Part shown: in pieces, positions 1 to 64,000 of the stretch
Numbering within the stretch: position 1 is the stretch's first letter
Layout of the letters: every line of letters begins with the position of its first letter
Source: Trueperaceae bacterium
Lineage (GTDB): Bacteria > Deinococcota > Deinococci > Deinococcales > Trueperaceae
Direction: 5' to 3'
NCBI GenBank assembly: GCA_034521815.1
Contig: JAXHLW010000011.1
Location: 1 to 64,000 of the forward strand
DNA length: 64,000 bases
Made by a program: the position numbers and the translations under genes
Notes under the pieces: generated by a model
The model's input: the letters and a program-made list of their open reading frames with translations, nothing else
What the model was told of the DNA's origin: nothing
Database searches by the model: none

Positions 1-61
1 GTGAGGTAGCGGCGGTGCGCGGTCGCCGGTGAGATTCGAGCACCACCGACGCGCCGTTTCC

Positions 62-600
62 CTACGTGTTTTGGACTGGCGCTGCATCAGCGTCGACGAG
101 ACGCTCCGTCCGCTTCACCTCGCGTTCCCCGTGCCCAGCCTCCAGAACGTAGAACGGTCGATCGTCGAGGACTCGCACGTCCTTGACGACAAAGCCTTGA
201 GCGAACAGGTGGAGCAGCGCCTCCCGGCTAGCGTGCCGCCATGCGACGGCCAGCTCCGGATCGTCCTCCTTGAGACGAAGCAGGTCGAATGGCAGCTCGA
301 GCCGGACCTCGTCGGCGTCGGGAACGCGCCAGCCTTGCAGGTGGCGGTACGGTCCACCATCGTTCTGCCGGGTAACGAGCACGTCGGGCATGTTCTCGAC
401 GGCTCGCGGTGAAGGCCGCATACGCTGTTCGGCTCTCGCGACGACGCGCGAATCGTCGATCCACCAGTCGACGACCAGTCGGTCGGTCGGCAACCCGCGA
501 TTGAGCTCGTCACGGATCTGGCCGTAGACGTCGACGATGTATATGGCGCGCGACACCGCCAAGCGTACGGATGTTGAACCAGGACGCCGAATGTCAATCG
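62..600 (-). pseudogene. C-terminal half of a predicted GNAT-superfamily acetyltransferase (COG3375-like); 5' half missing, one frameshift near 545
   Basis: Joined frames read WFNIRTLGGVAR / YIVDVYGQIRDELNRGLPTDRLVVDWW ... LAVAWRHASREAL, typical of this family's C-half; upstream is directly the ureD stop (623). Confidence 0.65.
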
Positions 601-622
601 GCGTCTGGCGCGCCCGCGAGGA

Positions 623-1430
623 TCAGGTCAGGCCGCATAACGCCCGTACGCGAGCCGCGGCCCTCCTCGCTCTGCGCGCAGCGCATGCCGCCATGCCGAA
701 GACCGCGCGGCGTGCCGCGCCCGCGTCGTCCGTGAGGCACCGCAGGTAGAGACCGTCGTCGCCGAAGCGTCCGACCGCCAGGACCGGCCTGGTGCCGGCA
801 GCTTCGCCACCGCCCTCGCCCACGAACACGCCGGACGCCAGGTGGGCGTGCCCGTCCAGGATGCCCAAGGTGCTCCGGCACGAGGCTCATCGCCCGCGTC
901 GGCGCTGCCGACCAGCTCGGCCGCGTCCGCGTAGCGAAGCTCGCCGGCGATCCGCACCTCGATCCGAGATGACATCCGTCGAAACGCCCCACGCTGCTCG
1001 CCCACAGGGAGATCCCGAGCCCGTCGTCCATCGTTCCGTCCAGAGCATCGAGGGCGCCGGGCGCGAGATCGATCTCGGCGCGTTGCTCGAACGCACGCGC
1101 CAGGGAACGGGATCCCGAGGGCGCCGCGCATCTCGAAATAGCCTCCTTCCTCCAGCACGGACACGCACGTTCTGTCGGGCAGGCGTCCCCCGCCCCATCG
1201 TGTGGATCTTGGTGGCGCTCTGCGGCACGAGGATCGCGGCAATGCGCCGCGACCCGACGTGGACGTCGACCGCAGACGCGTCTCCGGCCAGAATGCCGGG
1301 GCCGATGTGCACGACCTGCACGATGGCCGCGCCGTCGGGCTGCCTGAACACGCAGGTGCGCGCGAAGCGGTGCGACGCTGAGCTTCGACGCCAGCCACGT
1401 TCCGCGGCCACCGGCCACGAAGCTCAGCCG
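623..1430 (-). CDS. ureD: Urease accessory protein UreD (frameshifted)
   Basis: [22 protein letters not shown] and IPFPGA motifs across frames; last gene of the ure cluster. Confidence 0.8.
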
Positions 1431-2132
1431 TAACAGCCCTCGCGTCCGGCCGACGCCGCCGCGCTGCCCAGCTCGGCCTGCTGCGTCGCCCCGACGCCGC
1501 ACCGTCTTCGGAGCGAAACAGCACGTCGCGCTCCAGCCAGTCGATCACGTACAGTTCCGCCCCCACGCCCAGCTTCGAGATCGGTGAACACCTGTGGCAT
1601 CTCTCCGCGCTGCGCCCGCGCATCGCGCTCCATCACGCCCAGATCCGCGCCGACGTACGGCGCCAGGTCGATCTCGTCGACGATCAGCAGATCGCTCCGC
1701 GTCACGCCTGGACCGCCCTTGCGAGGGACCTTGTCCCCGCCCGAGACGTCGACGAGCGGTCGATGCTGACGTCCACGAGCTCCGGGCTGAACGACGCGGC
1801 CAGGTTGTCGCCGCCCGTACTCGACGAACAGGCACGTCGAGATCGCCGCGGTGGGCGATCATCTTCGTCGACCCGCTTCCTGATCGATCGAGGTGGCTTC
1901 GCGGATCGCCGGTGCTGGGGACAGCCGCCGGTCCTGGACGCCACGGATCCGGTCCTCGGGAAGAGCGCCGGACCGGGACCAGGTACTCGGCGTCCTCGTA
2001 GGTGCAGACGTCGTTCGTCACCACGGCGATGCTGTAACGGCCAGCCAAACGCTTGCGCAGCGCGTCGAGCAGGGCGGTCTTGCCGGAGCCGACGGGGCCT
2101 CCGATTCCGATCTTGACGGGGGGCATAGGCAC
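1424..2132 (-). CDS. ureG: Urease accessory GTPase UreG (frameshifted)
   Basis: [14 protein letters not shown]-loop, [32 protein letters not shown]. Confidence 0.92.
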
Positions 2133-2159
2133 ATCTCCTTCGCGAACGAGGTGGAGGCG

Positions 2160-2857
2160 TCAGGACTGGAACAGACGGGTGGTCAAGCCGGCTTGTCGGT
2201 GCGCAGCGAGATCGGCGCCAGGTACGGCCGACCAGAAGCTCGCGGCCGGGTCGTCGGCCGCGCGCGTCGCGGCGTTCACCACCGCCGGCGTGAGCTCGAC
2301 CGCGATCTCCTGCGCACGCTCGGGACTGAGCGACATGCAGCGGGTCGCCGCGTTCAGATACGAGCCCAGCGTGGCGTAGGCGAACGCCAGCACGCCGTCG
2401 CGGAGCGGAAGACCGACGCGCCGCCCCGCCGCTCCCGCGACGAGCGCTTGGTGCGGATGCGCCAGTCGGCGGAGATCCTCGAGGTCGGGCCACAGCCTCG
2501 CGACCAGCTTCGCCGTGCGAGCGCCCATGCGAAGGCTACTGCACCGGAAGGCTCGGGATCGGCTTCCAGGCGCTCCATCTCGGCGCCCAGCCTATCGAGC
2601 GCGGGCGTGGAGGGTCGTGCCAGGCGTGCACCCATCCCGACAGGATCCAGGCGGCCCCATCCGAAGGCGAGCTGCGAAGCGAGCAGGTCGCGGAGATCGT
2701 TGGCGTCGATCCCGTCCTGCGCGTACGTCTCGAGCCCATTCGAGTGGGCGAACGCGCCGGTCGGGAACTGCGAGTCGTGCAGCTGGAGAAGGCGCACGAA
2801 CGCTTCGGACGCGTACGGATGGCTGGTCTTCGCCGAGCCGGCGACCGTCGTCGGCAT
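2160..2857 (-). CDS. ureF: Urease accessory protein UreF (frameshifted)
   Basis: LLQLHDSQFPTGAFAHSNGLE at the N-terminus, RLFQS at the C-terminus. Confidence 0.92.
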
Positions 2858-3315
2858 CAGTGAGCGTGCTCGCCCGGTGGACGCCCGTGGAACGGCTGCT
2901 CGGTCACGTGGTGATCGAGGTTCGCCTCCGGAGACGCCGCTCGAGCGGGCCGTGCCCAGAGCGCGACGATCGCATCGTCGCGGAGGTCCACGTCACGATG
3001 GAGGTTGCCGATCAGGTGTCCGACGAAGGCAGCTTCTCGAATCGAGCGCAGCCGCACGACCAGGACGCGCTCGGGAGCTGCGGTGATCCGGTAGACGGTC
3101 TCCGCTGCCACGTGTAGCGCTCCGTCGGCGGGCAGAACCGTGGCCGTCGGCAAAGCAAGCTCGAACGCGCATCCGTCGGTCGCGAACAGACGGCGCCGAA
3201 CGCGGCGACGGTCGGCTGCGATCATCGGAATCGACACGGTCCGGGCAGGCGGCGAAGCCGGCTCGACGGGCAGCCGCTCGATGCGCACCGCGGCGGGCGT
3301 AGCCTTCTCGTCCAT
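2857..3315 (-). CDS. ureE: Urease accessory protein UreE (Ni chaperone)
   Basis: DRRRVRRRL, GHLIGNLH, His-containing tail GEHAH; lies between ureC and ureF. Confidence 0.85.
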   Translation of the reverse strand: MDEKATPAAVRIERLPVEPASPPARTVSIPMIAADRRRVRRRLFATDGCAFELALPTATVLPADGALHVAAETVYRITAAPERVLVVRLRSIREAAFVGHLIGNLHRDVDLRDDAIVALWARPARAASPEANLDHHVTEQPFHGRPPGEHAH

Positions 3316-5041
3316 CAGAACAGGAACCAACGCTGGGCGAGAGGGAGCTCGGTGGCGGCAGGACTGGTCACCAGCTGGCCGTCGACGGTCACGCGGTACG
3401 TGTCGGGATCGACCTCGATGTCGGGTCGAGCGTCGTTGTGCACCATGTGCTCCTTGCGGACGCCGCGCGTTCCCCGGACCGCGAAGGCGCGACGTGCGAG
3501 GTTGCCCGGCAGACCGCCTTCGGCGAGCGACACGCCCGAGACGAAGTGAACGCAGGTGGAATCGGGGACGCGACCGTACGCTCCGAACATCGGCCTGTAC
3601 ACGACCGGGCTCGGCGTCGGAATCGAGCCGTTCGGATCGCCCATCACCGAAGCCACGGTGAAGCCGCCCTTGAGCACGAGGTCCGGCTTGGCACCGAACG
3701 AGGCGGGGCTCACAAGCACAGGTCGGCCAGCTTGCCGACCTCGACCGATCCGACGTGCTCGGAGATCCCGTGTGCGATCGCCGGATTGATCCCGATCTTG
3801 GCGACGTACCGCTTTGCCCGGACGTTGTCGCTGCGGGCGCTGTCGCCGGGAAGCGCGCCGCGTGCGCGTTTCATCGCGTGCGCCGTTTGCCACGTCCGAA
3901 GCACGACCTCGCCGACACGCCCCATCGCCTGCGAGTCGGAGCCCACCATGCTGATCGCCCCGATATCGGTGCAGAGCGTCTTCGGCGGCCACTGGTCCTC
4001 GGGCCGAATCCGCGACTCGGCGAACGCGACGTCCTCCGGGACGCGCGGACTGAGGTGATGACAGACCATCAGCATGTCGAGGTGCTCTTCGAGCGTGTTG
4101 ACGGTATACGGCATCGTCGGGTTGGTCGACGACGGCAGCACGTTGCCCTCTGCGACGACCCGCAGAATGTCCGGGGCGTGCCCGCCGCCAGCGCCTTCGG
4201 AGTGGTAGGTATGAATCGTCCGATCGCGAAACGCGGCGATGGTCGCCTGGACGAAGCCGGACTCGTTCAGAGTATCGGTGTGAATCGCGACCTGGACGTC
4301 GAAACGTTCTGCGACGGAGAGAGCCGTATCGATGGATGACGGCGTGGTACCCCAGTCCTCGTGGAGCTTGAGCCCTGACGCGCCAGCCCGAATCTGCGCC
4401 TCGAGCTCCTCGGGTCGCGACGCGTTGCCCTTGCCGAGGAACCCGAAGTTCAGCGGCATGCCCTCTGCCGCTTCCATCATCCGATGCAGGTTCCATGCAC
4501 CCGGGGTGGCCGTGGTCGCCTTGCTGCCTTCGACCGGGCCGGTCCCGCCGCCGATCATCGTGGTCACGCCGCTCGTCAGCGCCTCCCAGGCCTGCTGCGG
4601 GCTGACGAGAAGTGGATGTGGGCGTCGATCGCGCCGGCCGTCAAGATCTTCCCCTCGCGGGCAAGAATCTCGGTGCCGGGACCGATGGCGAGCTCGGGGT
4701 GCACGCCGTCCATGACGTCCGGGTTGCCGGCCTTGCCGATCGCCGCGATTCGGCCGTCACGAATCCCGACGTCCGCCTTCACGACGCCCCAATGGTCGAG
4801 GATCACCACGTTGGTGATCACCAGGTCGGGCGTCCCGTCCTCGCGCGCCCGCTGGCTCTGGCCCTGCCCGTCGCGAACGACCTTGCCGCCACCGAAGACG
4901 ACCTCGTCGCCGTAGATCGCGCCCCCTTCGTTCGCGGCGTCCCGTTCGAATCTCGACGATCAGGTCGGTATCGCCGAGGCGGACGCGGTCGCCGACGGTC
5001 GGGCCGAACAGCTCGGCGTCGGCGCGCTTGTCGATCCTCAC
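3315..5041 (-). CDS. ureC: Urease subunit alpha (frameshifted)
   Basis: [82 protein letters not shown]. Confidence 0.96.
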
Positions 5042-5762
5042 GACGCGTCCTTCTTCGCATCCGCGTCGAGCGCCGCCACGGGCCACGAGAACGCGTCCGA
5101 CACGGCCGAGACGCGTCGTCCTGGCGCTCGTCCAGAGAACCGCCGACGAGCGCACTCATCCCGTGCACGACGACGCTCGCCGCCGAACGCGACGAGGCGG
5201 ACGTCGCGGCTCTCGCCCGGCTCGACCCGGACCGCGGTCCCCGCCGGAACGTCGAGGCGCATGCCGGTACTGGGCCCGGCGATCGAACGCCAACGCGGCG
5301 TTGGCCTCGAACAGGTGCGCGCGCGATCCGACCTGGATCGGGCGGTCTCTCCGGTTCTCGACCCGGAGCTCGGTCGCCTGGCGGCCAGCGTTCAGCTCCA
5401 GCTCGCCGTCGTCGACGAGGATCTCGCCAGGCGTGAAACGAGCCTTGTCGGCTCGCTCGCCGCGGATCGGATCGTGGACCGTCACCAGCTTCGTTCCGTC
5501 GGGGAAGGTACCTTCGATTCTGGATCTCTCGAACCGTCTCGGCCACGCCTGGAAGCACGTCGTCCGCCATCAAGATCGTCGCGCCTAGATGCATCAGGTC
5601 CGCGACGCTTCGGCCGTCCCGAATCCCTTCGAGCAGCTCGGCCGTGATCAGCGCGACCGACTCTGGATGATTCAGTTGCAACCCGCGTGCGCGCCTACGG
5701 CGCGCCACGTCCGCAGCAACGTGGATCTGAAGCTTGTCGACTTCGCGTGGCGTGAGTCTCAT
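5038..5762 (-). CDS. ureAB: Fused urease gamma/beta subunit (frameshifted)
   Basis: [11 protein letters not shown]...GLQLNHPES (gamma); a single ORF runs from TVHDPI (end of gamma) into [17 protein letters not shown]...DRPIQVGS (beta); [15 protein letters not shown]. Confidence 0.9.
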
Positions 5763-6073
5763 GGGCCTCCTCGTGCGCCCGAGGGGCGGCTCGCGCGTGC
5801 CGGAGGAGGCTCGCCATCCCTCGATCGCGACTCGATTGCAGAACTTCACCGACCCAGTCGATCGCCGTGTGCACCGGACCGCATACGGTCGACCCATCGT
5901 CGTCGGATTTTTTACAGAGCCACTCGTCGCCAAGACCTCACCAGTTGATCGACATGATAGAGCGTGCAGTCGGCGCATTCCTCAGCTTACGCTTGGCCCA
6001 CGTGCACGATCCAGCCCCGGTCGCGGCGAAGGTCCGGGGCGGTGGCCCAGGACAGTGGCGACGAAGGCGCCCC

Positions 6074-6865
6074 TCACACCTCGCCCAGGTACGCCCTCTT
6101 CATCGCCTCGTTGTTCCGCAAGCTCCTGCGCCGTGCCGGAGAGGACGACCTCGCCGGTCTGCAGCACGTAGCCGCGATCGGCGACCTGAAAGGGCCACGT
6201 TGGCGTTCTGCTCGACGACGAACACGCTGATGCCCTCGTCGTTCACGGTCTTGATGATCTCGAAGATCTTCTCGACGAACAGCGGGGCGAGGCCCATCGA
6301 CGGCTCGTCCATCAAGATCAGCTTGGGGCGGCTCATCAGGGCGCGGCCCATCGCCAGCATCTGCTGCTCGCCGCCGGACATGGTGCCGCCCTGCTGACCG
6401 AGGCGCTCGCCGATGCGCGGGAAGAGCGTGACGACGTAGTCCATGTCCTCGCGTGATCGCCTTGCGATCGTTCCTGCAGGTAGGCGCCCATCTCGAGGTT
6501 CTCGCGCACGGTCATCTTCGGGAAGATGCGGCGGTTCTCCGGCACGACCGCCATGCCGCGCTCGATGCGCTCCGCGGTGGTCAGGGTGTCGGCTCGCTCG
6601 CCGCGGAAGTGCACCTCGCCCTTCCGAAACGCCCACGATGCCGAGGACCGTCTTCAGCGTCGTGCTCTTGCCGGAGGCGTTGCCACCGAGCAGGCAGACC
6701 ATCTCGCCGGGGTGGATCACCATGTCCACCTCGTGCAGCACGCCGGATCGGGCCGTAGTGCGTGGTGACGTTGCGCAGCTCGAGCAGCTTCTCCTTCGCG
6801 TTCGCCTCGGCGCTCCACTCGCGGGGGCGCTCCCCTCTTCGGCCGCGCGGCGCCGGGCACGTCAC
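6074..6865 (-). CDS. livF: LIV-family ABC transporter ATP-binding protein (LivF-like, frameshifted; start approximate)
   Basis: GGNASGKST Walker A, VPENRRIF, MSGGEQQMLAMGRALM, ILMDEPSMGL, VEQN; ends KRAYLGEV*. Confidence 0.88.
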
Positions 6866-7670
6866 CGGGCTTCTTGCCCTGTCCGCGCGCCTGCTTGCCG
6901 AGGTACGCCTCGAGCACCTTCGGGTCGTCGACGACCCGATCGTACGACCCTTCGGCGATCTTCACGCCGTAGTCGAGCACGATCACCCGGTCGCTGATAT
7001 CGCCCACGAGGTTCATCTTGTGCTCGACGAGCAGGATCGTGTAGCCGCCCTCGTCGCGCATGCGGCGGATGATGCTGCGTGATCTCGGTGGTCTCCTTAG
7101 GGTTCATCCCTGCACTGGGCTCGTCGAGCAGCAGCAGCTTCGCGCTCGGTCGCCATGGCGCGCGCCATCTCGGCGCGGCGCCGGTTGGCGTACGACAGTA
7201 CGGTAGACCGGCTGGTGCAGGCGGAAGCTCATCAGGCGCGGGCCGAAGAAGCCGAAGCTTCTCGAGCGCCGCTTCGTGCATCGCGGCGCTCCTGGCCGCG
7301 CGGTAGTCCGGCGTCCGCAGGACCGCCGTACAGCCACGGTCGAGCGCAGCTTGTGGTGCTGCGGGATCAGCACGTTGTCGAGCACCGAAAGGTTCGTGAA
7401 CAACCGCAGGTTCTGAAAGGTGCGGGCGATGCCGAGGTCGACGATGGCGTTCGGATTCTTGCCGGCGATCGAGCGGTCATCGAAGCGGATGTCGCCGTCG
7501 TCGATCTTGTAGACGCCGGTGATGAGGTTGAACAGCGTCGTCTTGCCGGCGCCGTTGGGGCCGATGACCGACACGATCTCGCCCTCGTTCACGTCGAAGG
7601 ACAGGCCGCTGATGGCCTGCAGTCCGCCGAACGCCTTGTCGACGCGGTTCACTTCCAGCATGGCCGCCAT
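6862..7670 (-). CDS. livG: LIV-family ABC transporter ATP-binding protein (LivG-like, frameshifted)
   Basis: GPNGAGKTTLFN, GIARTFQN, LLLDEPSAGMN, LVEHKM, VLEAYLG. Confidence 0.9.
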
Positions 7671-7671
7671 G

Positions 7672-9196
7672 CTAGCGCCTACCCTTCCGATCGTCGTCGG
7701 GATCGGCGGCTGCGCCGTCGCGCGCCTCGCCCTCGTCTTGGTGCCGCTGAGCACGGATGCGCGCTCGGCGACTCCTCGGTCAGTGACCGCGGCTGCGGAT
7801 CGTCGCTCTGGTCGCGTCCGCTCCTTCGCCTTGTCCACCTCGGAGCTCGACAGCCACGCGTCCTGGGCGCGCTCCTCGTCGGTGGGCTCGTCCCGCCGCT
7901 CGCGCAGCAGCCACGCCCAGCTGAACTCTTGGCGTCCGAGCATCCCCTCGGGCCGGAACACCATGATCACCACCAACAACACCGCCAGGAAGATGCGGCG
8001 CAGGCCGAACGCGCGGAAGGTGTCCTGAAGCCACGCCGAAGCCCGGGGCGAGCAACGCCACCAGCCAGCGCCGCCGCGCCCGCGATTCCGACCAGCACCG
8101 TGCTGACCGGGTGCCAACGTGGCCGCATCCGGAACGAGCGCCGGTATAGCCAGCCACCGGCCGCGGCGAGCAGCAACAGCACACCACCGGCGGCGACCCA
8201 CGTCGTCAGCTGGTACGCCTGCTCGAGCGGCCCGCCGTACTGGAGCACGAACACCACCACGCGCGGTGCCCAGCAGCGACGCCGGTGCACCGAGCCGGTG
8301 CCACCGACCGAGATCGCCACCAGGAAGAAAAAGGTCAGGAAGAACAGGAACGAGTCCAGCCGCGCCGACGACAGCCACGACACGTAGAGGCCACCGGCCA
8401 CGCCGGCGAAGAACGCCGAGAGCGTGAAGGCCAGGCCCTTGTGGTAGGCAAGGTTGATGCCCATCGCCTGGGCCGCCACCTCGTCCTCGCGGATCGCTTG
8501 CAGGGCCCGTCCGTACGAGCTGTACTTCAGCTTCGACATCACGAACACCGTCAGCGCCAGGACAGCCGAACGTCCACCAGACGCTGCCGCCCATGAACAG
8601 ACTGGGCACGCCGGTGTAGCCCAGCGAGCCGTTCGTGAACGGCGACAACAGGTCGGTCGAGGCCAGCAGCCGGATGATCTCGCCGAAGCCGAACGTCACG
8701 ATCGCCAGGTAGTCGCCGCGCAGGCGCAGGCTCGGGATGCCCACGATGAGACCGAACAGCGCCGCCACGAGACCGCCGATGAACAGGGCGACGACGAAGC
8801 GCACCCAGGCCGCCTCGGGCGCCGCGAGCGCTTCGAGGCCGAGGCCGTCGGAGCCCCGTTCTCGATGCTGAGGCCCAGGGTGAACGTCGTTCATCTGGCT
8901 GCGGGCGCTGGCCGAGATGCGCTCGCGGTCGAGCCTGCGGGAAGGACGTGCAGGAGCGCCGTGGTGTAGCCGCCGAGCAACATGAAGCCGTGGTGACCGA
9001 GCGAGAGGATGCCGGTCGTGCCATTGATGAGGTTCAGCGACACGGCGCCGATGCCCCAGATGGCGAAGAGCGCGAACACCTGACGCAGCTTCGAGGAGGC
9101 ACCGGTGTCGACGAAGTACAACACCACGGCGACGAGCGCCAAGCCTCCGAGGGTGAGCAGCAGATTGCGCAGAGCCGCTGGCTGTCGGTCCATCAC
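7672..9196 (-). CDS. livM: LIV-family ABC permease (LivM-like, frameshifted)
   Basis: SLNLINGTTGILSLGH, LRLRGDYLAIVTFGFGEIIR, GRALQAIREDEVAAQAMG, VFRPEGMLG. Confidence 0.88.
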
Positions 9197-10440
9197 ACCT
9201 TCTCCGAGAGGTCTTCGCCCACGATGCCGCTGGGACGGATGAGCAGCACGACGATGAGCAGCGCGAACGCGAACGTGTCCTTGTACTCGGTGAGCCCCTG
9301 GAAGTCGGACGTGCGCGGAACAGCGCGGTCATGAAGTTCTCGAGGAATCCCAGCAGCAGGCCACCGATGACGGCGCCGGGAAGGCTACCGATGCCCCCGA
9401 TGACGGCGGCCGCGAACGCCTTGATGCCCGGAAGCAGGATCCCCATCACCGCCGGCTGGTTCAAGGTGCCGAAGCTCATGCCCCAGAGCACGCCGCCGGC
9501 GGCGGCCAGCATGGAGCCCAGCAGGAACGTGGTCGCGATCACCCGGTTCACGTTCACGCCCATCATCTGCGCGACCTCGGCGTCCTGCGCGGAGGCGCGC
9601 ATCGCCTTGCCCAGCCGGGTGCGGCGTCACGAACAGCGTCAGCGCGACGACGAGCACGGCCGTGATCAGGACCACCAGGAAGATCACGCGAGAGGCGAAA
9701 ACCGTGCCGTCGCCGACCGCGAACTGCATCGGCTGCATCCAGACGGTGTCGGGCCGGTAGGGCAGCACGTTGCGGGTGAACAGCCAGCACGCCGAAGTTC
9801 TGCAGGAAGAACGACATGGCGATCGCGGTGATCAGCAGCGAGATCCGAGGCGCGCCGCGAAGCGGCCGGTACGCGACGCGGTCGATGACCATGCCGAGGA
9901 CGCCGGTGATCAGCATCGACAGGATCATCGCCAGAATCCAGTTCAGCTGGCGAGGTCGTTCAGCGTGTACACGGGTCAGCACGACGAAGGCGACGCCGCG
10001 CCGCTCGCCGAGCACCAGCGGATCGGTCAGCCGACCGCGCCACAGGTTGAGCACGTACATGAAACCGAACGCGGCCAGCGCGGCGGCGACGATCGCCCAT
10101 GGCAGCGCGAACGGCGCTCCGCGCGAACAGGTAGTACGAGGTGAAGGCGCCGACCATGAACACCTCGCCGTGCGCGAAGTTGATCAGTCGGATGATGCCG
10201 TACACCATCGTGTAGCCCAGCGCGATCAGGGCGTAGAGGCTGCCGAGCTGCGACGGACTGCAAGGACGGCGCCGACGAAGAAAGCGAGGTCTGCAGTGCT
10301 CGGCGACGTGACGCGAGATAGGCGATGCGGCCGAGCACGGCGGCGCCGACCGCGGCGGCGACCAACCATGGGATGAGGGCTCCGATACGGAGCCGAGCGT
10401 TTCGGCGTCGTCGCAAGATAGGCACCTCGGGGCGCACGCG
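9193..10440 (-). CDS. livH: LIV-family ABC permease (LivH-like, frameshifted; start uncertain)
   Basis: MVYGIIRLINFAHGE, RVAYRPLR, MRASAQDAEVAQMMGVN, KAFAAAVIGGIGS. Confidence 0.88.
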
Positions 10441-10590
10441 GCGCTACCGCGGAATCGGTCGCGAGGGCCACGCGGGATCGTGACGGACGGTCGTGGCCTG
10501 CACGACCGGGAGGCCGACCGGGTGTCTCGCCCTCCACGGTCGCGAGGGCAGCGGCATGAACCGCTGCCGTCCGGCGCCGACGCGACAGCG

Positions 10591-11766
10591 TCAGACGTCT
10601 ACGTCGCCGGTGGCGACGTCCGAACAGGCTCTGCGAGCTCCACTCGGAGCCGTCTTCGCCCGGAACGGAGTAGCGGAAGAAGCCCATGGTGCGGTCGGCG
10701 GGCGTGCCGTCGGTGCCGGCGTAGGTGATCTCGCCGGAGACGCCTGCGTAGCCCTCGAGGTTCTGCAGCGCGGTGAGCACCTCGTCGGGGTCGCTGGGCT
10801 CGTCGGCGTTCTGGATCGCCTCGACCAGGACGTTCAGCGAGTCGGCGCCGGCCAGCGTGAAGCCGTTGAAGTCGCTGGCGTCGGGGAACACGACGTCGAA
10901 GAACGACGCGAACTCCGTGGCGCGCGTGGCCGCGGCGCCGACTGAGCTGCCTCGGGGCTCGCCGAAGCCGGTGAAGACGTACTCGTCGAACGCCTCGCCG
11001 CCGCCGACCGGGCACTGCGAATCGTCGGACGCGTCAGCGCCGAGGATCTGCTGGTCGAAGCCCTGCTGGCGCAGCTGCGGCACCAGGCTGGCGCCCTCCG
11101 CGCAGAAGCCGGAGTAGTAGATCATGTCCGGCGTCGAAGCCGCGGGCGTCGTTGATCTGCGCGGCGAAGTCGACGGTGTTGGACACGTAGTCCAGCACGA
11201 CCGGCGTCTCGCCTCCGAGCGCCGGCGAACGCGTCGGCGAAGAAGCCGGCGAGACCGAAGCTGTAGTCGTCGTCCTGCTGGCGGAAGATCGCCACGCGCC
11301 GTCCCTCGGCGTCCAGATCGGCGTAGTTCGCCGCCACTCGGCCCTGGAACTCGTCGGTGTACGCCATGCGGAAGATGTGGTCGCCGATCTGGGTCGTGGC
11401 CGGGTTCGTGGAGCTGGTCGAGATCATGATGATGCCGGCGTCTTGGAGCGGCTCGGCCGCGGCGATCGACATCGTCGACGAGATCGCGCCGAGGACGCCG
11501 ACGACGCCTTCGTCCACGAAGCGCGCGGCGCAGTTGATCGAGCCTTCGGGCGTGGTCTGGTTGTCGCAGATCGACAGCTCGACCGGACGGCCGTCGACGG
11601 TCGGCATCTGCTGCTGAGCGGCTTGCACGCCCTGCAACGTGGCGTTGCCGATCGTGGCGAAGCGGCCGGACAGCTCCAGGTTGATCCCGATGCGGATCGG
11701 GTCCTGCGCCGTGGCGACTCCTGCCAGCGCAGCGATGACGAGAAGAGCGAGAAGCTTCTTGACCAT
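10591..11766 (-). CDS. LIV-family ABC substrate-binding protein (frameshifted)
   Basis: Signal peptide MVKKLLALLVIAALAGVATA-QD, IRIGINLELSG, STSSTNPATT, FRMAYTDEFQG; GGAG RBS-like site upstream. Confidence 0.88.
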
Positions 11767-12010
11767 GGAGATACGTCCTTTCGTAGGGAACGGGGCCGCG
11801 GGAAAGGGACGCACCCCTCCTCGGACCGATACTCTGCATGAGTATGCAGGCACGGGGAGCATACCCGGACCGCCTATCCCTGTCAACGCGGCCAACGCAG
11901 TCCACGCCGTCCCGCACGCGACAATCGACTATTTCCGAATGGAAGGTCCGTGCCGTGGAAGCCGTCGTCGCTCAGCCGCCATGCAGCCGTCATGCAACCT
12001 GCTGCGGAAG

Positions 12011-13231
12011 CTACCGGCCATCCGTATCTGCGTGCAGGTCCGACGCCGCCGCGTCGCGCTCGATCACCGCGTAGCGATGCCGACGGAGCGTCAACGCCCA
12101 GACGGTCGCCGCCACGGCCGCGGCGGCGACGAGGAACATCGCGACGTAACCGGCCAGCTGCGCCACCACGCCCAGCAGCAGCGGCGCGACGAACTGCACG
12201 AGCCGATTCGCGGTGATGCGTGCGCCGAACGCCATGCCGTGCTCGCGCACGTCGATCTGCTCGACGACGCCCACCATCGTCAGCGGCTGCGCCACACCGA
12301 CCGCGAGCCCCAACACGGCCGACGAGACCAGCAACAAGGCCACGTCGGGCGCCCCCGTGATCATCGCCACCCCCAGCGCCGACGCCGTGAGCGTCGCCAG
12401 GAACGTAGGCATCCGACCCCCCAGCCGCGCGACCACCCCGGCCATGAACGGACGGACGGCCACCGACGCCAGCGAGCGGGCGCTGATCACCACGCCGATC
12501 ACGCTCGCGGGCACGTCCAGGCCGTCCAAGAAGGCGGGAAGGAACGAGTTGTGCGTGACCAAGACGATCATCACCGTGCCGCTCACCCAGAGGCTGAGCT
12601 GCACGGTCGGCAGCCGCCCCAGCGACAGCAGCCGACCGGGCCCCACCCGCACGGGCCTGCGCGAGCGGCCCGCCGGCCGCCCGGCCGGGGCGGACAGGAG
12701 CGCGAACGCCGCCGTCCCGGTGGCCGCGACGACGGCCGCGACCACGAACGCCGAGCGGAACCCCGCGAGGTCCACCAGCACGCCGGCCGTCACCGGGCCC
12801 AGGAGCTGTCCGACCGACACGAACGCTCCGTACCACCCGAAGTTGCTTTCGCGATTCCGGCCCTCGCCCAGCCGCGCCACCATCGCCTGCGCGGCCACCA
12901 CCGCGATCAGCTGTCCCAGCCCGGCCAGTACCTGCGCCAGCAACAGGCTCGAGAACGACGGCACGACCACGACGACCACCGGAGCGATCGCCAGCAACGA
13001 CGTTCCCAGCAGCAGCATCGGCTTCGGGCCGATCGCGTCGACCACGGTGCCTACGGGCACCGCCAGGAAGAACGGGAAGAGGAACGCGGCCGAGATGACC
13101 ACGCCGATCGCGGCCGGCGACGCTCCCAGCTGCACGCCGAACAGCGGCGCCAGGGTGCCCGTCATGAAGAAGGCGGTGAACATCAGCGCCGCCCCGAGCC
13201 CCAAGCCCAGAAGCGGTCCGCGGGGCCGCAC
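12011..13231 (-). CDS. MFS transporter
   Basis: About 12 hydrophobic segments, GTVVDAIGPK motif-A-like loop. Confidence 0.85.
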   Translation of the reverse strand: MRPRGPLLGLGLGAALMFTAFFMTGTLAPLFGVQLGASPAAIGVVISAAFLFPFFLAVPVGTVVDAIGPKPMLLLGTSLLAIAPVVVVVVPSFSSLLLAQVLAGLGQLIAVVAAQAMVARLGEGRNRESNFGWYGAFVSVGQLLGPVTAGVLVDLAGFRSAFVVAAVVAATGTAAFALLSAPAGRPAGRSRRPVRVGPGRLLSLGRLPTVQLSLWVSGTVMIVLVTHNSFLPAFLDGLDVPASVIGVVISARSLASVAVRPFMAGVVARLGGRMPTFLATLTASALGVAMITGAPDVALLLVSSAVLGLAVGVAQPLTMVGVVEQIDVREHGMAFGARITANRLVQFVAPLLLGVVAQLAGYVAMFLVAAAAVAATVWALTLRRHRYAVIERDAAASDLHADTDGR

Positions 13232-13236
13232 GACGC

Positions 13237-14148
13237 TCAGGTCGGCACCTTCGTGTCGCGCACCGGGCAGGAGATCTCGCCCACGCCCGGAATCGCGCAG
13301 CCGACCGTGTCGCCGTCGGCCAGCACGACGGCCCCCGGCGTGCCCGTCGAGATCACGTCGCCCGGCTCGAGCGGCATGATCGCCGAGAAGAACGCCACCA
13401 GCTTCCACGGCGAGTGCAGCATGTTCGCCACCACGTTGCGGCGGGCCGGATGAGCGTCGTGGAGCGTGGTGACCTCGAGCGCCCCGATGTCGTCGATCTC
13501 GTCCATCGTGACCAGGTCGGGCCCCAGCACCAGGAAGCCGTCGAAGCTCTTCGCGCGCGTCAAGAACCTCGGGTTGCGCTGAAGGATGTCCTCGGCCGTC
13601 ATGTCGAGGATCGTGGTGACGCCGGCCAGCACGCCGGGCGCGTCCTTCTCGGCGACGTCCTTGCAGTGCGTTCCGATGATCAGGCCCAGCTCGGCCTCGC
13701 CCGTCGTGCGCTGGCTCTGCCTGGGGACCTGTATCGTCTGGCCCGCGGCGATGATCGTGGTCGCCGGCTTCATGAAGGTGGCCGGCTCGTCCGGCCGGGT
13801 CTCGCCAAGGTCGCCGGCGTGCTCGGCGTAGTTCAGCCCGACGCCGAGAATCTTCGGCGGGCGCGTCAACAGAGGCGCGGCCACGGTGTCGCCCGGAACC
13901 GTGTCGCCCGGAACCGCGTCGCCCGGAACCGCGTCGGTCGGGGACGCGGCCAGCTCGGCCAGCAGCCCTTCGGCGCCGGCGGCCCAGGTCCTCAGCTCGC
14001 CGAGTCGCTGGTCGCGAATCAGCCGTTCGACGGTGCCTGGCCAGCTCGTGCCGGTCCTGCGCGCGATGGCGTCGATCGACACGCGCCCGTGGTCGGTGAC
14101 GAGAGCGGCGTAGGGACCGTCGGGTCCGAGGATGCTGGTCAGTCGCAC
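13237..14148 (-). CDS. Fumarylacetoacetate hydrolase family protein
   Basis: KILGVGLNYAEHA, FMKP, EAELGLIIG, DMTAED, RAKSFDGF, LEPGDVISTGTPG. Confidence 0.92.
   Translation of the reverse strand: MRLTSILGPDGPYAALVTDHGRVSIDAIARRTGTSWPGTVERLIRDQRLGELRTWAAGAEGLLAELAASPTDAVPGDAVPGDTVPGDTVAAPLLTRPPKILGVGLNYAEHAGDLGETRPDEPATFMKPATTIIAAGQTIQVPRQSQRTTGEAELGLIIGTHCKDVAEKDAPGVLAGVTTILDMTAEDILQRNPRFLTRAKSFDGFLVLGPDLVTMDEIDDIGALEVTTLHDAHPARRNVVANMLHSPWKLVAFFSAIMPLEPGDVISTGTPGAVVLADGDTVGCAIPGVGEISCPVRDTKVPT
13886..13935. repeat. 15-bp in-frame tandem repeat (g[t/c]gtcgcccggaacc, about 3.3 copies) encoding DAVPG/DTVPG
   Basis: Units at 13886, 13901, 13916, partial unit at 13931. Confidence 0.9.
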
Positions 14149-14231
14149 AGGGTCGCCTCCGGGGCGGGAACGGGGCCGTCGTACGGCGGGAACGGACGTC
14201 GCGGAGCGTCTCGGCGGGGACGAAGCCGGAC

Positions 14232-15266
14232 TCAGAGCGTCAGCAGCGTAACCCCTCGCGGCGCGAAGGCGCCCATCGACGCCATCACCTCGTGCGCGTC
14301 CGCCAGCGGTCGGCGCTCGCCGATCAGGAGGCCTACGTCGATGCGCCGCTCGCGCACGAACCGCAGCAGCTCCGGGTAGCGCCGGGCCGGCATGCCGTGC
14401 CCCCCGATGATCGTCAGCTCGTGCTTGATCAGCTCCAGCATCGGCACCGGCGGGGCCGCATCGTCGGCCAGCAGCAGCCCCAGCTGCAGGTGCCGTCCCC
14501 GCCGGCGCAGCGCGCGGACGCCTTGGGCCGACGTGAGCGGGCTTCCCAGCGCATCCACCGTGACGTGAGCGCCGCCGTCGGTGGCGTCGCGGATCGCGGC
14601 CACGGGATCGTCGCTGCGGGCGTCGACGGCGACCGAGGCGCCCAGGGCGCGCGCCAGCGACAGCTTCTCCTCCTGCACGTCGACGGCGACGACCTGCGCG
14701 CCCGACGCCGCCGCGATCGCGACGGCCGCCAGACCCAGTCCGCCGCAGCCCAGGACGGCGACCGTCTCGCCGCTGCGGAGGCCCGCCCGGTCCACCAGGC
14801 CGGCGAACGCCGTCATGAACCTGCAGCCCAGGCTGGCGGCCTCGCCCTCGTCCATCCCGGCAGGAAGCGCGACGACGTTCACGTCGGCCCACGGCACCAC
14901 GACCGACTCGGCGAACGAGCCCCAGCCGTCGAACCCGGGCTGGTACTCGTGCAGGCAGAGGTTCTGGAGCCCGTCGCGGCACGGACCGCACGATCCGCAG
15001 CCGCAGCAGAACGGTGCGGTGACGCGCTGGCCGATGCGGACGTTCGTCACCTCGGGGCCCACCTCGCGCACGACCCCGGCGAACTCGTGGCCCGGCACGT
15101 GCGGAAAGCGCACGGTCGGATCGTGACCCATCCAGGCGTGCCAATCGCTGCGGCACACGCCGGTGGCGACGACCTCGATCCGGGCTCCGTGCGCGGGCAG
15201 CGGCGGCTCGGGAACGTCGGCGAGGTGCAGCGGAGCCAAGGGAGCGTCGACCAGGATCGCCTTCAT
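14232..15266 (-). CDS. Zinc-dependent alcohol dehydrogenase family protein
   Basis: GVCRSDWH, GHE, CGSCGPC...C structural Zn cluster, GCGGLG Rossmann motif. Confidence 0.95.
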   Translation of the reverse strand: MKAILVDAPLAPLHLADVPEPPLPAHGARIEVVATGVCRSDWHAWMGHDPTVRFPHVPGHEFAGVVREVGPEVTNVRIGQRVTAPFCCGCGSCGPCRDGLQNLCLHEYQPGFDGWGSFAESVVVPWADVNVVALPAGMDEGEAASLGCRFMTAFAGLVDRAGLRSGETVAVLGCGGLGLAAVAIAAASGAQVVAVDVQEEKLSLARALGASVAVDARSDDPVAAIRDATDGGAHVTVDALGSPLTSAQGVRALRRRGRHLQLGLLLADDAAPPVPMLELIKHELTIIGGHGMPARRYPELLRFVRERRIDVGLLIGERRPLADAHEVMASMGAFAPRGVTLLTL

Positions 15267-15317
15267 GCCGCAGATCGTACGCCGTTCGTGCGCCGCGTCG
15301 GTCGCGGTGGACCGTGT

Positions 15318-15761
15318 CTAGGGAGCACCCTGAATGTAGCTGCGGAGCTGGTCGATCAGGAACGCCTGCTCGGCGATGGTGGCCTTGACGACGTCGCCGA
15401 TCGACACGATTCCGATCAGCTCGCCGTCGCGCATGACGGGTAGGTGGCGAATGCGGAGCTCGGTCATGCGCTCCATGCAGTCCTGCATGGTCCGGTCCGG
15501 TTCGATGGTCACGACGTCGTGGCTCATCACCTCGTCGACGCGGGTCTCGCGCGATGCACGGCCCTTGAGGATCACCTTGCGGGCGTAGTCGCGCTCGGAG
15601 ACGATCCCGACCAGCTGCCCGTCCTCGAGCACGGGCAGCGCTCCCACGTCGTGCTGGGCCATCAGGGCGAGCGCGTCGTACACGCTGGCGTCCTTGGCGA
15701 CGGACCAGATCTGGCCCCCCTTCGACCGGAGCAGCTGACCTACCGTGGTCGTGCCTTCCAT
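15318..15761 (-). CDS. CBS-pair domain protein
   Basis: VGALPV, GIVSERDYARK, IRHLPV, GIVSIGDVVK. Confidence 0.93.
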   Translation of the reverse strand: MEGTTTVGQLLRSKGGQIWSVAKDASVYDALALMAQHDVGALPVLEDGQLVGIVSERDYARKVILKGRASRETRVDEVMSHDVVTIEPDRTMQDCMERMTELRIRHLPVMRDGELIGIVSIGDVVKATIAEQAFLIDQLRSYIQGAP

Positions 15762-15796
15762 GAGGTCTCCCTTCGGGCGTGGAATGGACCATGGTA

Positions 15797-15821
15797 GGGG
15801 CGCCCCGGCGAGGGGCGCCCC
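15797..15821. terminator. GC-rich hairpin downstream of the LysM lipoprotein gene
   Basis: ggggcgcccc-ggcga-ggggcgcccc. Confidence 0.5.
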
Positions 15822-15851
15822 GATCGAACCTGTGTACTCGCCTGGATCAGG

Positions 15852-18825
15852 TCACTCCGTGGCGGGCACCACCGGCTCGGCCGGCACCGTTCCAGATTCG
15901 AGCTGCTCTTCGCTGGGCACGATCAGCACCATGCCGGTGAAGATCAGGTTCGGATCGTCGATCAGGTTGCTGTTCGCCTCCAGGATGTCGGTCCAGCGGT
16001 TGCCGTTCCTGTAGAAGAACGTCGCGATGCTGGACAGAGAGTCGCCAGGCTGCACCGTGTAGATGCCCCGGGCATCGGTGAGGCGCGCGACGACGTTCTG
16101 CGTCGTGTTCAGCTCGGAACGGATCTGGGCCAGCTCGTCGCGTTGGGCCTGCGTGACGACCTCCAGGCCCTGCTGCTCCGCGAGCACCTCCGAAAGCCGT
16201 TCGGTGAGCTCGCCGGCCCTCTCCTGTGCGTTCTCGAGCGCGCTGGACGTCTCGCTCAGCTCGCTGCGAGCGGTCTCGGATACCTCTTCGACCGTGGACA
16301 GTCGAGCTTCGAGCGACTCTCGTTCCGACCGCACCGTCTCGAGCGACTCCAGAAGGGCGTCCCGCTCGGCCTCGAGCGCGGCACGCTCGTTGGACAGCGC
16401 CTCTTGCTCTGCCGCGAGGGTGTCTCGCTCGGCGGTCAGCGCGTCCCGCTCGGCCGCGAGTGCGTCCCGCTCGGAGGCGAGCGCATCGCGTTCGGCAGCG
16501 AGGCGGTCCCGCTCCGCGGCGGCGGCGTCGCGCTCGGCGACGATGTCGTCGCGCTCGGCGGTCAGTCGCTCGACCTCGTCTTGCGACGCGTCGCGATCGG
16601 CAGCGAGCTGCTCCAGCTGGCCCTCGACCTCGCTCAGTCGTGCGCGCGTCGACTCGAGCTCGTCCGTACGCGATGCCAGCTCGGCCGTGCGAGATTCGAG
16701 CTCCGTCGTCCTCGATGCGAGGTCGGCTTCGACAGCTGCGAGCGACTCCTGGACGGTCGAGAGATTGGCCCGCGCCTGTGCGAGCTCGACCTCGGTCACG
16801 GTCAGGTCCGTCGCGATCTGTTCGCGGGCGGCCTGCACCGCGGCCAGCTCCGTGCTGACGTCCTGTGCCCGGGCCGCCGCCTCGTCAGCTCGCGACGCGG
16901 CTTGCTCGCGAGCGTTCTCGGCTCGCGCCAAACGTGCTTCCAGCCCCGAGGCCTCCTCTTGCGCCGCCGTCAGCTCCTCACGTAGCGACGCCACCTCCGC
17001 AGCAGCCGTGTCCCGCTCGGCGCGAACCTCGCTCAGCGTGCCTTCGACGCTCGCGCGCTCCTGTTCTGCAGCAGCGAGTCGTTCCTCGAGGGCAGTCACG
17101 TCCTCCTGCATCGCCGCTCAGCTCGCGCCTCCGTCGACAGCACAGCTCCTCACGCACCGCGCTCAGATCGGCCAGCGCAACGTCACGCTCCGACTGAACG
17201 ACGGCGAGCTCCTCCGCCGCGGTCGCCCGCTCGGCCTCGACCTCCGCCACGCGGGCCTCGAGCCCCGACGCCGCCTCTTGCGCCGACGCCAGCTCCTCAC
17301 GAAGCGACGCCAGGTCCGCAGCAGCCGTGTCCCGCTCGGCGCGAACCTCGCTCAGCGTGCCTTCGACGCTCGCGCGCTCCTGTTCTGCAGCAGCGAGTCG
17401 TTCCTCGAGGGCAGCGACCTCCTCCTGCATCGCCGTCAGCTCGCCCTCCGTCGCAGCACGCTCCTCACGCACCGCGCTCAGATCGGCCAGCGCGACGTCA
17501 CGCTCCGACTGAACGACGGCGAGCTCCTCCGCCGCGGCGGCCCGCTCGGCCTCGACCTCCGCCACGCGATCCTCGAGCCCCGACGCCATCTCCTGCGTCG
17601 ACGCGAGCTCGTCGCGTGCCGTAGCCAGCTCTTCCTGTGCCGTAGCCAGCTCTTCCTGCGCCGAAACGAGGTCGCCCTCCGTCGATGCGAGCTCTTCACG
17701 CACCGCGCTCAGATCGGCCAGCGCAACGTCACGCTCCGACTGAACGACGGCGAGCTCCTCCGCCGCGGCGGCCCGCTCGGCCTCGACCTCCGCCACGCGG
17801 GCCTCGAGCCCCGACGCCGCCTCTTGCGCCGACGCCAGCTCCTCACGAAGCGACGCCAGCTCCGCAGCAGCCGTGTCCCGCTCGGCACGAACCTCGCTCA
17901 GCGTGCTTTCGAGGCTGGCGCGCTCCTGTTCTGCAGCAGCGAGCTGCTCCTCCAGCGCCGTCACGTTCTCCTGAACCGAGCTCAGGTCCGACTCCGTCGA
18001 CGCCAGCTCCTCACGCACCGCGCTCAGATCGGCCAGCGCGACGTCACGCTCCGACTGAACGACGGCAAGCTCCTCCGCCGCGGCGGCCCGCTCGGCCTCG
18101 ACCTCCGCCACGCGGGCCTCGAGCCCCGACGCCGCCTCCTGCGCGGACGCCAGCTCCTCACGTAGCGACGCCAGCTGCGCAGCCGTCTCGTCTTGCGCGG
18201 CCCGCGCCTGGCTCAGGAGCGACGCGACGTTCTCGCGAGCGTTCAGGGCGCGCATCAGTCGGGCGTCCAGCTCGGTCGCACGTTCGCTGGTCGACGCCAG
18301 CTGGGCTGCGAGCTCGTCGCGCTCGGTCTGCAGTGCGCCGAGCGCCTGCTCGGTTTCACTCGCGCGCGCCTCGACCTGTTCGCGAGCGTTCGTCGCACGC
18401 GCGACGCGCGCTTCGAGCGACGTGATCTCGGCTTGGGCGTCGGTCAGCTCCGATTCGAGCTGCTGGACCCGGGTCTGCGCGTCGGACAGCGACTGATCGG
18501 CGGTCGCCACCGCGTTCTCGAGGCCGGCGTTCTCTTCCTCGAGCGAGGCGACTCGCTCCTGCAGCGCCTGCTGTCCGGAGCTCGTCTCGTCGAGCTGCGC
18601 TTGGAGCTCGTCGATCTGGGCGTTCGCGGCTTCGAGATCGGTCTGTGCCGTCTCGGCCTGGCTTTGGGCCTGCTCGAGCTCGGACTCGAGCGTGGAGACC
18701 TGGCCGGTCAGGGCCTCGTTCTCCGCAGTCAGATCCTGCTCGACCTGGCTCGGGCCGCAAGCGGCCAACGTGGCGAGCGCCAGAACCGTGATCGCGGCTC
18801 CGGCTAGGGTCCGTGGAATCGTCAT
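15852..18825 (-). CDS. Giant coiled-coil lipoprotein with C-terminal LysM domain (~990 aa; frameshift near 17110-17145)
   Basis: Lipobox LAAC-G and GGAGG RBS; ~890 aa E/A/L/R heptad region; C-terminal YTVQPGDSLSSIA..FY.NGNRW..I.EAN...IDDPNLIFTGMVLIVP LysM. Confidence 0.85.
16960..18175. repeat. Long near-identical tandem duplications inside the coiled coil (periods 315, 231, 315 bp)
   Basis: Anchor tcacgcaccgcgctcagatcggccagcgc recurs at 17150, 17465, 17696 and 18011. Confidence 0.92.
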
Positions 18826-18965
18826 AGCGGCACCTCCTGGTGTCGGGACGGGCGGACGGGCATACGAAGTCGAACGCCCCTAGCATAGACGAAGCGACGC
18901 CCCGGTCCGTGGCGGCGCATGGATTCCGGACCGCTCGCACCGGTCCCAGCCGTACGATGGCCGGT

Positions 18966-19304
18966 ATGCGACGTCTACGGTTTCTGAGCGACGATCCGGA
19001 CGAAGGCCCGGTCCGCACCCTGTTCGATCTCGCCCCCCGCGACGGCGCCGCGCTGCGCGTCGGATCGGTTCGATTGGCGCCCGGTCAGCGCGTGCCGGAG
19101 GAGGGCGCCTCTTGCCACGGCGTGGACGAGGCGTCGCTGATCGTGTCCGGATCGCTGTCTGGCGAGAGCGGGGGCGAGGCGTTCGCGATCGCGGCCGGCG
19201 ACGCGACCCTGATCCCCGCGGGCGAGGCGCACTGGGCGGTGGCGGGCGACGGCGGCGCCGAGATCTTCTGGGCCTGGTTCGGTGACGTGGCCGGTGAGGG
19301 CTGA
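18966..19304 (+). CDS. Cupin domain protein
   Basis: SCHGVDEASLIVSG and LIPAGEAHW cupin motifs; TACGAT 7 nt before the ATG. Confidence 0.85.
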   Translation: MRRLRFLSDDPDEGPVRTLFDLAPRDGAALRVGSVRLAPGQRVPEEGASCHGVDEASLIVSGSLSGESGGEAFAIAAGDATLIPAGEAHWAVAGDGGAEIFWAWFGDVAGEG

Positions 19305-19306
19305 GC

Positions 19307-20891
19307 TCACGACCGCCGGGCGCCAGCGGCGGGCAGAGCCAAGCGCCAGGCGCGCAGCCGCTCCAGACGGAGCGGGCCGCGGGTGGTCACGCCCCACCAG
19401 GCGTCCGAGCGGCGGTCGTACAAGCGTCCCGTGAACGCGACCCGTCGGTCGACGAACAGCTCCAGCAGGCTCCCGTCGAGAAGCGCGCGCACCTCGATCT
19501 CGTCCGGCAGGTCCAGCGGGAGCGTCATTCGCTGCAGCACCGGGCTGGCCGGGTTCCGATGCGGGATGAGGCGCCGAAGCGTCAGGTCCCCGTGCGAGCG
19601 GTCGAGCTCCACCCGATAGCCGCCCGCGACCTCGGCGTCGGCCTGGAGGAGAAGCCCGAGGCGACCGTCCGGCCCCCAGCGCACGCGGAAGCACGTCTCG
19701 AACCGCTGCGGCTGTCGCCCCAGCCGAAGCAGCGCGAGCTCTTCCCCGCCCGCGAGCTCCCCGCGGATCGCGGCCCCGTCGTGGCGCATCTCGACCTGCC
19801 ACGATCCCAGCGCTCCGGCGAGATCGGGCGTCAGCGGCAGCGCCTCGGCGCGAAGCTGGTCGAGCTCGGCCACCGGCCGCACTGCCGGCTCGGCGTCCGG
19901 GCCCAGCACCAGCTCGCGCGGGAACGCCATCGCGCCGCCCCAGGTCCACGGGCTGCCGTCGTCGGGCTCGCCCTCGGGCGTGCCCGCCGGCGGCTCGCCC
20001 AGCACCGACGCCTCGGGAGGGTCGAGGGTGTCGGACTGCGCTGGCGTCGTGCCAGGGGCGATCCGGTCGAACACGAAGGCGAACAGGAGCCTGCGCCGAC
20101 CGTGGATCGCAGACTTCGCGGCGTACCACCGGAAATCGTCCAGCTGGGCCGCGGCCGGCCTGAGGTACGGTCCGCCCGGATCGTCCGCGATGCGGACCTG
20201 AACGCCGTAGTCCGAGTACAACAGCACGTACCGGTCGTCCAGCTCGACGACTTCGGGGCACTCGCAGCGATGCACGTCCGCGGGGTGGTGCAGGACGCCG
20301 TCCACGCGCCAGCTTCGCAGGTCGTCCGACAGCAGCCGCGCCACGCAGGCGCGCAGCGCTTTCGGGCCGCGGTCCAGCTCGGCGGTGAGCACCATCTCGA
20401 AGCCGCCGTCCGGCGTGCGCCTGAGCTGCGGATCCCGCCAGGCGGCCGAGGGGCCCGTCACGAACGGCGCGACGGGCACGACCAGCGGGTTCGCCGGATC
20501 CTTTCGCCACGTGACCAGGTCGTCGCTCTCGGCGTGACACACGGTCTGCAGGCCACCGTTCGGGGCTCCGACGCCGGTGTAGAACGCGTGGAACCGTCCT
20601 TCGTGGCGGATCACGCAGCCCGTCCAGCAGCCGATGCGCGTCCGGTCCGTCGCCGTCCGGGACCAATGCGTCGGGTAGCGCCGTCCAGCGCAGCAGGTCG
20701 TCGCTGACGACGTGCGCCCAGCGCATCGTCTCGAACGCGTCGGCGCGGGGCGAGTTCTGGAAGAACACGTGCGTTCGGCCCTCGTGCACGATCGGCTTGG
20801 GATCGCCGAAGCGTCCGTGCCTGGGCACGTGATGCAGCGCGACGAGCGGGCGTAGCTCGTCGGCGTCGCGATCGTGCCCGGCGCGCGTCAC
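19307..20891 (-). CDS. Glycoside hydrolase family 32-like (beta-fructofuranosidase/levanase-type; frameshift near 20635)
   Basis: FGDPKP (nucleophile Asp), WAHVVSDDL, CWTGC, WRDP, CECP; C-terminal LDGSLLELFVD beta-sandwich. Confidence 0.85.
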
Positions 20892-20892
20892 G

Positions 20893-21210
20893 TCACCCCT
20901 TGACGCCGCTCGACGCGATCGATTGCACGAACCAGCGGTTGAACAGCAGGTAGACGATGAGAACGGGGACGGTGATCATGGCCGCGAACGCCATGATCTG
21001 ACCCCACTCGCGCGGCTGCTGACCGAAGAACTGCTGCATCGCGACGGTGAGGGGCCGAACCTCTTCGCTCCGAGCGACCATGACCGGCCAGAGAAGCTGG
21101 CCCCAGTGGCGCAGGAACAGCAGGATCGTGACGGTCGCGATGATGGGCCGCGACAGTGGCAGCACGATCGACCAGTAGATCCGCAGTCGACTGGCGCCGT
21201 CGACGATCGC
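20893..21210 (-). pseudogene. C-terminal fragment of a carbohydrate ABC permease (MalG-type)
   Basis: IVDGASRLRIYWSIVLPLSRP (end of EAA loop), LWP, FVQSIASSGVKG; no N-terminal part upstream. Confidence 0.8.
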
Positions 21211-21495
21211 CCGGGAGCATGCCGTCGCGGTCGACGAGCTGGCGGCTCGCCGGGCCGCCCGAGGCGCTGTACCGGCAGGGGGGCGACGCGCTTCGCGCCG
21301 ATCGCCACGCCCGTCGGGCGCAAGCCACGTCGGCCCGGCACCGACTGGGCGCGTGGGACCGCGCGCTCGCCGAGCTCCTCGTGCGGACTCCCGGCCGTGT
21401 CGACGGCCTACGTCCGGAACCGTGAACGCGTGAAGGTGTCGGATGCGGCGGGCATCCGGCTTGCCGCCACAACAACTCGGAATGATTCCGATCTC

Positions 21496-21535
21496 TTGAC
21501 AGGACGGTGCTTCCGGCTATACCCTTGGGGGGTAT
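21496..21535 (+). promoter_or_regulatory. Sigma-A promoter (TTGACA at 21496; -10 TACCCT at 21520) overlapped by a CsoR/RcnR-family operator ATACCC-N5-GGGTAT (21519-21535)
   Basis: Perfect -35; pseudo-palindrome with C and G tracts matching the CsoR operator pattern. Confidence 0.75.
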
Positions 21536-21575
21536 CTGAGCGGACCTCGAAGCTCCGCTCCCAAGGAGGCACACC

Positions 21576-22240
21576 GTGTCCGACATCCCCGAAACCCCGC
21601 GAACCACCGTCCTTCCACGACTGAACGAGCGCTGCGCCCGACTTCACCGCGACCACCACGCAGGGCACGATCTCGCTCAGCGACTACCGTGGCAAGTGGG
21701 TCGTCCTGTTCAGCCACCCGGCCGACTTCACGCCGGTGTGCTCGACCGAGTTCCTGGCCTTCGCCAAGCAGGCCGACGCCTTCGCGGAACGTGACGCCCA
21801 GCTGATCGGCCTGTCGATCGACTCCGTTCACGCTCACCTCGCCTGGCTACGCGATCTCGAAGAGATGGCGGGGGTAGAGGTGCCGTTCCCCGTCATCGCC
21901 GACCTGGACATGAAGGTGGCCGGCAAGTTCGGCATGATCGCACCCCGGCGCGTCCAGACCTCCGCCGTGAGGGCGGTGTTCCTGATCGACCCCGAGGGCG
22001 TCCTCCGCGGCATGCTCTACTACCCCTCAACGTCGGTCGCAGCATTCCCGAGGTCGCTCCGCTTCCTGGACGGCCTGCGTTTCAGCGACGCCGAAGGGAT
22101 GAGCACGCCGGCCGACTGGCAGCCGGGCGATCCCGCCATCGTCGGCGCGCCCAAGACGATGGACGAGATCCGCAAGGACGATCCGGACGCCTACCGACGA
22201 CTACCGGCGCTGGTACCTGCGCCTCAACCAAGCACGCTGA
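21576..22240 (+). CDS. Peroxiredoxin (Prx6/AhpC-TSA type; frameshifted)
   Basis: AAGGAGG RBS; GKWVVLFSHPADFTPVCSTEF, AVRAVFLIDPEG, TPADWQPGD. Confidence 0.92.
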
Positions 22241-22264
22241 CCGATCACGATCGCGTCACGACCA

Positions 22265-22299
22265 CGACCGCCGGCTCCCTTCACGGGAGCCGGCGGTCG
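22265..22299. terminator. 15-bp hairpin between the convergent prx and ABC substrate-binding genes
   Basis: cgaccgccggctccc-ttcac-gggagccggcggtcg. Confidence 0.8.
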
Positions 22300-22332
22300 C
22301 GTTCCATGCCGAGCTCGGCTACAGGACGCGGC

Positions 22333-23863
22333 TCAGCGGTCCAGCCAGGTGGTCCGGAGACCGAGGTAGCTGGTGTTCGGGAAGTGCTCGAAGCCACGCA
22401 CGTCCGGGCGGAGCGCCTCGAACTGCGAGGAGTGGAACAGGAACACGTGCGGCGCCTGGTCCAGGATGAGCTGCTGCGCCTCGGCGTAGATCTCGCGACG
22501 GCGCTCCTGGTCGGACACCTGCCGGCCCTCCTCGAGCAGGGCGTCGAGCTCCGGGTTCGAGTAGTTCCCGAGGTTGCCGCCGTTATCGGTGTAGAACACG
22601 TTGAACAGGAAGTCGTCGGGGTCGCTCTGCCCGGACTCGCCCAGGATGGTGGCCGCGTAGTCGCCCTCGAGCACCTTCGGCAGGTAGATGCTCCAGTCCT
22701 CCGCGACGATGTTCGTCGCGATCCCGATCTCGGCCAGGTTGGCCTGGACGACCTCGGCCGGCGTCCGCAGGAAGTCGTACGTGCTGGTCACGTACAGGTC
22801 GTACTCGAAGCCGTCCGGGTAGTCGGAGGCGGCCAACGCCTCGCGCGCGGCTTCGACGTCGCGCCCGACGTAGGGGCTGTCGCTCACGCCGTAGTAGTTC
22901 GACGACGGGATCGTGGTGCCGGTCGCGGGAACCCCGCCGGTTCCGAACAGGGCCAGGTCGACGACGGCCTGCTCGTCGATCGCGTACGACATCGCGCGAC
23001 GCACGTTCACGTCGTCGAACGGCGCCCGATCGACGTTGAAGTAGATGCTTCGGAAGTTCGCCGACAGGCCGCCGACGACGTCGACGTTCGGATCCGCCCG
23101 GAGCACCTCGACGTCCGCGGCCGGCACGTACTCGATGAAGTCGACGTTGCCGGTCGCGATCGCGGTCGTGCGCGCCGTGGGATCGGGGTAGAACACGAAC
23201 TCGATTCCGTCGAGGTAGGGCAGCGCGTTCCCGGCGTCGTCGGCGCCCCAGAAGTCGTCGTTCCGCTCGAGGATCATGCGGGTCTGCGGCAGGTACTCGG
23301 TGAAGCGGAACGGGCCAGTTCCGATGACGTTCTCCTGCAGGTCGCCGTACTCCTCGACCGCCGCCTGACTGACGATCACGTTCAAGCTGGCGGCCAGCTT
23401 GGACAGCAGCGGCGAGAACGGCTCGGACAGGTTCATCACCACGGTGCGGTCGTCGGGCGCGGAGATCTCCTCGACGACGGCGAAGTCGTCGCCGCGCGGC
23501 GAAGCGATCTCGGGATCGCCGATGCGCAGAATCGAGATACACCACGTCGGACGCCGTGAGCGGGGTGCCGTCGTGGAACGTGACGCCCTCGCGCAGCGTG
23601 AACGTCCAGGTCAGGCCGTCGTCGGACGCGGTCCACGACTCGGCCAGGCCGGGCACGATCTGCAGGCTGGAATCGAACATCACCAGCGTGTCGTAGACGT
23701 TCTCGAGCATGTTGCGGGTCGAGGTGGCGTTCGTGATGTGCGGATCGAGCCCGACGGGATCGGTCTGCATGCCGACCCGCAGGACGCCACCCATCGTGGG
23801 CTGGGCCAGCGCCAGCGTGGCCAGCGCCGCGGCGGCGAGAAGAACGAGGAAACGACGAATCAT
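22333..23863 (-). CDS. Peptide/nickel ABC substrate-binding protein, family 5 (frameshift near 23540)
   Basis: Signal peptide, LDPH, VYDTLV, PGLAESW, LREGVTFHDGTPLTASDV, GTGPF, VRRAMSYAID. Confidence 0.92.
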
Positions 23864-24085
23864 GAGGTACCTCCGGTGGTCGACGAAACGGACGAGCGGA
23901 ACGGACGCGAGGAACGGACGAGCGGCGACGAATGGCGGGACGAATGGAGGGACGAATGGAGAGCGGCGTGAGGGTCAAGAATACGCCGCGAGGGCCGCGA
24001 GGGGGCGGAACGCGGGCGGACAGGAGGGCAGACAAGAGGGCCGAGAGCCGTCGACGCCGGATCGGCGCGTGCCAGGCGAACGCGA

Positions 24086-24979
24086 TCAGCGGCGGCGGCG
24101 CAGCCGCGGGTCCAGCGCGTCGCGCAGACCGTCGCCCAGCAGGTTGAACCCCAGCACGACCGCCATGATCGCGAGGCCCGGCGCGACGGTCGCCCACGGA
24201 GCGAGGGCCAGGAAGCGCCGGCCCTCGGCGATCATCATCCCCCAGCTGGGGGCGGGAGGCTGCGTGCCCAGGCCGAGGAACGACAGCGAGGCCTCGGCCA
24301 GGATGGCGTACGCCAGACGCAAGGTGGTCTCGACCAGCATCGGCGCGGCCGCCGCCGGAAGGACGGCGCCCACCAGCACGCGCATGTCGCGGCTGCCCAG
24401 GGCGCGGGACGCCTCCACGAACTGTTCCTCGCGCACCGTCATCACCGCCGCGCGGGCGACGCGCGCGAACGGCCCGACGTACACCACCCCGATCGCGAGG
24501 ACCAGATTCACGAACCCGCTGCCCAGGAACGCCAGCAGCGCGATCGCCAGCAGGATCGCCGGGAACGACAGCAGCACGTCGGTGACGCGCATGATCACCG
24601 CGTCCGTGACCCCGCGGTAGAACCCCGCGAGCGCGCCCAGGCTGCCGCCCACCAACAGCGCGAAGCTGGTCGCGGCGAACGCGACCGACAACGACGCGCG
24701 CCCCCCGAACACGATGCGCGACAGCGTGTCGCGGCCGTACTGATCGGTGCCCAGCCAGTGCTGCGGCGTGGGCCCCTGCAGCCGAGCGGGCGGATTCAGC
24801 GCGATCGGATCGTACGGCGCCACCCACGGCGCCGCCACCGCAGCGACGACGGCGGCCAGCACGAGCAGTAGCCCGATCCCGCCGACACCGAGCAGCAGGC
24901 GGCGGGCGATCTCGGCCGTTCGGCCCGCCGGGGCGGCCGCACCCGCGCGCACGGTGTCCTCCCCGGCCGCGTCAGCCAT
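24086..24979 (-). CDS. Peptide ABC permease (DppC/OppC-like)
   Basis: HWLGTDQYGRD, FVEASRALG, EASLSFLGLG, PSWG, NLLGDGLRDALDPR. Confidence 0.95.
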   Translation of the reverse strand: MADAAGEDTVRAGAAAPAGRTAEIARRLLLGVGGIGLLLVLAAVVAAVAAPWVAPYDPIALNPPARLQGPTPQHWLGTDQYGRDTLSRIVFGGRASLSVAFAATSFALLVGGSLGALAGFYRGVTDAVIMRVTDVLLSFPAILLAIALLAFLGSGFVNLVLAIGVVYVGPFARVARAAVMTVREEQFVEASRALGSRDMRVLVGAVLPAAAAPMLVETTLRLAYAILAEASLSFLGLGTQPPAPSWGMMIAEGRRFLALAPWATVAPGLAIMAVVLGFNLLGDGLRDALDPRLRRRR

Positions 24980-25922
24980 AGCGCACCCTCGGATCGATCA
25001 CCGCGTACAGCACGTCCACCAGCAGGTTGACCGCCACGAACGCCGCAGCGATCAGCAGCACCGCGCCCTGCACGATCGGGTAGTCGCGCAGGTTGATCCC
25101 CTCCAGCGCGAAGCGGCCCACGCCGGGAAGGCTGAACACCTGCTCGATGATCACGGCGCCGCCCAGCAGCTGACCGAACTGCAGACCGACCACCGTCACC
25201 ACCGGAATCAGCGCGGTCCTGAGCGCGTGCCGGTACACGACCGCCTGCTCGCGCAGGCCCTTGGCGCGGGCGGTGCGGACGTAGTCGCGTCCCAGCGTCT
25301 CCAGCAGCGACGACCGCACGATGCGCGTGGTGGCCGCCGCCAGGATCAGGCCCAGCGACGCGGCCGGCAACAACATGTGACGAAGATTGTCCAGCGGCGA
25401 CTCGGCGAACGGCACGTAGCCGGCCGGCGGGAGCCAGCCCAGCCGAAGCGAGAACGCCAGGATCAGCAGAATGCCCAGGAAGAACCCGGGGATCGACAGG
25501 CCCAGCAGCGCGAACAGCGAGCTGACCGCGTCCGGCCACCGTCCCCGGTGGAGCGCCGCGATCACGCCCAGCGGGACGGCCAGGACAAGGGCGATCGCGA
25601 GCCCCAGGAAGGTCAGCTCCAGCGTGACCGGAAAGCGGAGCGCCAGATCGGTCGCGACCGGCCGGCCCGTACGCAGCGAGCTGCCCAGGTCTCCCTGGAG
25701 CGCCGCGGTGATCCACTGCCCGAACTGGACGTGGACCGGAAGGTCCAGCCCGAACATGCGCCGCAGCTCGTCCAGACGCTCGGCCGAGACGTTCCCCTCG
25801 AGCCCCACCAGGCTCGTGACCACGTCGCCCGGGATCGCGCGCATCAGGGCGAACACGATCAGCGCGACGCCGAACAGGGTGGGGATCGTCGAGCAGAAGC
25901 CGTACGGCCGAGACGTCGACAT
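24972..25922 (-). CDS. Peptide ABC permease (DppB/OppB-like)
   Basis: GDLGSSL, DYVRTARAKGL, EQVFSLPGVG, RDYPIVQG, DPRVR. Confidence 0.93.
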   Translation of the reverse strand: MSTSRPYGFCSTIPTLFGVALIVFALMRAIPGDVVTSLVGLEGNVSAERLDELRRMFGLDLPVHVQFGQWITAALQGDLGSSLRTGRPVATDLALRFPVTLELTFLGLAIALVLAVPLGVIAALHRGRWPDAVSSLFALLGLSIPGFFLGILLILAFSLRLGWLPPAGYVPFAESPLDNLRHMLLPAASLGLILAAATTRIVRSSLLETLGRDYVRTARAKGLREQAVVYRHALRTALIPVVTVVGLQFGQLLGGAVIIEQVFSLPGVGRFALEGINLRDYPIVQGAVLLIAAAFVAVNLLVDVLYAVIDPRVRYG

Positions 25923-26051
25923 GAGCGCGCAGTATCGCACGTCCAGGCCGGCGGTTCGCGACGACGATCGTGCGGACCATCGCGGCACCCCGCGAAGCGC
26001 CGCGTCGAGCGGTTCATGATCGTGTAAGAGCTCGGTGGGCAGAATCATCGT

Positions 26052-29000
26052 ATGGAACCCTCGACCGTGTCCGCCCGCTGGCCGCGCCGCGCGGCGCGGG
26101 TCGCCGTCACCGTGGCTGGTGACCCTCTTCCTGTCGCTGATCGTTCTGGCCGCCTGCTCGACGCCGAGCGACGGGAGCAGCGCGGAACGCTTCACGCTTC
26201 AGCTGAACGTGCAGGGCGACGGGGCTGTCGAGGTGAACGGTTCCGAGCGCTCGACGCCGTTCCAGCAGAGTTTCGAGGTCGGCGCCAGCGTCACGCTGCG
26301 CGCGGTGCCCGGCGACGAGGCGCGCTTCTCGTCCTGGACCGGCGACGCGTCCGGCTCGCAGAACCCGGTGACGTTGACGATGAACAGGTCCCGTTCGGTC
26401 GACGGCCGTGTTCGAGCCGAACTCGACCGTCACGCTGTCCATCACCCGCACCGGTAGCGGTGGCGGCGCGATCGATATCGACCCGCCCGGCGTCACCTGC
26501 GCGCCGACCTGCGAGGCGACCGTGGACGAGGGCGCGGAGGTCACGCTCACCGCCACTCCCGACGCCACCTCGACCCTGACGGGCTGGACCGGCTGCGACA
26601 CGACCGATGGCGAGACCTGCACGCTGGTCGCGACCGCCGACCGTGCCGTCGAGGTCGCGTTCGCGAGCACCGCGCCCGCGCCTGTCGACGACGACTTCGT
26701 GGACGCCATGGTGCTGGAGGGCGAATCCGGCACGGCGTCGACCACCAACGCCGGCGCCTCGAAGGAACCGGGCGAGCCGGACCACGGCGGCGAGCCGGGC
26801 GGCCGTTCGGTGTGGTGGACGTGGACCGCGCCGAAGGACGGACCCGCCACCTTCGACGCGTCCGGCAGCGACACTGGACGTCGTCGTCGCGGCGTACGCC
26901 GGGTCGTCGCTACACGATCTGGTGCCGGCTCGGCGAGCCCCTTCGTTCGCTCTCTCATCGACGGCGTCCGCAGACACGGCTTCCGGCAGCGAACGCGGTC
27001 GTCGTCGACGCGACCTACGGAACGACCTACCACGTCGCCGTCGACGGCGTCGCGGCCGCGACCGGAACCGTCCGTCTGGACTGGAACCAAGACGACACCC
27101 AGCCACCCCCGCCCGACGTCGAGGTCGCCTGGACGCTGGACGCGAGCCAGCTCTCGTTCAGCGGCGAGCGCGGCGGAGCGGCGCCCGACAGTCAAGACGT
27201 CCAGCTCGGGAACGATGGGCCGGACGCAGGCAGCTTCACCGCAAGCGACAACCGCTTCTGGCTATCCGTCTCGCCCCCGAGCGGCGCGTTGGACGCTGGC
27301 GCCGAGACGGCACTGACGGTGACGGCGGCAGCGTGCCGAACCGTCGGAACGGACTTCGGCACGGTCACCGTCGCCGGGAACGGCGTGACCGCCACGCTGA
27401 GCGTCCAGCGCACCTGCGACGGTGCGGAATGGCGGCTGACGCCGGACAGCCTCTCCATCGAGGGCGACGTGAACGACGTCGCGTCGTACGCCCGGAGCCT
27501 CGCCCTCACGAACGACGGCACCCTCGGCGCGGACTTCACCGCAATCGCCAGCGACGGCTGGATCGACGTCGCCCCCGGTAGCGGCAACCTGGACCGCGGC
27601 TCAAGAGACGACACTGAGCGTGTCGGTCGCCGCTTGCGACACGGCCGGCACCTCCTCGGGGTCGGTCGTCGTCAGTGGCGGTGGGCACGTACGCTCCGTC
27701 CCGGTCACGCGCACCTGCACCGACCCGTCCGCGCAGCCGGCGGTCGCGCTGACGATCGACCGCGTGTACGTCAATCAGTCGGTCCCGGCGCAGGACAGCA
27801 CGAAGACGCCCTCGGGCCGCATTCCGCTGGTCGCGAACCGCGGCGGCCTGCTGCGCGTGTTCGCCACCGCCGACGACACGGGGGCCGACCAGGCCTCGGC
27901 GACGCTGCACTACCGCTACGGCGGCGGCAGCGAGAGCACGCTGCCCCTCGCCGGCCCGTCGTCCGTGCCGACGAGCACCTCGGAGGGCGTCGCGCTCCAG
28001 CGTGTACGAGCATCTGCTTCCCGAGCGGCCTGATCCAACCGGGCTGGAGATCTACCTCGACGGTCGAGGCGGTCGCGAACGGCAGACGCGGTCGAGCGCG
28101 CTGATCCCGCCTCCGGCTACCGGGCGTGTGGGCTGTCTCGGTTGTAGCGGTGCCTGCCGGCGAACATGACGTTGGTGCCGGTCATCGCGTACGCGGGACA
28201 CAACGCCGTAGCGTTGGAGGACGGCAGCGCGTACTTGAGCGACACGGTGCGGGATGCACCCGACTGGGCGACGACACGCGCGGACGTGCAGGTGCACGGC
28301 AGTCCGCTGGCTCGGCGGCGATCTCTTCCAGCGGTGCAGGGATGGGGCGACCTGCTCAACGCGCTCACCACCCGCTGGGAGTCCGATGCCACCTCGCGCC
28401 ACTACTACGGGGTGGTCGATCCGAACTACGACTACGGCATCGCCGGCGTCGTCGGATGCGATCGGGCTACACGTCCCGTCGCGGTCGGTTGGTCGCACCT
28501 CCAGAGCGGCGCAGCCAGCGTCGCCGCGCACGAGCTGGGGCACAACTGGGGCCGCGAGCACGCGCCCTGCGGCGTCGACACGGCGACGCTTGTATCCCTA
28601 CGGCGGCGGCGGCATCGGCACGTGGGGCTACGACCTGGTCGCAGACGCGCTTCGGTCACCCAGTCTGTACGTGGACCTGATGAGCTACTGCGATCCCACG
28701 TGGATCTCCGACTACACCTATCGTGGGGTCATGGACTACCGACGCTCGACCGGCTACACGATCGAGACGGTGGCCGCGATGCAACGCGTCCTGATCGTCA
28801 GCGGCATCGTCGGGCCGGACGGTCTGGATCTCGACCCGCTCTTCACGATGACCAGCCGGCCGTCGCCGGTGGCAGCCGGGCCGTACACGCTGCGCGTGTG
28901 GGCGACGGACGGCCGCGAGGTTCTGACCGTGCCGTTCGACGCGCGCGCCGTCAGCGTGCATCCGTTCGAGGCGTTCCACCTGAAGCCTGGCGCTTCCGGA

Positions 29001-29313
29001 CGACGTCACCTCGTTCGGACGGGTCCGCGTGGAGCGGAACGGCGAGGTGCTGATCGACCGGACGGCCAGGCCGGCCACGCTCTCGACGCAGGCGACCCTG
29101 ACGGTCACGGTCACACCGTCGACCGGCGGCGCCGTCGGTCGAGTGGGACGCCGAGCGGTATCCGTTCCGCCGGGCGCGCGCAACTGGTGTCGACGGCCCG
29201 CTCCTGGGCAACGGCAGCTCCGGCCATGCCGGACCGTCCAGCCCAGCGGAACGGTCGTGGAGGTCCTTCTCAGCGACGGCCTGAACACCGTGCGAAGCGT
29301 CGTTGGACCGTAG
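26052..29313 (+). CDS. Multi-domain secreted lipoprotein metalloprotease: two InlB-B-repeat-like, PPC-like, two BACON-like and M66-like metzincin domains (several frameshifts)
   Basis: Lipobox LAACS; FSSWTGD and LTGWTGC repeats; DDF...GEPDH..SVWWTWTAP; WLSVSP and WIDVAP; HELGHNWGREHAPCG zinc motif; DLMSY Met-turn. Confidence 0.78.
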
Positions 29314-29329
29314 CCGTACCGCGCTCGTC

Positions 29330-30950
29330 GCTCGGGACGCGACGCCTCTGCCGCGGCGCCTGGCGCATGCGCTGAAGCGTGCGTGAGGCGTGCGTCCCGA
29401 AGGTCGACGCGCTGGGCACCGCTGGTGCACAGGGCTGGCAGCAGCGGGTTGGATCGGGGGTGGGAGCAGGGGCATCGATCAGCTGTTCGGCCTGCCCCTA
29501 CCGCTGCGCCTGGGCGACGGACGCGGCGTCCGGCAGATGCTGCCTCGACCTGGCCCGAGCCGAGCCCCATCAGGACGAACACGATCGGTTCCAGCGCGAC
29601 CGACGGGAACGACGCCTGCGCCCAGATCGCGTACGTCCCGTAGGGCCATCGCGAGGGCGACGGAGGCCGCGGTTCCTGCTCGGACGAGCCGGATCATCAG
29701 CAGCACCACGAACGTCGCGAACGCCAGCGTCGGAACGGCACCGAAGGCGATCCACAGGTCCAGCAGGTAGTTGTGCACCTTGTCGATCATCACCCTCTTC
29801 GCACGCATGTCTCCGGTAGGTCCAGGGTCGGGGTAGTAGAGAGCGTTCCCGGCGCCGCTCCACGCCGGATCCCGCTCACCCCCTCCGGTAGGCGTTGCCG
29901 TGACGAGGGCGTCGCGGCCTGCCGGTCGTCGCCCGGCCTCGTTCCAGACGACGATGGCGAACGAGCCGACGCCGTAGCGGACGGACGGGCTCGCCGTAGC
30001 GCACCGCACGCAGGGCCACGTCCATGCACAGGCGGCGCGACGCCCAGTTCTCGGCCGGGGCCTCCTTCCGTGGCCGCCTCCGCGAGGGCGGCGACCTTGC
30101 CGCGGCCGTAGTCGCTGGCCGAGGAAGCGAGGCCTGAACCCAGCCAGCTGCGACGGCCGCCACGGCCAGCGCTACCGAGCGCATGCCTCGCTCGCGTCGC
30201 TCCCGACGCCGTGGTCCCGCCGGACAACGCGCTCGCCCCGGCCCACGACGCGAGCGTCGCCACCAGCGCGATCACCGCGGCGGCGGCTGCCGGTCGCGGT
30301 AGGCCACGAACGCCAGGAAGACCTGCCAGTAGCAGCGCCGCCACGACGACCAGATGCCGGCCTCCAGCGAGTCAGCACGCGGTCGGATCCGAGAAGAGCG
30401 GAACGATCGACGCGAACGCCATCGCCGCCAGCACAGCGCCAGCACGAAGGCGGGGCTGACCCAGCGTCGCGCCGGGGTTGGCGGATGGCCAGCTCCGCAC
30501 CCCAGAGCCCCAACTGACGCCCACTGACGTCGCAGCCACGTCGCCGCCGGCCAGCCGCAGTCCTGCCCACGAGGCGGGCAGGTAGGCGCACGGGCCACAG
30601 CCACCAGACAGGCCTAGCGAACACGGCCGTCGAACCGGAACGGAACCCACCGACCGAGGCGTCTCGGTGCGAGGAAGGGAGCCGTACCCGAACCGCGAGG
30701 CCACCGAGCCATCGGTCCGCGGCGCCGCCGACGCGGAGCGTTCGCCACCGCCCATGGGCGCGGCCAGCACCAGCATCCTCCCCCGCCCACGAGCGCGACG
30801 AGCTTCGGCGCACGAGAACTACCGCCCTCTGCGGGATCCCGGATCGGCCGCACGTCGACGGCCAACGCGTGCATCACGATGAAGGCGACGATCACGACGG
30901 CGGCCCGCTCCGATGGTCCGCCCGGCTGCTTCGGACGGCACCGCCAGCCA
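29330..30950 (-). CDS. O-antigen ligase / O-oligosaccharyltransferase-like membrane protein (heavily frameshifted, boundaries approximate)
   Basis: Hydrophobic fragments in several frames; YGVGSF and DKVHNYLLDLWIAFG fit the Wzy_C HN motif. Confidence 0.55.
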
Positions 30951-31435
30951 CCACGACGGCTACGTGCCCGGCGCGCAGGCCGCCGAGGCCCTCGTGCGCG
31001 TCCTCGCTTCCGCTTCACAGGCCCGAAGGCTAGCACGCACGCCCCGCATCGTTTTGGCTTGCGCGCCTGACGCCCTTCTTCACCTGATGCGCTCCTGCAC
31101 CGACACGGATCCACGCGGAACCTGTCTAGCCGTCCCGACTGTGGAAACGTGCCCGACGCGAGGCAGGGCCGCACCGATCGATTCGCCATGCGTCGTCCCG
31201 GCACCGCGTGCCGTTGCCCGACCGATCATCCACCGCCGCGACGGACGCATCCGTTCTTCGTCGCGCGACCCCTTTGCTCAGGTTACCGGCCTTCGGTGTC
31301 GGTCGTGACGCCGATCAACGCGGCTTACCTCCGCTGGAATCACGACTGCCGTCGATCAACTCCCCCGATACGGGCCTTGCGCGCTCGGTTCCGACCCTCA
31401 TCATCGCCTCTCGCTTCGACCGGCCGTCCACAACA

Positions 31436-31463
31436 CTGCACCCCCGCCGAAGCGGGGGTGCAG
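31436..31463 (-). terminator. 12-bp hairpin downstream of the S-layer-like gene
   Basis: ctgcacccccgc-cgaa-gcgggggtgcag. Confidence 0.78.
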
Positions 31464-31495
31464 GACGAGAGGCGAAAGTTTACGAGAAGAGGCGG

Positions 31496-34400
31496 TTAGT
31501 CCCTCTGCACCGAAGTCTCTTCCGTGGCTCCAGAGGCATCGACTGCGACGCGGGCGGGTTGTCGTACACGAGCTGACCGACCATGTCGACCAAGCCCACT
31601 TGGTTGGCCTCCGCTTCGATCACGACGCGGTAGAAATCACCGGCAGGCAGGTCGTACGTTCGGCCGGCTTCGAGGTTGGCCGTGAACGAGAAGGCGTTAC
31701 CTGGCGTTGTTCAGCGGGACCTGGGCGATGAAGTCGAGCCGCCGTGAAGTCGCCGTCATCATCGATGTACAGCGATGCCGTGCCGTTGAACCGAACCACG
31801 TTGTTGTTGAGCGTGGCCTCGATCACGATGTCTTCCGCCAGTGCCAGACCAGCGTTCTCGACCGTCATCTTGTACACGAACTCTTCGTCCGGCTGGTAGC
31901 CGTCCTTCAGGTTCGCGTCGACGATCAGCGGCTCGCCCGTCTCGCCCGCGCTCTCGTCGGGGCCCTGGTACTCACCGTTGGTGGTCAGGGTGACGAACGG
32001 TGTGGGGGGCGGCGGGACGACGACGACCTGGGCGCAATCCTCGAGCAGACCCTCGGCGCCGTCGCTGTACGTCGTCACCATTGGGTCGGCATCCGGATCC
32101 GCGTCGGACACGAGCTCGTTCGGGAACACCGAACTCGCCGTCGATCTGGTACTGCGTCCAAGGCGTGATGCCCTCGTCGAAGTACCACGTCTCCTGGTAC
32201 TGGCCCGTCTCTTCGAACGGCTGGTTCAGCTGCGGCGAACCGAGGTACGCGCAGTTTTCCCAGAAGTAGCGCTCGCCGGCGTCCGTCTGGACCGTTTGCA
32301 GCGAGTCGCCGGTGTCGGCATCGGAGTTGTTCTGCGCGACGCCCGTGCCGTCGTCACTGAGGAGGTTGCCGGTGAGCGTGAGGATGGCCTCCGCGGTCGT
32401 GCCGCGCGGCAGATCATCGATGGGGCTCCAGGTCACTTCCTTCTCGACGACCGCGCCGGTGACGTCGATGTCTGCCACCGTCCACGTTGCGTGAAGTCCG
32501 TGCCGTTGGTGAAGTCCAGGCCAACGTCGAACGCGTCGGCCACTTCAACGTCATGCGCGTAGGGGTTGTTGCGCACCGTGTAGGCGTGCGGTTGATCCCC
32601 GGTGCCCTCGGTGTCGTCGTCGAACTCCCACGGGTACATGGTCGCCAAGTCACCGTAGTGGGTCCAGGTCGGATCGTTCGCCGTATCGATCTCGACGCGA
32701 TCCAGCTGGCGGACTTCGATCCTAAAGTCGCCGAGGCGCCTTGCGCCATCAGCGGTTGGCTGATCCGTGTCTTGGTGATCTCGAAGAGCGGGCGCACCAC
32801 CCAGATGTCGGATTCGTCCGCCTCTGGCGTGTAGCTGAACACCAGCTGCTCGCCGGTCGTGTCGTCTTCATCGAAGAACCCGGCGGCCGTCACGCTCTGG
32901 TTCTGGCTTCCGTTCGTGACACGGTACGGATCCCCGTACGGCACACATTCCTGCGCGGGCTGCAGTGCCCCTTCATCGGTCGCATCGCCATTCACGCCGA
33001 ACTCAACGGGCGCAGCGCCGTACCGTGGCTGCACATTGAAGCTACCGTCGTCCACGCCTTCCCAGCAGTAGCCGGGCTTGTGACGCGCGTACACGTCAAA
33101 CGTAAACTCTACGGTGTCACCCACCGCGATTGTCTCGAGCGAATCTTCCTGGTTGAAGGACCAGGTGACGACGTGGTTCACGGGGTCATAGGTCCCGGAA
33201 TCCGGCTCGATCGAGCCAGTCGACCACGCCCAGTTCAGCAGGCACCGCGTCACGCACGGTGACGTTGTGAATGTCCGAGTTGCTGTCGTTCTCGACGGTC
33301 ACGTGGACGGTCGCGAGGTAGTTTTCGTCGCTCACCACGTCGCTCGCGTCGAGCGTGACGTCCTCGCCGTACCAGGTCAGGACGTGCTGCTCGACGTGCT
33401 TGTCGACCGTCAGGAAGCCACCGATCCACTCCTTGGTGAAGGTGTAGTCCTTCAGCGCGAACTCGTACGTCTCATCGCCGTACTGGACCACGAAGTAGTA
33501 GGTGGCCGTGACGGTCGCTTCGATGGGGAGGTCGTCGAGGTTGATGCCGGACACCGGGTTGAGGCCGACGCCCGAGTTGTTCTCGTCGATACAGGTTTCA
33601 TCGCCGGGCTCCGCGTCTTCGCAGAAGGCCTCGATCCACTCGACGGTGGGATCGCCGTTCTCGTCCTCGGTGACGCTGTCGATCGTGTACTCCACGTAGC
33701 CGGGGAAGTAGCCGGCGCACCCGGCGTCGCGGTAGCTGCCAGATCCACGAGGACGCCATTACGGGCCGCCCGGAAGAACGTCGAACCCGCGCCGACACGG
33801 AACGGTCCGCGGCTCGGCTGCTTGGTCAGCGCCCACGTGCCGAAGTAGGTGCGCGTTGCTGGAGATCGCTGCCTGGTGGCGCTCCAGATGTTGTCGACCT
33901 GGTGCCGAGGTCGGCGCCGAGACGCTGATCCGTGTAGGTGAGCAGCGGATCTTCGTCCTCATCCGGATCGGGACACCTCGACAGTCGGTGTCGCTGGTGA
34001 TCGTCGGCCATGGAGGCTTCGGTCAGAGTCTCACCTTCGCCGTACCAGCAGGTGCGACATGTTGGTGAAGAACGACTTGAACTCCGACGCGCTTGGCGAC
34101 GTTGTTTCCGCCGACGGCGCTGACGATCAGCTTCGATCGGTTCGAACACGTCGATGACTTCGTCCTGAGCGAACCGTTCGCCCAGCAGGAAGTTGAGGAT
34201 CTCCTGCCAGCGACAGATCGGCGTTGGTCGCCTCGATGACGAAGTACGCCATGCCGTCCGCGTCGGTGGACAGGCCCTGGAAGGTCTTGCGCCGCCGCCG
34301 TGGAAAGGGTGCTCGCCCGGCCGGGGTAGATGGCCAGGGCATCGCTGAAGTCGCCGGTCACACTGACGGTGACGGGCGCGTTCGCGATCGGGTCGCCGGC

Positions 34401-34914
34401 GGCATCGGTCACGAGACCGCCACGCCGACCTGCTCCTCGGTCTGAGCCGCCACGAGGGTGGCGTCCTTGACCGGGTTGCTCCTCGTCGAGGGTGGCGTAC
34501 GCGTTGCCGTCGACATCGATGAAGGCCGAGCTCCAACGCTTCGACGTTCGCGAGGCCCGCTTCGACGGACGCCATCTGCGCGAGGTAGGTGGTCGTATCA
34601 CCCGCGACGACGTTGACGGTCTGACCCTCGAGATCGAGGTAGCCGTCCGCGTTGGACACGGCGACCGTGTAGGCGCCGGCTTCGACGTCCCACTGCATTC
34701 GTGACTCGCGGTCTGCGTGTCGACCGCGGTGCCGTTTTGGGTCACCGCGATGTCGGCTTCGACGGCGGCACCGGTGGACGCATCGACGACGTTGACGATC
34801 GAACGTGCCGGTGGTGTCACCGTTCCCGCCACCATTCCCGTCATCGCTGGTTCCGCACGCGACCAAGAACATGGCCGCTGCGATCAGCAACGCGAGATAC
34901 TTGAAAGTCTTCAT
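31496..34914 (-). CDS. Large acidic lipoprotein with Ig-like/DUF11-like domains, S-layer-like (~1130 aa; many frameshifts)
   Basis: GGAGG RBS; MKTFKYLALLIAAAMFLVAC lipobox; DUF11-like segments (LTVDKHV, VTVENDS..IHNVTVRD, YKMTVENAG); D/E/T/G-rich. Confidence 0.7.
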
Positions 34915-35224
34915 TCAATCCTCCTGGATCGTGCTTTATGTCGGACCGTACGTGATTGGCATGCAGGGCGAATCCGCCGTGCCGTGCGTCGTCCGCACGG
35001 GGGAGTCGCGCGAACGGTGGATCGCCGAGCCACGCACAGGACCGTCGACGTCGTACAGAACGAGATGGCATCGTTGGTTCGCGTCCGGGCCGGAGCGCGA
35101 GTGGTCCGAGTTTCCTCTGCCCGGGCTCCGATCACATCCGACGAGCCAAGATGATTGACGTTTGTCGGACCATCGAGTCGCACCCCCCTTCCACGTGGGT
35201 CAGACAGCGTCAATATCCAGGTCG

Positions 35225-35254
35225 ACTATCGCACCGGGGAACCGTCCCTGTCAA
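35225..35254 (-). promoter_or_regulatory. Sigma-A promoter for the S-layer-like gene (TTGACA-18-GATAGT, extended TG)
   Basis: Reverse complement reads ttgacagggacggttccccggtgcgatagt. Confidence 0.6.
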
Positions 35255-35408
35255 CGAACATTTCACGTTTTCGGCCTCGCGCGTGAGCGAATTCACGTGC
35301 ATACCGGGGTGGACGTGGGTATCGCAGCTCGCCCATGACGTCGTCGCCCCTCGATGCGCGCCACCAGCGAGGGTAGCCCCACCACGAAGGCCGCGCCACC
35401 ACGTTCAC

Positions 35409-36605
35409 TCACTCGTAGCGAAGCGCCTCGATCGGGCTCAGCGACGCCGCACGGCGCGCCGGCCACACGCCGAACACGACGCCGGTCAGCACGCTGACCA
35501 GGAACGCCATGCCGACGACCCACGGGTTGATCACGAACACGTCCAGGAACGGCACGAGCTGCACGATCCCCCAAAGCGTGACCAGCGAGAGCGCCACCCC
35601 GATCGTCCCGCCGATCACGGTCAGCACGACCGCCTCGATCAGGAACTGTTGGAGGATCGTGCGCGGCGTGGCGCCGAGCGCCTTGCGCAGCCCGATCTCG
35701 CGGGTGCGCTCGGTGACGCTGACCAGCATGATGTTCAGGATCCCGATGCCGCCCACCAGCAGGCTGATCGCGCCGATCCCGCCCAGCAGGGCTTGCAAGA
35801 TCACGGTGATGGTGTCGAACAACGACAGCGCGCCCTCGACCGTCTGGATCTGGTAGCTGTCCGGGGGGCGCCGGCGATCCAGGATCGAGCGGACCTGGTC
35901 CTCGACCGCACCGGCGTCCCGGTCCAGGTCGATCGAGATCGGCAGGAAGTCGTACTCGCCCCGCGGCACGCCGGGGATGTCGCGATAGAACGCCTCCAAC
36001 GGCACGTCGCCCGAGATGTCGTTCGCGAAGGTGCCCAGCGCACCCCCGATCGGCTCCTTGACGCCGATCACGGTGTACGTCGTGCGCGCGCCGCGTGCCT
36101 CGAGAAGAATCTCGCGCCCCACCGGATCGGGCTCGTCCTCGAACAGCTCCTGCCGGGCGTCGGCGGACAGCACGATGACCGCGGCGGCGCGGGCCGCGTC
36201 GCGCTCGTCGAAGTAGCGACCCTGAGCCAGCTCGATCGAGCGATCGACCTCGGGCGCGTCGGGGGTCGTGCCGTTCACCGTCACGCTCTCGCGAACATCG
36301 TCCACCACGGCCGTAACGCGCGTACTCTGCTGACGGAGGATCTGGATGGGCAGGCGCGAGAGCGCCTCGACATCGTCGTCCGTGAACCGTTCCGAATCCG
36401 GATCGTCGAACACCCGCTGCACGAACAGCGACTGCGAGCCGAACTCCTGGATCTCGGAGGTGATCCCCGCCGTGGCGATCTCGCCCAGGCTGACCGTCGC
36501 GGTGACGGCGAACACGCCGATCACGACGCCCAGCAACGTCAGCAGCGAGCGGAGCCGGTTCTCGAACAGCGCCGACAGTGCGGTCCTCAGGTTCTCGAGC
36601 AGCAT
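35409..36605 (-). CDS. MacB/FtsX-like ABC exporter permease
   Basis: NRLRSLLTLLGVVIGV, GGIGILNIMLVSVTERTREIGLRKALGA, PIEALRYE. Confidence 0.95.
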   Translation of the reverse strand: MLLENLRTALSALFENRLRSLLTLLGVVIGVFAVTATVSLGEIATAGITSEIQEFGSQSLFVQRVFDDPDSERFTDDDVEALSRLPIQILRQQSTRVTAVVDDVRESVTVNGTTPDAPEVDRSIELAQGRYFDERDAARAAAVIVLSADARQELFEDEPDPVGREILLEARGARTTYTVIGVKEPIGGALGTFANDISGDVPLEAFYRDIPGVPRGEYDFLPISIDLDRDAGAVEDQVRSILDRRRPPDSYQIQTVEGALSLFDTITVILQALLGGIGAISLLVGGIGILNIMLVSVTERTREIGLRKALGATPRTILQQFLIEAVVLTVIGGTIGVALSLVTLWGIVQLVPFLDVFVINPWVVGMAFLVSVLTGVVFGVWPARRAASLSPIEALRYE

Positions 36606-36606
36606 C

Positions 36607-37401
36607 TCATCTCCCCCACCCGGTCGCGTCGTGCGCGGCGCCGGCGCGCGACTCGGCGGCGTCGCCGACGCTCGGGCGGCGTCGCTGGGCGACGACCTCG
36701 GACGACTCGACCACGCCGTCGCGGATGTGGATGATCCGCTCGGTGTGCTCGGCGACCTCCTGCTCGTGCGTCACCATCAGGATCGTTCGGCCCTCGGCGT
36801 GCAGGGCGCCGAAGAGCGCCAGGATCTCCTGGCCGGTGCGCGAGTCCAGGTTGCCGGTGGGCTCGTCGGCCAGCAGGATGTCCGGCTCGGTCGCCAGCGC
36901 GCGTGCGATCGCCACGCGCTGCTTCTGACCGCCGGAAAGCTCGTTGGGCTTGTGGTGCAGCCGGTCGGCCAGCCCGACGCGCTCCAAGGCCTCCGTGGCG
37001 GTCGCACGCCGCGCCCGGGGGCCCAGCCCGCGGTACATGAGCGGGAGCGCGACGTTGTCGAGGGCCGACGACCTCGCCAGCAGGTTGTACGCCTGGAACA
37101 CGAACCCGATGCGGTGGTTGCGGACCTGCGACAGGCGCTCCTCGCTCAGGTCGGCGACCTCCTCGCCCGCCAGCCGGTACGAGCCCTCGCTGGGCGCGTC
37201 GAGGCAGCCCAGGATCTGCAGCAGCGTGCTCTTTCCGGAGCCGGACGGACCCATGATGGCGGCGTACTCGCCCGCAAGCACCTCGAGATCCAGGCCCCGA
37301 AGCGCATGCACCTCGACGTCGGCACCCAGACGGTAGATCTTGCGGAGGCCGCGCGCCTCGATGACCGGTGTGCTGCCGCTCGCCTCCTCCTCGGCCGTCA
37401 T
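36607..37401 (-). CDS. ABC ATP-binding protein (MacB/LolD-like)
   Basis: GPSGSGKST, IGFVFQ, LSGGQKQRVAIARAL, ADEPTGNLD, VTHE. Confidence 0.95.
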   Translation of the reverse strand: MTAEEEASGSTPVIEARGLRKIYRLGADVEVHALRGLDLEVLAGEYAAIMGPSGSGKSTLLQILGCLDAPSEGSYRLAGEEVADLSEERLSQVRNHRIGFVFQAYNLLARSSALDNVALPLMYRGLGPRARRATATEALERVGLADRLHHKPNELSGGQKQRVAIARALATEPDILLADEPTGNLDSRTGQEILALFGALHAEGRTILMVTHEQEVAEHTERIIHIRDGVVESSEVVAQRRRPSVGDAAESRAGAAHDATGWGR

Positions 37402-38745
37402 GATCCGCCTGGCGGCGTGAACCGCACCGGCGCGCCGTCCTCGAGCTCGTCGATGCCGACGACCGCGAGCGTGTCGCCGTCCGACAGGCCTTCCGTGTCG
37501 GCGGGGTCCACCGCTGCGACGGTGGCGTTTCGGTCCACCGGATCGACCCGGACCCGTCGGGCGGTTCCGGCGCCCGGCTCGTCGGCCGCATCGATGCGGA
37601 ACACGAAGCTGTCGCCGTCCTCGTCCTCGGTGATCGCCTCGAGCGGGATCAGGAGCATGTCCGCGAGGTCCGCGATCCGGACCCGGGCGGTGACCGTGTA
37701 GCCCGGACGGACGGCCACGTCGCCCTGGAGCGCGGCCGCTCCGAACGCGAGCATCACCTCGACCTGGGCGCTGCCCGCCTCGCGGGCGGCCACCGGCGAG
37801 AGCCGGACGACCTCGGCGGGAAGGCGCAGGCGCGTGTCGGCGTCCGGCACGATGGCGGCCGGAAGCCCCACGGCCAGCTCGGCGGCGCGGTTCTCGTCGA
37901 ACGAGGCGCGGATCCGCAGATCGCTCGGATCGGCGATCGTCACGACCGACTGCGTCCCGGTCGCGTCGCCCTCCTCCACCGCGAGCGTCGCCACGACGCC
38001 ACCGAACGGCGCCGTCAGAACGGCGTCGTCGATGCGGGCCTGCAGGTTCGCGAGGTCGGTCTCGAGCCGAGCGACGTTCGCCTCGGCGCTGGCGCGCTGC
38101 GCAGCTGCCAGCGAGCGCTGATTGGAGAGGCGGCTGCGCGCCGCCGCGAGGCTCAGCTCGGCCTGCTCCAACGCCCTCGCGGCCGAGTCGCGCGCGTCGC
38201 TCACGTCGCGAAGCTCGTCGCGCGAGGCGGCGCCGAGCTCCAACAGCCGTTGGACCCGCTCGACGTCCGCTTCGCGGCTTCGCAGCTCGGCGACGGCTTG
38301 CAGGCGCCGGTCTTCGCCCTGCACGACCACCGATTCGGCGTCGAGCCGGTCGACGTTCAGCTGCGCCAGCGTCCGCTCGAGCTCGGCGCGAGCCGACTGC
38401 AGCGAGGCGCGTGTGGACGCCACGTTGCGCTCCAGCTCGGCGACGTCCAGACGGATCAGCGGCTGTCCCTCGCTCACCGCGTCGCCTTCCTCGACCAGGA
38501 CGCCCGAGACGGTGCCGCCGGCGCTGAACGCGAGCCCACGTTCGCGCGTCGCCTCGATCGTCCCGCTGCCGGTCACCTCCCGAACGAAGCGGCCGCTCTC
38601 GACCGGCTCGACCACGACCTGCTGGGCCGGCGCTCCGCCGCGGCCCCGGAGCGCGACCGGTGGCGACGGCCGCGCTCGCGATCACGATCAGGACGATCCA
38701 GATGACGCGGCGGCGACGCCGTCGCGGACGGTTCTCACGGCTCAT
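37398..38745 (-). CDS. Periplasmic adaptor (MacA/HlyD MFP; frameshift near 38650)
   Basis: N-terminal TM, lipoyl halves (VLVEEGDAV, APFGGVV), alpha-hairpin, LLIPLEAI. Confidence 0.88.
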
Positions 38746-39863
38746 GACCCTGCCCCGAGAATCGTCGCCTCGAGCGAGCGGAGCGCGTCGGCCAGCCCGT
38801 TGCGTGCGACACGAGCCTCGGCCGTCCGGCGCAGCAGGTCCAGCCGGGCCCTTTCCAACGCGACCTCGGCGATCGACCCCGCCTCGAAGCGGACGCTGGC
38901 GACCCGCACGTCCTCCTCGGCGGTCGCGACCTGCTCGCGGGCGCTGGCCAGCCGACCCTCGGCGGCCAGCACGGCGTTGTGCGCCTGCCGAACGGCCAGC
39001 GTGAGGCTGCTCTGCAGATCGTCGGTCCGGAGCCGGGCCGAGGCCAGCCGGTCGCGCGCGGCCTCGATGTCCGCGCGCGCCACGGTGAACGCGACGTCGA
39101 CGGCCTCGAGGCGCGCCTGGGCCACCACGACCGCGCGACGGGACGAGCGCAGCGACGCGTTCTCGTCCAGGCGGGACGTCGCCGCGTCCAGGTCCGGCAC
39201 GACCGGCTCACGGTCGGCGCCTTCGAGGGTCGGAAGGTCGCCGACCGCGCCCAGGCGCACCGCCAGCCGATCGAGGGCCAGCTCGAGCGCCTGACCGGCG
39301 TCGCGCAGGTCGCGCTCGGCGCTTCGGACGACGTCCTGAGCGCGCGCCACGTCGCTCTCCGTGGCGGCGCCCGCTTCCAGCCGGATCTCGGCGGCGCGCG
39401 CCTCGACGCGAGCGATACGCAGCGCCACCTCGGCGATGGCCACGGAGTCCTGCGCCTCCAACGCCGCCTCGAAGGCGTCCGCGGCCGCGTCCCGCGCGGA
39501 CGATTCGGCGTTTCGAAGCGCGTCTCGGGCCGCCTCGACGTCGTGCCGCGCGGTCAGCGTCGGCACGCGCAGGCTGGTGGGATCCGCCTCGACCCGCGCG
39601 GCCTCGCGCTGGGCCGCGTCCAGGTCGAGTCGCGCCGTACGGACCTCGGCCGACGCCTGGACGGCCCGGTCCATGGCGGTGGCGAGGTCCAGAGCCTCGG
39701 CGGGCGCCTGGCCCCTTGCCGGAGCGAGCATCGGAACGAGCAGCACCAGGCCGAGAAGCAGGCTCAGAAAGCGAGGCACGACTCGGTCGAGCGCGGTTCG
39801 GTCAGGCGCGATGCGGTCGGGCGCGATGCGATGGGTCACGGTTCGGTCGGTCATCACGGTCAC
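38742..39863 (-). CDS. TolC-family outer-membrane efflux protein (second copy; start uncertain)
   Basis: Signal peptide; two OEP repeats RLEAGAAT and RFEAGSIA. Confidence 0.82.
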   Translation of the reverse strand: MTVMTDRTVTHRIAPDRIAPDRTALDRVVPRFLSLLLGLVLLVPMLAPARGQAPAEALDLATAMDRAVQASAEVRTARLDLDAAQREAARVEADPTSLRVPTLTARHDVEAARDALRNAESSARDAAADAFEAALEAQDSVAIAEVALRIARVEARAAEIRLEAGAATESDVARAQDVVRSAERDLRDAGQALELALDRLAVRLGAVGDLPTLEGADREPVVPDLDAATSRLDENASLRSSRRAVVVAQARLEAVDVAFTVARADIEAARDRLASARLRTDDLQSSLTLAVRQAHNAVLAAEGRLASAREQVATAEEDVRVASVRFEAGSIAEVALERARLDLLRRTAEARVARNGLADALRSLEATILGAGS

Positions 39864-41302
39864 TCCAGGCTCTCAGGGTCGACGGCGAGTGCGTCGAGGA
39901 GGCGGAACACGGCGAGGCGAAGGTCGTCCACGGCCCGGTCGGCGTCCAGGTCGGCGCGGCGCGTCTCGAGCTCGGCTCGAAGGACGGCCGCTTCGGAGGC
40001 GGCACCGGCCTGGGCCCGCAGCCGCACGACGCGTTCGGTCTCGCGCTGCAGCTCGGCCGCGCGTCGAGCCAGCTCGGCCAGCTCGGTGGCCACCTCGACG
40101 TCCGCGTAGGCCCGGTCGACGGCGATCCGGGCACGATCCGATACGCTAGCGCTGCGCACGCGAGCCTGCTCTTGGCCCGCCCTGACGGCGGACAAGGCGT
40201 CGGGCAGCGCGGGGCTGAACGGGATCTCGACCCGGACGCCGATCTCGAAGCGGCTGAGCGAGCCACCCGAGCCGACGCCCTGCACGCCGTCGTCCGGATC
40301 GAACGACGCGCTCAGGCTGGGCGCCAGGCGGTCGCTGTCGATCGACGCGCCCAAGCTGAACGATCGGTCCTCGTCGCCCCTCGTGAACCCGGTCTCGAGC
40401 GAGAGCGTGGGCAGGACGTCCCGGACGGACGCGGCCGCGCTGCGATCGGCCTCGGCGACGTCACGCAGGGCTGCCCGAACATCCGGCCGCCCGGCCCACG
40501 CCTCGTCGCTCCGCTCCGAAAGGGCGGGGGGCGCTGGAAGCGGCCCTTGCGGCGAAGGCACCTGTCGTCCGAGCACCGTTTCGAGCGCCCGTCGCGCCAG
40601 CGCGAGCTGCCGCAAGGCGGCGTCCCGACTCTGCCGAGCCCTCGCCAGGGCCAGCTCGGCCTCGGCGACGTCCAGGTCGCTCGCGGCTCCCGCCCTCAGG
40701 CGTTGGCGCACGGCGTCGGCCTCCAAGGCGGCCAGCGTCGCCTCGTCCTCCGCCAACGCGACCGCGGTGCGAGCCCGAATCACCGTCTGGAACGCCTCCA
40801 CCGCGTCGATCCGAGCGGATCGCGACGCCGCGGCCAGGTCGTCCCGCGCCGCAGCGACGGACGCCCGGGCCCGTGCCAGCTCGTCCGCCCCGGCGCCGCG
40901 CAGCGCCGGATCGATGCGCACCGTCAGGCCGATCGGCGCCACGTCGCCTCCGCCGAGGTCCTCCGCAGGGGCGCCGTCGGACGACACGAGCGATCCCACG
41001 CGACGGTCGTAGCCACCGGAGAGGAGAAGATCGAGCGGCACGGCGGTCGCCGACGCTTGGAAGGCGGCCCGTTCCAGCGCCAACGACGCCACCCGGACGC
41101 TGGGCGCGTCGTCCACGAGCCTCAGCAGCTCCGCGTAGCCCAGCGTCTCGCCGACGGCGGGCCCATCCTGAGCGTGAACGCCGGCCGCGACGACCACGAG
41201 GGCGACGACGACGAGAAGCAGGCGTGCGGGTCCAGCGACGTGGCCACCGCCACGGCCCCGGGGAGGCGGCGGCTCGGTGACGAAGATCGGGTCTTGCAGC
41301 AC
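39860..41302 (-). CDS. TolC-family outer-membrane efflux protein (first copy)
   Basis: Signal VVVAAGVHA-QD; OEP repeats RLRAGAAS and RAQAGAAS; RPDVRAA; beta strands. Confidence 0.8.
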   Translation of the reverse strand: MLQDPIFVTEPPPPRGRGGGHVAGPARLLLVVVALVVVAAGVHAQDGPAVGETLGYAELLRLVDDAPSVRVASLALERAAFQASATAVPLDLLLSGGYDRRVGSLVSSDGAPAEDLGGGDVAPIGLTVRIDPALRGAGADELARARASVAAARDDLAAASRSARIDAVEAFQTVIRARTAVALAEDEATLAALEADAVRQRLRAGAASDLDVAEAELALARARQSRDAALRQLALARRALETVLGRQVPSPQGPLPAPPALSERSDEAWAGRPDVRAALRDVAEADRSAAASVRDVLPTLSLETGFTRGDEDRSFSLGASIDSDRLAPSLSASFDPDDGVQGVGSGGSLSRFEIGVRVEIPFSPALPDALSAVRAGQEQARVRSASVSDRARIAVDRAYADVEVATELAELARRAAELQRETERVVRLRAQAGAASEAAVLRAELETRRADLDADRAVDDLRLAVFRLLDALAVDPESLE

Positions 41303-41472
41303 GATGGAACTCCGTTCAGGGGGCTCGAGGTGGCGCACGAAGCGCGCAGAGGGGCGTGCGGCGATCGCCACGAGACCGTATCGCCACGAGACCGTAGGGA
41401 CGAGCATGACGGATGGATCGGCCGCCGTCCTCCACCCTCCGACGGAGACGGGACCGACAGCGGCACCGGAGC

Positions 41473-42660
41473 TCAGCCCAACACGTCCCGGTGGCGACGG
41501 AACACGTGAACCGCCAGCAGCGCGGCAGGCACCAGGAACGCATAGCTCGTCGCCAACGCCGGCACGATGCCGACCGCCTGCTGAAGCGCGCCGAAGGCGA
41601 CGTACGCCACCCCGGCCACGCCCCAGGTGAAGCCCATCAGCATGCCCGACGCCGTCGCGACCGCGTTGGGCGCCAGATCCTGTGCACTGAGCACCAGCAG
41701 CGGGATCGGCGCGTTCGTGAATCCTCCTGCGGCGGCCACCACGAGGTAGAACGCGACGGTGCCGGGCGTGAGCACGAGCGTGAGCAGCATCAGCGGCAAG
41801 GCCAGCGTCATCGCGCCGACGATCAGTCGGCCACGACCGACGTACGGCTCCAACGAGCCGGCGATCACCAGCCCCGCCGACGCCGCGATCTGGTACGTGG
41901 CCAGCGTGAAGCCCAGGATGCCGGCGTCCGCCGCGAAGCCACGCACGTTCACCAGGTACAGGGGCATGGCGTTCAGGAAGCTGATGTAGGCGACGGCCCG
42001 AAGAATGCCGACCCCTGCCAGCAGGCCCACCGGACCGGCGAACAGCTCGCGGTCGAACAGCTTGGGCCTCGCGTGACGTTCCGGCCGGGTCTGCTCCGGC
42101 GCGAGCGTCAACAGCGCGACGCCCAGCACCACCCCGATCGGAGCGAGCCACGGGATCGCCCAAGGCCCGTAGCTGCGCAGCAGCCACAGCGCGACGACCG
42201 GCATGACCGCCGACCCCAGCGGACCGCCCGAGCCGAACACGCCGATCGCCAGGCCCTTGCGTTTGCCCGCCTGCCGCGCCATGGACGCGGCGGCCGGATG
42301 GAACAGCGCCGATCCGAGACCGCCGATCGCGAGGACCAGGAACAGCGCCCAGACGGTCGGCACGACCACGAGCAGGCTCATCAGCGAGGAGCCGACGATC
42401 AACCCCGCCGCGGCGGCGCGGCGGCGGCCCCAGCGGTCCGCCAGCGCTCCCGCGAACGCCTGCAGCACGTTCGACGAGAACGAGATCAGGGCGACGAATC
42501 CGGCCAGCGCCGCCTCGCCCAGGCCGAAGCGGATCTGGAGGGTCGGCAGGAACACCGGCAGGATGTTCGCGAAGGCGTCGTTGACGGCGTGCGCCGTGGT
42601 GAGCAGGACCGTCAGGCCGGCGGCCCCCAGGGCGGTGCGGCGAGCGACGAGACGCGTCAT
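41473..42660 (-). CDS. MFS transporter (Fsr-like)
   Basis: HAVNDAF, GALADRWGRR, GLGSALFHP. Confidence 0.9.
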   Translation of the reverse strand: MTRLVARRTALGAAGLTVLLTTAHAVNDAFANILPVFLPTLQIRFGLGEAALAGFVALISFSSNVLQAFAGALADRWGRRRAAAAGLIVGSSLMSLLVVVPTVWALFLVLAIGGLGSALFHPAAASMARQAGKRKGLAIGVFGSGGPLGSAVMPVVALWLLRSYGPWAIPWLAPIGVVLGVALLTLAPEQTRPERHARPKLFDRELFAGPVGLLAGVGILRAVAYISFLNAMPLYLVNVRGFAADAGILGFTLATYQIAASAGLVIAGSLEPYVGRGRLIVGAMTLALPLMLLTLVLTPGTVAFYLVVAAAGGFTNAPIPLLVLSAQDLAPNAVATASGMLMGFTWGVAGVAYVAFGALQQAVGIVPALATSYAFLVPAALLAVHVFRRHRDVLG

Positions 42661-42883
42661 CCGCGCAGTGTACGCAGGAACGCTGCGAGCCGCTCGTACG
42701 TCGGCGACGACGGGCACCCCGGCCAGGACTCGTCGGCCGGGACTCGTCGGTCGCCGGGGACGGTCGACGTCGGTCGTTCTCCGGCATACGCTCCGCCGTG
42801 CACGCGCTACGCGTGGGTGCGGCTCGCTCGCGCCAGGCGCTGGCCTGCGCAGACGCGGTGCGGAGCCTTCGGAGGTCGCCTTC

Positions 42884-43846
42884 ATGATCCATCCTCGCTA
42901 CGTTCGCGTCTTTCTCACCCTCTCCCTCGCCTCGCTCTGCCTCGTCGCCACGGCGTCCCTCGAGCCGCTACTTCTCGGCGGCCGTCACGAGCTGGCTGCG
43001 GCCGAGACGCACGATGGCACGGTGACGGTGATCGCCGGCGACCTGACGATCGCGGCGGGCGCCCGCCTGGACGGCGCGCTGACCCTGATCGGCGGCCGGC
43101 TGGCGCTGCTCGGCACGGTGGACGGCACGGTCCACGCGTACGGCGCGACGGTCGAGCTGCGCGACGGCTCGCGCATCGGCGGCTCGCTGGAGCTCACAGC
43201 GTCGGAGCTGGTGCGCGACGGGGGCTCGGTGGTGACCGGCGCCGTCCATCGCGACGCGGACTGGCGTGTGGACATCGACGTTCCGCGCGACTGGGAGCGC
43301 GCCCTGCCCCGCGGCCGCACGCTGCCTTGGACGGTCCCCACCGCCGCGGTCGGTACGGACCTGCAGGCGTTCTGGATCGTGCTGCAGGCCGGGCTGATGG
43401 CGCTCCTCGCGTTCGTGCTGGCGCGCCTGGCGCCGTTCCGGCTGGACCGGATCGGCGACGCGGTCGTGGGCGACCCGGTCCGAGCTGGGCTGAGCGGTCT
43501 GCTGGCCGCCGTGGTGACGGCGCTGGCCGCCGCGCTGCTGGCCGTCACCCTGATCGGCATCCCGGTCGCGATGCTGGTGGCCCTGGCCGCGTGGCTGGCG
43601 ACGCTGCTGGGCTTGGCCGCGATGGCGGACCGGCTGGGCCAGCGGACGTGGCCCGAGGGCCGCGACCGGGGAGCCCGCGCCGCCCTGGGCGGATTCCTGT
43701 TGGGCCTCGGATGGGCGGCGCTGGCCTTCGTTCCGATCCTGGGCGGTCCCGTCCGCTCGGTCGCTGGCCTGGTCGCGCTCGGCGCCGTCGTCCGCACCCG
43801 CGTGGGAGAGGGATCGCGACGGCCGGCGACGTCCCCTGAGCGCTGA
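42884..43846 (+). CDS. Membrane protein with N-terminal bactofilin-like (polymer-forming) beta-helix
   Basis: Repeating G-V/L beta-helix pattern (GDLTI..GARLDGALTLIGG..GTVDGTV), then TMs with TLIGIPV. Confidence 0.65.
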   Translation: MIHPRYVRVFLTLSLASLCLVATASLEPLLLGGRHELAAAETHDGTVTVIAGDLTIAAGARLDGALTLIGGRLALLGTVDGTVHAYGATVELRDGSRIGGSLELTASELVRDGGSVVTGAVHRDADWRVDIDVPRDWERALPRGRTLPWTVPTAAVGTDLQAFWIVLQAGLMALLAFVLARLAPFRLDRIGDAVVGDPVRAGLSGLLAAVVTALAAALLAVTLIGIPVAMLVALAAWLATLLGLAAMADRLGQRTWPEGRDRGARAALGGFLLGLGWAALAFVPILGGPVRSVAGLVALGAVVRTRVGEGSRRPATSPER

Positions 43847-43854
43847 GGCGCGCC

Positions 43855-44637
43855 TCAGCGGCTCGCGGTGGTCTGATTGACGCTGAACACGGCTCCGAAC
43901 GGGTCGGTGACGACCGCGATCCGACCGTACTCGGTGTCGAACGGGCGCACGGAGACCGTGCCGCCCGCCTCTTCGGCCGTACGGGCGGCGGCGTCGCAAT
44001 CCTCGACCTCGAAGTACGGCATCCAGTGCGGGGGCACGCCCTCCCACTCGGCGGTCATCTCGAGAATGCCGGCCACCGCCTCGTCGTCCTTCCAGAGCAC
44101 GTAGTACACGGTCGGGACGGCGTCGCTCTCCAGCCGGCGGGCCTCGACGCCCATCAGCGCTTGGTAGAACGCCCGCGCGGTCTCGCCGTCGGGCACGTTC
44201 ACCTCGCACCAGCCCATCGTTCCGTGCTCGTGCGTGACGCCGAACCCGTCGTGCGCCAACGGCTGCCATAGCCCGAACACCGCGCCTCCGGGGTCTTTGG
44301 CGATCGCCATGTGGCCCATGCCGGGCACCTCCATCGGTCCGTCCAGCACCGATCCCCCGAGCTCGGTCACGCGGTCGGCCATCGCCGCGGCGTCCCCGGC
44401 CGCGAGGTACACCGTCCAGGCGGGCGGCGTCGTCGCACCGTCGGGCCGCTGTCCGATCCCCGCCGCGGAACGTCCGTCGACGAGCGCCATGTGGTAGTGC
44501 CCGTACTCGGGGCCGCTGACGTCGTACGTCCAGCCGAACAGCCGAGCGTAGAACGCTGCGGCCTCCGCGGCGTCGGGCGCGACCAGATCGAACCAGCAGG
44601 GGGTGCCAGGCGTAGGTGCTCGGTCGTGACGGGTCAT
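43855..44637 (-). CDS. VOC family protein (double glyoxalase domain)
   Basis: PCWFDL, FYARLFGW, DPGGAVFGLWQ, WCEV, DPFGAVF; AAGGAGG RBS. Confidence 0.92.
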   Translation of the reverse strand: MTRHDRAPTPGTPCWFDLVAPDAAEAAAFYARLFGWTYDVSGPEYGHYHMALVDGRSAAGIGQRPDGATTPPAWTVYLAAGDAAAMADRVTELGGSVLDGPMEVPGMGHMAIAKDPGGAVFGLWQPLAHDGFGVTHEHGTMGWCEVNVPDGETARAFYQALMGVEARRLESDAVPTVYYVLWKDDEAVAGILEMTAEWEGVPPHWMPYFEVEDCDAAARTAEEAGGTVSVRPFDTEYGRIAVVTDPFGAVFSVNQTTASR

Positions 44638-44792
44638 GATGGTGTCCTCCTTCGTCCCGGAGCTCCGGGAGGCCAGCCTACGCTGCGGCGCGCCGGCGCG
44701 CCGTGCGACCGTACGTCGCCCGATCGTCACGACGCGCGCTGGCATCGCACATGTATACGCGCCCTGCCCGTTCGCCGTAGACTGCTCGGACG

Positions 44793-46598
44793 ATGGAGAC
44801 GAGGGAGCCCCCGGCGGGACGACGGGCACGACACATCAGCATGCCCTGCGCGAGAGGCTCGAGGTCTTCTCGACGCTGTTTCCCGGTGTCCTGTTCCTGT
44901 GGCGGCAGGATCCGGACGGCCGCTTCAGCGCTCCGTACGCCAGCGACGGCATCACGACCATGTTCGAGCTGTCGCCCGAGATGGTCGCCACGGACGCGTC
45001 GGCGATGATCGCGAAGATCCACCCGGGCGATCTCGATGCGTTCCTCGCCGCGATCGACGAGTCGCGTCGCACGCTGACGCTCTGGTCGCACGAGTTTCGG
45101 ATCGTGCACGACGACGGGAGCACGCGGGCGATCAGCGGACAGTCGATGCCGGAGCGTGCGCCCGACGGCTCCACCATCTGGACCGGCTTCGTGACCGACG
45201 TGACCGAGCGGCGGTTCATGCACGATCGGCTTCGCCTGATCACCGACGCTCTGCAGGACGTCGTCGTGCTGACGGACGCCGAGTCGAGGGTGAGCTTCGT
45301 GACCCCCAGCGTCCGTACCGTGTTGGGCCGTGACCCCAAGGACGTGACCGGTCGGTCGGTGCTGGAGCTGTTCGAGCAGGGCGGCCGCCAAGCCGTACGC
45401 GCGGCACTGCAATCGCCGTCCGACCAGGTGATCGAGGCGCGGGGGGCGCACGCGCTGGGGCACGAGGTGTGGCTCGAGGCGACGCTCCACCGCATCGACG
45501 GCGAGGGCACGGTGCTGGCCTGTCGGGACGTGACGCAACGCGTTCGCGACCGACGCGATCTGCAGCGAGAGGTGGCGTACCGTCGGACGCTCGTGGAGCT
45601 GACCCGCGACATGTTGTCGGCCGAGCTCGACGAGCGCTTCTATCAGCTGCTCATGGAACGCGCGATCGAGCTGGTGCCCGACGCCGAAGGCGGCAGCATG
45701 GTGCTCTGGGACGAGGAGGATCAGCGCTACGACTTCGTCGCCGCGCAAGGCTTCGATCTCTCCGTTCTCCGGACGATCCGGCTGACGCCCGAGGAGCTGG
45801 ACCGAAGCGATCCTCCCCGCGTCGAGCGCATCGAGGTGCACAAGACCAACGGGCGGCTGGACGCGGCGACCCAGGCTCGGTTTCGCGCCGCGGGCCGCCT
45901 GGACGAGCTCAAGATGACGCTCTCGGTCCCGATCACCTCGCGCGGCAGCGCTGCCGGCTTCCTGAACCTGGACAACTTCCGTCGCGCGGACGCGTTCGGC
46001 AGCGAGGCCATCGAAGCGGCCGAGGCGCTGGCCGTGCAGGTCGGGCTGGCGTTCCAGCGCCTCCAGCTCGAGGCGTCGCTCCGCGCGGAGCGGACGCGCT
46101 ACCAGCACCTCGCCGGGCACGACCCGCTCACCGGCGTGCCCAACCGGCGGCTGTTCCAGGACCGCCTCACGAGGGCCCTGGCGCGAGCGAACCGCCGCGG
46201 CGGTCACGTCGGGCTGATCTACGTGGACTTGGACGAGTTCAAGACGGTGAACGACCGCCACGGCCACGCCGCGGGCGACGCGCTGCTGCGCGCCGTGGCG
46301 ATGCGCCTTCGCGACACCGTGCGGGAGGAGGACACGGTCGCTCGGCTCGGTGGCGACGAGTTCGCCGTCGTGCTGTCGGAGCTGACGGTTCCAGGACGAC
46401 GCCGCGGAGGTCGTCGACAAACTCCACGGCGCGCTGAGCGACCCGTTCCGCCACGACGGGCTCGAGCTTCGTGTGAGCGCCAGCATCGGCTGCGCCGTCT
46501 TCCCCGCCGACGGCGCGGACGCCGACGATCTGATGCGGGCGGCGGACGCGGCGATGTACGAGGCCAAGCCCAAGGAGCGTCAGACCCAGCGCGACTGA
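44793..46598 (+). CDS. PAS-PAS-GAF diguanylate cyclase (start uncertain; frameshift near 46390)
   Basis: PAS motifs IHPGD and DVTERR; GAF; HDPLTGVPNRR, FKTVNDRHGH, REED I-site, GGDEF; ADAAMYEAK in shifted frame. Confidence 0.9.
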
Positions 46599-46620
46599 CC
46601 GCTGCGTGGGGTCGTCGCGC

Positions 46621-47028
46621 TCAGTGCATCCAGGGCGTGTACGCCAGCCCGATCAACAGCCCTTCGGGCCCGGACAGGCGCGCGACGGTCTGGCCCCACG
46701 TCTCGGTCTTGGCGCCGTGGATCAGGCGCTGGCCCTGCGCCTCGAGCTCGGCCGCCGCCTCCGCGACGGCGGCCTCGCTCGGCCATCTCGAACTCGATAG
46801 TGGCTTGAGGAACGGGGTACGCCTCGGGCCAGTCGTAGGTGCCGAAGCAGGTGTGCGCCGCCATCGACAGCGGCCAGACGCCCAGATGCTTCACGCCTGC
46901 GAGCTCCTCGCTGGACAGGTACTCGCCCTCGCCCTCGAGGGGCAGGCCCAGGAGGTCGCGGTAGAACGCGGTGCCCTGCTGCGCATCGGGGACGATCGGG
47001 GTGACGCCGGCGACGAATTCGATCTTCA
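46621..47028 (-). CDS. VOC/glyoxalase family protein (frameshift near 46785)
   Basis: FYRDLLGLP, QATIEFE, C-terminal TPWMH*; AAGGAG RBS. Confidence 0.8.
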
Positions 47029-47216
47029 TGGTGGGCTCCTTCTGGCCGGGGCTCGCGTCGACCGGCGGCTCGTGGCGTGCGGTCCGCGCCCGACGGTCGG
47101 CGCCCGGCGGTCGGTGTCGAGTGACGGCGACCTGCAGGGTAGCGAGTCTACCGAAAACCATGCCTGGGATTTCCGGTAGACACGGGGACATCCTCGCTTG
47201 CAGAAGGAGGTCCACC

Positions 47217-47348
47217 ATGATCCAGTCCATTCCGACCTCGGCGCTGTTCGACCGTCCCGCTCGACTCCGTCAGGAAGCCCGCCTGGTGCGGGTGCTCCGC
47301 GAGCTGCGCGCCGCAGCGGCGGCCCGCCACGCGAGGACGGACCGCTGA
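47217..47348 (+). CDS. Small hypothetical protein (43 aa) upstream of fhs
   Basis: AAGGAGG SD a few nt before the ATG; MIQSIPTSALFDRPARLRQEARLVRVLRELR. Confidence 0.5.
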   Translation: MIQSIPTSALFDRPARLRQEARLVRVLRELRAAAAARHARTDR

Positions 47349-47380
47349 CGAACGACCCGATCCGGTACGCTCGACGCATC

Positions 47381-49006
47381 ATGACCGAGACCCTGCGCAC
47401 CATCACCGACGTCGCCCACGAGCTCGGGCTCGATCCCGACACCGTCCGGACGCTGGGCCGCCACAAGGCCAAGGTCCAGCTGCCTCCCGCCGGCACGTCC
47501 GACGACCCGGACCGTCAAGGCCGGCTGGTCCTCGTCAGCGCGATCATGCCCACCAAGGCGGGCGAGGGAAAGACCACCGTCAGCGTCGGGCTCGCAGACG
47601 GCCTCCGCCGCGTCGGCCGCAAGGTCGCGCTGTGCCTGCGCGAGCCGTCCCTCGGCCCGGTGTTCGGGATCAAGGGCGGCGGCACGGGGGGCGGACGGGC
47701 GCAGGTCGAGCCCGCGGCCGACATCAACTTGCACTTCACCGGCGACATGCACGCCGTCACCGCCGCCCACAACCTGCTTTCGGCGATGATCGACACCGAC
47801 CTGCACTTCGGCGGCGCCAGCGGCCTGACGCCGGAGCGCGTCACCTGGCCGCGCGTCCTGGACGTGAACGACCGCGCGCTTCGGAAGGTGATCGTCTCGG
47901 CCGGGCGCGAGACGGAGCGCACGACCCGTTTCGACATCACGGCCGCCAGCGAGATCATGGCGGTGCTCTCGCTGGCCGAGTCCCTGGACGACCTGCGAAG
48001 CCGGATCGCCCGCATCGTGGTCGGCACCAGCGAAGACGGCGCCGACGTCACCGCGAACGATCTGGGCGCGGTCGACGCCATGGTGGCGCTGCTGCGCGAC
48101 GCGCTCGAGCCCAACCTGGTCCAGACGCGCGAAGGCGCGCCCGCCTTCGTCCACGGCGGACCGTTCGGCAACATCGCCCACGGCTGCTCCAGCGTGGTCG
48201 CGACCCGCACCGCGCTGCGCCACGCCAGCGAGGTGGTGACCGAGGCCGGGTTCGGGTTCGACCTCGGTGGCGAGAAGTTCTTGGACATCAAGATGCGCCA
48301 GTCGGGACTGTGGCCGCGTGCGGTGGTGCTCGTCGCGACGGTGCGGGCGCTGGCCGCCCACGGCGACGGCGACGTGGCGCGTGGCTTGGCGCACCTCGAC
48401 CGGCAGCTGGCCAACGTGCGCGCCTTCGGTCTGCCGACGGTCGTGGCGATCAACGTGTTCGCCAACGACGACGAGGACGATCTGCGCGCGCTGGAGCGTC
48501 ACTGCGAGGAGGCGGGCGTCCCGTCGGCCCGGATCACCTCGTTCGCCGACGGCGGACCGGGCGGCGAGGCGCTGGCGGGAGCGGTGTTGGAGGTCCTCGA
48601 CGCCACCGACGCCGATCCACCCCGGCCCCGCTTCCTCTACCGCGACGAGATGCCCCTGGCCGACAAGATCCGCACCGTCGCCCAGCGTCTCTACGGCGCC
48701 GGCTCGGTCACGTTCCGCGACGCCGCCGAGCGGCAGCTCGAAGCGCTGACGAAGGCGGGCCACGGCCGGCTGCCGGTGTGCATCGCCAAGACGCACCTGT
48801 CGTTCAGCGGCGACCCCAAGGCGGGCGGTCTGGCCGAGGGGTTCGATCTCGAGGTCCGCGCGGTCCGGCTCTCGGCCGGCGCCGGCTTCGTGGTCCCGCT
48901 GATCGGTCGGATCGTGACGATGCCGGCGCTGGGTCGCGACCCGGCCGCGAAGCACGTCCGGGTCGCGACCGATGGCACGATCTCGGGCCTGATGCAGGGC
49001 GAATAG
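47381..49006 (+). CDS. fhs: Formate--tetrahydrofolate ligase
   Basis: PTKAGEGKTT, LREPSLGPVFGIKGG, INLHFTGD, FDITAASE, HGGPFGNIAHG, VTEAGFG, CIAKT. Confidence 0.97.
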   Translation: MTETLRTITDVAHELGLDPDTVRTLGRHKAKVQLPPAGTSDDPDRQGRLVLVSAIMPTKAGEGKTTVSVGLADGLRRVGRKVALCLREPSLGPVFGIKGGGTGGGRAQVEPAADINLHFTGDMHAVTAAHNLLSAMIDTDLHFGGASGLTPERVTWPRVLDVNDRALRKVIVSAGRETERTTRFDITAASEIMAVLSLAESLDDLRSRIARIVVGTSEDGADVTANDLGAVDAMVALLRDALEPNLVQTREGAPAFVHGGPFGNIAHGCSSVVATRTALRHASEVVTEAGFGFDLGGEKFLDIKMRQSGLWPRAVVLVATVRALAAHGDGDVARGLAHLDRQLANVRAFGLPTVVAINVFANDDEDDLRALERHCEEAGVPSARITSFADGGPGGEALAGAVLEVLDATDADPPRPRFLYRDEMPLADKIRTVAQRLYGAGSVTFRDAAERQLEALTKAGHGRLPVCIAKTHLSFSGDPKAGGLAEGFDLEVRAVRLSAGAGFVVPLIGRIVTMPALGRDPAAKHVRVATDGTISGLMQGE

Positions 49007-49075
49007 CGCGCCGGCTGGGCTCGCCGCCGGCCGCGCGCGGCGCCGGCTGAGCGGCGGGCCCGACCCGCGCCGACC

Positions 49076-49462
49076 TCAGCTGGATTGGAGCTCTCGGCCC
49101 CCGTCGCCGTCCGCGTGCGGCTTGCCGACGTCCGTTTCGTTCTGGCTCGCCTCGGAGCCGGCAGGGTCGGCGACCTTGACCACGCTGATCGTCAGGTTCG
49201 CGACCAGCGCCGCGATCGCGCCGATCCCCGCCCAGACGGGCAGGAGGGCGGTACCGATCACGCCCAGCGTCAGCGGGATCTCGATCAGCGTCTTGCCGTC
49301 CTCGTTCTTCAACGTGATGCGGCGGACGTTGCCCTCTCGCACCAGCTCCTTGACCTTGGAGACGACCCGCTCGCCCGAGACCTGGAACTCCTCGGTGAAG
49401 GTCCGTCCCTCTTCCCTGCTGCCCGTGTTCGTGTTCGCCTGGTCGTGATGGTCGTCGCTCAT
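49076..49462 (-). CDS. DUF4342 domain protein
   Basis: KVKELVREGNVRRI...LIEIPLTLG...AIAALVANLTI. Confidence 0.88.
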   Translation of the reverse strand: MSDDHHDQANTNTGSREEGRTFTEEFQVSGERVVSKVKELVREGNVRRITLKNEDGKTLIEIPLTLGVIGTALLPVWAGIGAIAALVANLTISVVKVADPAGSEASQNETDVGKPHADGDGGRELQSS

Positions 49463-49740
49463 CGTGATCCTTCCTCTCCGGATCCGTCGGACCCGTGGGG
49501 CGTCGCCCCGTGCACACGATCGTAGGCCCGCGTCGCGAACGCCGCCTCGGCCGAAGGGTGGAGAACGGTCGGCGGCGAGGCCCTCGCGCGAGCCTGCACC
49601 GAACGGCGCTCATCCAGGCCGAGTCAGACGGCCGTAGCGCCTCAACACCTCGCGAAGCGGCTCGTGCGGGAGCGAAGGGTAGTACGCGCGGTCGACGCCA
49701 TGGTGGCGCTGGGCATCGTCGATCAGCTGCCCGGCCCGAC

Positions 49741-50814
49741 TCAGGCAGCGTCCGCCGACGCGTCGCTCGCGCCCACGACGCGGTTCTTGCCCAGACGCTT
49801 GGCGCGGTACAGGCGCCGATCGGCGCGTTCGAGCAGCTCCGCGACGGTCGTCAGCGGCTCGAACGTCGCGACGCCGAAGCTGGCCGTGACCCCGACGCCG
49901 CCCGAGTAGAGGTGGCGCTGAACCTCGTCCCGGACGCGTTCGGCCAACCTCAGCGCCTGTTCGTGGTCCGCGTCGGGAGCGATGATCAGGAACTCCTCGC
50001 CTCCCCAGCGGCCCAGCACGTCGCCGGTCCGTAGCAGCGGTCGCACGCTGCGCCCGACCTGCTCCAGGACGCGGTCCCCGACGTGGTGACCGTGAACGTC
50101 GTTGACGCGCTTGAAGTCGTCGATGTCGAAGAACACGACCGAGAGCGCCAGGTCGTGACGGAGGGCCAGCGAGGCGTAGCGGTGCAGATTCTCCTCGATC
50201 CCGCGACGGTTCGGAAGGTGCGTGAGCGCGTCGAGGTACGCCATCTCGCGCATCTTCTCGGTCTCCATCAGGGCGCTCGCGTGATCGTCCTTGCTGCGCG
50301 CCAGCGCGTAGAGCATCAGCATCGTCACCGCCAGCGCCCCTTCGTACGCGATCAGCTGCGCTGCAGAGCCCACCGGAGCTCCGACCCGCGAGCCCACGAC
50401 CAGCCAGGCGGCGGTGATCGCGACCGCGACGGCCAGCTCGGCCGCCGAGAGGATCAGCGCCGTTCGCGTGGCGAACAACAGGTACGCCAGAATCGCGAGC
50501 ACGATGAAGATCATGAACACGTCGGGGGTGAGCCGCTGCGCGACCGGCAGTGCGGCGTCCGACCAGAAGAACCGCGACGCCACGATCCAGACCCAGAACA
50601 GGGCGAGGAAGACGTACGAGATGCTCATCACGGTCCGGGTCGCCAACCGCCTCCTGGCCAAGGCCCAGAACGCCCAGCACAGCTGGAGCGCCAGCACCGG
50701 ATACCCGAACGCCTCCAGCGGAGACGCGGACGCGAACCGTCCCAGCGCCAGCAGCGTCGGAACGGCCAGGGCGATCACGGCGAGCAGGAGCGGACGGTGT
50801 CGGTCCAGGTTCAT
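49741..50814 (-). CDS. Membrane-bound diguanylate cyclase
   Basis: About 6 N-terminal TMs; DALTHLPNRR, FKRVNDVHGH, RTGD I-site, GGEEF. Confidence 0.95.
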   Translation of the reverse strand: MNLDRHRPLLLAVIALAVPTLLALGRFASASPLEAFGYPVLALQLCWAFWALARRRLATRTVMSISYVFLALFWVWIVASRFFWSDAALPVAQRLTPDVFMIFIVLAILAYLLFATRTALILSAAELAVAVAITAAWLVVGSRVGAPVGSAAQLIAYEGALAVTMLMLYALARSKDDHASALMETEKMREMAYLDALTHLPNRRGIEENLHRYASLALRHDLALSVVFFDIDDFKRVNDVHGHHVGDRVLEQVGRSVRPLLRTGDVLGRWGGEEFLIIAPDADHEQALRLAERVRDEVQRHLYSGGVGVTASFGVATFEPLTTVAELLERADRRLYRAKRLGKNRVVGASDASADAA

Positions 50815-50933
50815 GGGCCCCCTGCACGGGGCCGTGACCGGCAGAAGCAGCGAGACGCTCCGCGACGCTCCGTCATGGTGGCAAGCCCTCGCTCACGGGT
50901 CCTGTCAGTCGCTGCGGTCGCGCCGTGGGCGCG

Positions 50934-51356
50934 CTAATGCGGCAAGCGCGTCTGCAGCAGGCCGTAGGTCAGCGTCCCCAGCCAGGCGGCGGCGAACACG
51001 ATCGTGAACGGCCACAGGCCGGCACCGATCAGCGCCGCGATCGGCCCGGGACAGGCGCCGGTCAGCGCCCAGCCGACACCGAACAGGACGCCGCCGCCGG
51101 CGTAGCGGCGCCAGCCGTCGGGCATCGCCTCGGTGACGATCGGACGTCCGTCCACGGAGCGGATCTCGAGCCGGCGCACGATCCACACGCTGAGCGCGGC
51201 GACCAGCACGGCCGTTCCGATCACGCCGTACATATGGAACGCGTGGAACCGGAACATCTCCTGAATGCGGTACCACGAGACGACCTCGCCCTTCATCAGC
51301 ACGAAGCCGAAGTAGACGCCGATCGCCAGGAAGCGGGCGTCGGCCGGGATGGTCAC
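50934..51356 (-). CDS. YeeE/YedE-family (DUF6691) sulfur-compound transporter subunit
   Basis: SWYRIQEMFRF, GGVLFGVGWALTGACPGP. Confidence 0.9.
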   Translation of the reverse strand: MTIPADARFLAIGVYFGFVLMKGEVVSWYRIQEMFRFHAFHMYGVIGTAVLVAALSVWIVRRLEIRSVDGRPIVTEAMPDGWRRYAGGGVLFGVGWALTGACPGPIAALIGAGLWPFTIVFAAAWLGTLTYGLLQTRLPH

Positions 51357-51400
51357 GGCGGACCTCCCGGCCTGCTCGTCGGCCAGCCCGTCGGCCGACC

Positions 51401-51973
51401 TCACGATCCCCCCAGCAGCAGCGGCCACAGAAGGTGCGTGGCCGCCAGCCCGCCGGCGAAGAACCCTGCGACCGCGATCGCCGAGGCGGGCTGAAGCTCC
51501 GCCAGCCCCATGATCGCGTGGCCCGAGGTGCAGCCTTTGGCCCAGCGCGCGCCGAACCCGACCAGGAAGCCGCCGACCACGGTCGCCACGAAGCCGGCCG
51601 GCGTGCGCAGGCCCTCCCAGGAGAAGATCGCCGTTGGCACGAAGCCTCCGTCCACCGTGACGCCCAGGGCCTGCAGCGCCCGGCGGGTCGCCTCCGAGAC
51701 GCGCACGGGGTTCGGATCGCCGAGGACGACGCCGCCCAGCAGGCCTCCGATCGCGATGCCCGCCACGACCAGCAGGTTCCAGGCTCCCTCGCGAAGCCCG
51801 TCGTAGCGGAAGTAGCTCGCCGGCACGTTCGCGATGGCGCAGAGGTGCCGGTACGACGACGACAGTCCGAACCGTCGTCCCCCGAACACCAGCAGCATGG
51901 GCACGACCAGGCCGATGGCGGGCCCGGCGACGTACCAGGGCCACGGGCCGCGTAGAAGATCGAGGAGGTCCAT
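51401..51973 (-). CDS. YeeE/YedE-family sulfur-compound transporter subunit
   Basis: PWPWYVAGPAIG, GLSSSYRHLC, GFGARWAKGCTSGHAIMG. Confidence 0.92.
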   Translation of the reverse strand: MDLLDLLRGPWPWYVAGPAIGLVVPMLLVFGGRRFGLSSSYRHLCAIANVPASYFRYDGLREGAWNLLVVAGIAIGGLLGGVVLGDPNPVRVSEATRRALQALGVTVDGGFVPTAIFSWEGLRTPAGFVATVVGGFLVGFGARWAKGCTSGHAIMGLAELQPASAIAVAGFFAGGLAATHLLWPLLLGGS

Positions 51974-52097
51974 GGCCAAAAGGTTTACCAACACGGTCAA
52001 CAATGCGTCAAGCGAGCCGGCCCGCTGTCGAGGCCGCGCCACCCGGCGATGCGGTCCAAGGTTCGCGCCACCGCGCTTCGTCTCCGCGCGCCGTCGC

Positions 52098-53519
52098 TCA
52101 ACGCCACGGGAAGCCCATCGCCTTCCAGCCGGTCCGCATCGTCCGCAGCAGGTCGCGGGTGCGCCACGAGTCGGCCTCCGGCACCCGGCGCAGCCACGTC
52201 CACGCCATCATCCGGAGCACGCCCGACACCACGAACAGCCAGTGGTACGCGGTCCAGGTCCCGCCGAACACGGGCGCCTCGAACCTCCCGAGCGTCACGA
52301 GCAGCGGTCCCGAGAGCACGCCCCCCAGGAAGCCGGTGACGCCGGTGCCCAGGCTGTACATGGCGATGAACACCACACGGTTCGTTCGCGGCGCCGAGAC
52401 CAGGGCCAGGTTGAAGATCGCGGGACCGATCGCGCCCCACGCCACGGCGTCGAACACGGCCGACAGCCAGATCCACTCGACGCGGCCCGTGAAGCCGGCG
52501 ACGATCCAGGAGAAGGGCAACAGCGCCCCGGTCAGGAAGGTGCCGATCGCCAGAACGCCCTTGTTGCCGACCCGGTCGGCGACGCGGCCCCAGCCGCTCG
52601 TCGTCCCCAGCGCGGTGATGGCGGCGATGGACGACCAGACGGCGATCTGCGTGAAGCTGAGACCCAGCTCGCCCAAGAAGTAGGGCATGACGAACGGCGA
52701 GGCCAGCATCACCACGAACTGCCAGTAAAGCGCGAACACCAGGAAGCGCCGGAACCCCGGCTCCCGCCACGGCAGCGTGACCAGATCGCGCCAACGAACG
52801 CGCTCCCGCGTGGTGGGCGGATCGAGCTGCGCGAGGTAGATCCCGACGCCCACCAGCGCGATCGCGACCGAGGCGACCAACACGGCCTGGAACGAGAACG
52901 GCGCACCCACCCGGTCCAGGAACGCCCCCGCAGCGAGGTTCGCGACCATCGCGACGACGCCGACGATGCCCGCGCGGAGCCCGAAGTAGCGGCCGCGCTC
53001 GCGCTCGGGCACGACGTCGCCCATCCAGGCGGCCCAGAGCGTGCCGTTCGCCGCCAGGAAGAAGCTGCTCACCAGGACCAGCACGATCAACGCCGGCGGA
53101 CGCCAATCGTCCGGCATGGGCACGAGCGGCAGCGAGGCCGCCAGCAGCCAGGTCGTGCGCGAGGCCAACGCCATCGCCACCGTCAACGCCTTGCGGCGCC
53201 CCAGCACCGCGGCCAAGAACGCCACGCCCGGGCTGGCGACCTGCGCCAGCAGCGGCACCGAGCCCACCAGCGCGATCTCGGCCGGCGACGCCCCGAGGTG
53301 CAGCATGAACCCGATCAGCACGCTCCCCGACGTCCAGTTCAGGAACACCTGGGTGAGCGATCCCTCGACGACGGAGAGCCGCATGGTGCGCCGGACCTGG
53401 CGCCGAACGCCCGGCTCGAGGTCGTCCAGCCGAGCCGCGGCGCCCGGGGGCGGCGGCAGCCGGGGAGCGTCGTCAGGAGAAGGGTGAGGAGAGGCGTCGG
53501 GAGCAGGATCGCGCGTCAT
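52098..53519 (-). CDS. MFS transporter
   Basis: About 12 TMs, WMGDVVPERERGRYFG, WGRVADRVGNK. Confidence 0.9.
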   Translation of the reverse strand: MTRDPAPDASPHPSPDDAPRLPPPPGAAARLDDLEPGVRRQVRRTMRLSVVEGSLTQVFLNWTSGSVLIGFMLHLGASPAEIALVGSVPLLAQVASPGVAFLAAVLGRRKALTVAMALASRTTWLLAASLPLVPMPDDWRPPALIVLVLVSSFFLAANGTLWAAWMGDVVPERERGRYFGLRAGIVGVVAMVANLAAGAFLDRVGAPFSFQAVLVASVAIALVGVGIYLAQLDPPTTRERVRWRDLVTLPWREPGFRRFLVFALYWQFVVMLASPFVMPYFLGELGLSFTQIAVWSSIAAITALGTTSGWGRVADRVGNKGVLAIGTFLTGALLPFSWIVAGFTGRVEWIWLSAVFDAVAWGAIGPAIFNLALVSAPRTNRVVFIAMYSLGTGVTGFLGGVLSGPLLVTLGRFEAPVFGGTWTAYHWLFVVSGVLRMMAWTWLRRVPEADSWRTRDLLRTMRTGWKAMGFPWR

Positions 53520-53734
53520 GCAGCGCGAAGTCTACGCCACCTGCGGACGGCGTGCACGGCTCGGGCGATCGACGACCGTCTCACGGTGTCGAAGCGCTCC
53601 GGGTCGAGCCCCGGCTCGAGCAGCCCGCGAACGAGCTCGCCGACGGACGGCGCCGGCAGGGCGGCGGACGCCGGACCGGACGCGCCGATCCCGAGCGCGT
53701 CTCGCACCGCCGACCGAGCGTGGGCAGGGCTCGC

Positions 53735-54385
53735 TCAGCGCACCGCCATGTCGGGAAGCGACCGGACGACGTGCGGCGTGATGGCGCGCGCCGCGCCTGC
53801 GTCGACCACGCCGTTCGTGACGAACAGGCAGGTCGCTCCCGCCGCGATCGCCGCCCGCGCGCCGGCCTCGCTGTCCTCGACCACCAGGCAGCGATCCGCC
53901 GAGACGCCCAGGCGCCGCGCCGCCAGCAGGTAGCCGTCGGGCTCCGGCTTGCCGCGCGCCACGTCCTCGACCGAGATCCGGACGGGCAGGTGCGCTGCCC
54001 AGGCGTGCGGCTCCAGCGAGGCGCGGATCATCGCGTGCGGCGAGTTCGACACCACCGCCCGCGGCACGCCCGCCGCGGCGACCTCCTCGACCCAGACCGC
54101 GGCGTTGGGCATCGGACGCGCACGCCCCAGCGCCTCGACGAGGTCCTGGACGACGCGCTCCCAGAACGCGTCCGGTTCGCCCACGAGGCCGTAGCGGGTC
54201 TGCAGGATCGCCGTCGACGTCGCGCGATCCTTTCCGTGCAGCGAGGCGTGGGCGCTCTCCGGCAGGTCGCCGCCGAACTCGGGCACCACCGCGCGAAGCA
54301 CCTCGAACCAGATCGGCTCGCTGTCGACCAGGGTGCCGTCCATGTCGAACAGCACGGCACCGTAGTCACGAGGGTCCAGCGTCAT
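53735..54385 (-). CDS. HAD-family phosphatase (beta-PGM-like)
   Basis: FDMDGTLVDSE, VVSNS, GKPEPD, VVEDS..G. Confidence 0.93.
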   Translation of the reverse strand: MTLDPRDYGAVLFDMDGTLVDSEPIWFEVLRAVVPEFGGDLPESAHASLHGKDRATSTAILQTRYGLVGEPDAFWERVVQDLVEALGRARPMPNAAVWVEEVAAAGVPRAVVSNSPHAMIRASLEPHAWAAHLPVRISVEDVARGKPEPDGYLLAARRLGVSADRCLVVEDSEAGARAAIAAGATCLFVTNGVVDAGAARAITPHVVRSLPDMAVR

Positions 54386-54434
54386 CGCGTCGACTCTCCT
54401 TCTCGGGCGTGACGTCTCGGGACGGCGGTGGGGG

Positions 54435-57400
54435 TCATGCCACCTTCAGGGGAAGCGGTACGCGTCTCGCGAGGAGCCACGCGAAGTCCTCCTCGCTGAG
54501 GGGGACGCTGAAATAGTACCCCTGACCCATCGAGCAGCCCAGCGCGAGAAGCGCGTCGCGCTGTTCTGGACGCTCGATCCCTTCGGCGATCACCGTGGCG
54601 CCGATGGACGAGGCGATCTTCAGGACGGACGCGGCGATGTCGCGGCTGTACGGGTCGTCCGGCAGGCCGTGCACGAACGCGCGATCGATCTTGATGTCGT
54701 CGAACGGATAGTCCTTGAGGTACGCCAGCGACGAGTAGCCGGTGCCGAAGTCGTCGAGAGACAGCTTCACGCCCAGCGCGTGAAGCGCGTCGAGCTGGTC
54801 GCGTAGACGGGCCCGTTCGTCGGCGAAGACGCTTTCGGTGAGCTCGAGCGTGAGGCTGCTGGGCGGCACGCGGTGGCGCGCCAGGATCTCTTCGACGTCC
54901 ATCAGGAACTCGCGGTCGGCCAGCTGCTCGACACTGACGTTCACGGCGATCTGGACGATGTCCAGACCGTCGTCCTGCCATGCACGAAGCGTCTTGCAGG
55001 CGCGATCGAGGACCCAGCGTCCGATCGGCACGATCAGATGGCTCGTCTCCGCGACGGGGATGAACGCTCCGGGCGAGAGGAATCCCCGAGCTGGATGGTT
55101 CCAGCGGATCAGGGCCTCGCCCGCGACGAGGCGACCGCTGGCCAGCTGGACCTTGGGCTGGAAGTGGAGCTCGAACTCGTCGTTCTTGAGCGCTTCGCGA
55201 AGCTCGTTGGCGAGCTCGACGCGACCTCGTGCCGCCCGGTCCAGATCGGACGTGTAGGCCTGACCGTTCGTAGGCGACCCGAAGCGACTGGCGTGCAGGG
55301 CCACCTCGGCTTCGCGTAGCAGCCCACCTGGAGGCCGAGGCTCGGCCCCGAGGCGGGTGTAGCCGTAGTGGGCGCTGACGTCGAGCTCGAACCCGTCGAT
55401 CACGAACGGCTCGTCGAACGAGCCGTCCCGGTTTCCGAACAGCTCGACGCTCAGCGACGCCTCAGGTGCGAGGTCCGGGAGGAGCACGGCGAACGCGTCG
55501 CCGCCGGTCCGCGCGACCAGCCCGTCCGGACCGGCCGTGGCCGCCAGCCGATCACCGATCGCCCTCAGCAGGGCGTCGCCGATCGCGAAGCCTTGGGATT
55601 CGTTCACGTTGCGCAGCTCGACGAGGTCCAGCGCGACCAGGACGGCTCGCTCGGGCCACGGGACGCTGGTCCAGGTAGCTGGTCAGCTCGCGAGCGAGCC
55701 CGTCGCGCGTCAGGTAGCCCGTGAGAGGATCCTCGAACGCGATTCGTTCCAGAGCCGCTTCGGCACGCTTGGCTTCGGTGACGTCGATGTGCATGACGAC
55801 CGCGCCCTCGAGCTCGGCATCGGTCCGAAGCGGCGTGGCCGCCAGACGGAACCACCGCTCCTCGCTGGGCGAATGGCACGGGTACTCGTACACGAACGAC
55901 GACCGCTGGTCCGCGAGGACGGCGCGCAGCCCGGCCGCCACCTGAGCGCCAGAGCCTGCGTCCTTGCCGCGGGCCGCGTCGCATACCTGCAGGTAGCTGA
56001 CGCCGACCTGATCGTCGTCGGCATCGTTGTCATCCGCGAACGTCCGCCAGCGGTCGTTCACGCTGGTGATCACACCCGACGCGTCCAGGACAGCGATGTT
56101 GGCGGGAAGCGAGTCGATGAGAGCCTTCCTGGTCGTGAGCTCATTGGCGAGGTGGGCCTCCTGGCTCCGCAGCCGCTCCACCATGTCCCGGCGTACGGTC
56201 ACGTCCCGCAGCCCGACGGCGAGGCCCTCCCCGGTCGGATCCACCCAGATCTCGAGCCAGCGGCCGGTCGTCGGATCGAAATCGTCGAAACGTGTCGAGA
56301 CGCCGTCGTCCATGGCGCGCCTGATCTCGTCGCCGATACGGCTTTTCATCACGCCCGGCAACACGTCGTCGAGCAGCCTGCCGGCGACGGCCGTGTCGTG
56401 CCAGAGCTCGGCGATGCGGATCGCCGCGCTGTTGGCGAAGGTGATCCGCAAGGCGTCGTCGATGAGGACGAAGCCGTCGTTGAGCCGCTCCAGCGTGGCG
56501 CGCAGGCGGTGGTCGAGCTGGTGCGCCCGAAGCTCCGCCCGCTTGCGGGCGTCGACGTCCTGGAACGCTCCCTGCACGCCGGTGATCCGGCCGGAGGCGT
56601 CGCGCACCGGCTCGCCCGTCGTTCGGACCCAGATCCGCCGGCCGGTCGCGGTGACGATCTGCAGCTCTTCGTCGTACGGCACGCCGTCGCGCACGGCGCG
56701 CTCGTACGCGGCCCGAATCCGGTCGCGATGCTCGGGCGCGTAGAACACGATCGCTTCAGCGACCGTCGGCCGCGTGCCGAGCGGCACCTCGTGAATCTCG
56801 CAGACCCGGTCCGACCAGGTCAGCGCCTGCGTCCGGGCGTCCACGTGCCACCCGCCGAAACGTGCGATGCGGCTCGCGATCTCCATGACGCGGCGCTGCT
56901 CGTCCAGCGCCGCCTGGGCCTCGACACGCTCCGTGACGTCCTGGATGACCCCCGCGACGTACATCGGGCGGCCTTCCTCGTCACGCTCGACGTCACCACC
57001 GATGTGGACGTGACGATCCTCGCCCTGCCCGGACCGCATCCGGAACGTGTCGTACGTCGGCCCTCGTCCGCCTGTCACGGTGGCATGCAGCGCCTGATAT
57101 CGATCCGCGTCGTCGGGATGGATCATCTCCCGAACCTGGTCCACCGTGGGCGGCGCGGCGTCGGGAGCGAGGCCCAGAATCCGGAGCACCTCGGCAGACA
57201 CCTCGAGCTGGCCCGAGTCGACCGTTCGGCGCCACGAGCCGATGCGGCCGATCCGCTGCGACTCGAGCAGCATCGCGGCGTGCCCCTGGAGCTCCTGCTG
57301 CCGGTCGTGCAGCTCCTGTTCGGCCGCGTCGCGCCGATCGAGCATCGCGTTCAGGGCGGCGCCCAGCCGCGCCATCTCGTCGCGGCCCAGCACGTTCGCC

Positions 57401-58071
57401 CTGGCGGAGGCGTCGCCGAGGCCCACCCGGTCCATCACGCGGACCAGCTGCGCCGTGGGTCGCCCGAGGCGCCGATACAGGAACCACGACGCCGCCAGGC
57501 TCAGGAACGCGAACAGCACCGCGAAGCCTCCGAGCGCACGCGATACCCTCGCTACGGTCGCGTCGGCCTCGAGGTGCCGTTCACGGACCAGCTCGGCCAC
57601 GACGTTCTCGATCGTCACGCCGAACGCGGCCATGCGCGTCAATGTGGCGGCCGCCGGCTCCGTCACGCCGAGCACGCCTTGCGTCGGACCGAGGAGCGTG
57701 GAACCATTCGCGCGAGGACGATCGAACGCGTCGGCGGCCAGCTCCGCCATCTCGTCGAGGGCCGCGACCGCTCGCTGGGCCGCAGGCAACGCGTCCTCCA
57801 TCTCGGTCAGCTCGGACCGGACCCGCCTGAGCCGGGTCAGGAACGCCGGCAACGACGCCTCGTCGACGGCGTCGACCAGGAGCGCGTCGGCGGCCACCGA
57901 AAGCTCCGCGACGCGCACCTGCAACCCCGTGAGCGTCTCGACCTGAGCTATGTGGTCGCGCGACTGCTGCGACGCCCAGAGGGCGAGCACGATCAGCGCG
58001 ACGCAGCCGACGAAGCTCAGAGCCGTCACGATCCGGGCGACCGCGACCATGCTGACGGGACGGGCGTTCAC
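54435..58071 (-). CDS. TM-HAMP-multi-PAS-GGDEF(degenerate)-EAL protein, likely c-di-GMP phosphodiesterase (frameshift near 55660)
   Basis: Two TMs, HAMP (RDEMARL..ALNAML), about 4 PAS domains, GGDAF, then EAL, VNVS, ELTES, DDFGTGYSSL, KID, EGIE, QGY. Confidence 0.92.
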
Positions 58072-58453
58072 GCGGATCCCGTCACGGGCGTCGTCGTCGA
58101 CGTCGTCGTCGGCTTCGTCACGGCCCGCTGGTCCGGTGTCCTGGCCTGCCCGGCGACGCTCACCCCGCCCGTGACGCGTCCGATGACGCGTCGCACGGTG
58201 GCGCGGGTGAACGCTGACTCGTTGCCATGGTGGACGGACGATATGTCATTCGATGGCACGGAGTCCTTACAAGCGACGCATCTGCTCACGACGCCAGCCT
58301 CCGTCCGCTTCAGGTGGTCCGGTCCACCGCACAGTGCTTTGGCACGTGCTCCACGATTGCGCATCCCCCGCCCGACACGAGCAACGTAGCAACCCGCGGC
58401 ACCGCCGGGCGTGGACATGACCACATCGCGACGCCGCCCACGCCGGCATGCGA

Positions 58454-58486
58454 GCACCCCTGCGGGTGTCGTCGCCGCAGGGGTGC
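58454..58486 (-). terminator. 12-bp hairpin downstream of the riboswitch-associated lipoprotein gene
   Basis: gcacccctgcgg-N9-ccgcaggggtgc. Confidence 0.65.
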
Positions 58487-58581
58487 CCATCGCCTCGCTC
58501 AGGCCGCTCGCTCAGGCCGCGCGCTCATGCATCGAGCGCCCACACGTGTGCAGCACGTACGGACGTTCGACGCGCCGAGGA

Positions 58582-59319
58582 TCAGCCGCCCAGCTTGATC
58601 GTGCTTCCCTTCGACGTCAGCGTGAAGTCGACCGTGTAGCCCCCGATGGTCGTCTCCGACTCGATTTCGATCGCGACGCGGAAGGTGCCACGGTTGGGCG
58701 TCTCGGTGTCGCGAAGCATGAGGATCGACACGAGGCGTTCCAGGTCGTCACGATCGGTCAGCTCCACGTCCAAGACGTCCTCCAGCGGGGCCGATCCGAC
58801 GTACGCGTAGGTGCACGCGAATGCACCGCACGTTTCCAGCTCGAACGGCAGGTCCAGATCGACGTCCGTCGTGAACGACACGTCGCCGTTCACGTCGTCC
58901 TGCAACGTGCCTTCCACCACGGCGCGCGTGACGGTGAACCCAGCCGGGGAGTCGGTGGCCAAGGTGCCGGTCGGGACGCTCAGCGTCACCGATTCCTGGA
59001 GCCCGGCGTTGGTGTGGAAACCGGCGAGACTGAAGCCGCGCAGGTTCTCGTCCAAGTCGGGAACGTCGAAGCTGCGGGTCACGTCGAGATGGCTGGTGCT
59101 CTGCGCCGAGAGCCCGCCATCGTCCAGCGTGGCGGTGACCGCCTGGCCGTCGACGCCCAGCGGATCGCCGACCTCCAACGGTGGCACGAACGCGGCCACC
59201 AGGCCGCAGGCGCTGAGCAGCGTCGCAGCGGCGGTGATGCCGATCGCGACCGCGAGCCTTCGCGGACGGTGTTCACGGGTCGTGGATCGTGGTGCGGGTC
59301 GTAGTGTCGAACGGATCAT
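58582..59319 (-). CDS. Uncharacterised acidic beta-rich lipoprotein (245 aa) downstream of a c-di-GMP-II riboswitch
   Basis: GAGGAGG SD, Arg-rich n-region, LLSAC-G lipobox; no recognisable family. Confidence 0.8.
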   Translation of the reverse strand: MIRSTLRPAPRSTTREHRPRRLAVAIGITAAATLLSACGLVAAFVPPLEVGDPLGVDGQAVTATLDDGGLSAQSTSHLDVTRSFDVPDLDENLRGFSLAGFHTNAGLQESVTLSVPTGTLATDSPAGFTVTRAVVEGTLQDDVNGDVSFTTDVDLDLPFELETCGAFACTYAYVGSAPLEDVLDVELTDRDDLERLVSILMLRDTETPNRGTFRVAIEIESETTIGGYTVDFTLTSKGSTIKLGG

Positions 59320-59322
59320 GGT

Positions 59323-59359
59323 GCCTCCTCGGTGGGATGGACATCTCCACCGAGGAGGC
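59323..59359 (-). promoter_or_regulatory. SD-sequestering hairpin (candidate riboswitch expression platform)
   Basis: mRNA GCCUCCUCGGUGG-N11-CCACCGAGGAGGC-accAUG: perfect 13-bp stem whose 3' arm contains the SD. Confidence 0.8.
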
Positions 59360-59399
59360 CCGTCGCTGGCCGTATCGGCTCGGAACGGGTTCTCTCCTG

Positions 59400-59473
59400 C
59401 GATGGCCGGTTGCGCTACTGGCTCCGCCTGCTCCAAGCGCCCAAGTACGGAACAGGCTTCATCGCCGCCATCG
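59400..59473 (-). ncRNA. c-di-GMP-II riboswitch aptamer
   Basis: CGAUGG C GGC GAUGAA GCCUGUUCC GUACUUGGGCGCUU GGAGCAGGC GGA GCC AGU AGCGC AACCGG CCAUCG: P1, P2, kink-turn GA motifs, P3, pseudoknot GCGCU/AGCGC, AACC junction. Confidence 0.88.
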
Positions 59474-59960
59474 AACGACGTCCTGTGAAGCTACGCGGCC
59501 GTGCTGCTACGCAGCGCAGGGACGCGTCCACGCTACGCGCAGGGATCGCACGGGCTTCTTACATCGGCGCGTGGCCGGCATCGACGCGCTCCCCGTAGTC
59601 GCCGGGGCGCACGACGCTGGCTTCGAACAGGCGCCTGACATGATCGATCATGACGCGCGATCCGGGTTGGCGTCGGCGCCGACGACGAGCTGCAATGTGG
59701 TGACGTCCTTCATGGACGGTCCTGTCCATCGTCGCGCGAATCGAGCAAAAACTCAGCTTTTCCGGGTCGCTCGGCTTCCGGGTCGAGGGCGGTCACCTGC
59801 CGGTCTTCGCGAACCGACGACGGCAGCCTCCGAATCGAGTGCCGTTCGCCCCCCTGGAGCGACGTCGAAAGTGTGCCACGTCACGCTCACGTGACTCTTC
59901 GTGGTCGAGCCGGCCGACGAGGACGTGCCACGCGTCGGTCGTTGCCGCGAGTGGTCTTCG

Positions 59961-61090
59961 CTACTCCCCGCGCGGGCCTGTCGCGCCGTCAGGCATGCGG
60001 TCAGGCACGCCGTCGGCCACGACCTGGTTCCGACCACGGTCCTTCGCCGCGTACACGGACAGGTCGCCAGGCGAATCCGGCTGATCGCCGACTCGGTCGG
60101 GCGCAGCTCGGCCACGCCGAAGCTGGCGGTCACGCTCTCCTTGCCGGGGAGACGCAGGTCGAGCTCTGCGATCGCCTGGCGGCAGACGCTCCGCCGTTCA
60201 GGGTCCGCGTCCGCCGGGGACATCCCTCCTCCCGGGAGGACGACGACGAACTCCTCCCCGCCCCAACGGGCCACGGTGTCGTGGCCACGCACCGTCCGCT
60301 GCGCGACGTTCGCGATCGCCTTCAGGACGCGATCGCCGACGCTCGTGACCGTAGCGGTCGTTGACCTGCTTGAAGCGGTCGAGATCGAACCACGCCACCG
60401 ACATGGGGTGCTCGTAGCGGCGAGCGCGCTCGACCTCCTGCTGCAGCCGCTCCTCGGCGCCCCTCCGGTTCATCAGGTCCGTCAGCGCGTCGCTGGTCGC
60501 CAGCGACGCCATCGTCGAGGCCCGTTCCCGCTCCGCGCTCGTGACGCGTACGATTCCGCCGATCAGCACCAACACGCTCGCTTGCACCAGCACCACCTCG
60601 ATCAACGTCGTCTGGGTGCCGAGCGTCGAGAATCCGTCGATCGCGAGCAGGGCGACGGAGGCGACGACGAGCGCCGCCCAGGCACCCCACGCCACGAGCC
60701 CTGCCGCGCGTGCCGACAGCGCCAGATGCGCGAAGCCCGCGATGGCCGCGGTCCACATCGCGATTCGGACCGCGCCGTCGACGTCGCCTTCGCCTTGGCC
60801 CAGGCTCGCCGCCACGACCGCGGCCAGCGCCACCACGAAGGCGACGACGGCGGCCGCGACCAGCGATCGCTCGAACGCCCGGGGCACGCTTCGACGCACC
60901 GCCATGACGCCCGCGGACGCCGAAGGAGCACCACGCCGACGATCACCGCGACCAGCCAGTTCGCGGTGGACCGGGAGTCGTCGAACGACCCCGCGATTCC
61001 CACCAGGAGCGCCGCGACGCCCCCGACCGGTAGGACCACGAGGTAGATGCTCCGTTTGAGGACCGCAGTGCGAGACGGTTGCGACGGCAT
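59961..61090 (-). CDS. Membrane-bound diguanylate cyclase (several frameshifts)
   Basis: N-terminal TMs; DALTDLMNRR, FKQVNDRYGH, RGHD I-site, GGEEF, VTASFGVAE, AAKDRGRNQ. Confidence 0.85.
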
Positions 61091-61180
61091 GACGCGCCAA
61101 AGGTAGCACGGGCGCTCCTCGCGCGAAGGGGCGTCACGCTGGGGTGGCGCCTGCTGCCGCCGTCCTGTCTTCTGTGACGC

Positions 61181-61224
61181 CTTTACGGCGCCTTTACGCG
61201 GGCTTCACGCTTCGCCGCTATGCT
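61181..61224 (+). promoter_or_regulatory. Three 11-bp-phased direct repeats (CTTTACG/CTTTACG/CTTCACG) upstream of a TATGCT -10 box
   Basis: Repeats at 61181, 61192, 61203; -10 at 61219-61224; lies in the divergent DGC/LuxR intergenic region. Confidence 0.55.
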
Positions 61225-61274
61225 GGTGGCGACGTCCGGCGCCGATCCGGCCCGGGACGCGAAGGAGAGCTTGC

Positions 61275-61913
61275 GTGCGCCACGTCCTCATCTGCGACGC
61301 CGAACCGATGTTCCGCTACGGACTCGCCCACCAGCTGGCGCGCCGTGGCTGGACGGCGAGCGTCGCCGAGGCCGGCACGGTGGCCGAGGGGATCGCGTCC
61401 GCCCGCGAAGCTCCGCCTGCCGTGATCGTGGCTGACGCGGTTCTGCCCGATGGCCCCATCGACGATCTGCTGGCGGACCCGTCCGTGCGCAGCGCTGGGC
61501 CCCGTGTGATCGTGGTTCCGTCCGACGCGGACAGCGCCCCGCCCCGCGGCGAGCCGGTTCACGCCGTCCTTCCACGCCACACCGGCGTCGAGCGGCTCAT
61601 CCGCGCCATGGGACCGGAACAGGAGGACGGACCTTGCCTGCCCGAACGCCAGCGACAGGTCCTGGCCCTCGTCTGCCGCGGCTGGTCGAACCGTTCGATC
61701 GCCGAGGAGCTGGGCATCCGCGAGAAGTCCGTTCGCAACTGTCTCACGCGGGCCTTCCGCAGCCTCTCCGTCCAGAACCGCACGCAGGCAGCGATGCACG
61801 TCCTGAACAGCGGCCTTCGGCCCGTCGCACCCCCCGCCGCGTCACCCGCCGCGCCACCTTCGGGCGGCGATGGCCGCACGCATCACGCACGGCCCATCCG
61901 CTCGATCCGGTAG
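61275..61913 (+). CDS. LuxR/NarL-family regulator with atypical receiver domain
   Basis: AAGGAG RBS; REC-like N-terminus; LPERQRQVL..GWSNRSIAEELGIREKSVRN..LSVQNRTQAA HTH. Confidence 0.88.
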   Translation: MRHVLICDAEPMFRYGLAHQLARRGWTASVAEAGTVAEGIASAREAPPAVIVADAVLPDGPIDDLLADPSVRSAGPRVIVVPSDADSAPPRGEPVHAVLPRHTGVERLIRAMGPEQEDGPCLPERQRQVLALVCRGWSNRSIAEELGIREKSVRNCLTRAFRSLSVQNRTQAAMHVLNSGLRPVAPPAASPAAPPSGGDGRTHHARPIRSIR

Positions 61914-63084
61914 TCGACGCAGGCTTCGCCTCGCCGGTCGGCGCGTGCGTCCTCAGCGCAACGACGACGTCGACGAAGGCGTCGATCAGCTCCGGATCGA
62001 ACTGCTCGCCCGCTTGCGCCACGAGCTCGGCGACGGTCTCGTCGTGCGTCCAGGCTCCCTTGTACGGTCGTTCGCTGGTGAGCGCGTCGTAGACGTCGAC
62101 GAGGCTGAACATGCGCGCCAGCAGCGGAATCTCGGAGCCGGCTAGCCGGTCGGGGTAGCCGTGGCCGTCCCAGCGCTCATGGTGACTACGGACCACCTCC
62201 CTGGTACCGGGCGAGAGGAACGGAATGTCGCGGCACATCTCGATCCCGATGACGGTGTGCCGGCGGATGTGCTCGAACTCGTCGTCCGTGAGCCGGCCCG
62301 GCTTCAGCAGGATCCCGTCGGGGATGGCGACCTTGCCGAGGTCGTGCAGGTACGCGCCCCAACGGAGCGCCTGCAACGTCGGCTCGTCCATCCCGAGCTT
62401 CTCGCCGAACGCGACCGCCAGCGCGACGACGCGGTCGGTGTGCCCCTTCGTCTCGTAGTCGCGGTACTCCAGGGCGACGCCCAGCGCCCGGAGGGTGGCT
62501 TCGTGCTGAGCTCGCTCCCGCTCGAGCAGGTCGAGATTGCGCACGGCGATGGCGGCCAGCGTCGCCGTCATCATCAGGCCCGGCGTGTGCTGGTCGCGAA
62601 AGGCCGCGAGCTCGGGGCTCTGCACCTCGATCGCGCCGAAGACGCGTCCTTCGAGGCCGAACGGCACGGTCAGGCTGGAGCGTGGCGGGTTCTCTTCGAA
62701 ATCGCTGCCGGTGTCGACGCGCGGCAGGCCTGCCGTGGCGACGGCCAGGTCGGGCGTGTTCACCACCTCGCCGCTGCGAATGGCGCGGCTCTGCGGACCC
62801 TGGTTGAGCGGGAGGTCGGGGAACTTGGTGAGATCGACGTTCTCCTCCAAGATCAGGTCGCCAGCGGCGTCGACCACGATGTCGGCCGAGTAGACGCAGC
62901 GGCGCATGCCGGTACCGGGTAGGTAGAGGACGACGAAGATCCCCGTGGCGGGCGAGGTACGAGCAGCGAAGCGCGTCAGGGCGCGGAACACCTCGCGCAT
63001 CGAGCGCGCAGCGGCGATTCCCTGCGCGACCGTCGCGACCGGCTCCAGGTCGTTGCTCGGGAGGGGGATGGGCTCGTAGTCCAT
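61744..63084 (-). CDS. GAF + HD-GYP c-di-GMP phosphodiesterase (3' end uncertain, overlaps the LuxR gene)
   Basis: ETKGHTDRV, LHDLGK, LKPGRL, HHERWDGHGYP, DVYDALTSERPYK. Confidence 0.93.
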   Translation of the reverse strand: MDYEPIPLPSNDLEPVATVAQGIAAARSMREVFRALTRFAARTSPATGIFVVLYLPGTGMRRCVYSADIVVDAAGDLILEENVDLTKFPDLPLNQGPQSRAIRSGEVVNTPDLAVATAGLPRVDTGSDFEENPPRSSLTVPFGLEGRVFGAIEVQSPELAAFRDQHTPGLMMTATLAAIAVRNLDLLERERAQHEATLRALGVALEYRDYETKGHTDRVVALAVAFGEKLGMDEPTLQALRWGAYLHDLGKVAIPDGILLKPGRLTDDEFEHIRRHTVIGIEMCRDIPFLSPGTREVVRSHHERWDGHGYPDRLAGSEIPLLARMFSLVDVYDALTSERPYKGAWTHDETVAELVAQAGEQFDPELIDAFVDVVVALRTHAPTGEAKPASTTGSSGWAVRDACGHRRPKVARRVTRRGVRRAEGRCSGRASLPACGSGRRGCGRPA

Positions 63085-63277
63085 GTCGATTCTCGTAGTG
63101 TCCCACGCTCGGCCCACGCGAGGTTCGGCATCTGCGGGGATCGCCACCGTGCCTTGCAGCGCCGACCCGAAGCACCCGCGCATCGCGCGCCGGTAGCTTG
63201 TGCGACACGGGTGGTACGCTCACCGCCAACGAACCACGAACCACGAACGCAGCGCATTCGACCACCGGGGGTTGAAC

Positions 63278-64000
63278 GTGAACAGGGGTGTCCTGCATGC
63301 CGTCGTGACAACAGACGGTCGCTGGTTGCAGGTTTCGCCAGCGTTGTCCAGGTTGTTGTGGGGGCCAGGCGGGACCGTGCGTTCCCGCTCGCTGTACGAC
63401 GTGATCCACCCCCGAGTCCGTCGCGTCGATGCGGAGGGTCGTGTCGGGCGCGGGCACGTCGAACGACACCTTCGGGTGCCAGCTGGTGCTGCACGACGGG
63501 TCGACCGTGTGGACGTACGTGCGGCTCGCCCGCGTCCACGACACGGCGGACGAAGCGGCAGACGAAGCGGACGACGAAGCGGCGGGCCAGACGCCCGCAG
63601 GGCGGGCGCACCTTACGTTCTCCTACCCTCTGCTGGCGTCCCGCCTGACGCCCGTCAGGTCCCCGGCGGACGACCGCTTTCGGGCGTTCTTCGAGAACAG
63701 CTTCGATGCCGCGTTCCTCACCGCTCCGGACGGGCGGATCCTCGAGGCGAACCCGGCGGCATCCGCCATGTTCGGCTACACGCTCGAGGAGCTACGCGCC
63801 AAGGGCAGATCGGCCGTCGTCGACACGAGCGATCCGCGCCTCGCCACGATGCTGCGCGAACGGGAGGCGACCGGCGCCACCCGCGGCCACCTGTCGATGC
63901 GCCGCAAGGACGGGTCGCGCTTCGAAGCGGACCTAGCGAGCAGCGTCTACACGGCCCCAGCGGCGAGGCGCGCACCAGCATCATGGTGCGAGACCTGACC
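63278..64000 (+). CDS. PAS-domain sensor protein, runs off the window end (frameshift near 63410)
   Basis: DGRWLQVSPAL..DVIHP PAS, then FRAFFENSFDAAFLTAPDGRILEANPAA..FGY, RKDGS. Confidence 0.8.
   Translation, partial: MNRGVLHAVVTTDGRWLQVSPALSRLLWGPGGTVRSRSLYDVIHPRVRRVDAEGRVGRGHVERHLRVPAGAARRVDRVDVRAARPRPRHGGRSGRRSGRRSGGPDARRAGAPYVLLPSAGVPPDARQVPGGRPLSGVLREQLRCRVPHRSGRADPRGEPGGIRHVRLHARGATRQGQIGRRRHERSAPRHDAARTGGDRRHPRPPVDAPQGRVALRSGPSEQRLHGPSGEARTSIMVRDLT

Follow-up and report, generated by a model that had tools for sequence, protein, structure and literature searches.

An apparently split gene in a Trueperaceae genome for a predicted lipid-anchored long coiled coil with a C-terminal LysM domain

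Results

Two overlapping frames probably form one gene

The window analysed here comprises positions 1-64,000 of contig JAXHLW010000011.1, a stretch of 64,000 nucleotides from a metagenome-assembled genome (MAG) of a Trueperaceae bacterium (Deinococcota; GCA_034521815.1). On the minus strand, a first-pass annotation had read the interval 15852-18825 as one giant lipoprotein. This interval is 2974 nt long, which leaves 1 on division by 3. In the assembly it is not a single open reading frame but a pair of overlapping ones (615 aa and 421 aa) that meet near 17112-17145. The features that bear on the integrity of the gene are as follows.

18833-18838, minus strand: Shine-Dalgarno sequence AGGAGG read from the sequence, 7 nt 5′ of the ATG start codon at 18825
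16978-18825, minus strand: frame A (P0001), N-terminal open reading frame, 615 aa
15852-17117, minus strand: frame B (P0002), C-terminal open reading frame, 421 aa
17112-17145, minus strand: frame break, with extra bases at plus-strand positions 17117, 17127, 17137 and 17144, net +1
16950-18129, minus strand: tandem array with a period of 319 nt and 93% match, every unit length being a multiple of 7 aa
17815-18129, minus strand: tandem unit 1, 105 aa
17584-17814, minus strand: tandem unit 2, 77 aa
17269-17583, minus strand: tandem unit 3, 105 aa
16950-17268, minus strand: tandem unit 4, 105 aa, which bridges the frame break and thereby connects both open reading frames

Scans of 15600-19100 for a sigma-70 promoter and for an intrinsic terminator found neither. 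Frame A leaves the register past ...DLSAVREEL, its last 54 aa being rich in Cys, Arg and Gly, and a TGA lies immediately upstream of frame B. Taken at face value, the break would reflect a genuine frameshift, either in a decaying pseudogene or in a locus with two products, a lipoprotein rod devoid of LysM and a leaderless coiled coil carrying it. The break is indeed present in the assembly as given, the protein atlas lists the C-terminal frame separately (starting at its residue 42), and a truncated ABC permease remnant nearby indicates that some real gene decay is possible in the region. However, four separate 1-base insertions inside 28 nt would make an odd mutational history, and such a pattern is typical of two repeat variants merged into one consensus. 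All four surplus bases sit within copy 4 of the 105-aa tandem unit, which begins in frame A and finishes in frame B; units 1-3 do not carry them. They are also absent from all four metagenome (Logan) contigs spanning the break (two from run X1, one each from X2 and X6), these being assembled contigs that end inside the repeat and are not assignable to unit 3 rather than unit 4. The sequence from a further run, X9, stops short of the site. In X1, which is possibly the source sample, depth is 4.4 and 6.3 for the two variant contigs and 5.1 for the unique flanks, consistent with two in-frame copies. The sequence occurs in saline sediments.

Two neighbouring genes show similar single-base breaks. 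The SBP_bac_5 gene matches profile positions 1-42 and 43-365 in two different frames separated by one surplus base, and the Glyco_hydro_32N gene matches positions 1-62 and 64-214 in two frames. Moreover, the N- and C-terminal modules co-occur in single intact open reading frames of relatives, a homologue in another long-read MAG is likewise split, both halves have high coding GC3 and perfect heptad phase, and frame B is devoid of a signal peptide of its own. A genuine frameshift is thus improbable, and the interval probably represents one gene of ~2970 nt (~989 aa) split by an error in the assembly consensus. The mature product would be 967 aa long after lipoprotein processing. The stop near 17 kb, which the first-pass annotation had named as fatal to its own reading, is seen in the assembly but finds no support in the contigs that cover it; likewise, the ~890-aa coiled coil that it described exists once the break is read through and not in the assembly as given. 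With the same proviso its overall architecture of lipid anchor, long heptad rod and LysM is correct, and it is intact in the single open reading frames of relatives.

The N-terminus carries a predicted lipid anchor

18757-18825, minus strand: signal peptide with lipobox L-A-A-C and lipidation predicted at Cys23; the family motif GPSQVEQDLTAEN comes after it

The N-terminal sequence MTIPRTLAGAAITVLALATLAAC reads as a signal peptide that ends in the lipobox reported earlier. The positively charged n-region, the hydrophobic h-region and a lipobox of the form [LVI][ASTVI][GAS]C are all present (MTIPR-TLAGAAITVLALATLAA-C). The Cys is invariant in the 18 sequences of an alignment of this region. Among homologues, 29 of 32 labelled as Deinococcota have a lipobox, and in 17 of 24 labelled as Pseudomonadota it is replaced by a transmembrane helix that looks uncleaved. 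The motif CGPSxxExxLxxxN is common to family members and its conserved Asn falls on heptad position a. The product is therefore predicted to be lipid-modified at Cys23.

The rod, with the break read through, fits one uninterrupted heptad register

17146-18756, minus strand: N-terminal part of the rod (part A, frame A), in-frame continuous heptad coiled coil
16062-17111, minus strand: C-terminal part of the rod (part B, frame B), in the heptad phase of frame A if unit 4 is 105 aa
16357-16565, minus strand: array whose 21-nt (7-aa) repeats follow the pattern AERDxLx, from repeat analysis
18379-18408, minus strand: NARE motif copy 1 (RVARATNARE), P0001 residue 140
18232-18261, minus strand: NARE motif copy 2, P0001 residue 189
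16905-16934, minus strand: NARE motif copy 3, P0002 residue 62

Beyond the CGP that follows the lipobox, the rod contains no Pro, no aromatic residue and no Lys, and its net charge is -87 in part A and -46 in part B. A single fixed heptad register scores 214.1 over the 539 aa of part A, compared to 22.9 ± 10.0 (maximum 64.4) in 500 shuffles, and 132.8 over the 350 aa of part B, compared to 17.9 ± 7.6. The heptad periodicity thus goes far beyond chance and no helix breakers interrupt it; one unbroken register fits ~886 rod residues. Coiled coils rise ~0.148 nm per residue, so the fully extended rod would measure roughly 130 nm. The acidic, proline-free heptad rod of the first-pass annotation is borne out, and its length estimate follows from these figures.

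The core is mixed, with Leu (36), Arg (16 of 77), Val (12) and Asn (2) at position a and Ala (27 of 77), Leu (22) and Val (18) at position d. The presence of polar residues at a is suggestive of a dimer. In part A, whose four repeat units are not mutually independent, we counted 16 attractive and 8 repulsive g-e′ pairs, compared to 9.8 and 16.0 in shuffles; the corresponding signal in part B is not significant. Opposite-charge i,i+4 pairs are scarce (9 of 527 and 13 of 342), and this scarcity together with the clear a/d seam led us to reject a single α-helix domain. Matches to SMC/Rad50-like models were also rejected: TIGR02168 (98.8 bits vs a cut-off of 729), TIGR02169 (95.4 bits vs 567) and others cover coiled-coil regions only.

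The three-fold recurrence of R[VL]xRAxNARE noticed earlier is real. The suggestion that it marks stutters did not hold: the motif sits in unbroken register, with its Asn on position f and its third Arg on position a, and therefore marks no stutter. It occurs in only 2 of 86 family open reading frames and is specific to this lineage.

A single LysM domain ends the protein

16062-16184, minus strand: pre-LysM helix and ARLT-x-ARG linker, the family-conserved end of the rod
15915-16061, minus strand: LysM domain of the YgaU/Kbp-like subtype (PF01476, NF008399, 7pvc)
15852-15914, minus strand: C-terminal tail (20 aa), acidic and rich in Pro, with the stop codon; the tail is present in the closest relatives only

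P0002 residues 353-401 match the whole of PF01476 (profile positions 1-43 of 43, E 3.9e-10, 40.0 bits vs a cut-off of 20.9), in agreement with the single C-terminal LysM first proposed. NF008399 matches the domain at E 8.4e-13, below the model cut-off. The closest solved chain is that of Kbp (7pvc, E 1.5e-14), and PRK11198 matches P0002 residues 342-403. AlphaFold2 models of the LysM part are poor, having been run without an alignment. From this assignment the domain is predicted to bind peptidoglycan. That the LysM lies nearest to Kbp/YgaU counts against taking peptidoglycan binding for granted. Profile searches of both halves found no LytM, CHAP or other catalytic or regulatory domain, no SLH domain and no outer-membrane barrel.

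The gene belongs to a family with rods of variable length

The C-terminal module and the N-terminal anchor place the protein in a family whose members are anchored by a lipobox or a transmembrane segment and continue with a coiled coil that differs in length, a conserved ARLTGARG linker and a LysM domain. We gathered 68 complete non-redundant members, from Trueperaceae and from several Pseudomonadota MAGs; in an alignment of 20 sequences, identity to the C-terminal module of the window is 39-78%. None of the Pfam and NCBIfam models matches the family above its cut-off, and the literature searched describes no protein that joins a LysM to a coiled coil and to an anchor of the lipoprotein or transmembrane type. 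As far as these models and this literature go, the family is undescribed. One complete single-contig genome (G114) carries an open frame of 538 aa.

A homologue search seeded with the last 103 aa of an intact family member returned 6 matches, one with an uninformative name, and cluster names are equally uninformative (1 of 10 clusters is called 'YgaU'). Matches in the protein atlas all score below 0.9 and serve as leads only. Foldseek with the P0026 model gave no match at E ≤ 0.001. Across 95 loci we found no family-wide partner gene; synteny exists at the level of lineages only (FAA hydrolase, Zn-ADH, P-type ATPase). A phage spanin, tail or tape-measure protein was rejected in view of the metabolic genes on either side and the lack of any phage context.

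Rods range from 162 to 1624 aa across the family, with medians of 305 aa in Pseudomonadota and 500 aa in Deinococcota. The protein of the window, first described as a giant, is one long member among others, and the rod of its sister species is 1074 aa long. Within the same genus rods vary 3.3-fold (334 to 1086 aa), and 6.5-fold among those labelled as Deinococcota. The rod is thus not a fixed ruler, and the range within the genus speaks against an envelope spacer of constant length. Variation on this scale also weakens any role in spacing.

In the two closest pairs of orthologues of unequal length, each of the 12 indels spans a multiple of 7 aa, and their distribution over the rod is asymmetric. 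In more distant pairs such multiples account for 0 of 6 indels (78% identity) and 2 of 7 (76% identity). Only the two ends of the rod are conserved across the family; the middle is hypervariable in sequence and in length.

Extended rod or hairpin

The first-pass annotation had set a predicted fold-back against its own tether. AlphaFold2, run on single-chain P0002, does fold the C-terminal half back, into a confidently predicted antiparallel hairpin of two helices (H2-173 and H179-349, mean pLDDT 79), yet it places the turn exactly in the middle of an arbitrary fragment. We therefore considered a molecule with a turn in mid-rod, whose intramolecular antiparallel coiled coil would reduce the rod to ~65 nm and might pair further into a four-helix bundle, as in chemoreceptors. 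The LysM would then lie beside the lipid anchor with the conserved end helices packed together, and the protein would be a projection or scaffold instead of an end-to-end tether. Several features agree with it: the predicted helices are 172 and 171 aa long on either side of a 5-residue loop, with pLDDT ≥ 90 for 140 residues; the best Foldseek matches are the antiparallel arms of Rad50 (7zr1), a chemoreceptor (2ch7) and SMC (5nnv, TMt 0.70); large residues at a and small ones at d are complementary in antiparallel a-d′ packing; and conservation is confined to the two rod ends.

However, the predicted turn (DRDAS, residues 174-178) has neither Gly nor Pro, and a turn at the exact midpoint of a fragment that starts at the frame break is what a chain modelled without a partner is expected to give. 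The family has no conserved hinge or tip, and six rods of 486-1074 aa show zero Pro and zero register breaks. One-sided insertions between orthologues (e.g. 112 aa at 0.65-0.82 of the rod) would re-pair a whole arm, the conserved Asn at position a would miss its like partner, and a LysM kept next to the membrane would be in a poor position for contact with the wall. A hairpin is thus rather unlikely, and we favour an extended rod.

Discussion

A candidate tie between inner membrane and peptidoglycan

The explanation that we favour, while giving it somewhat less than an even chance in its full form, is a lipid-anchored parallel coiled coil that ties the inner membrane to peptidoglycan. The exported product would be lipid-modified at Cys23 and probably retained in the inner membrane. 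A parallel, in-register homo-oligomeric coiled coil would start 5-8 residues past the lipid anchor and run for ~127 uninterrupted heptads, roughly 130 nm, to the conserved ARLTxARG linker and a LysM that would hold peptidoglycan non-covalently. A long stiff rod of this kind would tie membrane to wall. Since length is free to change between close relatives in whole heptads, we infer a leash or strut, not a perpendicular ruler of fixed length. It might lie obliquely or along the wall within the very wide periplasm of Deinococcota, which in D. radiodurans measures 121 ± 4 nm (PMC9388160).

An inner-membrane anchor is suggested by the transmembrane helices of homologues, by the lack of any LolA (PF03548) match in the 41 Trueperaceae genomes searched (39 of them ≥ 90% complete and ≤ 5% contaminated), and by the rarity of the Lol system, practically absent from Terrabacteria according to a preprint (10.1101/2021.05.31.446380).

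Comparison with known envelope proteins

The comparison drawn earlier with Lpp, SlpA and Omp-α is apt as an analogy. Like the protein described here, Lpp of E. coli has a lipidated Cys followed almost immediately by a parallel coiled coil with an Ala-rich core, whose far end is on peptidoglycan. Lpp differs in having 58 aa, in being trimeric and Lol-sorted to the outer membrane, and in its covalent attachment through a C-terminal Lys; the present protein has a rod of ~886 aa, a predicted non-covalent LysM attachment, no Lys, and belongs to a lineage in which no LolA was found. The length of Lpp is known to set envelope spacing (cf. PMC8824477).

The Lpp topology of lipid anchor, coiled coil and C-terminal wall attachment raises the question of an anchor in the inner leaflet of the outer membrane, from which the rod would run down to or through the thick peptidoglycan alongside SlpA. 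Gly at +2 is not an E. coli-type lipoprotein retention signal, and SLH-domain proteins encoded in the same genome (C1:246-248 kb) indicate that outer-membrane connectors are present. Residues 11-68 weakly match the Lpp/OprI alanine-zipper model NF040598 (E 0.0012), but the score of 19.3 bits falls short of the cut-off of 43. The last residues of the protein are ...PATE, without a terminal Lys, and both rod halves are Lys-free. The lack of a LolA match and the transmembrane anchor of many homologues also point away from such a location, and in D. radiodurans only ~30 nm separate the outer membrane from peptidoglycan (PMC9388160). We give an outer-membrane anchor a small chance.

SlpA/OmpM of Deinococcus-Thermus (SlpA being from the same phylum) and Omp-α of Thermotoga similarly place a long periplasmic coil between a membrane anchor and a wall-binding domain. 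The SlpA stalk measures 28 nm within the 121-nm periplasm (PMC9388160). In SlpA, an N-terminal SLH domain binds a pyruvylated polymer, the stalk is trimeric and the C-terminus forms a 30-stranded barrel in the outer membrane, whereas the present protein has the reverse polarity, with an N-terminal lipid anchor, a LysM and a rod ~4-5 times longer.

NlpD and DipM also combine a lipobox with LysM in a diderm periplasm; they differ in the presence of LytM, to which their LysM is N-terminal, and in the absence of a long coiled coil, LysM being the sole globular domain of the present protein. This arrangement bears on a role as a septal or remodelling scaffold, in which the coil would recruit or regulate wall enzymes or division proteins in the manner of EnvC, PcsB, NlpD or DipM and LysM would target nascent or septal glycan strands. 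The long coiled coils of EnvC and PcsB are reported to regulate hydrolases, and conservation of the N-terminal 35 residues and of the pre-LysM helix exceeds the needs of a plain spacer. Against such a role, the profile searches revealed no catalytic or regulatory domain, none of the 95 loci has a conserved neighbour of the ftsEX or amidase type, and the middle of the rod is hypervariable. The chance of a septal scaffold is accordingly slim.

Two further proteins are related to the tie that we favour. Kbp/YgaU, the BON-LysM protein of E. coli, provides the closest solved LysM and differs in its size of 149 aa, its BON domain and the absence of anchor and coiled coil; PRK11198, whose cut-off is 134, reaches 49 bits here. 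A diderm precedent for a link between inner membrane and wall is OutB of Dickeya dadantii (PMC12274547), a covalently attached scaffold of the type 2 secretion system with no LysM and no long coiled coil.

Implications

This case illustrates how repeat-rich genes can be cut apart in long-read MAGs, with each piece then catalogued as a protein of its own. In these rods nature also provides very long coiled coils that are free of stutters.

Known envelope ties (Lpp, Pal, OmpA, SlpA/OmpM) join the outer membrane to the wall. To our knowledge, the positioning of the inner membrane relative to the wall is largely unexplained, especially in the wide periplasm of Deinococcota. A wider proposal, which we regard as speculative and improbable as it stands, is that the family represents an unrecognised class of inner membrane-peptidoglycan tethers in diderms, in which a parallel coiled coil in strict heptad phase would keep the wall away from the cytoplasmic membrane. 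Rod length would track periplasm size, from the lower median in Pseudomonadota through the higher one in Deinococcota to the longest rods of this genus. If this were true, the 890-1090 aa members of this genus would be struts or leashes spanning a Deinococcus-type periplasm of ~120 nm. With its three-part design, its occurrence in at least two phyla and the whole-heptad differences between close relatives, the family would be a testable candidate for such a tie.

Reading frames and domain organization

The first-pass annotation described one giant lipoprotein. The interval 15852–18825 (−) measures 2974 nt, which leaves a remainder of 1 on division by three, and it holds two overlapping open frames instead of one:

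16978–18825 (−): frame A, P0001, 615 aa, leader and part A of the rod
15852–17117 (−): frame B, P0002, 421 aa from stop to stop, part B of the rod and LysM

AGGAGG lies 7 nt upstream of the frame A ATG, and the N-terminus of P0001, MTIPRTLAGAAITVLALATLAAC, is a textbook lipoprotein leader with the lipobox L-A-A-C and Cys23. Beyond ...DLSAVREEL, frame A continues for 54 out-of-frame residues rich in Cys, Arg and Gly. A TGA precedes frame B, whose C-terminal end is a LysM domain (PF01476, E 3.9e-10, 40 bits, cut-off 20.9). The remaining Pfam and NCBIfam matches, to SMC, Rad50, tropomyosin and similar models, were all far under their cut-offs and were rejected as compositional coiled-coil hits. 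Read through, the gene would encode 989 aa (561 + 9 + 419). The description was largely right, provided that the two frames are joined across what is probably an artefactual break.

The gene stands alone. Downstream are a CBS-domain gene, a Zn-dependent alcohol dehydrogenase and a FAA hydrolase, and upstream is a cupin gene in divergent orientation; this synteny is common only to members of the genus and of lineages close to it.

The frame break

Within the gene lies a tandem array of four units, 105, 77, 105 and 105 aa long (TRF: 93% match at a period of 319 nt). Unit 4 starts in frame A and finishes in frame B, so a single array runs through both frames. It differs from units 1, 2 and 3 in having four additional single bases, spread over 28 nt (+ strand 17117, 17127, 17137 and 17144) and absent from all three, and the local string resembles a gapped union of two unit variants. 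We infer that a consensus caller probably merged polymorphic repeats at this point.

Four metagenome runs belonging to four studies (X1, X2, X6 and X9) supplied Logan contigs for comparison with 16600–17280. The break site is covered by two contigs of X1 and one each of X2 and X6, the X9 contigs stopping short of it. All four extra bases are missing from these four contigs, which are short, end inside the repeat and, because they are like unit 3 at two of its three nearby diagnostic positions, are assignable to neither unit 3 nor unit 4. In X1, possibly the sample behind the assembly, depth is 4.4 and 6.3 for the two variant contigs and 5.1 for the unique flank, compatible with two in-frame copies. 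The stop near 17 kb, which if real would make this two genes, is present in the assembly but is not supported by the four covering contigs. The gene is probably intact in the organism.

The assembly carries the same fault in two other genes:

22336–23974 (−): SBP_bac_5 gene, peptide/nickel-type solute-binding protein
19310–20975 (−): GH32 gene

In the former, one extra base near 23535 places profile positions 1–42 and 43–365 in different frames; the latter is split near 20644–20652, with profile positions 1–62 and 64–214 in two frames. The homologue in another long-read Trueperaceae MAG (L020, CAWIUY010000024.1, ~4923–7613) is split too, its N-terminal module lying on a 690-aa frame and its LysM module on an overlapping 380-aa frame.

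Two further loci were noted. An ABC permease domain at 20896–21210 (−) consists of the C-terminal part only (BPD_transp_1 profile positions 87–182 of 184), with no N-terminal part visible in the frame; this could be what is left of a decayed gene or a further break. Elsewhere in the same genome (G000:C1:246664–248248, −), two SLH-domain matches 1.4 kb apart, L042 and L043, lie on open frames of 397 and 618 aa; they may represent two separate SLH proteins or a single SlpA-like gene with another frameshift.

Composition and register of the rod

A composition count found no Pro, aromatic residue or Lys from the CGP after the lipobox to the LysM domain. The rod is mostly Ala, Glu, Leu and Arg, with a net charge of −87 in part A and −46 in part B. 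With zero lysine in its ~886 residues (15855–18756, −), Arg supplies all of the positive charge. A register tracker with a moderate jump penalty found no internal register break in either half, and a single fixed register scored 214.1 over 539 aa in part A (shuffles 22.9 ± 10.0) and 132.8 over 350 aa in part B (shuffles 17.9 ± 7.6). The two halves would share one phase, provided that unit 4 is as long as unit 3. Position a is occupied by L36, R16, V12, A7 and N2 (Arg at ~21% of a positions), and position d by A27, L22, V18 and T8. Opposite-charge i,i+4 pairs number 9/527 in part A and 13/342 in part B, a scarcity that ruled out a single alpha-helix domain.

Coiled coils rise 0.148 nm per residue. 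With the frame break read through, the ~886 residues would form ~127 heptads and the rod would extend to roughly 130 nm, in line with the earlier estimates of ~890 aa and roughly 130 nm. The motif R[VL]xRAxNARE does occur three times, as first reported. The suggested role as a stutter or register node did not hold: its Asn falls at position f and its third Arg at position a in an unbroken register, and only 2 of the 86 non-redundant ORFs of the family, both from the closest relatives, contain the motif in its strict form. We regard it as a relic of internal duplication.

Rod length and indels across the family

Of these 86 ORFs with the conserved C-terminal module, 68 were complete with a recognisable anchor and were kept; the other 18 either ran off the end of a contig or lacked an anchor.

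Rod length and anchor type in 68 family members (group labels from record titles and kinship among related genomes)
Deinococcota: n = 32; rod 248–1624 aa; median 500; lipobox 29
Pseudomonadota: n = 24; rod 162–710 aa; median 305; lipobox 7, TM or signal-anchor helix 17
Unlabelled: n = 12; rod 211–638 aa; median 484.5; lipobox 12

Complete rods within the genus measure 334, 365, 405, 547 and 1086 aa, so that the rod in the window (~886 aa), though long, is surpassed within the genus, and there is no conserved length. One congeneric orthologue (L034, G005:C9) has, on a 1200-aa open frame, a 1074-aa rod of ~153 heptads, exceeding that of the window. Six rods of 486–1074 aa, that of G005 among them, have neither Pro nor a register break; the family median of the longest unbroken stretch is 195.5 aa.

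In the two closest length-differing orthologue pairs (83% and 81% identity), each of the 12 indels, between 7 and 112 aa in size, is an exact multiple of 7 aa, and their positions are scattered asymmetrically over the rod. The window's repeat units (105, 77 and 7 aa) are also multiples of 7. Among more distant pairs, at identities where low-complexity alignment is unreliable, such indels number 0/6 (78%), 2/7 (76%), 1/7 (53%) and 6/15 (42%), and against a much shorter relative 4/9 (56%) and 1/16 (59%). We read the heptad-multiple indels as selection for an unbroken heptad phase along the entire rod.

Orientation and oligomer state

One-sided heptad-multiple insertions are harmless only if residues pair with their own copy, which would speak for a parallel, in-register homo-oligomer. 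An Asn conserved across the family at a core a position near the N-terminus would favour the same arrangement; Arg and Asn at position a are typical of dimers. A further point in favour would be that part A, whose four repeat units are not independent of one another, has more attractive g–e′ pairs than its shuffles (16, against 9.8) and fewer repulsive ones (8, against 16.0). No such excess was found in part B.

The main structural rival to a membrane-to-wall tie is a hairpin in which the rod folds back on itself, a prediction that had been named as evidence against the tether. AlphaFold2 does fold the single chain of P0002 into a confident antiparallel hairpin (H2–173 and H179–349, pLDDT 79, pTM 0.47), with Rad50, SMC and chemoreceptor arms as top Foldseek matches. 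The turn (DRDAS), though, is formed without a helix breaker and lies exactly in the middle of a fragment whose start is merely the frame break, so we regard the hairpin as what would be expected of a lone chain. We consider fold-back the less likely arrangement. The single-chain model of the short homologue P0026 has four helices with short breaks between them and no significant Foldseek match.

Distribution of the family

The genome comprises 13 contigs (2.63 Mb, completeness 83.5%), and its relatives bear Trueperaceae titles. P0002 had matches in 28 of 41 related genomes, including 10/10 of the genus. The last 110 aa matched 97 of 301 genomes of the phylum, one unpublished genome (G258) included, at E ≤ 1e-6; by family, the counts were 77/102 (f1), 5/112 (f2), 4/14 (f3), 10/62 (f4) and 0/10 (f5). 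Outside f1, the matches are to the LysM part only, in frames of 240–400 aa, with the exception of genome G030.

Intact relatives carry, in one ORF, a leader, the mature N-terminus CGPSQ-x-E-x-x-L-x-x-x-N, a rod variable in both sequence and length, and a strongly conserved C-terminal module, ...AQNEVARLTGARGIYTVQPGDSLSSIA-FFYRNGNRW.... A profile of the module matched at least 149 cluster representatives with E ≤ 1e-30, a set that includes numerous unrelated multi-LysM proteins. Among the 150 listed, the 49 examined, picked for a near end-to-end module match at their own C-terminus, are unnamed and of 200–612 aa. No Pfam or NCBIfam model scored above cut-off for the family.

In a scan of species genomes, the family turned up in Trueperaceae and further Deinococcota MAGs and, beyond this phylum, in Burkholderiales, Sedimenticola, Ectothiorhodospiraceae, Alphaproteobacteria MAGs and Candidatus Binatia. 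Trueperaceae and Burkholderiales members share 61–65% identity over the C-terminal 70 aa (ARLTGARG linker and LysM). Elsewhere the proteins cannot be aligned, and a transmembrane helix replaces the lipobox (loci L028–L033 and L044–L121, from Burkholderiales, Sedimenticola and Alphaproteobacteria MAGs). The pattern suggests strong constraint or inter-phylum gene transfer.

Proposed placement in the envelope

SLH-domain proteins are the known type of outer membrane–wall connector in the phylum, and they occur elsewhere in this genome. LolA (PF03548) was found in none of the 41 Trueperaceae genomes searched, 39 of them with completeness of 90% or more and contamination of 5% or less, the set including G258 and the present genome (G000); the same search was positive in D. 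radiodurans and E. coli. A preprint that used this Pfam model describes Terrabacteria as practically devoid of Lol (10.1101/2021.05.31.446380). These results and the existence of transmembrane-anchored homologues make an anchor in the inner membrane the simplest reading.

A tie between membrane and wall is the best-supported mechanism, although we propose it tentatively, and it would more likely start at the inner than at the outer membrane. A 130-nm rod is not absurd in this phylum, since the periplasm of D. radiodurans measures 121 ± 4 nm, the wall beginning 30 nm below the outer membrane (PMC9388160). The idea of a fixed envelope spacer is not borne out by rods that vary from 334 to 1086 aa within the genus; the rod would more likely act as a leash or strut than as a ruler.

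The literature searched yielded no published description of a protein combining anchor, coiled coil and LysM. The protein in the window is one of the longer members of a genuine but unnamed family with this clear design, and would be a variant on the known coiled-coil envelope connectors.

Follow-up and report, generated by a model that had tools for sequence, protein, structure and literature searches.

A c-di-GMP-II riboswitch linked to a lipoprotein gene family of Trueperaceae, with a leader predicted to act as a translational OFF switch

Which gene is placed under the control of a c-di-GMP riboswitch, and in which direction this control would act, is the question raised by a locus within a 64,000-nt stretch of DNA (the window) from the MAG of a salt-loving member of the Trueperaceae (Deinococcota). 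Here, an aptamer-bearing leader precedes the gene of a lipoprotein (P0001). The class-II c-di-GMP riboswitch was reportedly first described by Lee et al. in 2010, and those clostridial class-II switches that have been studied are mostly ON switches. We know of no description of Trueperaceae as host or of the gene family regulated here, and a literature search returned nothing on either in connection with c-di-GMP-II. In an excerpt of PMC9495176, class II is called 'typical for clostridia and deinococcus'.

A covariance-model search (cmscan) matched Rfam family RF01786 (c-di-GMP-II) at positions 59395-59478 of the minus strand with 77.4 bits (E 9.1e-16), covering model positions 1-84 of 84 and exceeding the gathering score of 53.5 bits. 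The class-II identity which the first-pass annotation had assigned to 59400-59473, a segment falling inside the match, was thereby borne out. Present in the aptamer are the P1 core (CGAUGG/CCAUCG), P2 (GGC/GCC), P3 and the pseudoknot (GCGCU/AGCGC), and at sequence level GAUGAA, GGAG and GCAACCGG agree with the consensus letters, corresponding to a kink-turn-like GA motif between P2 and P3 and to the AACC junction. The pseudoknot had been read as a compensatory variant, and indeed the Rfam consensus possesses GCACU and GUGC at this site, against which both partners of one pair differ in the window (A-U to G-C); the remaining conserved positions agree with the consensus throughout, at maximal posterior probabilities in the cmscan alignment. 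In its full-length match, its layout of P1, P2, kink-turn, P3 and pseudoknot, its position in the 5' leader of a gene for an envelope protein and its phylum, the locus is like the known members of the class, and it differs from them in this G-C pair. Within the leaders of 15 orthologous loci, P2, the P1 core and the pseudoknot are paired in every case, the five pseudoknot pairs being 100% paired and invariant, while P3 is paired to 94.2% with three pairs changed on both sides. Over the whole aptamer 84.3% of cells are paired, as compared to 34-48% in slid controls. The aptamer ends 75 nt ahead of the ATG of the lipoprotein gene on the same strand, with a hairpin that includes the Shine-Dalgarno sequence (SD) in between, and we are confident that a genuine c-di-GMP-II riboswitch controls this gene. 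As judged from its sequence, the aptamer would be expected to bind c-di-GMP, which makes the latter the candidate ligand.

The linkage of aptamer and gene family was found in all of the orthologous loci retrieved, as the riboswitch resides directly upstream of the gene in 9/9 genome contigs and 6/6 metagenome loci; 14 of these 15 riboswitches score above the RF01786 cut-off and one is clipped by a contig end. The same inspection of more distant homologue loci identified a riboswitch directly upstream in 0/8. The class itself is already known in Deinococcota and is common in the order, since 27 of the 41 genomes sampled carry a copy over threshold; tandem c-di-GMP-II copies occur in relatives of the source genome, and the control genome of D. 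radiodurans matches RF01786 as well. New in detail are the unclassified lipoprotein family, the orthologue-wide linkage and the layout of the leader, which comprises three alternative helices.

This leader is compact (162 nt) and conserved. The SD (GAGGAGG, 59324-59330) lies 4 nt ahead of the start codon and forms part of a strand (59323-59335, minus strand) which, together with the anti-SD strand GCCUCCUCGGUGG (59347-59359, minus strand), folds into a perfect 13-bp hairpin, termed H3, in the minimum free energy structure (duplex energy -31.1 kcal/mol). In full-length folds at least 6 of 8 SD positions are paired in 14/15 orthologue leaders. The same anti-SD strand is shared with a second helix, H2, in which CUCCU-CGGUGG pairs over 11 bp with a segment made up of the 3' strand of P1 and the pseudo-SD next to it (CCAUCG-C-AGGAG, 59394-59405, minus strand), the proposed anti-sequestrator. 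Across the 15 leaders 92.7% of the H2 cells are paired. When the window transcript has reached 132-140 nt, its MFE fold contains H2, and nascent-RNA folds form this helix in 12/15 orthologues and lack it in 3/15. Nested in H2 is a predicted spacer hairpin (59360-59389, minus strand) of variable sequence; most orthologous leaders possess one, each differing in sequence, and it is shortened or absent in loci L047 and L051. Both the anti-SD (CCUCGGUGG) and the CAGGAG 3' of P1 are close to invariant among the 15 leaders. The partners of CAGGAG within the Rfam P1 (columns 1-5) vary and pair in just 0-13 of the 15 leaders per pair, hence P1 cannot account for the conservation of CAGGAG, whereas pairing to CUCCU can. 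The three helices are conserved pairing potentials, the third one (H1) being P1 of the aptamer itself, and a scan for an intrinsic terminator that could serve as expression platform found none.

Considering these pairings, control is suggested to take place at translation initiation by means of three mutually exclusive helices. In the absence of ligand, H2 would form while the RNA is still growing and the SD has yet to be transcribed, leaving the SD free and allowing the ribosome to load (ON). With c-di-GMP bound, P1 would be locked and the anti-SD would be set free, whereupon H3 could close over the SD (OFF), so that the lipoprotein would be made at low c-di-GMP. The choice between H2 and H3 would be a kinetic one, made during transcription. 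This assumption derives from the energies of the window leader, as computed by ViennaRNA with pseudoknot and ligand outside its model, where the OFF fold amounts to -77.3 versus -62.8 kcal/mol and H3 to -31.1 versus -17.9 kcal/mol for H2: the OFF fold is favoured at equilibrium regardless of ligand, so that the ON state would need a (hypothetical) kinetic trap, and with H3 being far stronger than H2 the decision would have to be kinetic. A comparable principle is found in the thiM-type TPP riboswitch, a translational OFF switch with an SD sequestrator and an anti-sequestrator, where likewise three mutually exclusive helices tie P1 closure to SD occlusion. There, aptamer and ligand are different ones, whereas here the pseudo-SD, which directly continues the P1 3' strand, would act as anti-sequestrator, and the much higher stability of the sequestrator implies kinetic control. 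Apart from the equilibrium preference for the OFF fold, the 3/15 nascent folds lacking H2 and the mostly ON polarity of the clostridial switches, further findings were counted against the model: H2 lacks compensatory changes, with seven pairs never varying among the 15 leaders, and the H2 duplex is only modestly better than those of shuffled strands (fraction at most 0.05 in 9/15 leaders, up to 0.58). On balance, OFF polarity acting on translation is regarded as somewhat more probable than its negation, and a similar, measured confidence is placed in the explanation as a whole, i.e., a functional class-II switch acting as a translational OFF switch via three helices on a monocistronic lipoprotein gene.

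Among the alternatives, an ON switch comes first, in which c-di-GMP would raise lipoprotein expression through a rearrangement outside the three-helix model; the biofilm-effector idea of the first-pass annotation implies such a polarity. In clostridia, the characterised class-II switches that precede genes for adhesins and pili turn expression on, and the source genome itself, which harbours two further c-di-GMP-II copies, possesses a second riboswitch (L002) that resembles an ON design, its SD being paired with the 5' strand of P1, rendering both polarities plausible in this organism. At the locus described here, the aptamer possesses no strand which could pair with the SD strand and would release it upon P1 formation. 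The anti-SD sequestrator resides outside the aptamer, and the P1 3' strand is its sole competitor from within the aptamer, which amounts to an OFF logic; the ON reading is therefore considered unlikely. The second alternative accepts the aptamer as genuine and takes the SD hairpin as a constitutive translational damper or an RNA-stability element, with regulation taking place elsewhere, for instance in the 75-nt spacer, where Rho could terminate transcription or RNases could gain access. Such a damper would be compatible with H3, which at -31.1 kcal/mol is expected to form at equilibrium with or without ligand, with the lack of an intrinsic terminator and with the missing covariation of H2. 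It leaves unexplained the near-invariant pseudo-SD beside P1 and its anti-SD match in 15 leaders, and the spacer in which regulation would be located is not conserved in sequence, so that we consider this explanation improbable. The G-C for A-U change in the pseudoknot could further be taken to indicate an aptamer which senses a related nucleotide instead of c-di-GMP, as known from class-I relatives whose ligand has switched to cGAMP. The change concerns a compensated helix pair, with no conserved unpaired position lost and all other consensus positions matching; moreover, the G-C form recurs in the 15 orthologues and the genome's other two copies, and DGC and PDE genes are plentiful nearby, all of which makes altered specificity very improbable. 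A chance match or a decayed, functionless relic, for which no point in favour was found, is effectively refuted by an E-value of 9e-16 and by the retention of the aptamer in 15/15 orthologous loci with covariation in P3.

In the preferred reading, the gene is taken to be monocistronic. A TAGCTT hexamer is present at 59488-59493, and its earlier interpretation as -10 box received no support, as a sigma-70 scan of 58300-59800 yielded no promoter-like sites and TAGCTT is not retained across the orthologous leaders. The orthologues share a TAnnnT box and a hairpin, located some 36-40 nt ahead of the aptamer, both of which are lacking in the window. Past the stop codon, where the first-pass annotation had placed a hairpin, two very stable ones were identified on the minus strand within 58451-58579 (at 58524-58579 and 58451-58489; -90.1 kcal/mol, z -3.42). 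They are not followed by a U tract, and a terminator scan found none with a T run; from their predicted fold, the two hairpins possibly mark the transcript end. An open reading frame at 58068-58490 (140 aa) was considered and set aside as probably non-coding: it belongs to no family, is rich in Arg and Gly and starts within a hairpin, its sole weak tblastn match (44% over 50 aa) being found in loci L054 and L055. In metatranscriptome run X13, representing a 90-95% relative, contigs span the 3' part of the aptamer and the coding sequence, one of them joining both; they cover 14/30 bins and, as contigs of an RNA library do not prove transcription, are taken as a weak hint of expression.

As had been claimed, the regulated gene (58582-59319, minus strand; ATG at 59319, stop codon at 58582-58584) is intact and encodes an acidic, beta-rich lipoprotein of 245 aa which belongs to no known family. 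Its signal peptide starts with MIRS...RPRR, continues with LAVAIGITAAATLLSAC and, as read from the sequence, combines a basic n-region, a hydrophobic h-region and a lipobox (LLSAC) ending in Cys38, the latter being invariant in 30/30 aligned family members. The mature part possesses a pI of 4.05 (35 D+E versus 10 K+R), and Cys164/Cys169 are conserved. Pfam and NCBIfam returned no family for P0001 at curated cut-off, and for the wider family of 52 members they gave two single-member matches only (E ~0.005). A profile search against PDB sequences reached E 0.42 at best and hence found no relative of a solved structure, and the ESM Atlas held only 'hypothetical protein' clusters in Deinococcota; as far as found, the family is confined to Trueperaceae. 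The AlphaFold model is mostly beta and predicts a jelly-roll beta-sandwich. Residues ~45-245 align with jelly-roll modules such as CBMs, the PNGase F N-domain and viral capsids at Z 5-7 (best 7.0; CBMs 5.2-6.1; no chain at Z 8), values which lie within the background of such searches (typical best Z 7-8) and come without sequence relationship. Foldseek against the PDB gave capsid jelly rolls only, at TM ~0.2. Structure prediction therefore supplied a fold and no family, and assigning a function by fold was dropped, as none is transferable from these modules. The product is proposed to be an exported, lipid-anchored, acidic jelly-roll protein with a putative envelope location, and any glycan-binding role would be hypothetical. 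Since riboswitch and gene stay together in 15/15 orthologous loci, P0001 very probably represents an envelope protein under the control of c-di-GMP, in agreement with the earlier proposal of an undescribed surface protein regulated by this signal. The accompanying idea of a biofilm effector is weakened, because the platform reads as OFF and synthesis at low c-di-GMP is not what would be expected of a biofilm effector that the signal induces.

The first-pass annotation had further placed the gene beside enzymes of c-di-GMP turnover, which holds for the window. Encoded on the minus strand are a GGDEF protein (59753-61109, upstream of the riboswitch; catalytic motif GGEEF), a GAF and HD-GYP phosphodiesterase (61744-63183; Pfam HD_5 at 5e-37 and GAF_2; motifs HDLGK and HHERWDGHGYP) and a HAMP-PAS(x4)-GGDEF-EAL protein (54435-58071; assigned by Pfam and by the motifs EAL and DDFG, with GGDEF reading GGDAF). 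Two of these three genes are frame-shifted in the assembly. For the GGDEF gene, whose Pfam domain is split across two ORFs, contigs of three DNA runs are one base short at 60342, and its orthologue in L053 is a single frame; in the GGDEF-EAL gene the frame changes near 55600, inside the GGDEF domain. Scanning of the larger ORFs of each flank identified a DGC/PDE neighbourhood at 6/15 orthologous loci, and it was therefore ruled out as a conserved part of the module.

Known class-II systems share the aptamer and differ in the way it is put to use. According to an excerpt of PMC9481103, class-II switches of Clostridioides difficile precede pilus and adhesin genes and include an aptamer-group I ribozyme pair; there, too, a c-di-GMP-II aptamer controls the gene of a cell-surface protein. 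As far as that excerpt goes, the C. difficile switches act by transcription termination or splicing, whereas the locus described here is devoid of terminator and ribozyme, carries an SD-sequestering hairpin and is predicted to be OFF. Likewise, the excerpt (Sherlock et al. 2022, PMC9481103) describes tandem c-di-GMP-II doublets and triplets of the same aptamer class; at the window locus, only one aptamer is present, combined with one expression platform.

These findings leave the existing knowledge of the riboswitch class as it was. A literature search found no paper describing the output of a c-di-GMP riboswitch in Deinococcota, and considering this, a lipoprotein family with the riboswitch in 15/15 orthologous loci is a clean candidate for such an output. 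The leader provides a directly falsifiable prediction, i.e., an OFF switch with a pseudo-SD decoy, and the same genome holds a contrasting ON-type copy for comparison. As a tentative idea, to which we give rather low credence, Trueperaceae may exchange one surface lipoprotein for another in response to c-di-GMP, by means of class-II riboswitches that are opposite in polarity, with the jelly-roll protein as a dedicated output of low c-di-GMP. If this holds true, the jelly-roll lipoprotein would be translated only when c-di-GMP falls, via a kinetically trapped pseudo-SD decoy helix, and rising c-di-GMP would turn on the Ig-like lipoprotein encoded downstream of the second riboswitch in the genome (C13:602324). 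In this scenario, the non-biofilm state would have the jelly-roll protein as an envelope factor that binds glycans or matrix, and the locus would offer a first functional handle on the outputs of c-di-GMP signalling in Deinococcota.

With Rfam 15 at the gathering threshold, cmscan returned two matches over the full window, one of which is the class-II c-di-GMP riboswitch (RF01786) that the first-pass annotation had read on the minus strand. It locates to 59395-59478 (-) and, at 77.4 bits (E 9.1e-16), clears the gathering score of 53.5, whereby the match is untruncated and aligns all 84 model positions. This alignment recovers the P1 core (CGAUGG/CCAUCG), P2 (GGC/GCC), the kink-turn letters GAUGAA and GGAG, P3 within the GCCUGUUC/GGAGCAGGC region and the AACC junction, all on the minus strand. 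The pseudoknot reads GCGCU and GCGC in the window as compared to GCACU and GUGC in the consensus, an A-U to G-C double change which bears out the proposed compensatory nature of the variant. Each feature that can be assessed computationally agrees with RF01786 membership, and ligand binding is predicted from the sequence. In an alignment of 15 orthologous leaders, 84.3% of the cells of aptamer and Shine-Dalgarno (SD) hairpin were found to be paired, as compared to 34-48% in controls with the partners slid by 1-3 columns. No change occurs in P2, the pseudoknot or the P1 core, three P3 pairs are altered on both sides, and pairing is poor for the five outer P1 pairs of the Rfam model (5, 13, 0, 8 and 0 of the 15 leaders). 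The other Rfam match, 5_ureB_sRNA at 4592-4880 (+) (44.9 bits, cut-off 40, high bias of 16.7), holds many non-canonical pairs and is most likely conserved urease coding sequence and not an sRNA.

Orthologous loci were obtained by back-translated searches, in which 108 pattern matches in species genomes gave 9 confirmed loci and 160 in metagenome contigs gave 6. The proposed check of homologues for upstream c-di-GMP riboswitches was positive throughout these orthologues, RF01786 being located directly upstream on the same strand in 15/15 loci, several of which are close kin and hence not independent (L054/L055; L044/L045/L056). The score exceeds the gathering score in 14 of the 15 (64.0-79.2 bits), and the remaining match is cut by a contig end (46.7 bits); the encoded proteins share 52-74% identity with the window's lipoprotein. 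No riboswitch precedes more distant homologues at E <=0.1 (0/8 loci, 30-46% identity, same-genome paralogue included). Distant homologues lacking the riboswitch in two same-genus genomes (L006:2328-2399 and L007:1363-1434) are neighboured by a tRNA gene and by an EAL-domain gene, a context which is syntenic and of a different kind.

The c-di-GMP enzyme cluster described in the first-pass annotation is real for the window, as judged from domains and motifs, but is not conserved with the module across the 15 loci. Upstream and on the same strand (-) reside a GGDEF gene (59753-61109, GGEEF motif) and a GAF-HD-GYP gene (61744-63183, HHERWDGHGYP intact), and downstream a HAMP-PAS-GGDEF(GGDAF)-EAL gene (54435-58071, -). 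GGDEF genes are found near the orthologous locus in L053, L056, L047 and L051, a HAMP-PAS gene lies downstream of it in L054 and L055, and the scanned genes flanking L046, L048, L049, L050 and L058 encode an aldo-keto reductase, aldehyde dehydrogenase, solute-binding protein, nitrilase-type hydrolase, SDR, aldolase and similar proteins. The conserved unit is the riboswitch with the lipoprotein gene, and the enzyme cluster is outside it. Both GGDEF-containing genes change frame within the GGDEF domain in this assembly, the downstream one at about 55600. One base is missing at 60342 in contigs of three DNA runs from three studies, two of which show further single-base indels at 60064-60082, and the L053 orthologue of the GGDEF gene is in one frame, which makes assembly errors or strain-specific lesions the probable cause of the breaks.

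The regulated gene, with its ATG at 59319 and its stop at 58582-58584 (-), encodes the intact acidic lipoprotein of 245 aa noted initially, with a basic start, a hydrophobic stretch, the lipobox LLSAC with Cys38 and a mature pI of 4.05. All 47 near-length homologues at E <=1e-3 are 'hypothetical' or unnamed and have no Pfam domain. Searching 1.84 billion representatives with a profile yielded 107 proteins at E <=1e-3, nearly all of 200-270 aa, and the 52 scanned among these gave no credible Pfam family; the best E in a PDB sequence search was 0.42, and neighbours in the ESM Atlas are unnamed Deinococcota clusters. The AlphaFold2 model (30-sequence alignment; mean pLDDT 81.6, pTM 0.71) is a beta-sandwich over residues ~45-245, in keeping with the earlier description of the protein as beta-rich, whereby the conserved C164 and C169 end adjacent strands (E145-164, E168-173); DPLGVDG and TPN.G are further conserved motifs. 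Foldseek, as had been proposed for the lipoprotein, gave no usable match, with picornavirus-type capsid jelly rolls at TM ~0.2. An independent structure search ranked an iridovirus capsid protein (Z 7.0) and birnavirus VP2 (6.7) ahead of CBMs (6.1 and 5.2) and the PNGase F N-domain (5.9), no chain reaching Z 8 and the tool calling such scores background level. As these structure and sequence searches are blank, which upholds the absence of a recognisable family, the protein may be taken as the product of a so far undescribed family, exported, anchored by a lipid and, according to its model, of jelly-roll fold; a glycan- or matrix-binding role would be only an analogy.

Behind the stop codon lie two hairpins of very high stability, neither with a U tract, where one hairpin had been annotated before. 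Both are held within the ~510 nt separating the lipoprotein stop from the HAMP-PAS start (58072-58581, -), for which no Rfam match was found; a 140-aa ORF called here looks non-coding, and a direct 13-nt repeat (GCGGCCTGAGCGA) was seen by eye in two copies at about 58495-58522.

Upstream, the suggested -10 box TAGCTT is present as a hexamer at 59488-59493, but is unsupported by a promoter scan and not conserved in orthologues. Eight leaders (L044, L046, L048-L050, L056-L058) have in common, in the region ~20-60 nt upstream of the aptamer, a TAnnnT box (TACACT, TACAGT, TACCCT), behind which a small hairpin (CGAAGCC-ACGG-CGCUUCG) immediately precedes the aptamer; the window's own upstream sequence differs, with three GCGTAGC copies instead. 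Contigs of a 90-95% similar relative from metatranscriptome run X13 cover 58944-59302 and 59347-59466, and one of 440 nt links the 3' part of the aptamer with the coding region, a weak hint at leader and lipoprotein gene residing on one RNA, as RNA-library contigs are not proof of transcription and do not show its ends.

Two hairpins lie in the 75 nt between aptamer and start codon, one a spacer hairpin whose sequence varies and the other a perfect one of 13 bp (H3), the 3' arm of which carries the SD GAGGAGG 4 nt ahead of the ATG. Since a scan found no terminator-like site as expression platform, control of the gene is most likely translational. The P1 3' strand and the next six nucleotides (CCAUCG-C-AGGAG) resemble the SD arm (CCACCG-AGGAG), and an 11-bp helix with the anti-SD arm (H2) is possible. 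Over the 15 leaders, 92.7% of the H2 cells are paired, with 7 pairs constant, 2 varying one-sidedly and no compensatory change, and a shuffle control was modest (fraction <=0.05 in 9/15). The CAGGAG motif is nearly invariant while its nominal P1 partners vary and are mostly unpaired in these leaders, which argues for its conservation through H2. In stepwise folding, H2 displaces P1 as MFE at a transcript length of 132-140 nt, when the anti-SD is made and the SD is not yet, and from 144 nt onward the MFE combines P1 with the SD hairpin; a nascent H2 of 10-11 bp was seen in 12/15 orthologues, and at least 6 of 8 SD positions are paired in the full-length folds of 14/15. It is proposed that bound ligand would lock P1, so that the anti-SD would be available to sequester the SD (OFF), and that without ligand the anti-SD would be held by H2 while the SD emerges (ON). 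The duplex energies are -31.1 kcal/mol for H3 vs -17.9 for H2, and the OFF fold is better overall by 14.5 kcal/mol in a folding model without ligand or pseudoknot, so that the ON state is possible as a kinetic trap only. The folding results lean slightly towards OFF-type translational control of the lipoprotein gene by c-di-GMP.

The second RF01786 copy of this genome (C13:602324-602408, +; L002:1501-1585; 73.9 bits) is located directly ahead of an Ig-like lipoprotein gene (MMRRLAPLLLLFALLAACS...). Its ligand-free MFE has both SD and start codon base-paired to the 5' strand of P1 (duplex -21.1 kcal/mol), hence its predicted design is of ON type, opposite to that of the window. A third, sub-threshold copy (C13:1441852-1441938, +; L003:1501-1587; 34.4 bits vs 53.5) retains GCGAUGA, UGGGCGCUUG and AGUAGCGCAACC and precedes a gene whose product has a lipobox as well as a Tat-like RRFL motif.

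The window belongs to contig 11 of a 13-contig genome of 2.63 Mb, estimated to be 83.5% complete; its DNA has a G+C of ~70% and is present in sequencing runs from salt-pan, sediment and lake metagenomes. All public relatives of the lipoprotein with a taxon name on record are from Trueperaceae MAGs, and two further ones, both from one 'uncultured bacterium' MAG, have records without a taxon name. Over-threshold RF01786 copies occur in 27/41 genomes searched in this order (own genome counted), Deinococcus radiodurans as control genome matches as well, and the class is given as typical of clostridia and deinococcus in a review (PMC9495176); thus, the riboswitch class and its occurrence in the phylum are already known. 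No paper on genes under riboswitch control in Deinococcota was found by a literature search. Several genomes of the order carry class-II riboswitches in tandem, as doublets and as a four-copy cluster on one contig (e.g., G020:C1:2004630-2004905, G019:C4:514894-515149, G003:C1:141059-141312, G008:C39:25654-25886, G030:C1:142566-142803, G011:C38:6517-12280); such arrangements are catalogued, mostly for Paraclostridium (PMC9481103). Among the genes behind 30 further RF01786 matches in this order, the Deinococcales (L015-L043), a script taking the first SD-preceded ORF of at least 80 aa, which is crude and mis-called several, flagged a lipobox in 9/30, and by eye approximately 19/30 N-termini carry a lipobox or Sec-type signal peptide. 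Exported proteins therefore look the usual cargo, and, from these N-termini, class-II riboswitches of the order seem as a rule to control such proteins. The clostridial examples studied use a terminator or ribozyme platform (PMC9481103), whereas the window locus has an SD hairpin and neither of these, and predicted polarity and regulated gene differ as well. The locus would add to a known riboswitch class a mechanism that is tidy and testable, together with a regulated protein family as yet uncharacterised.
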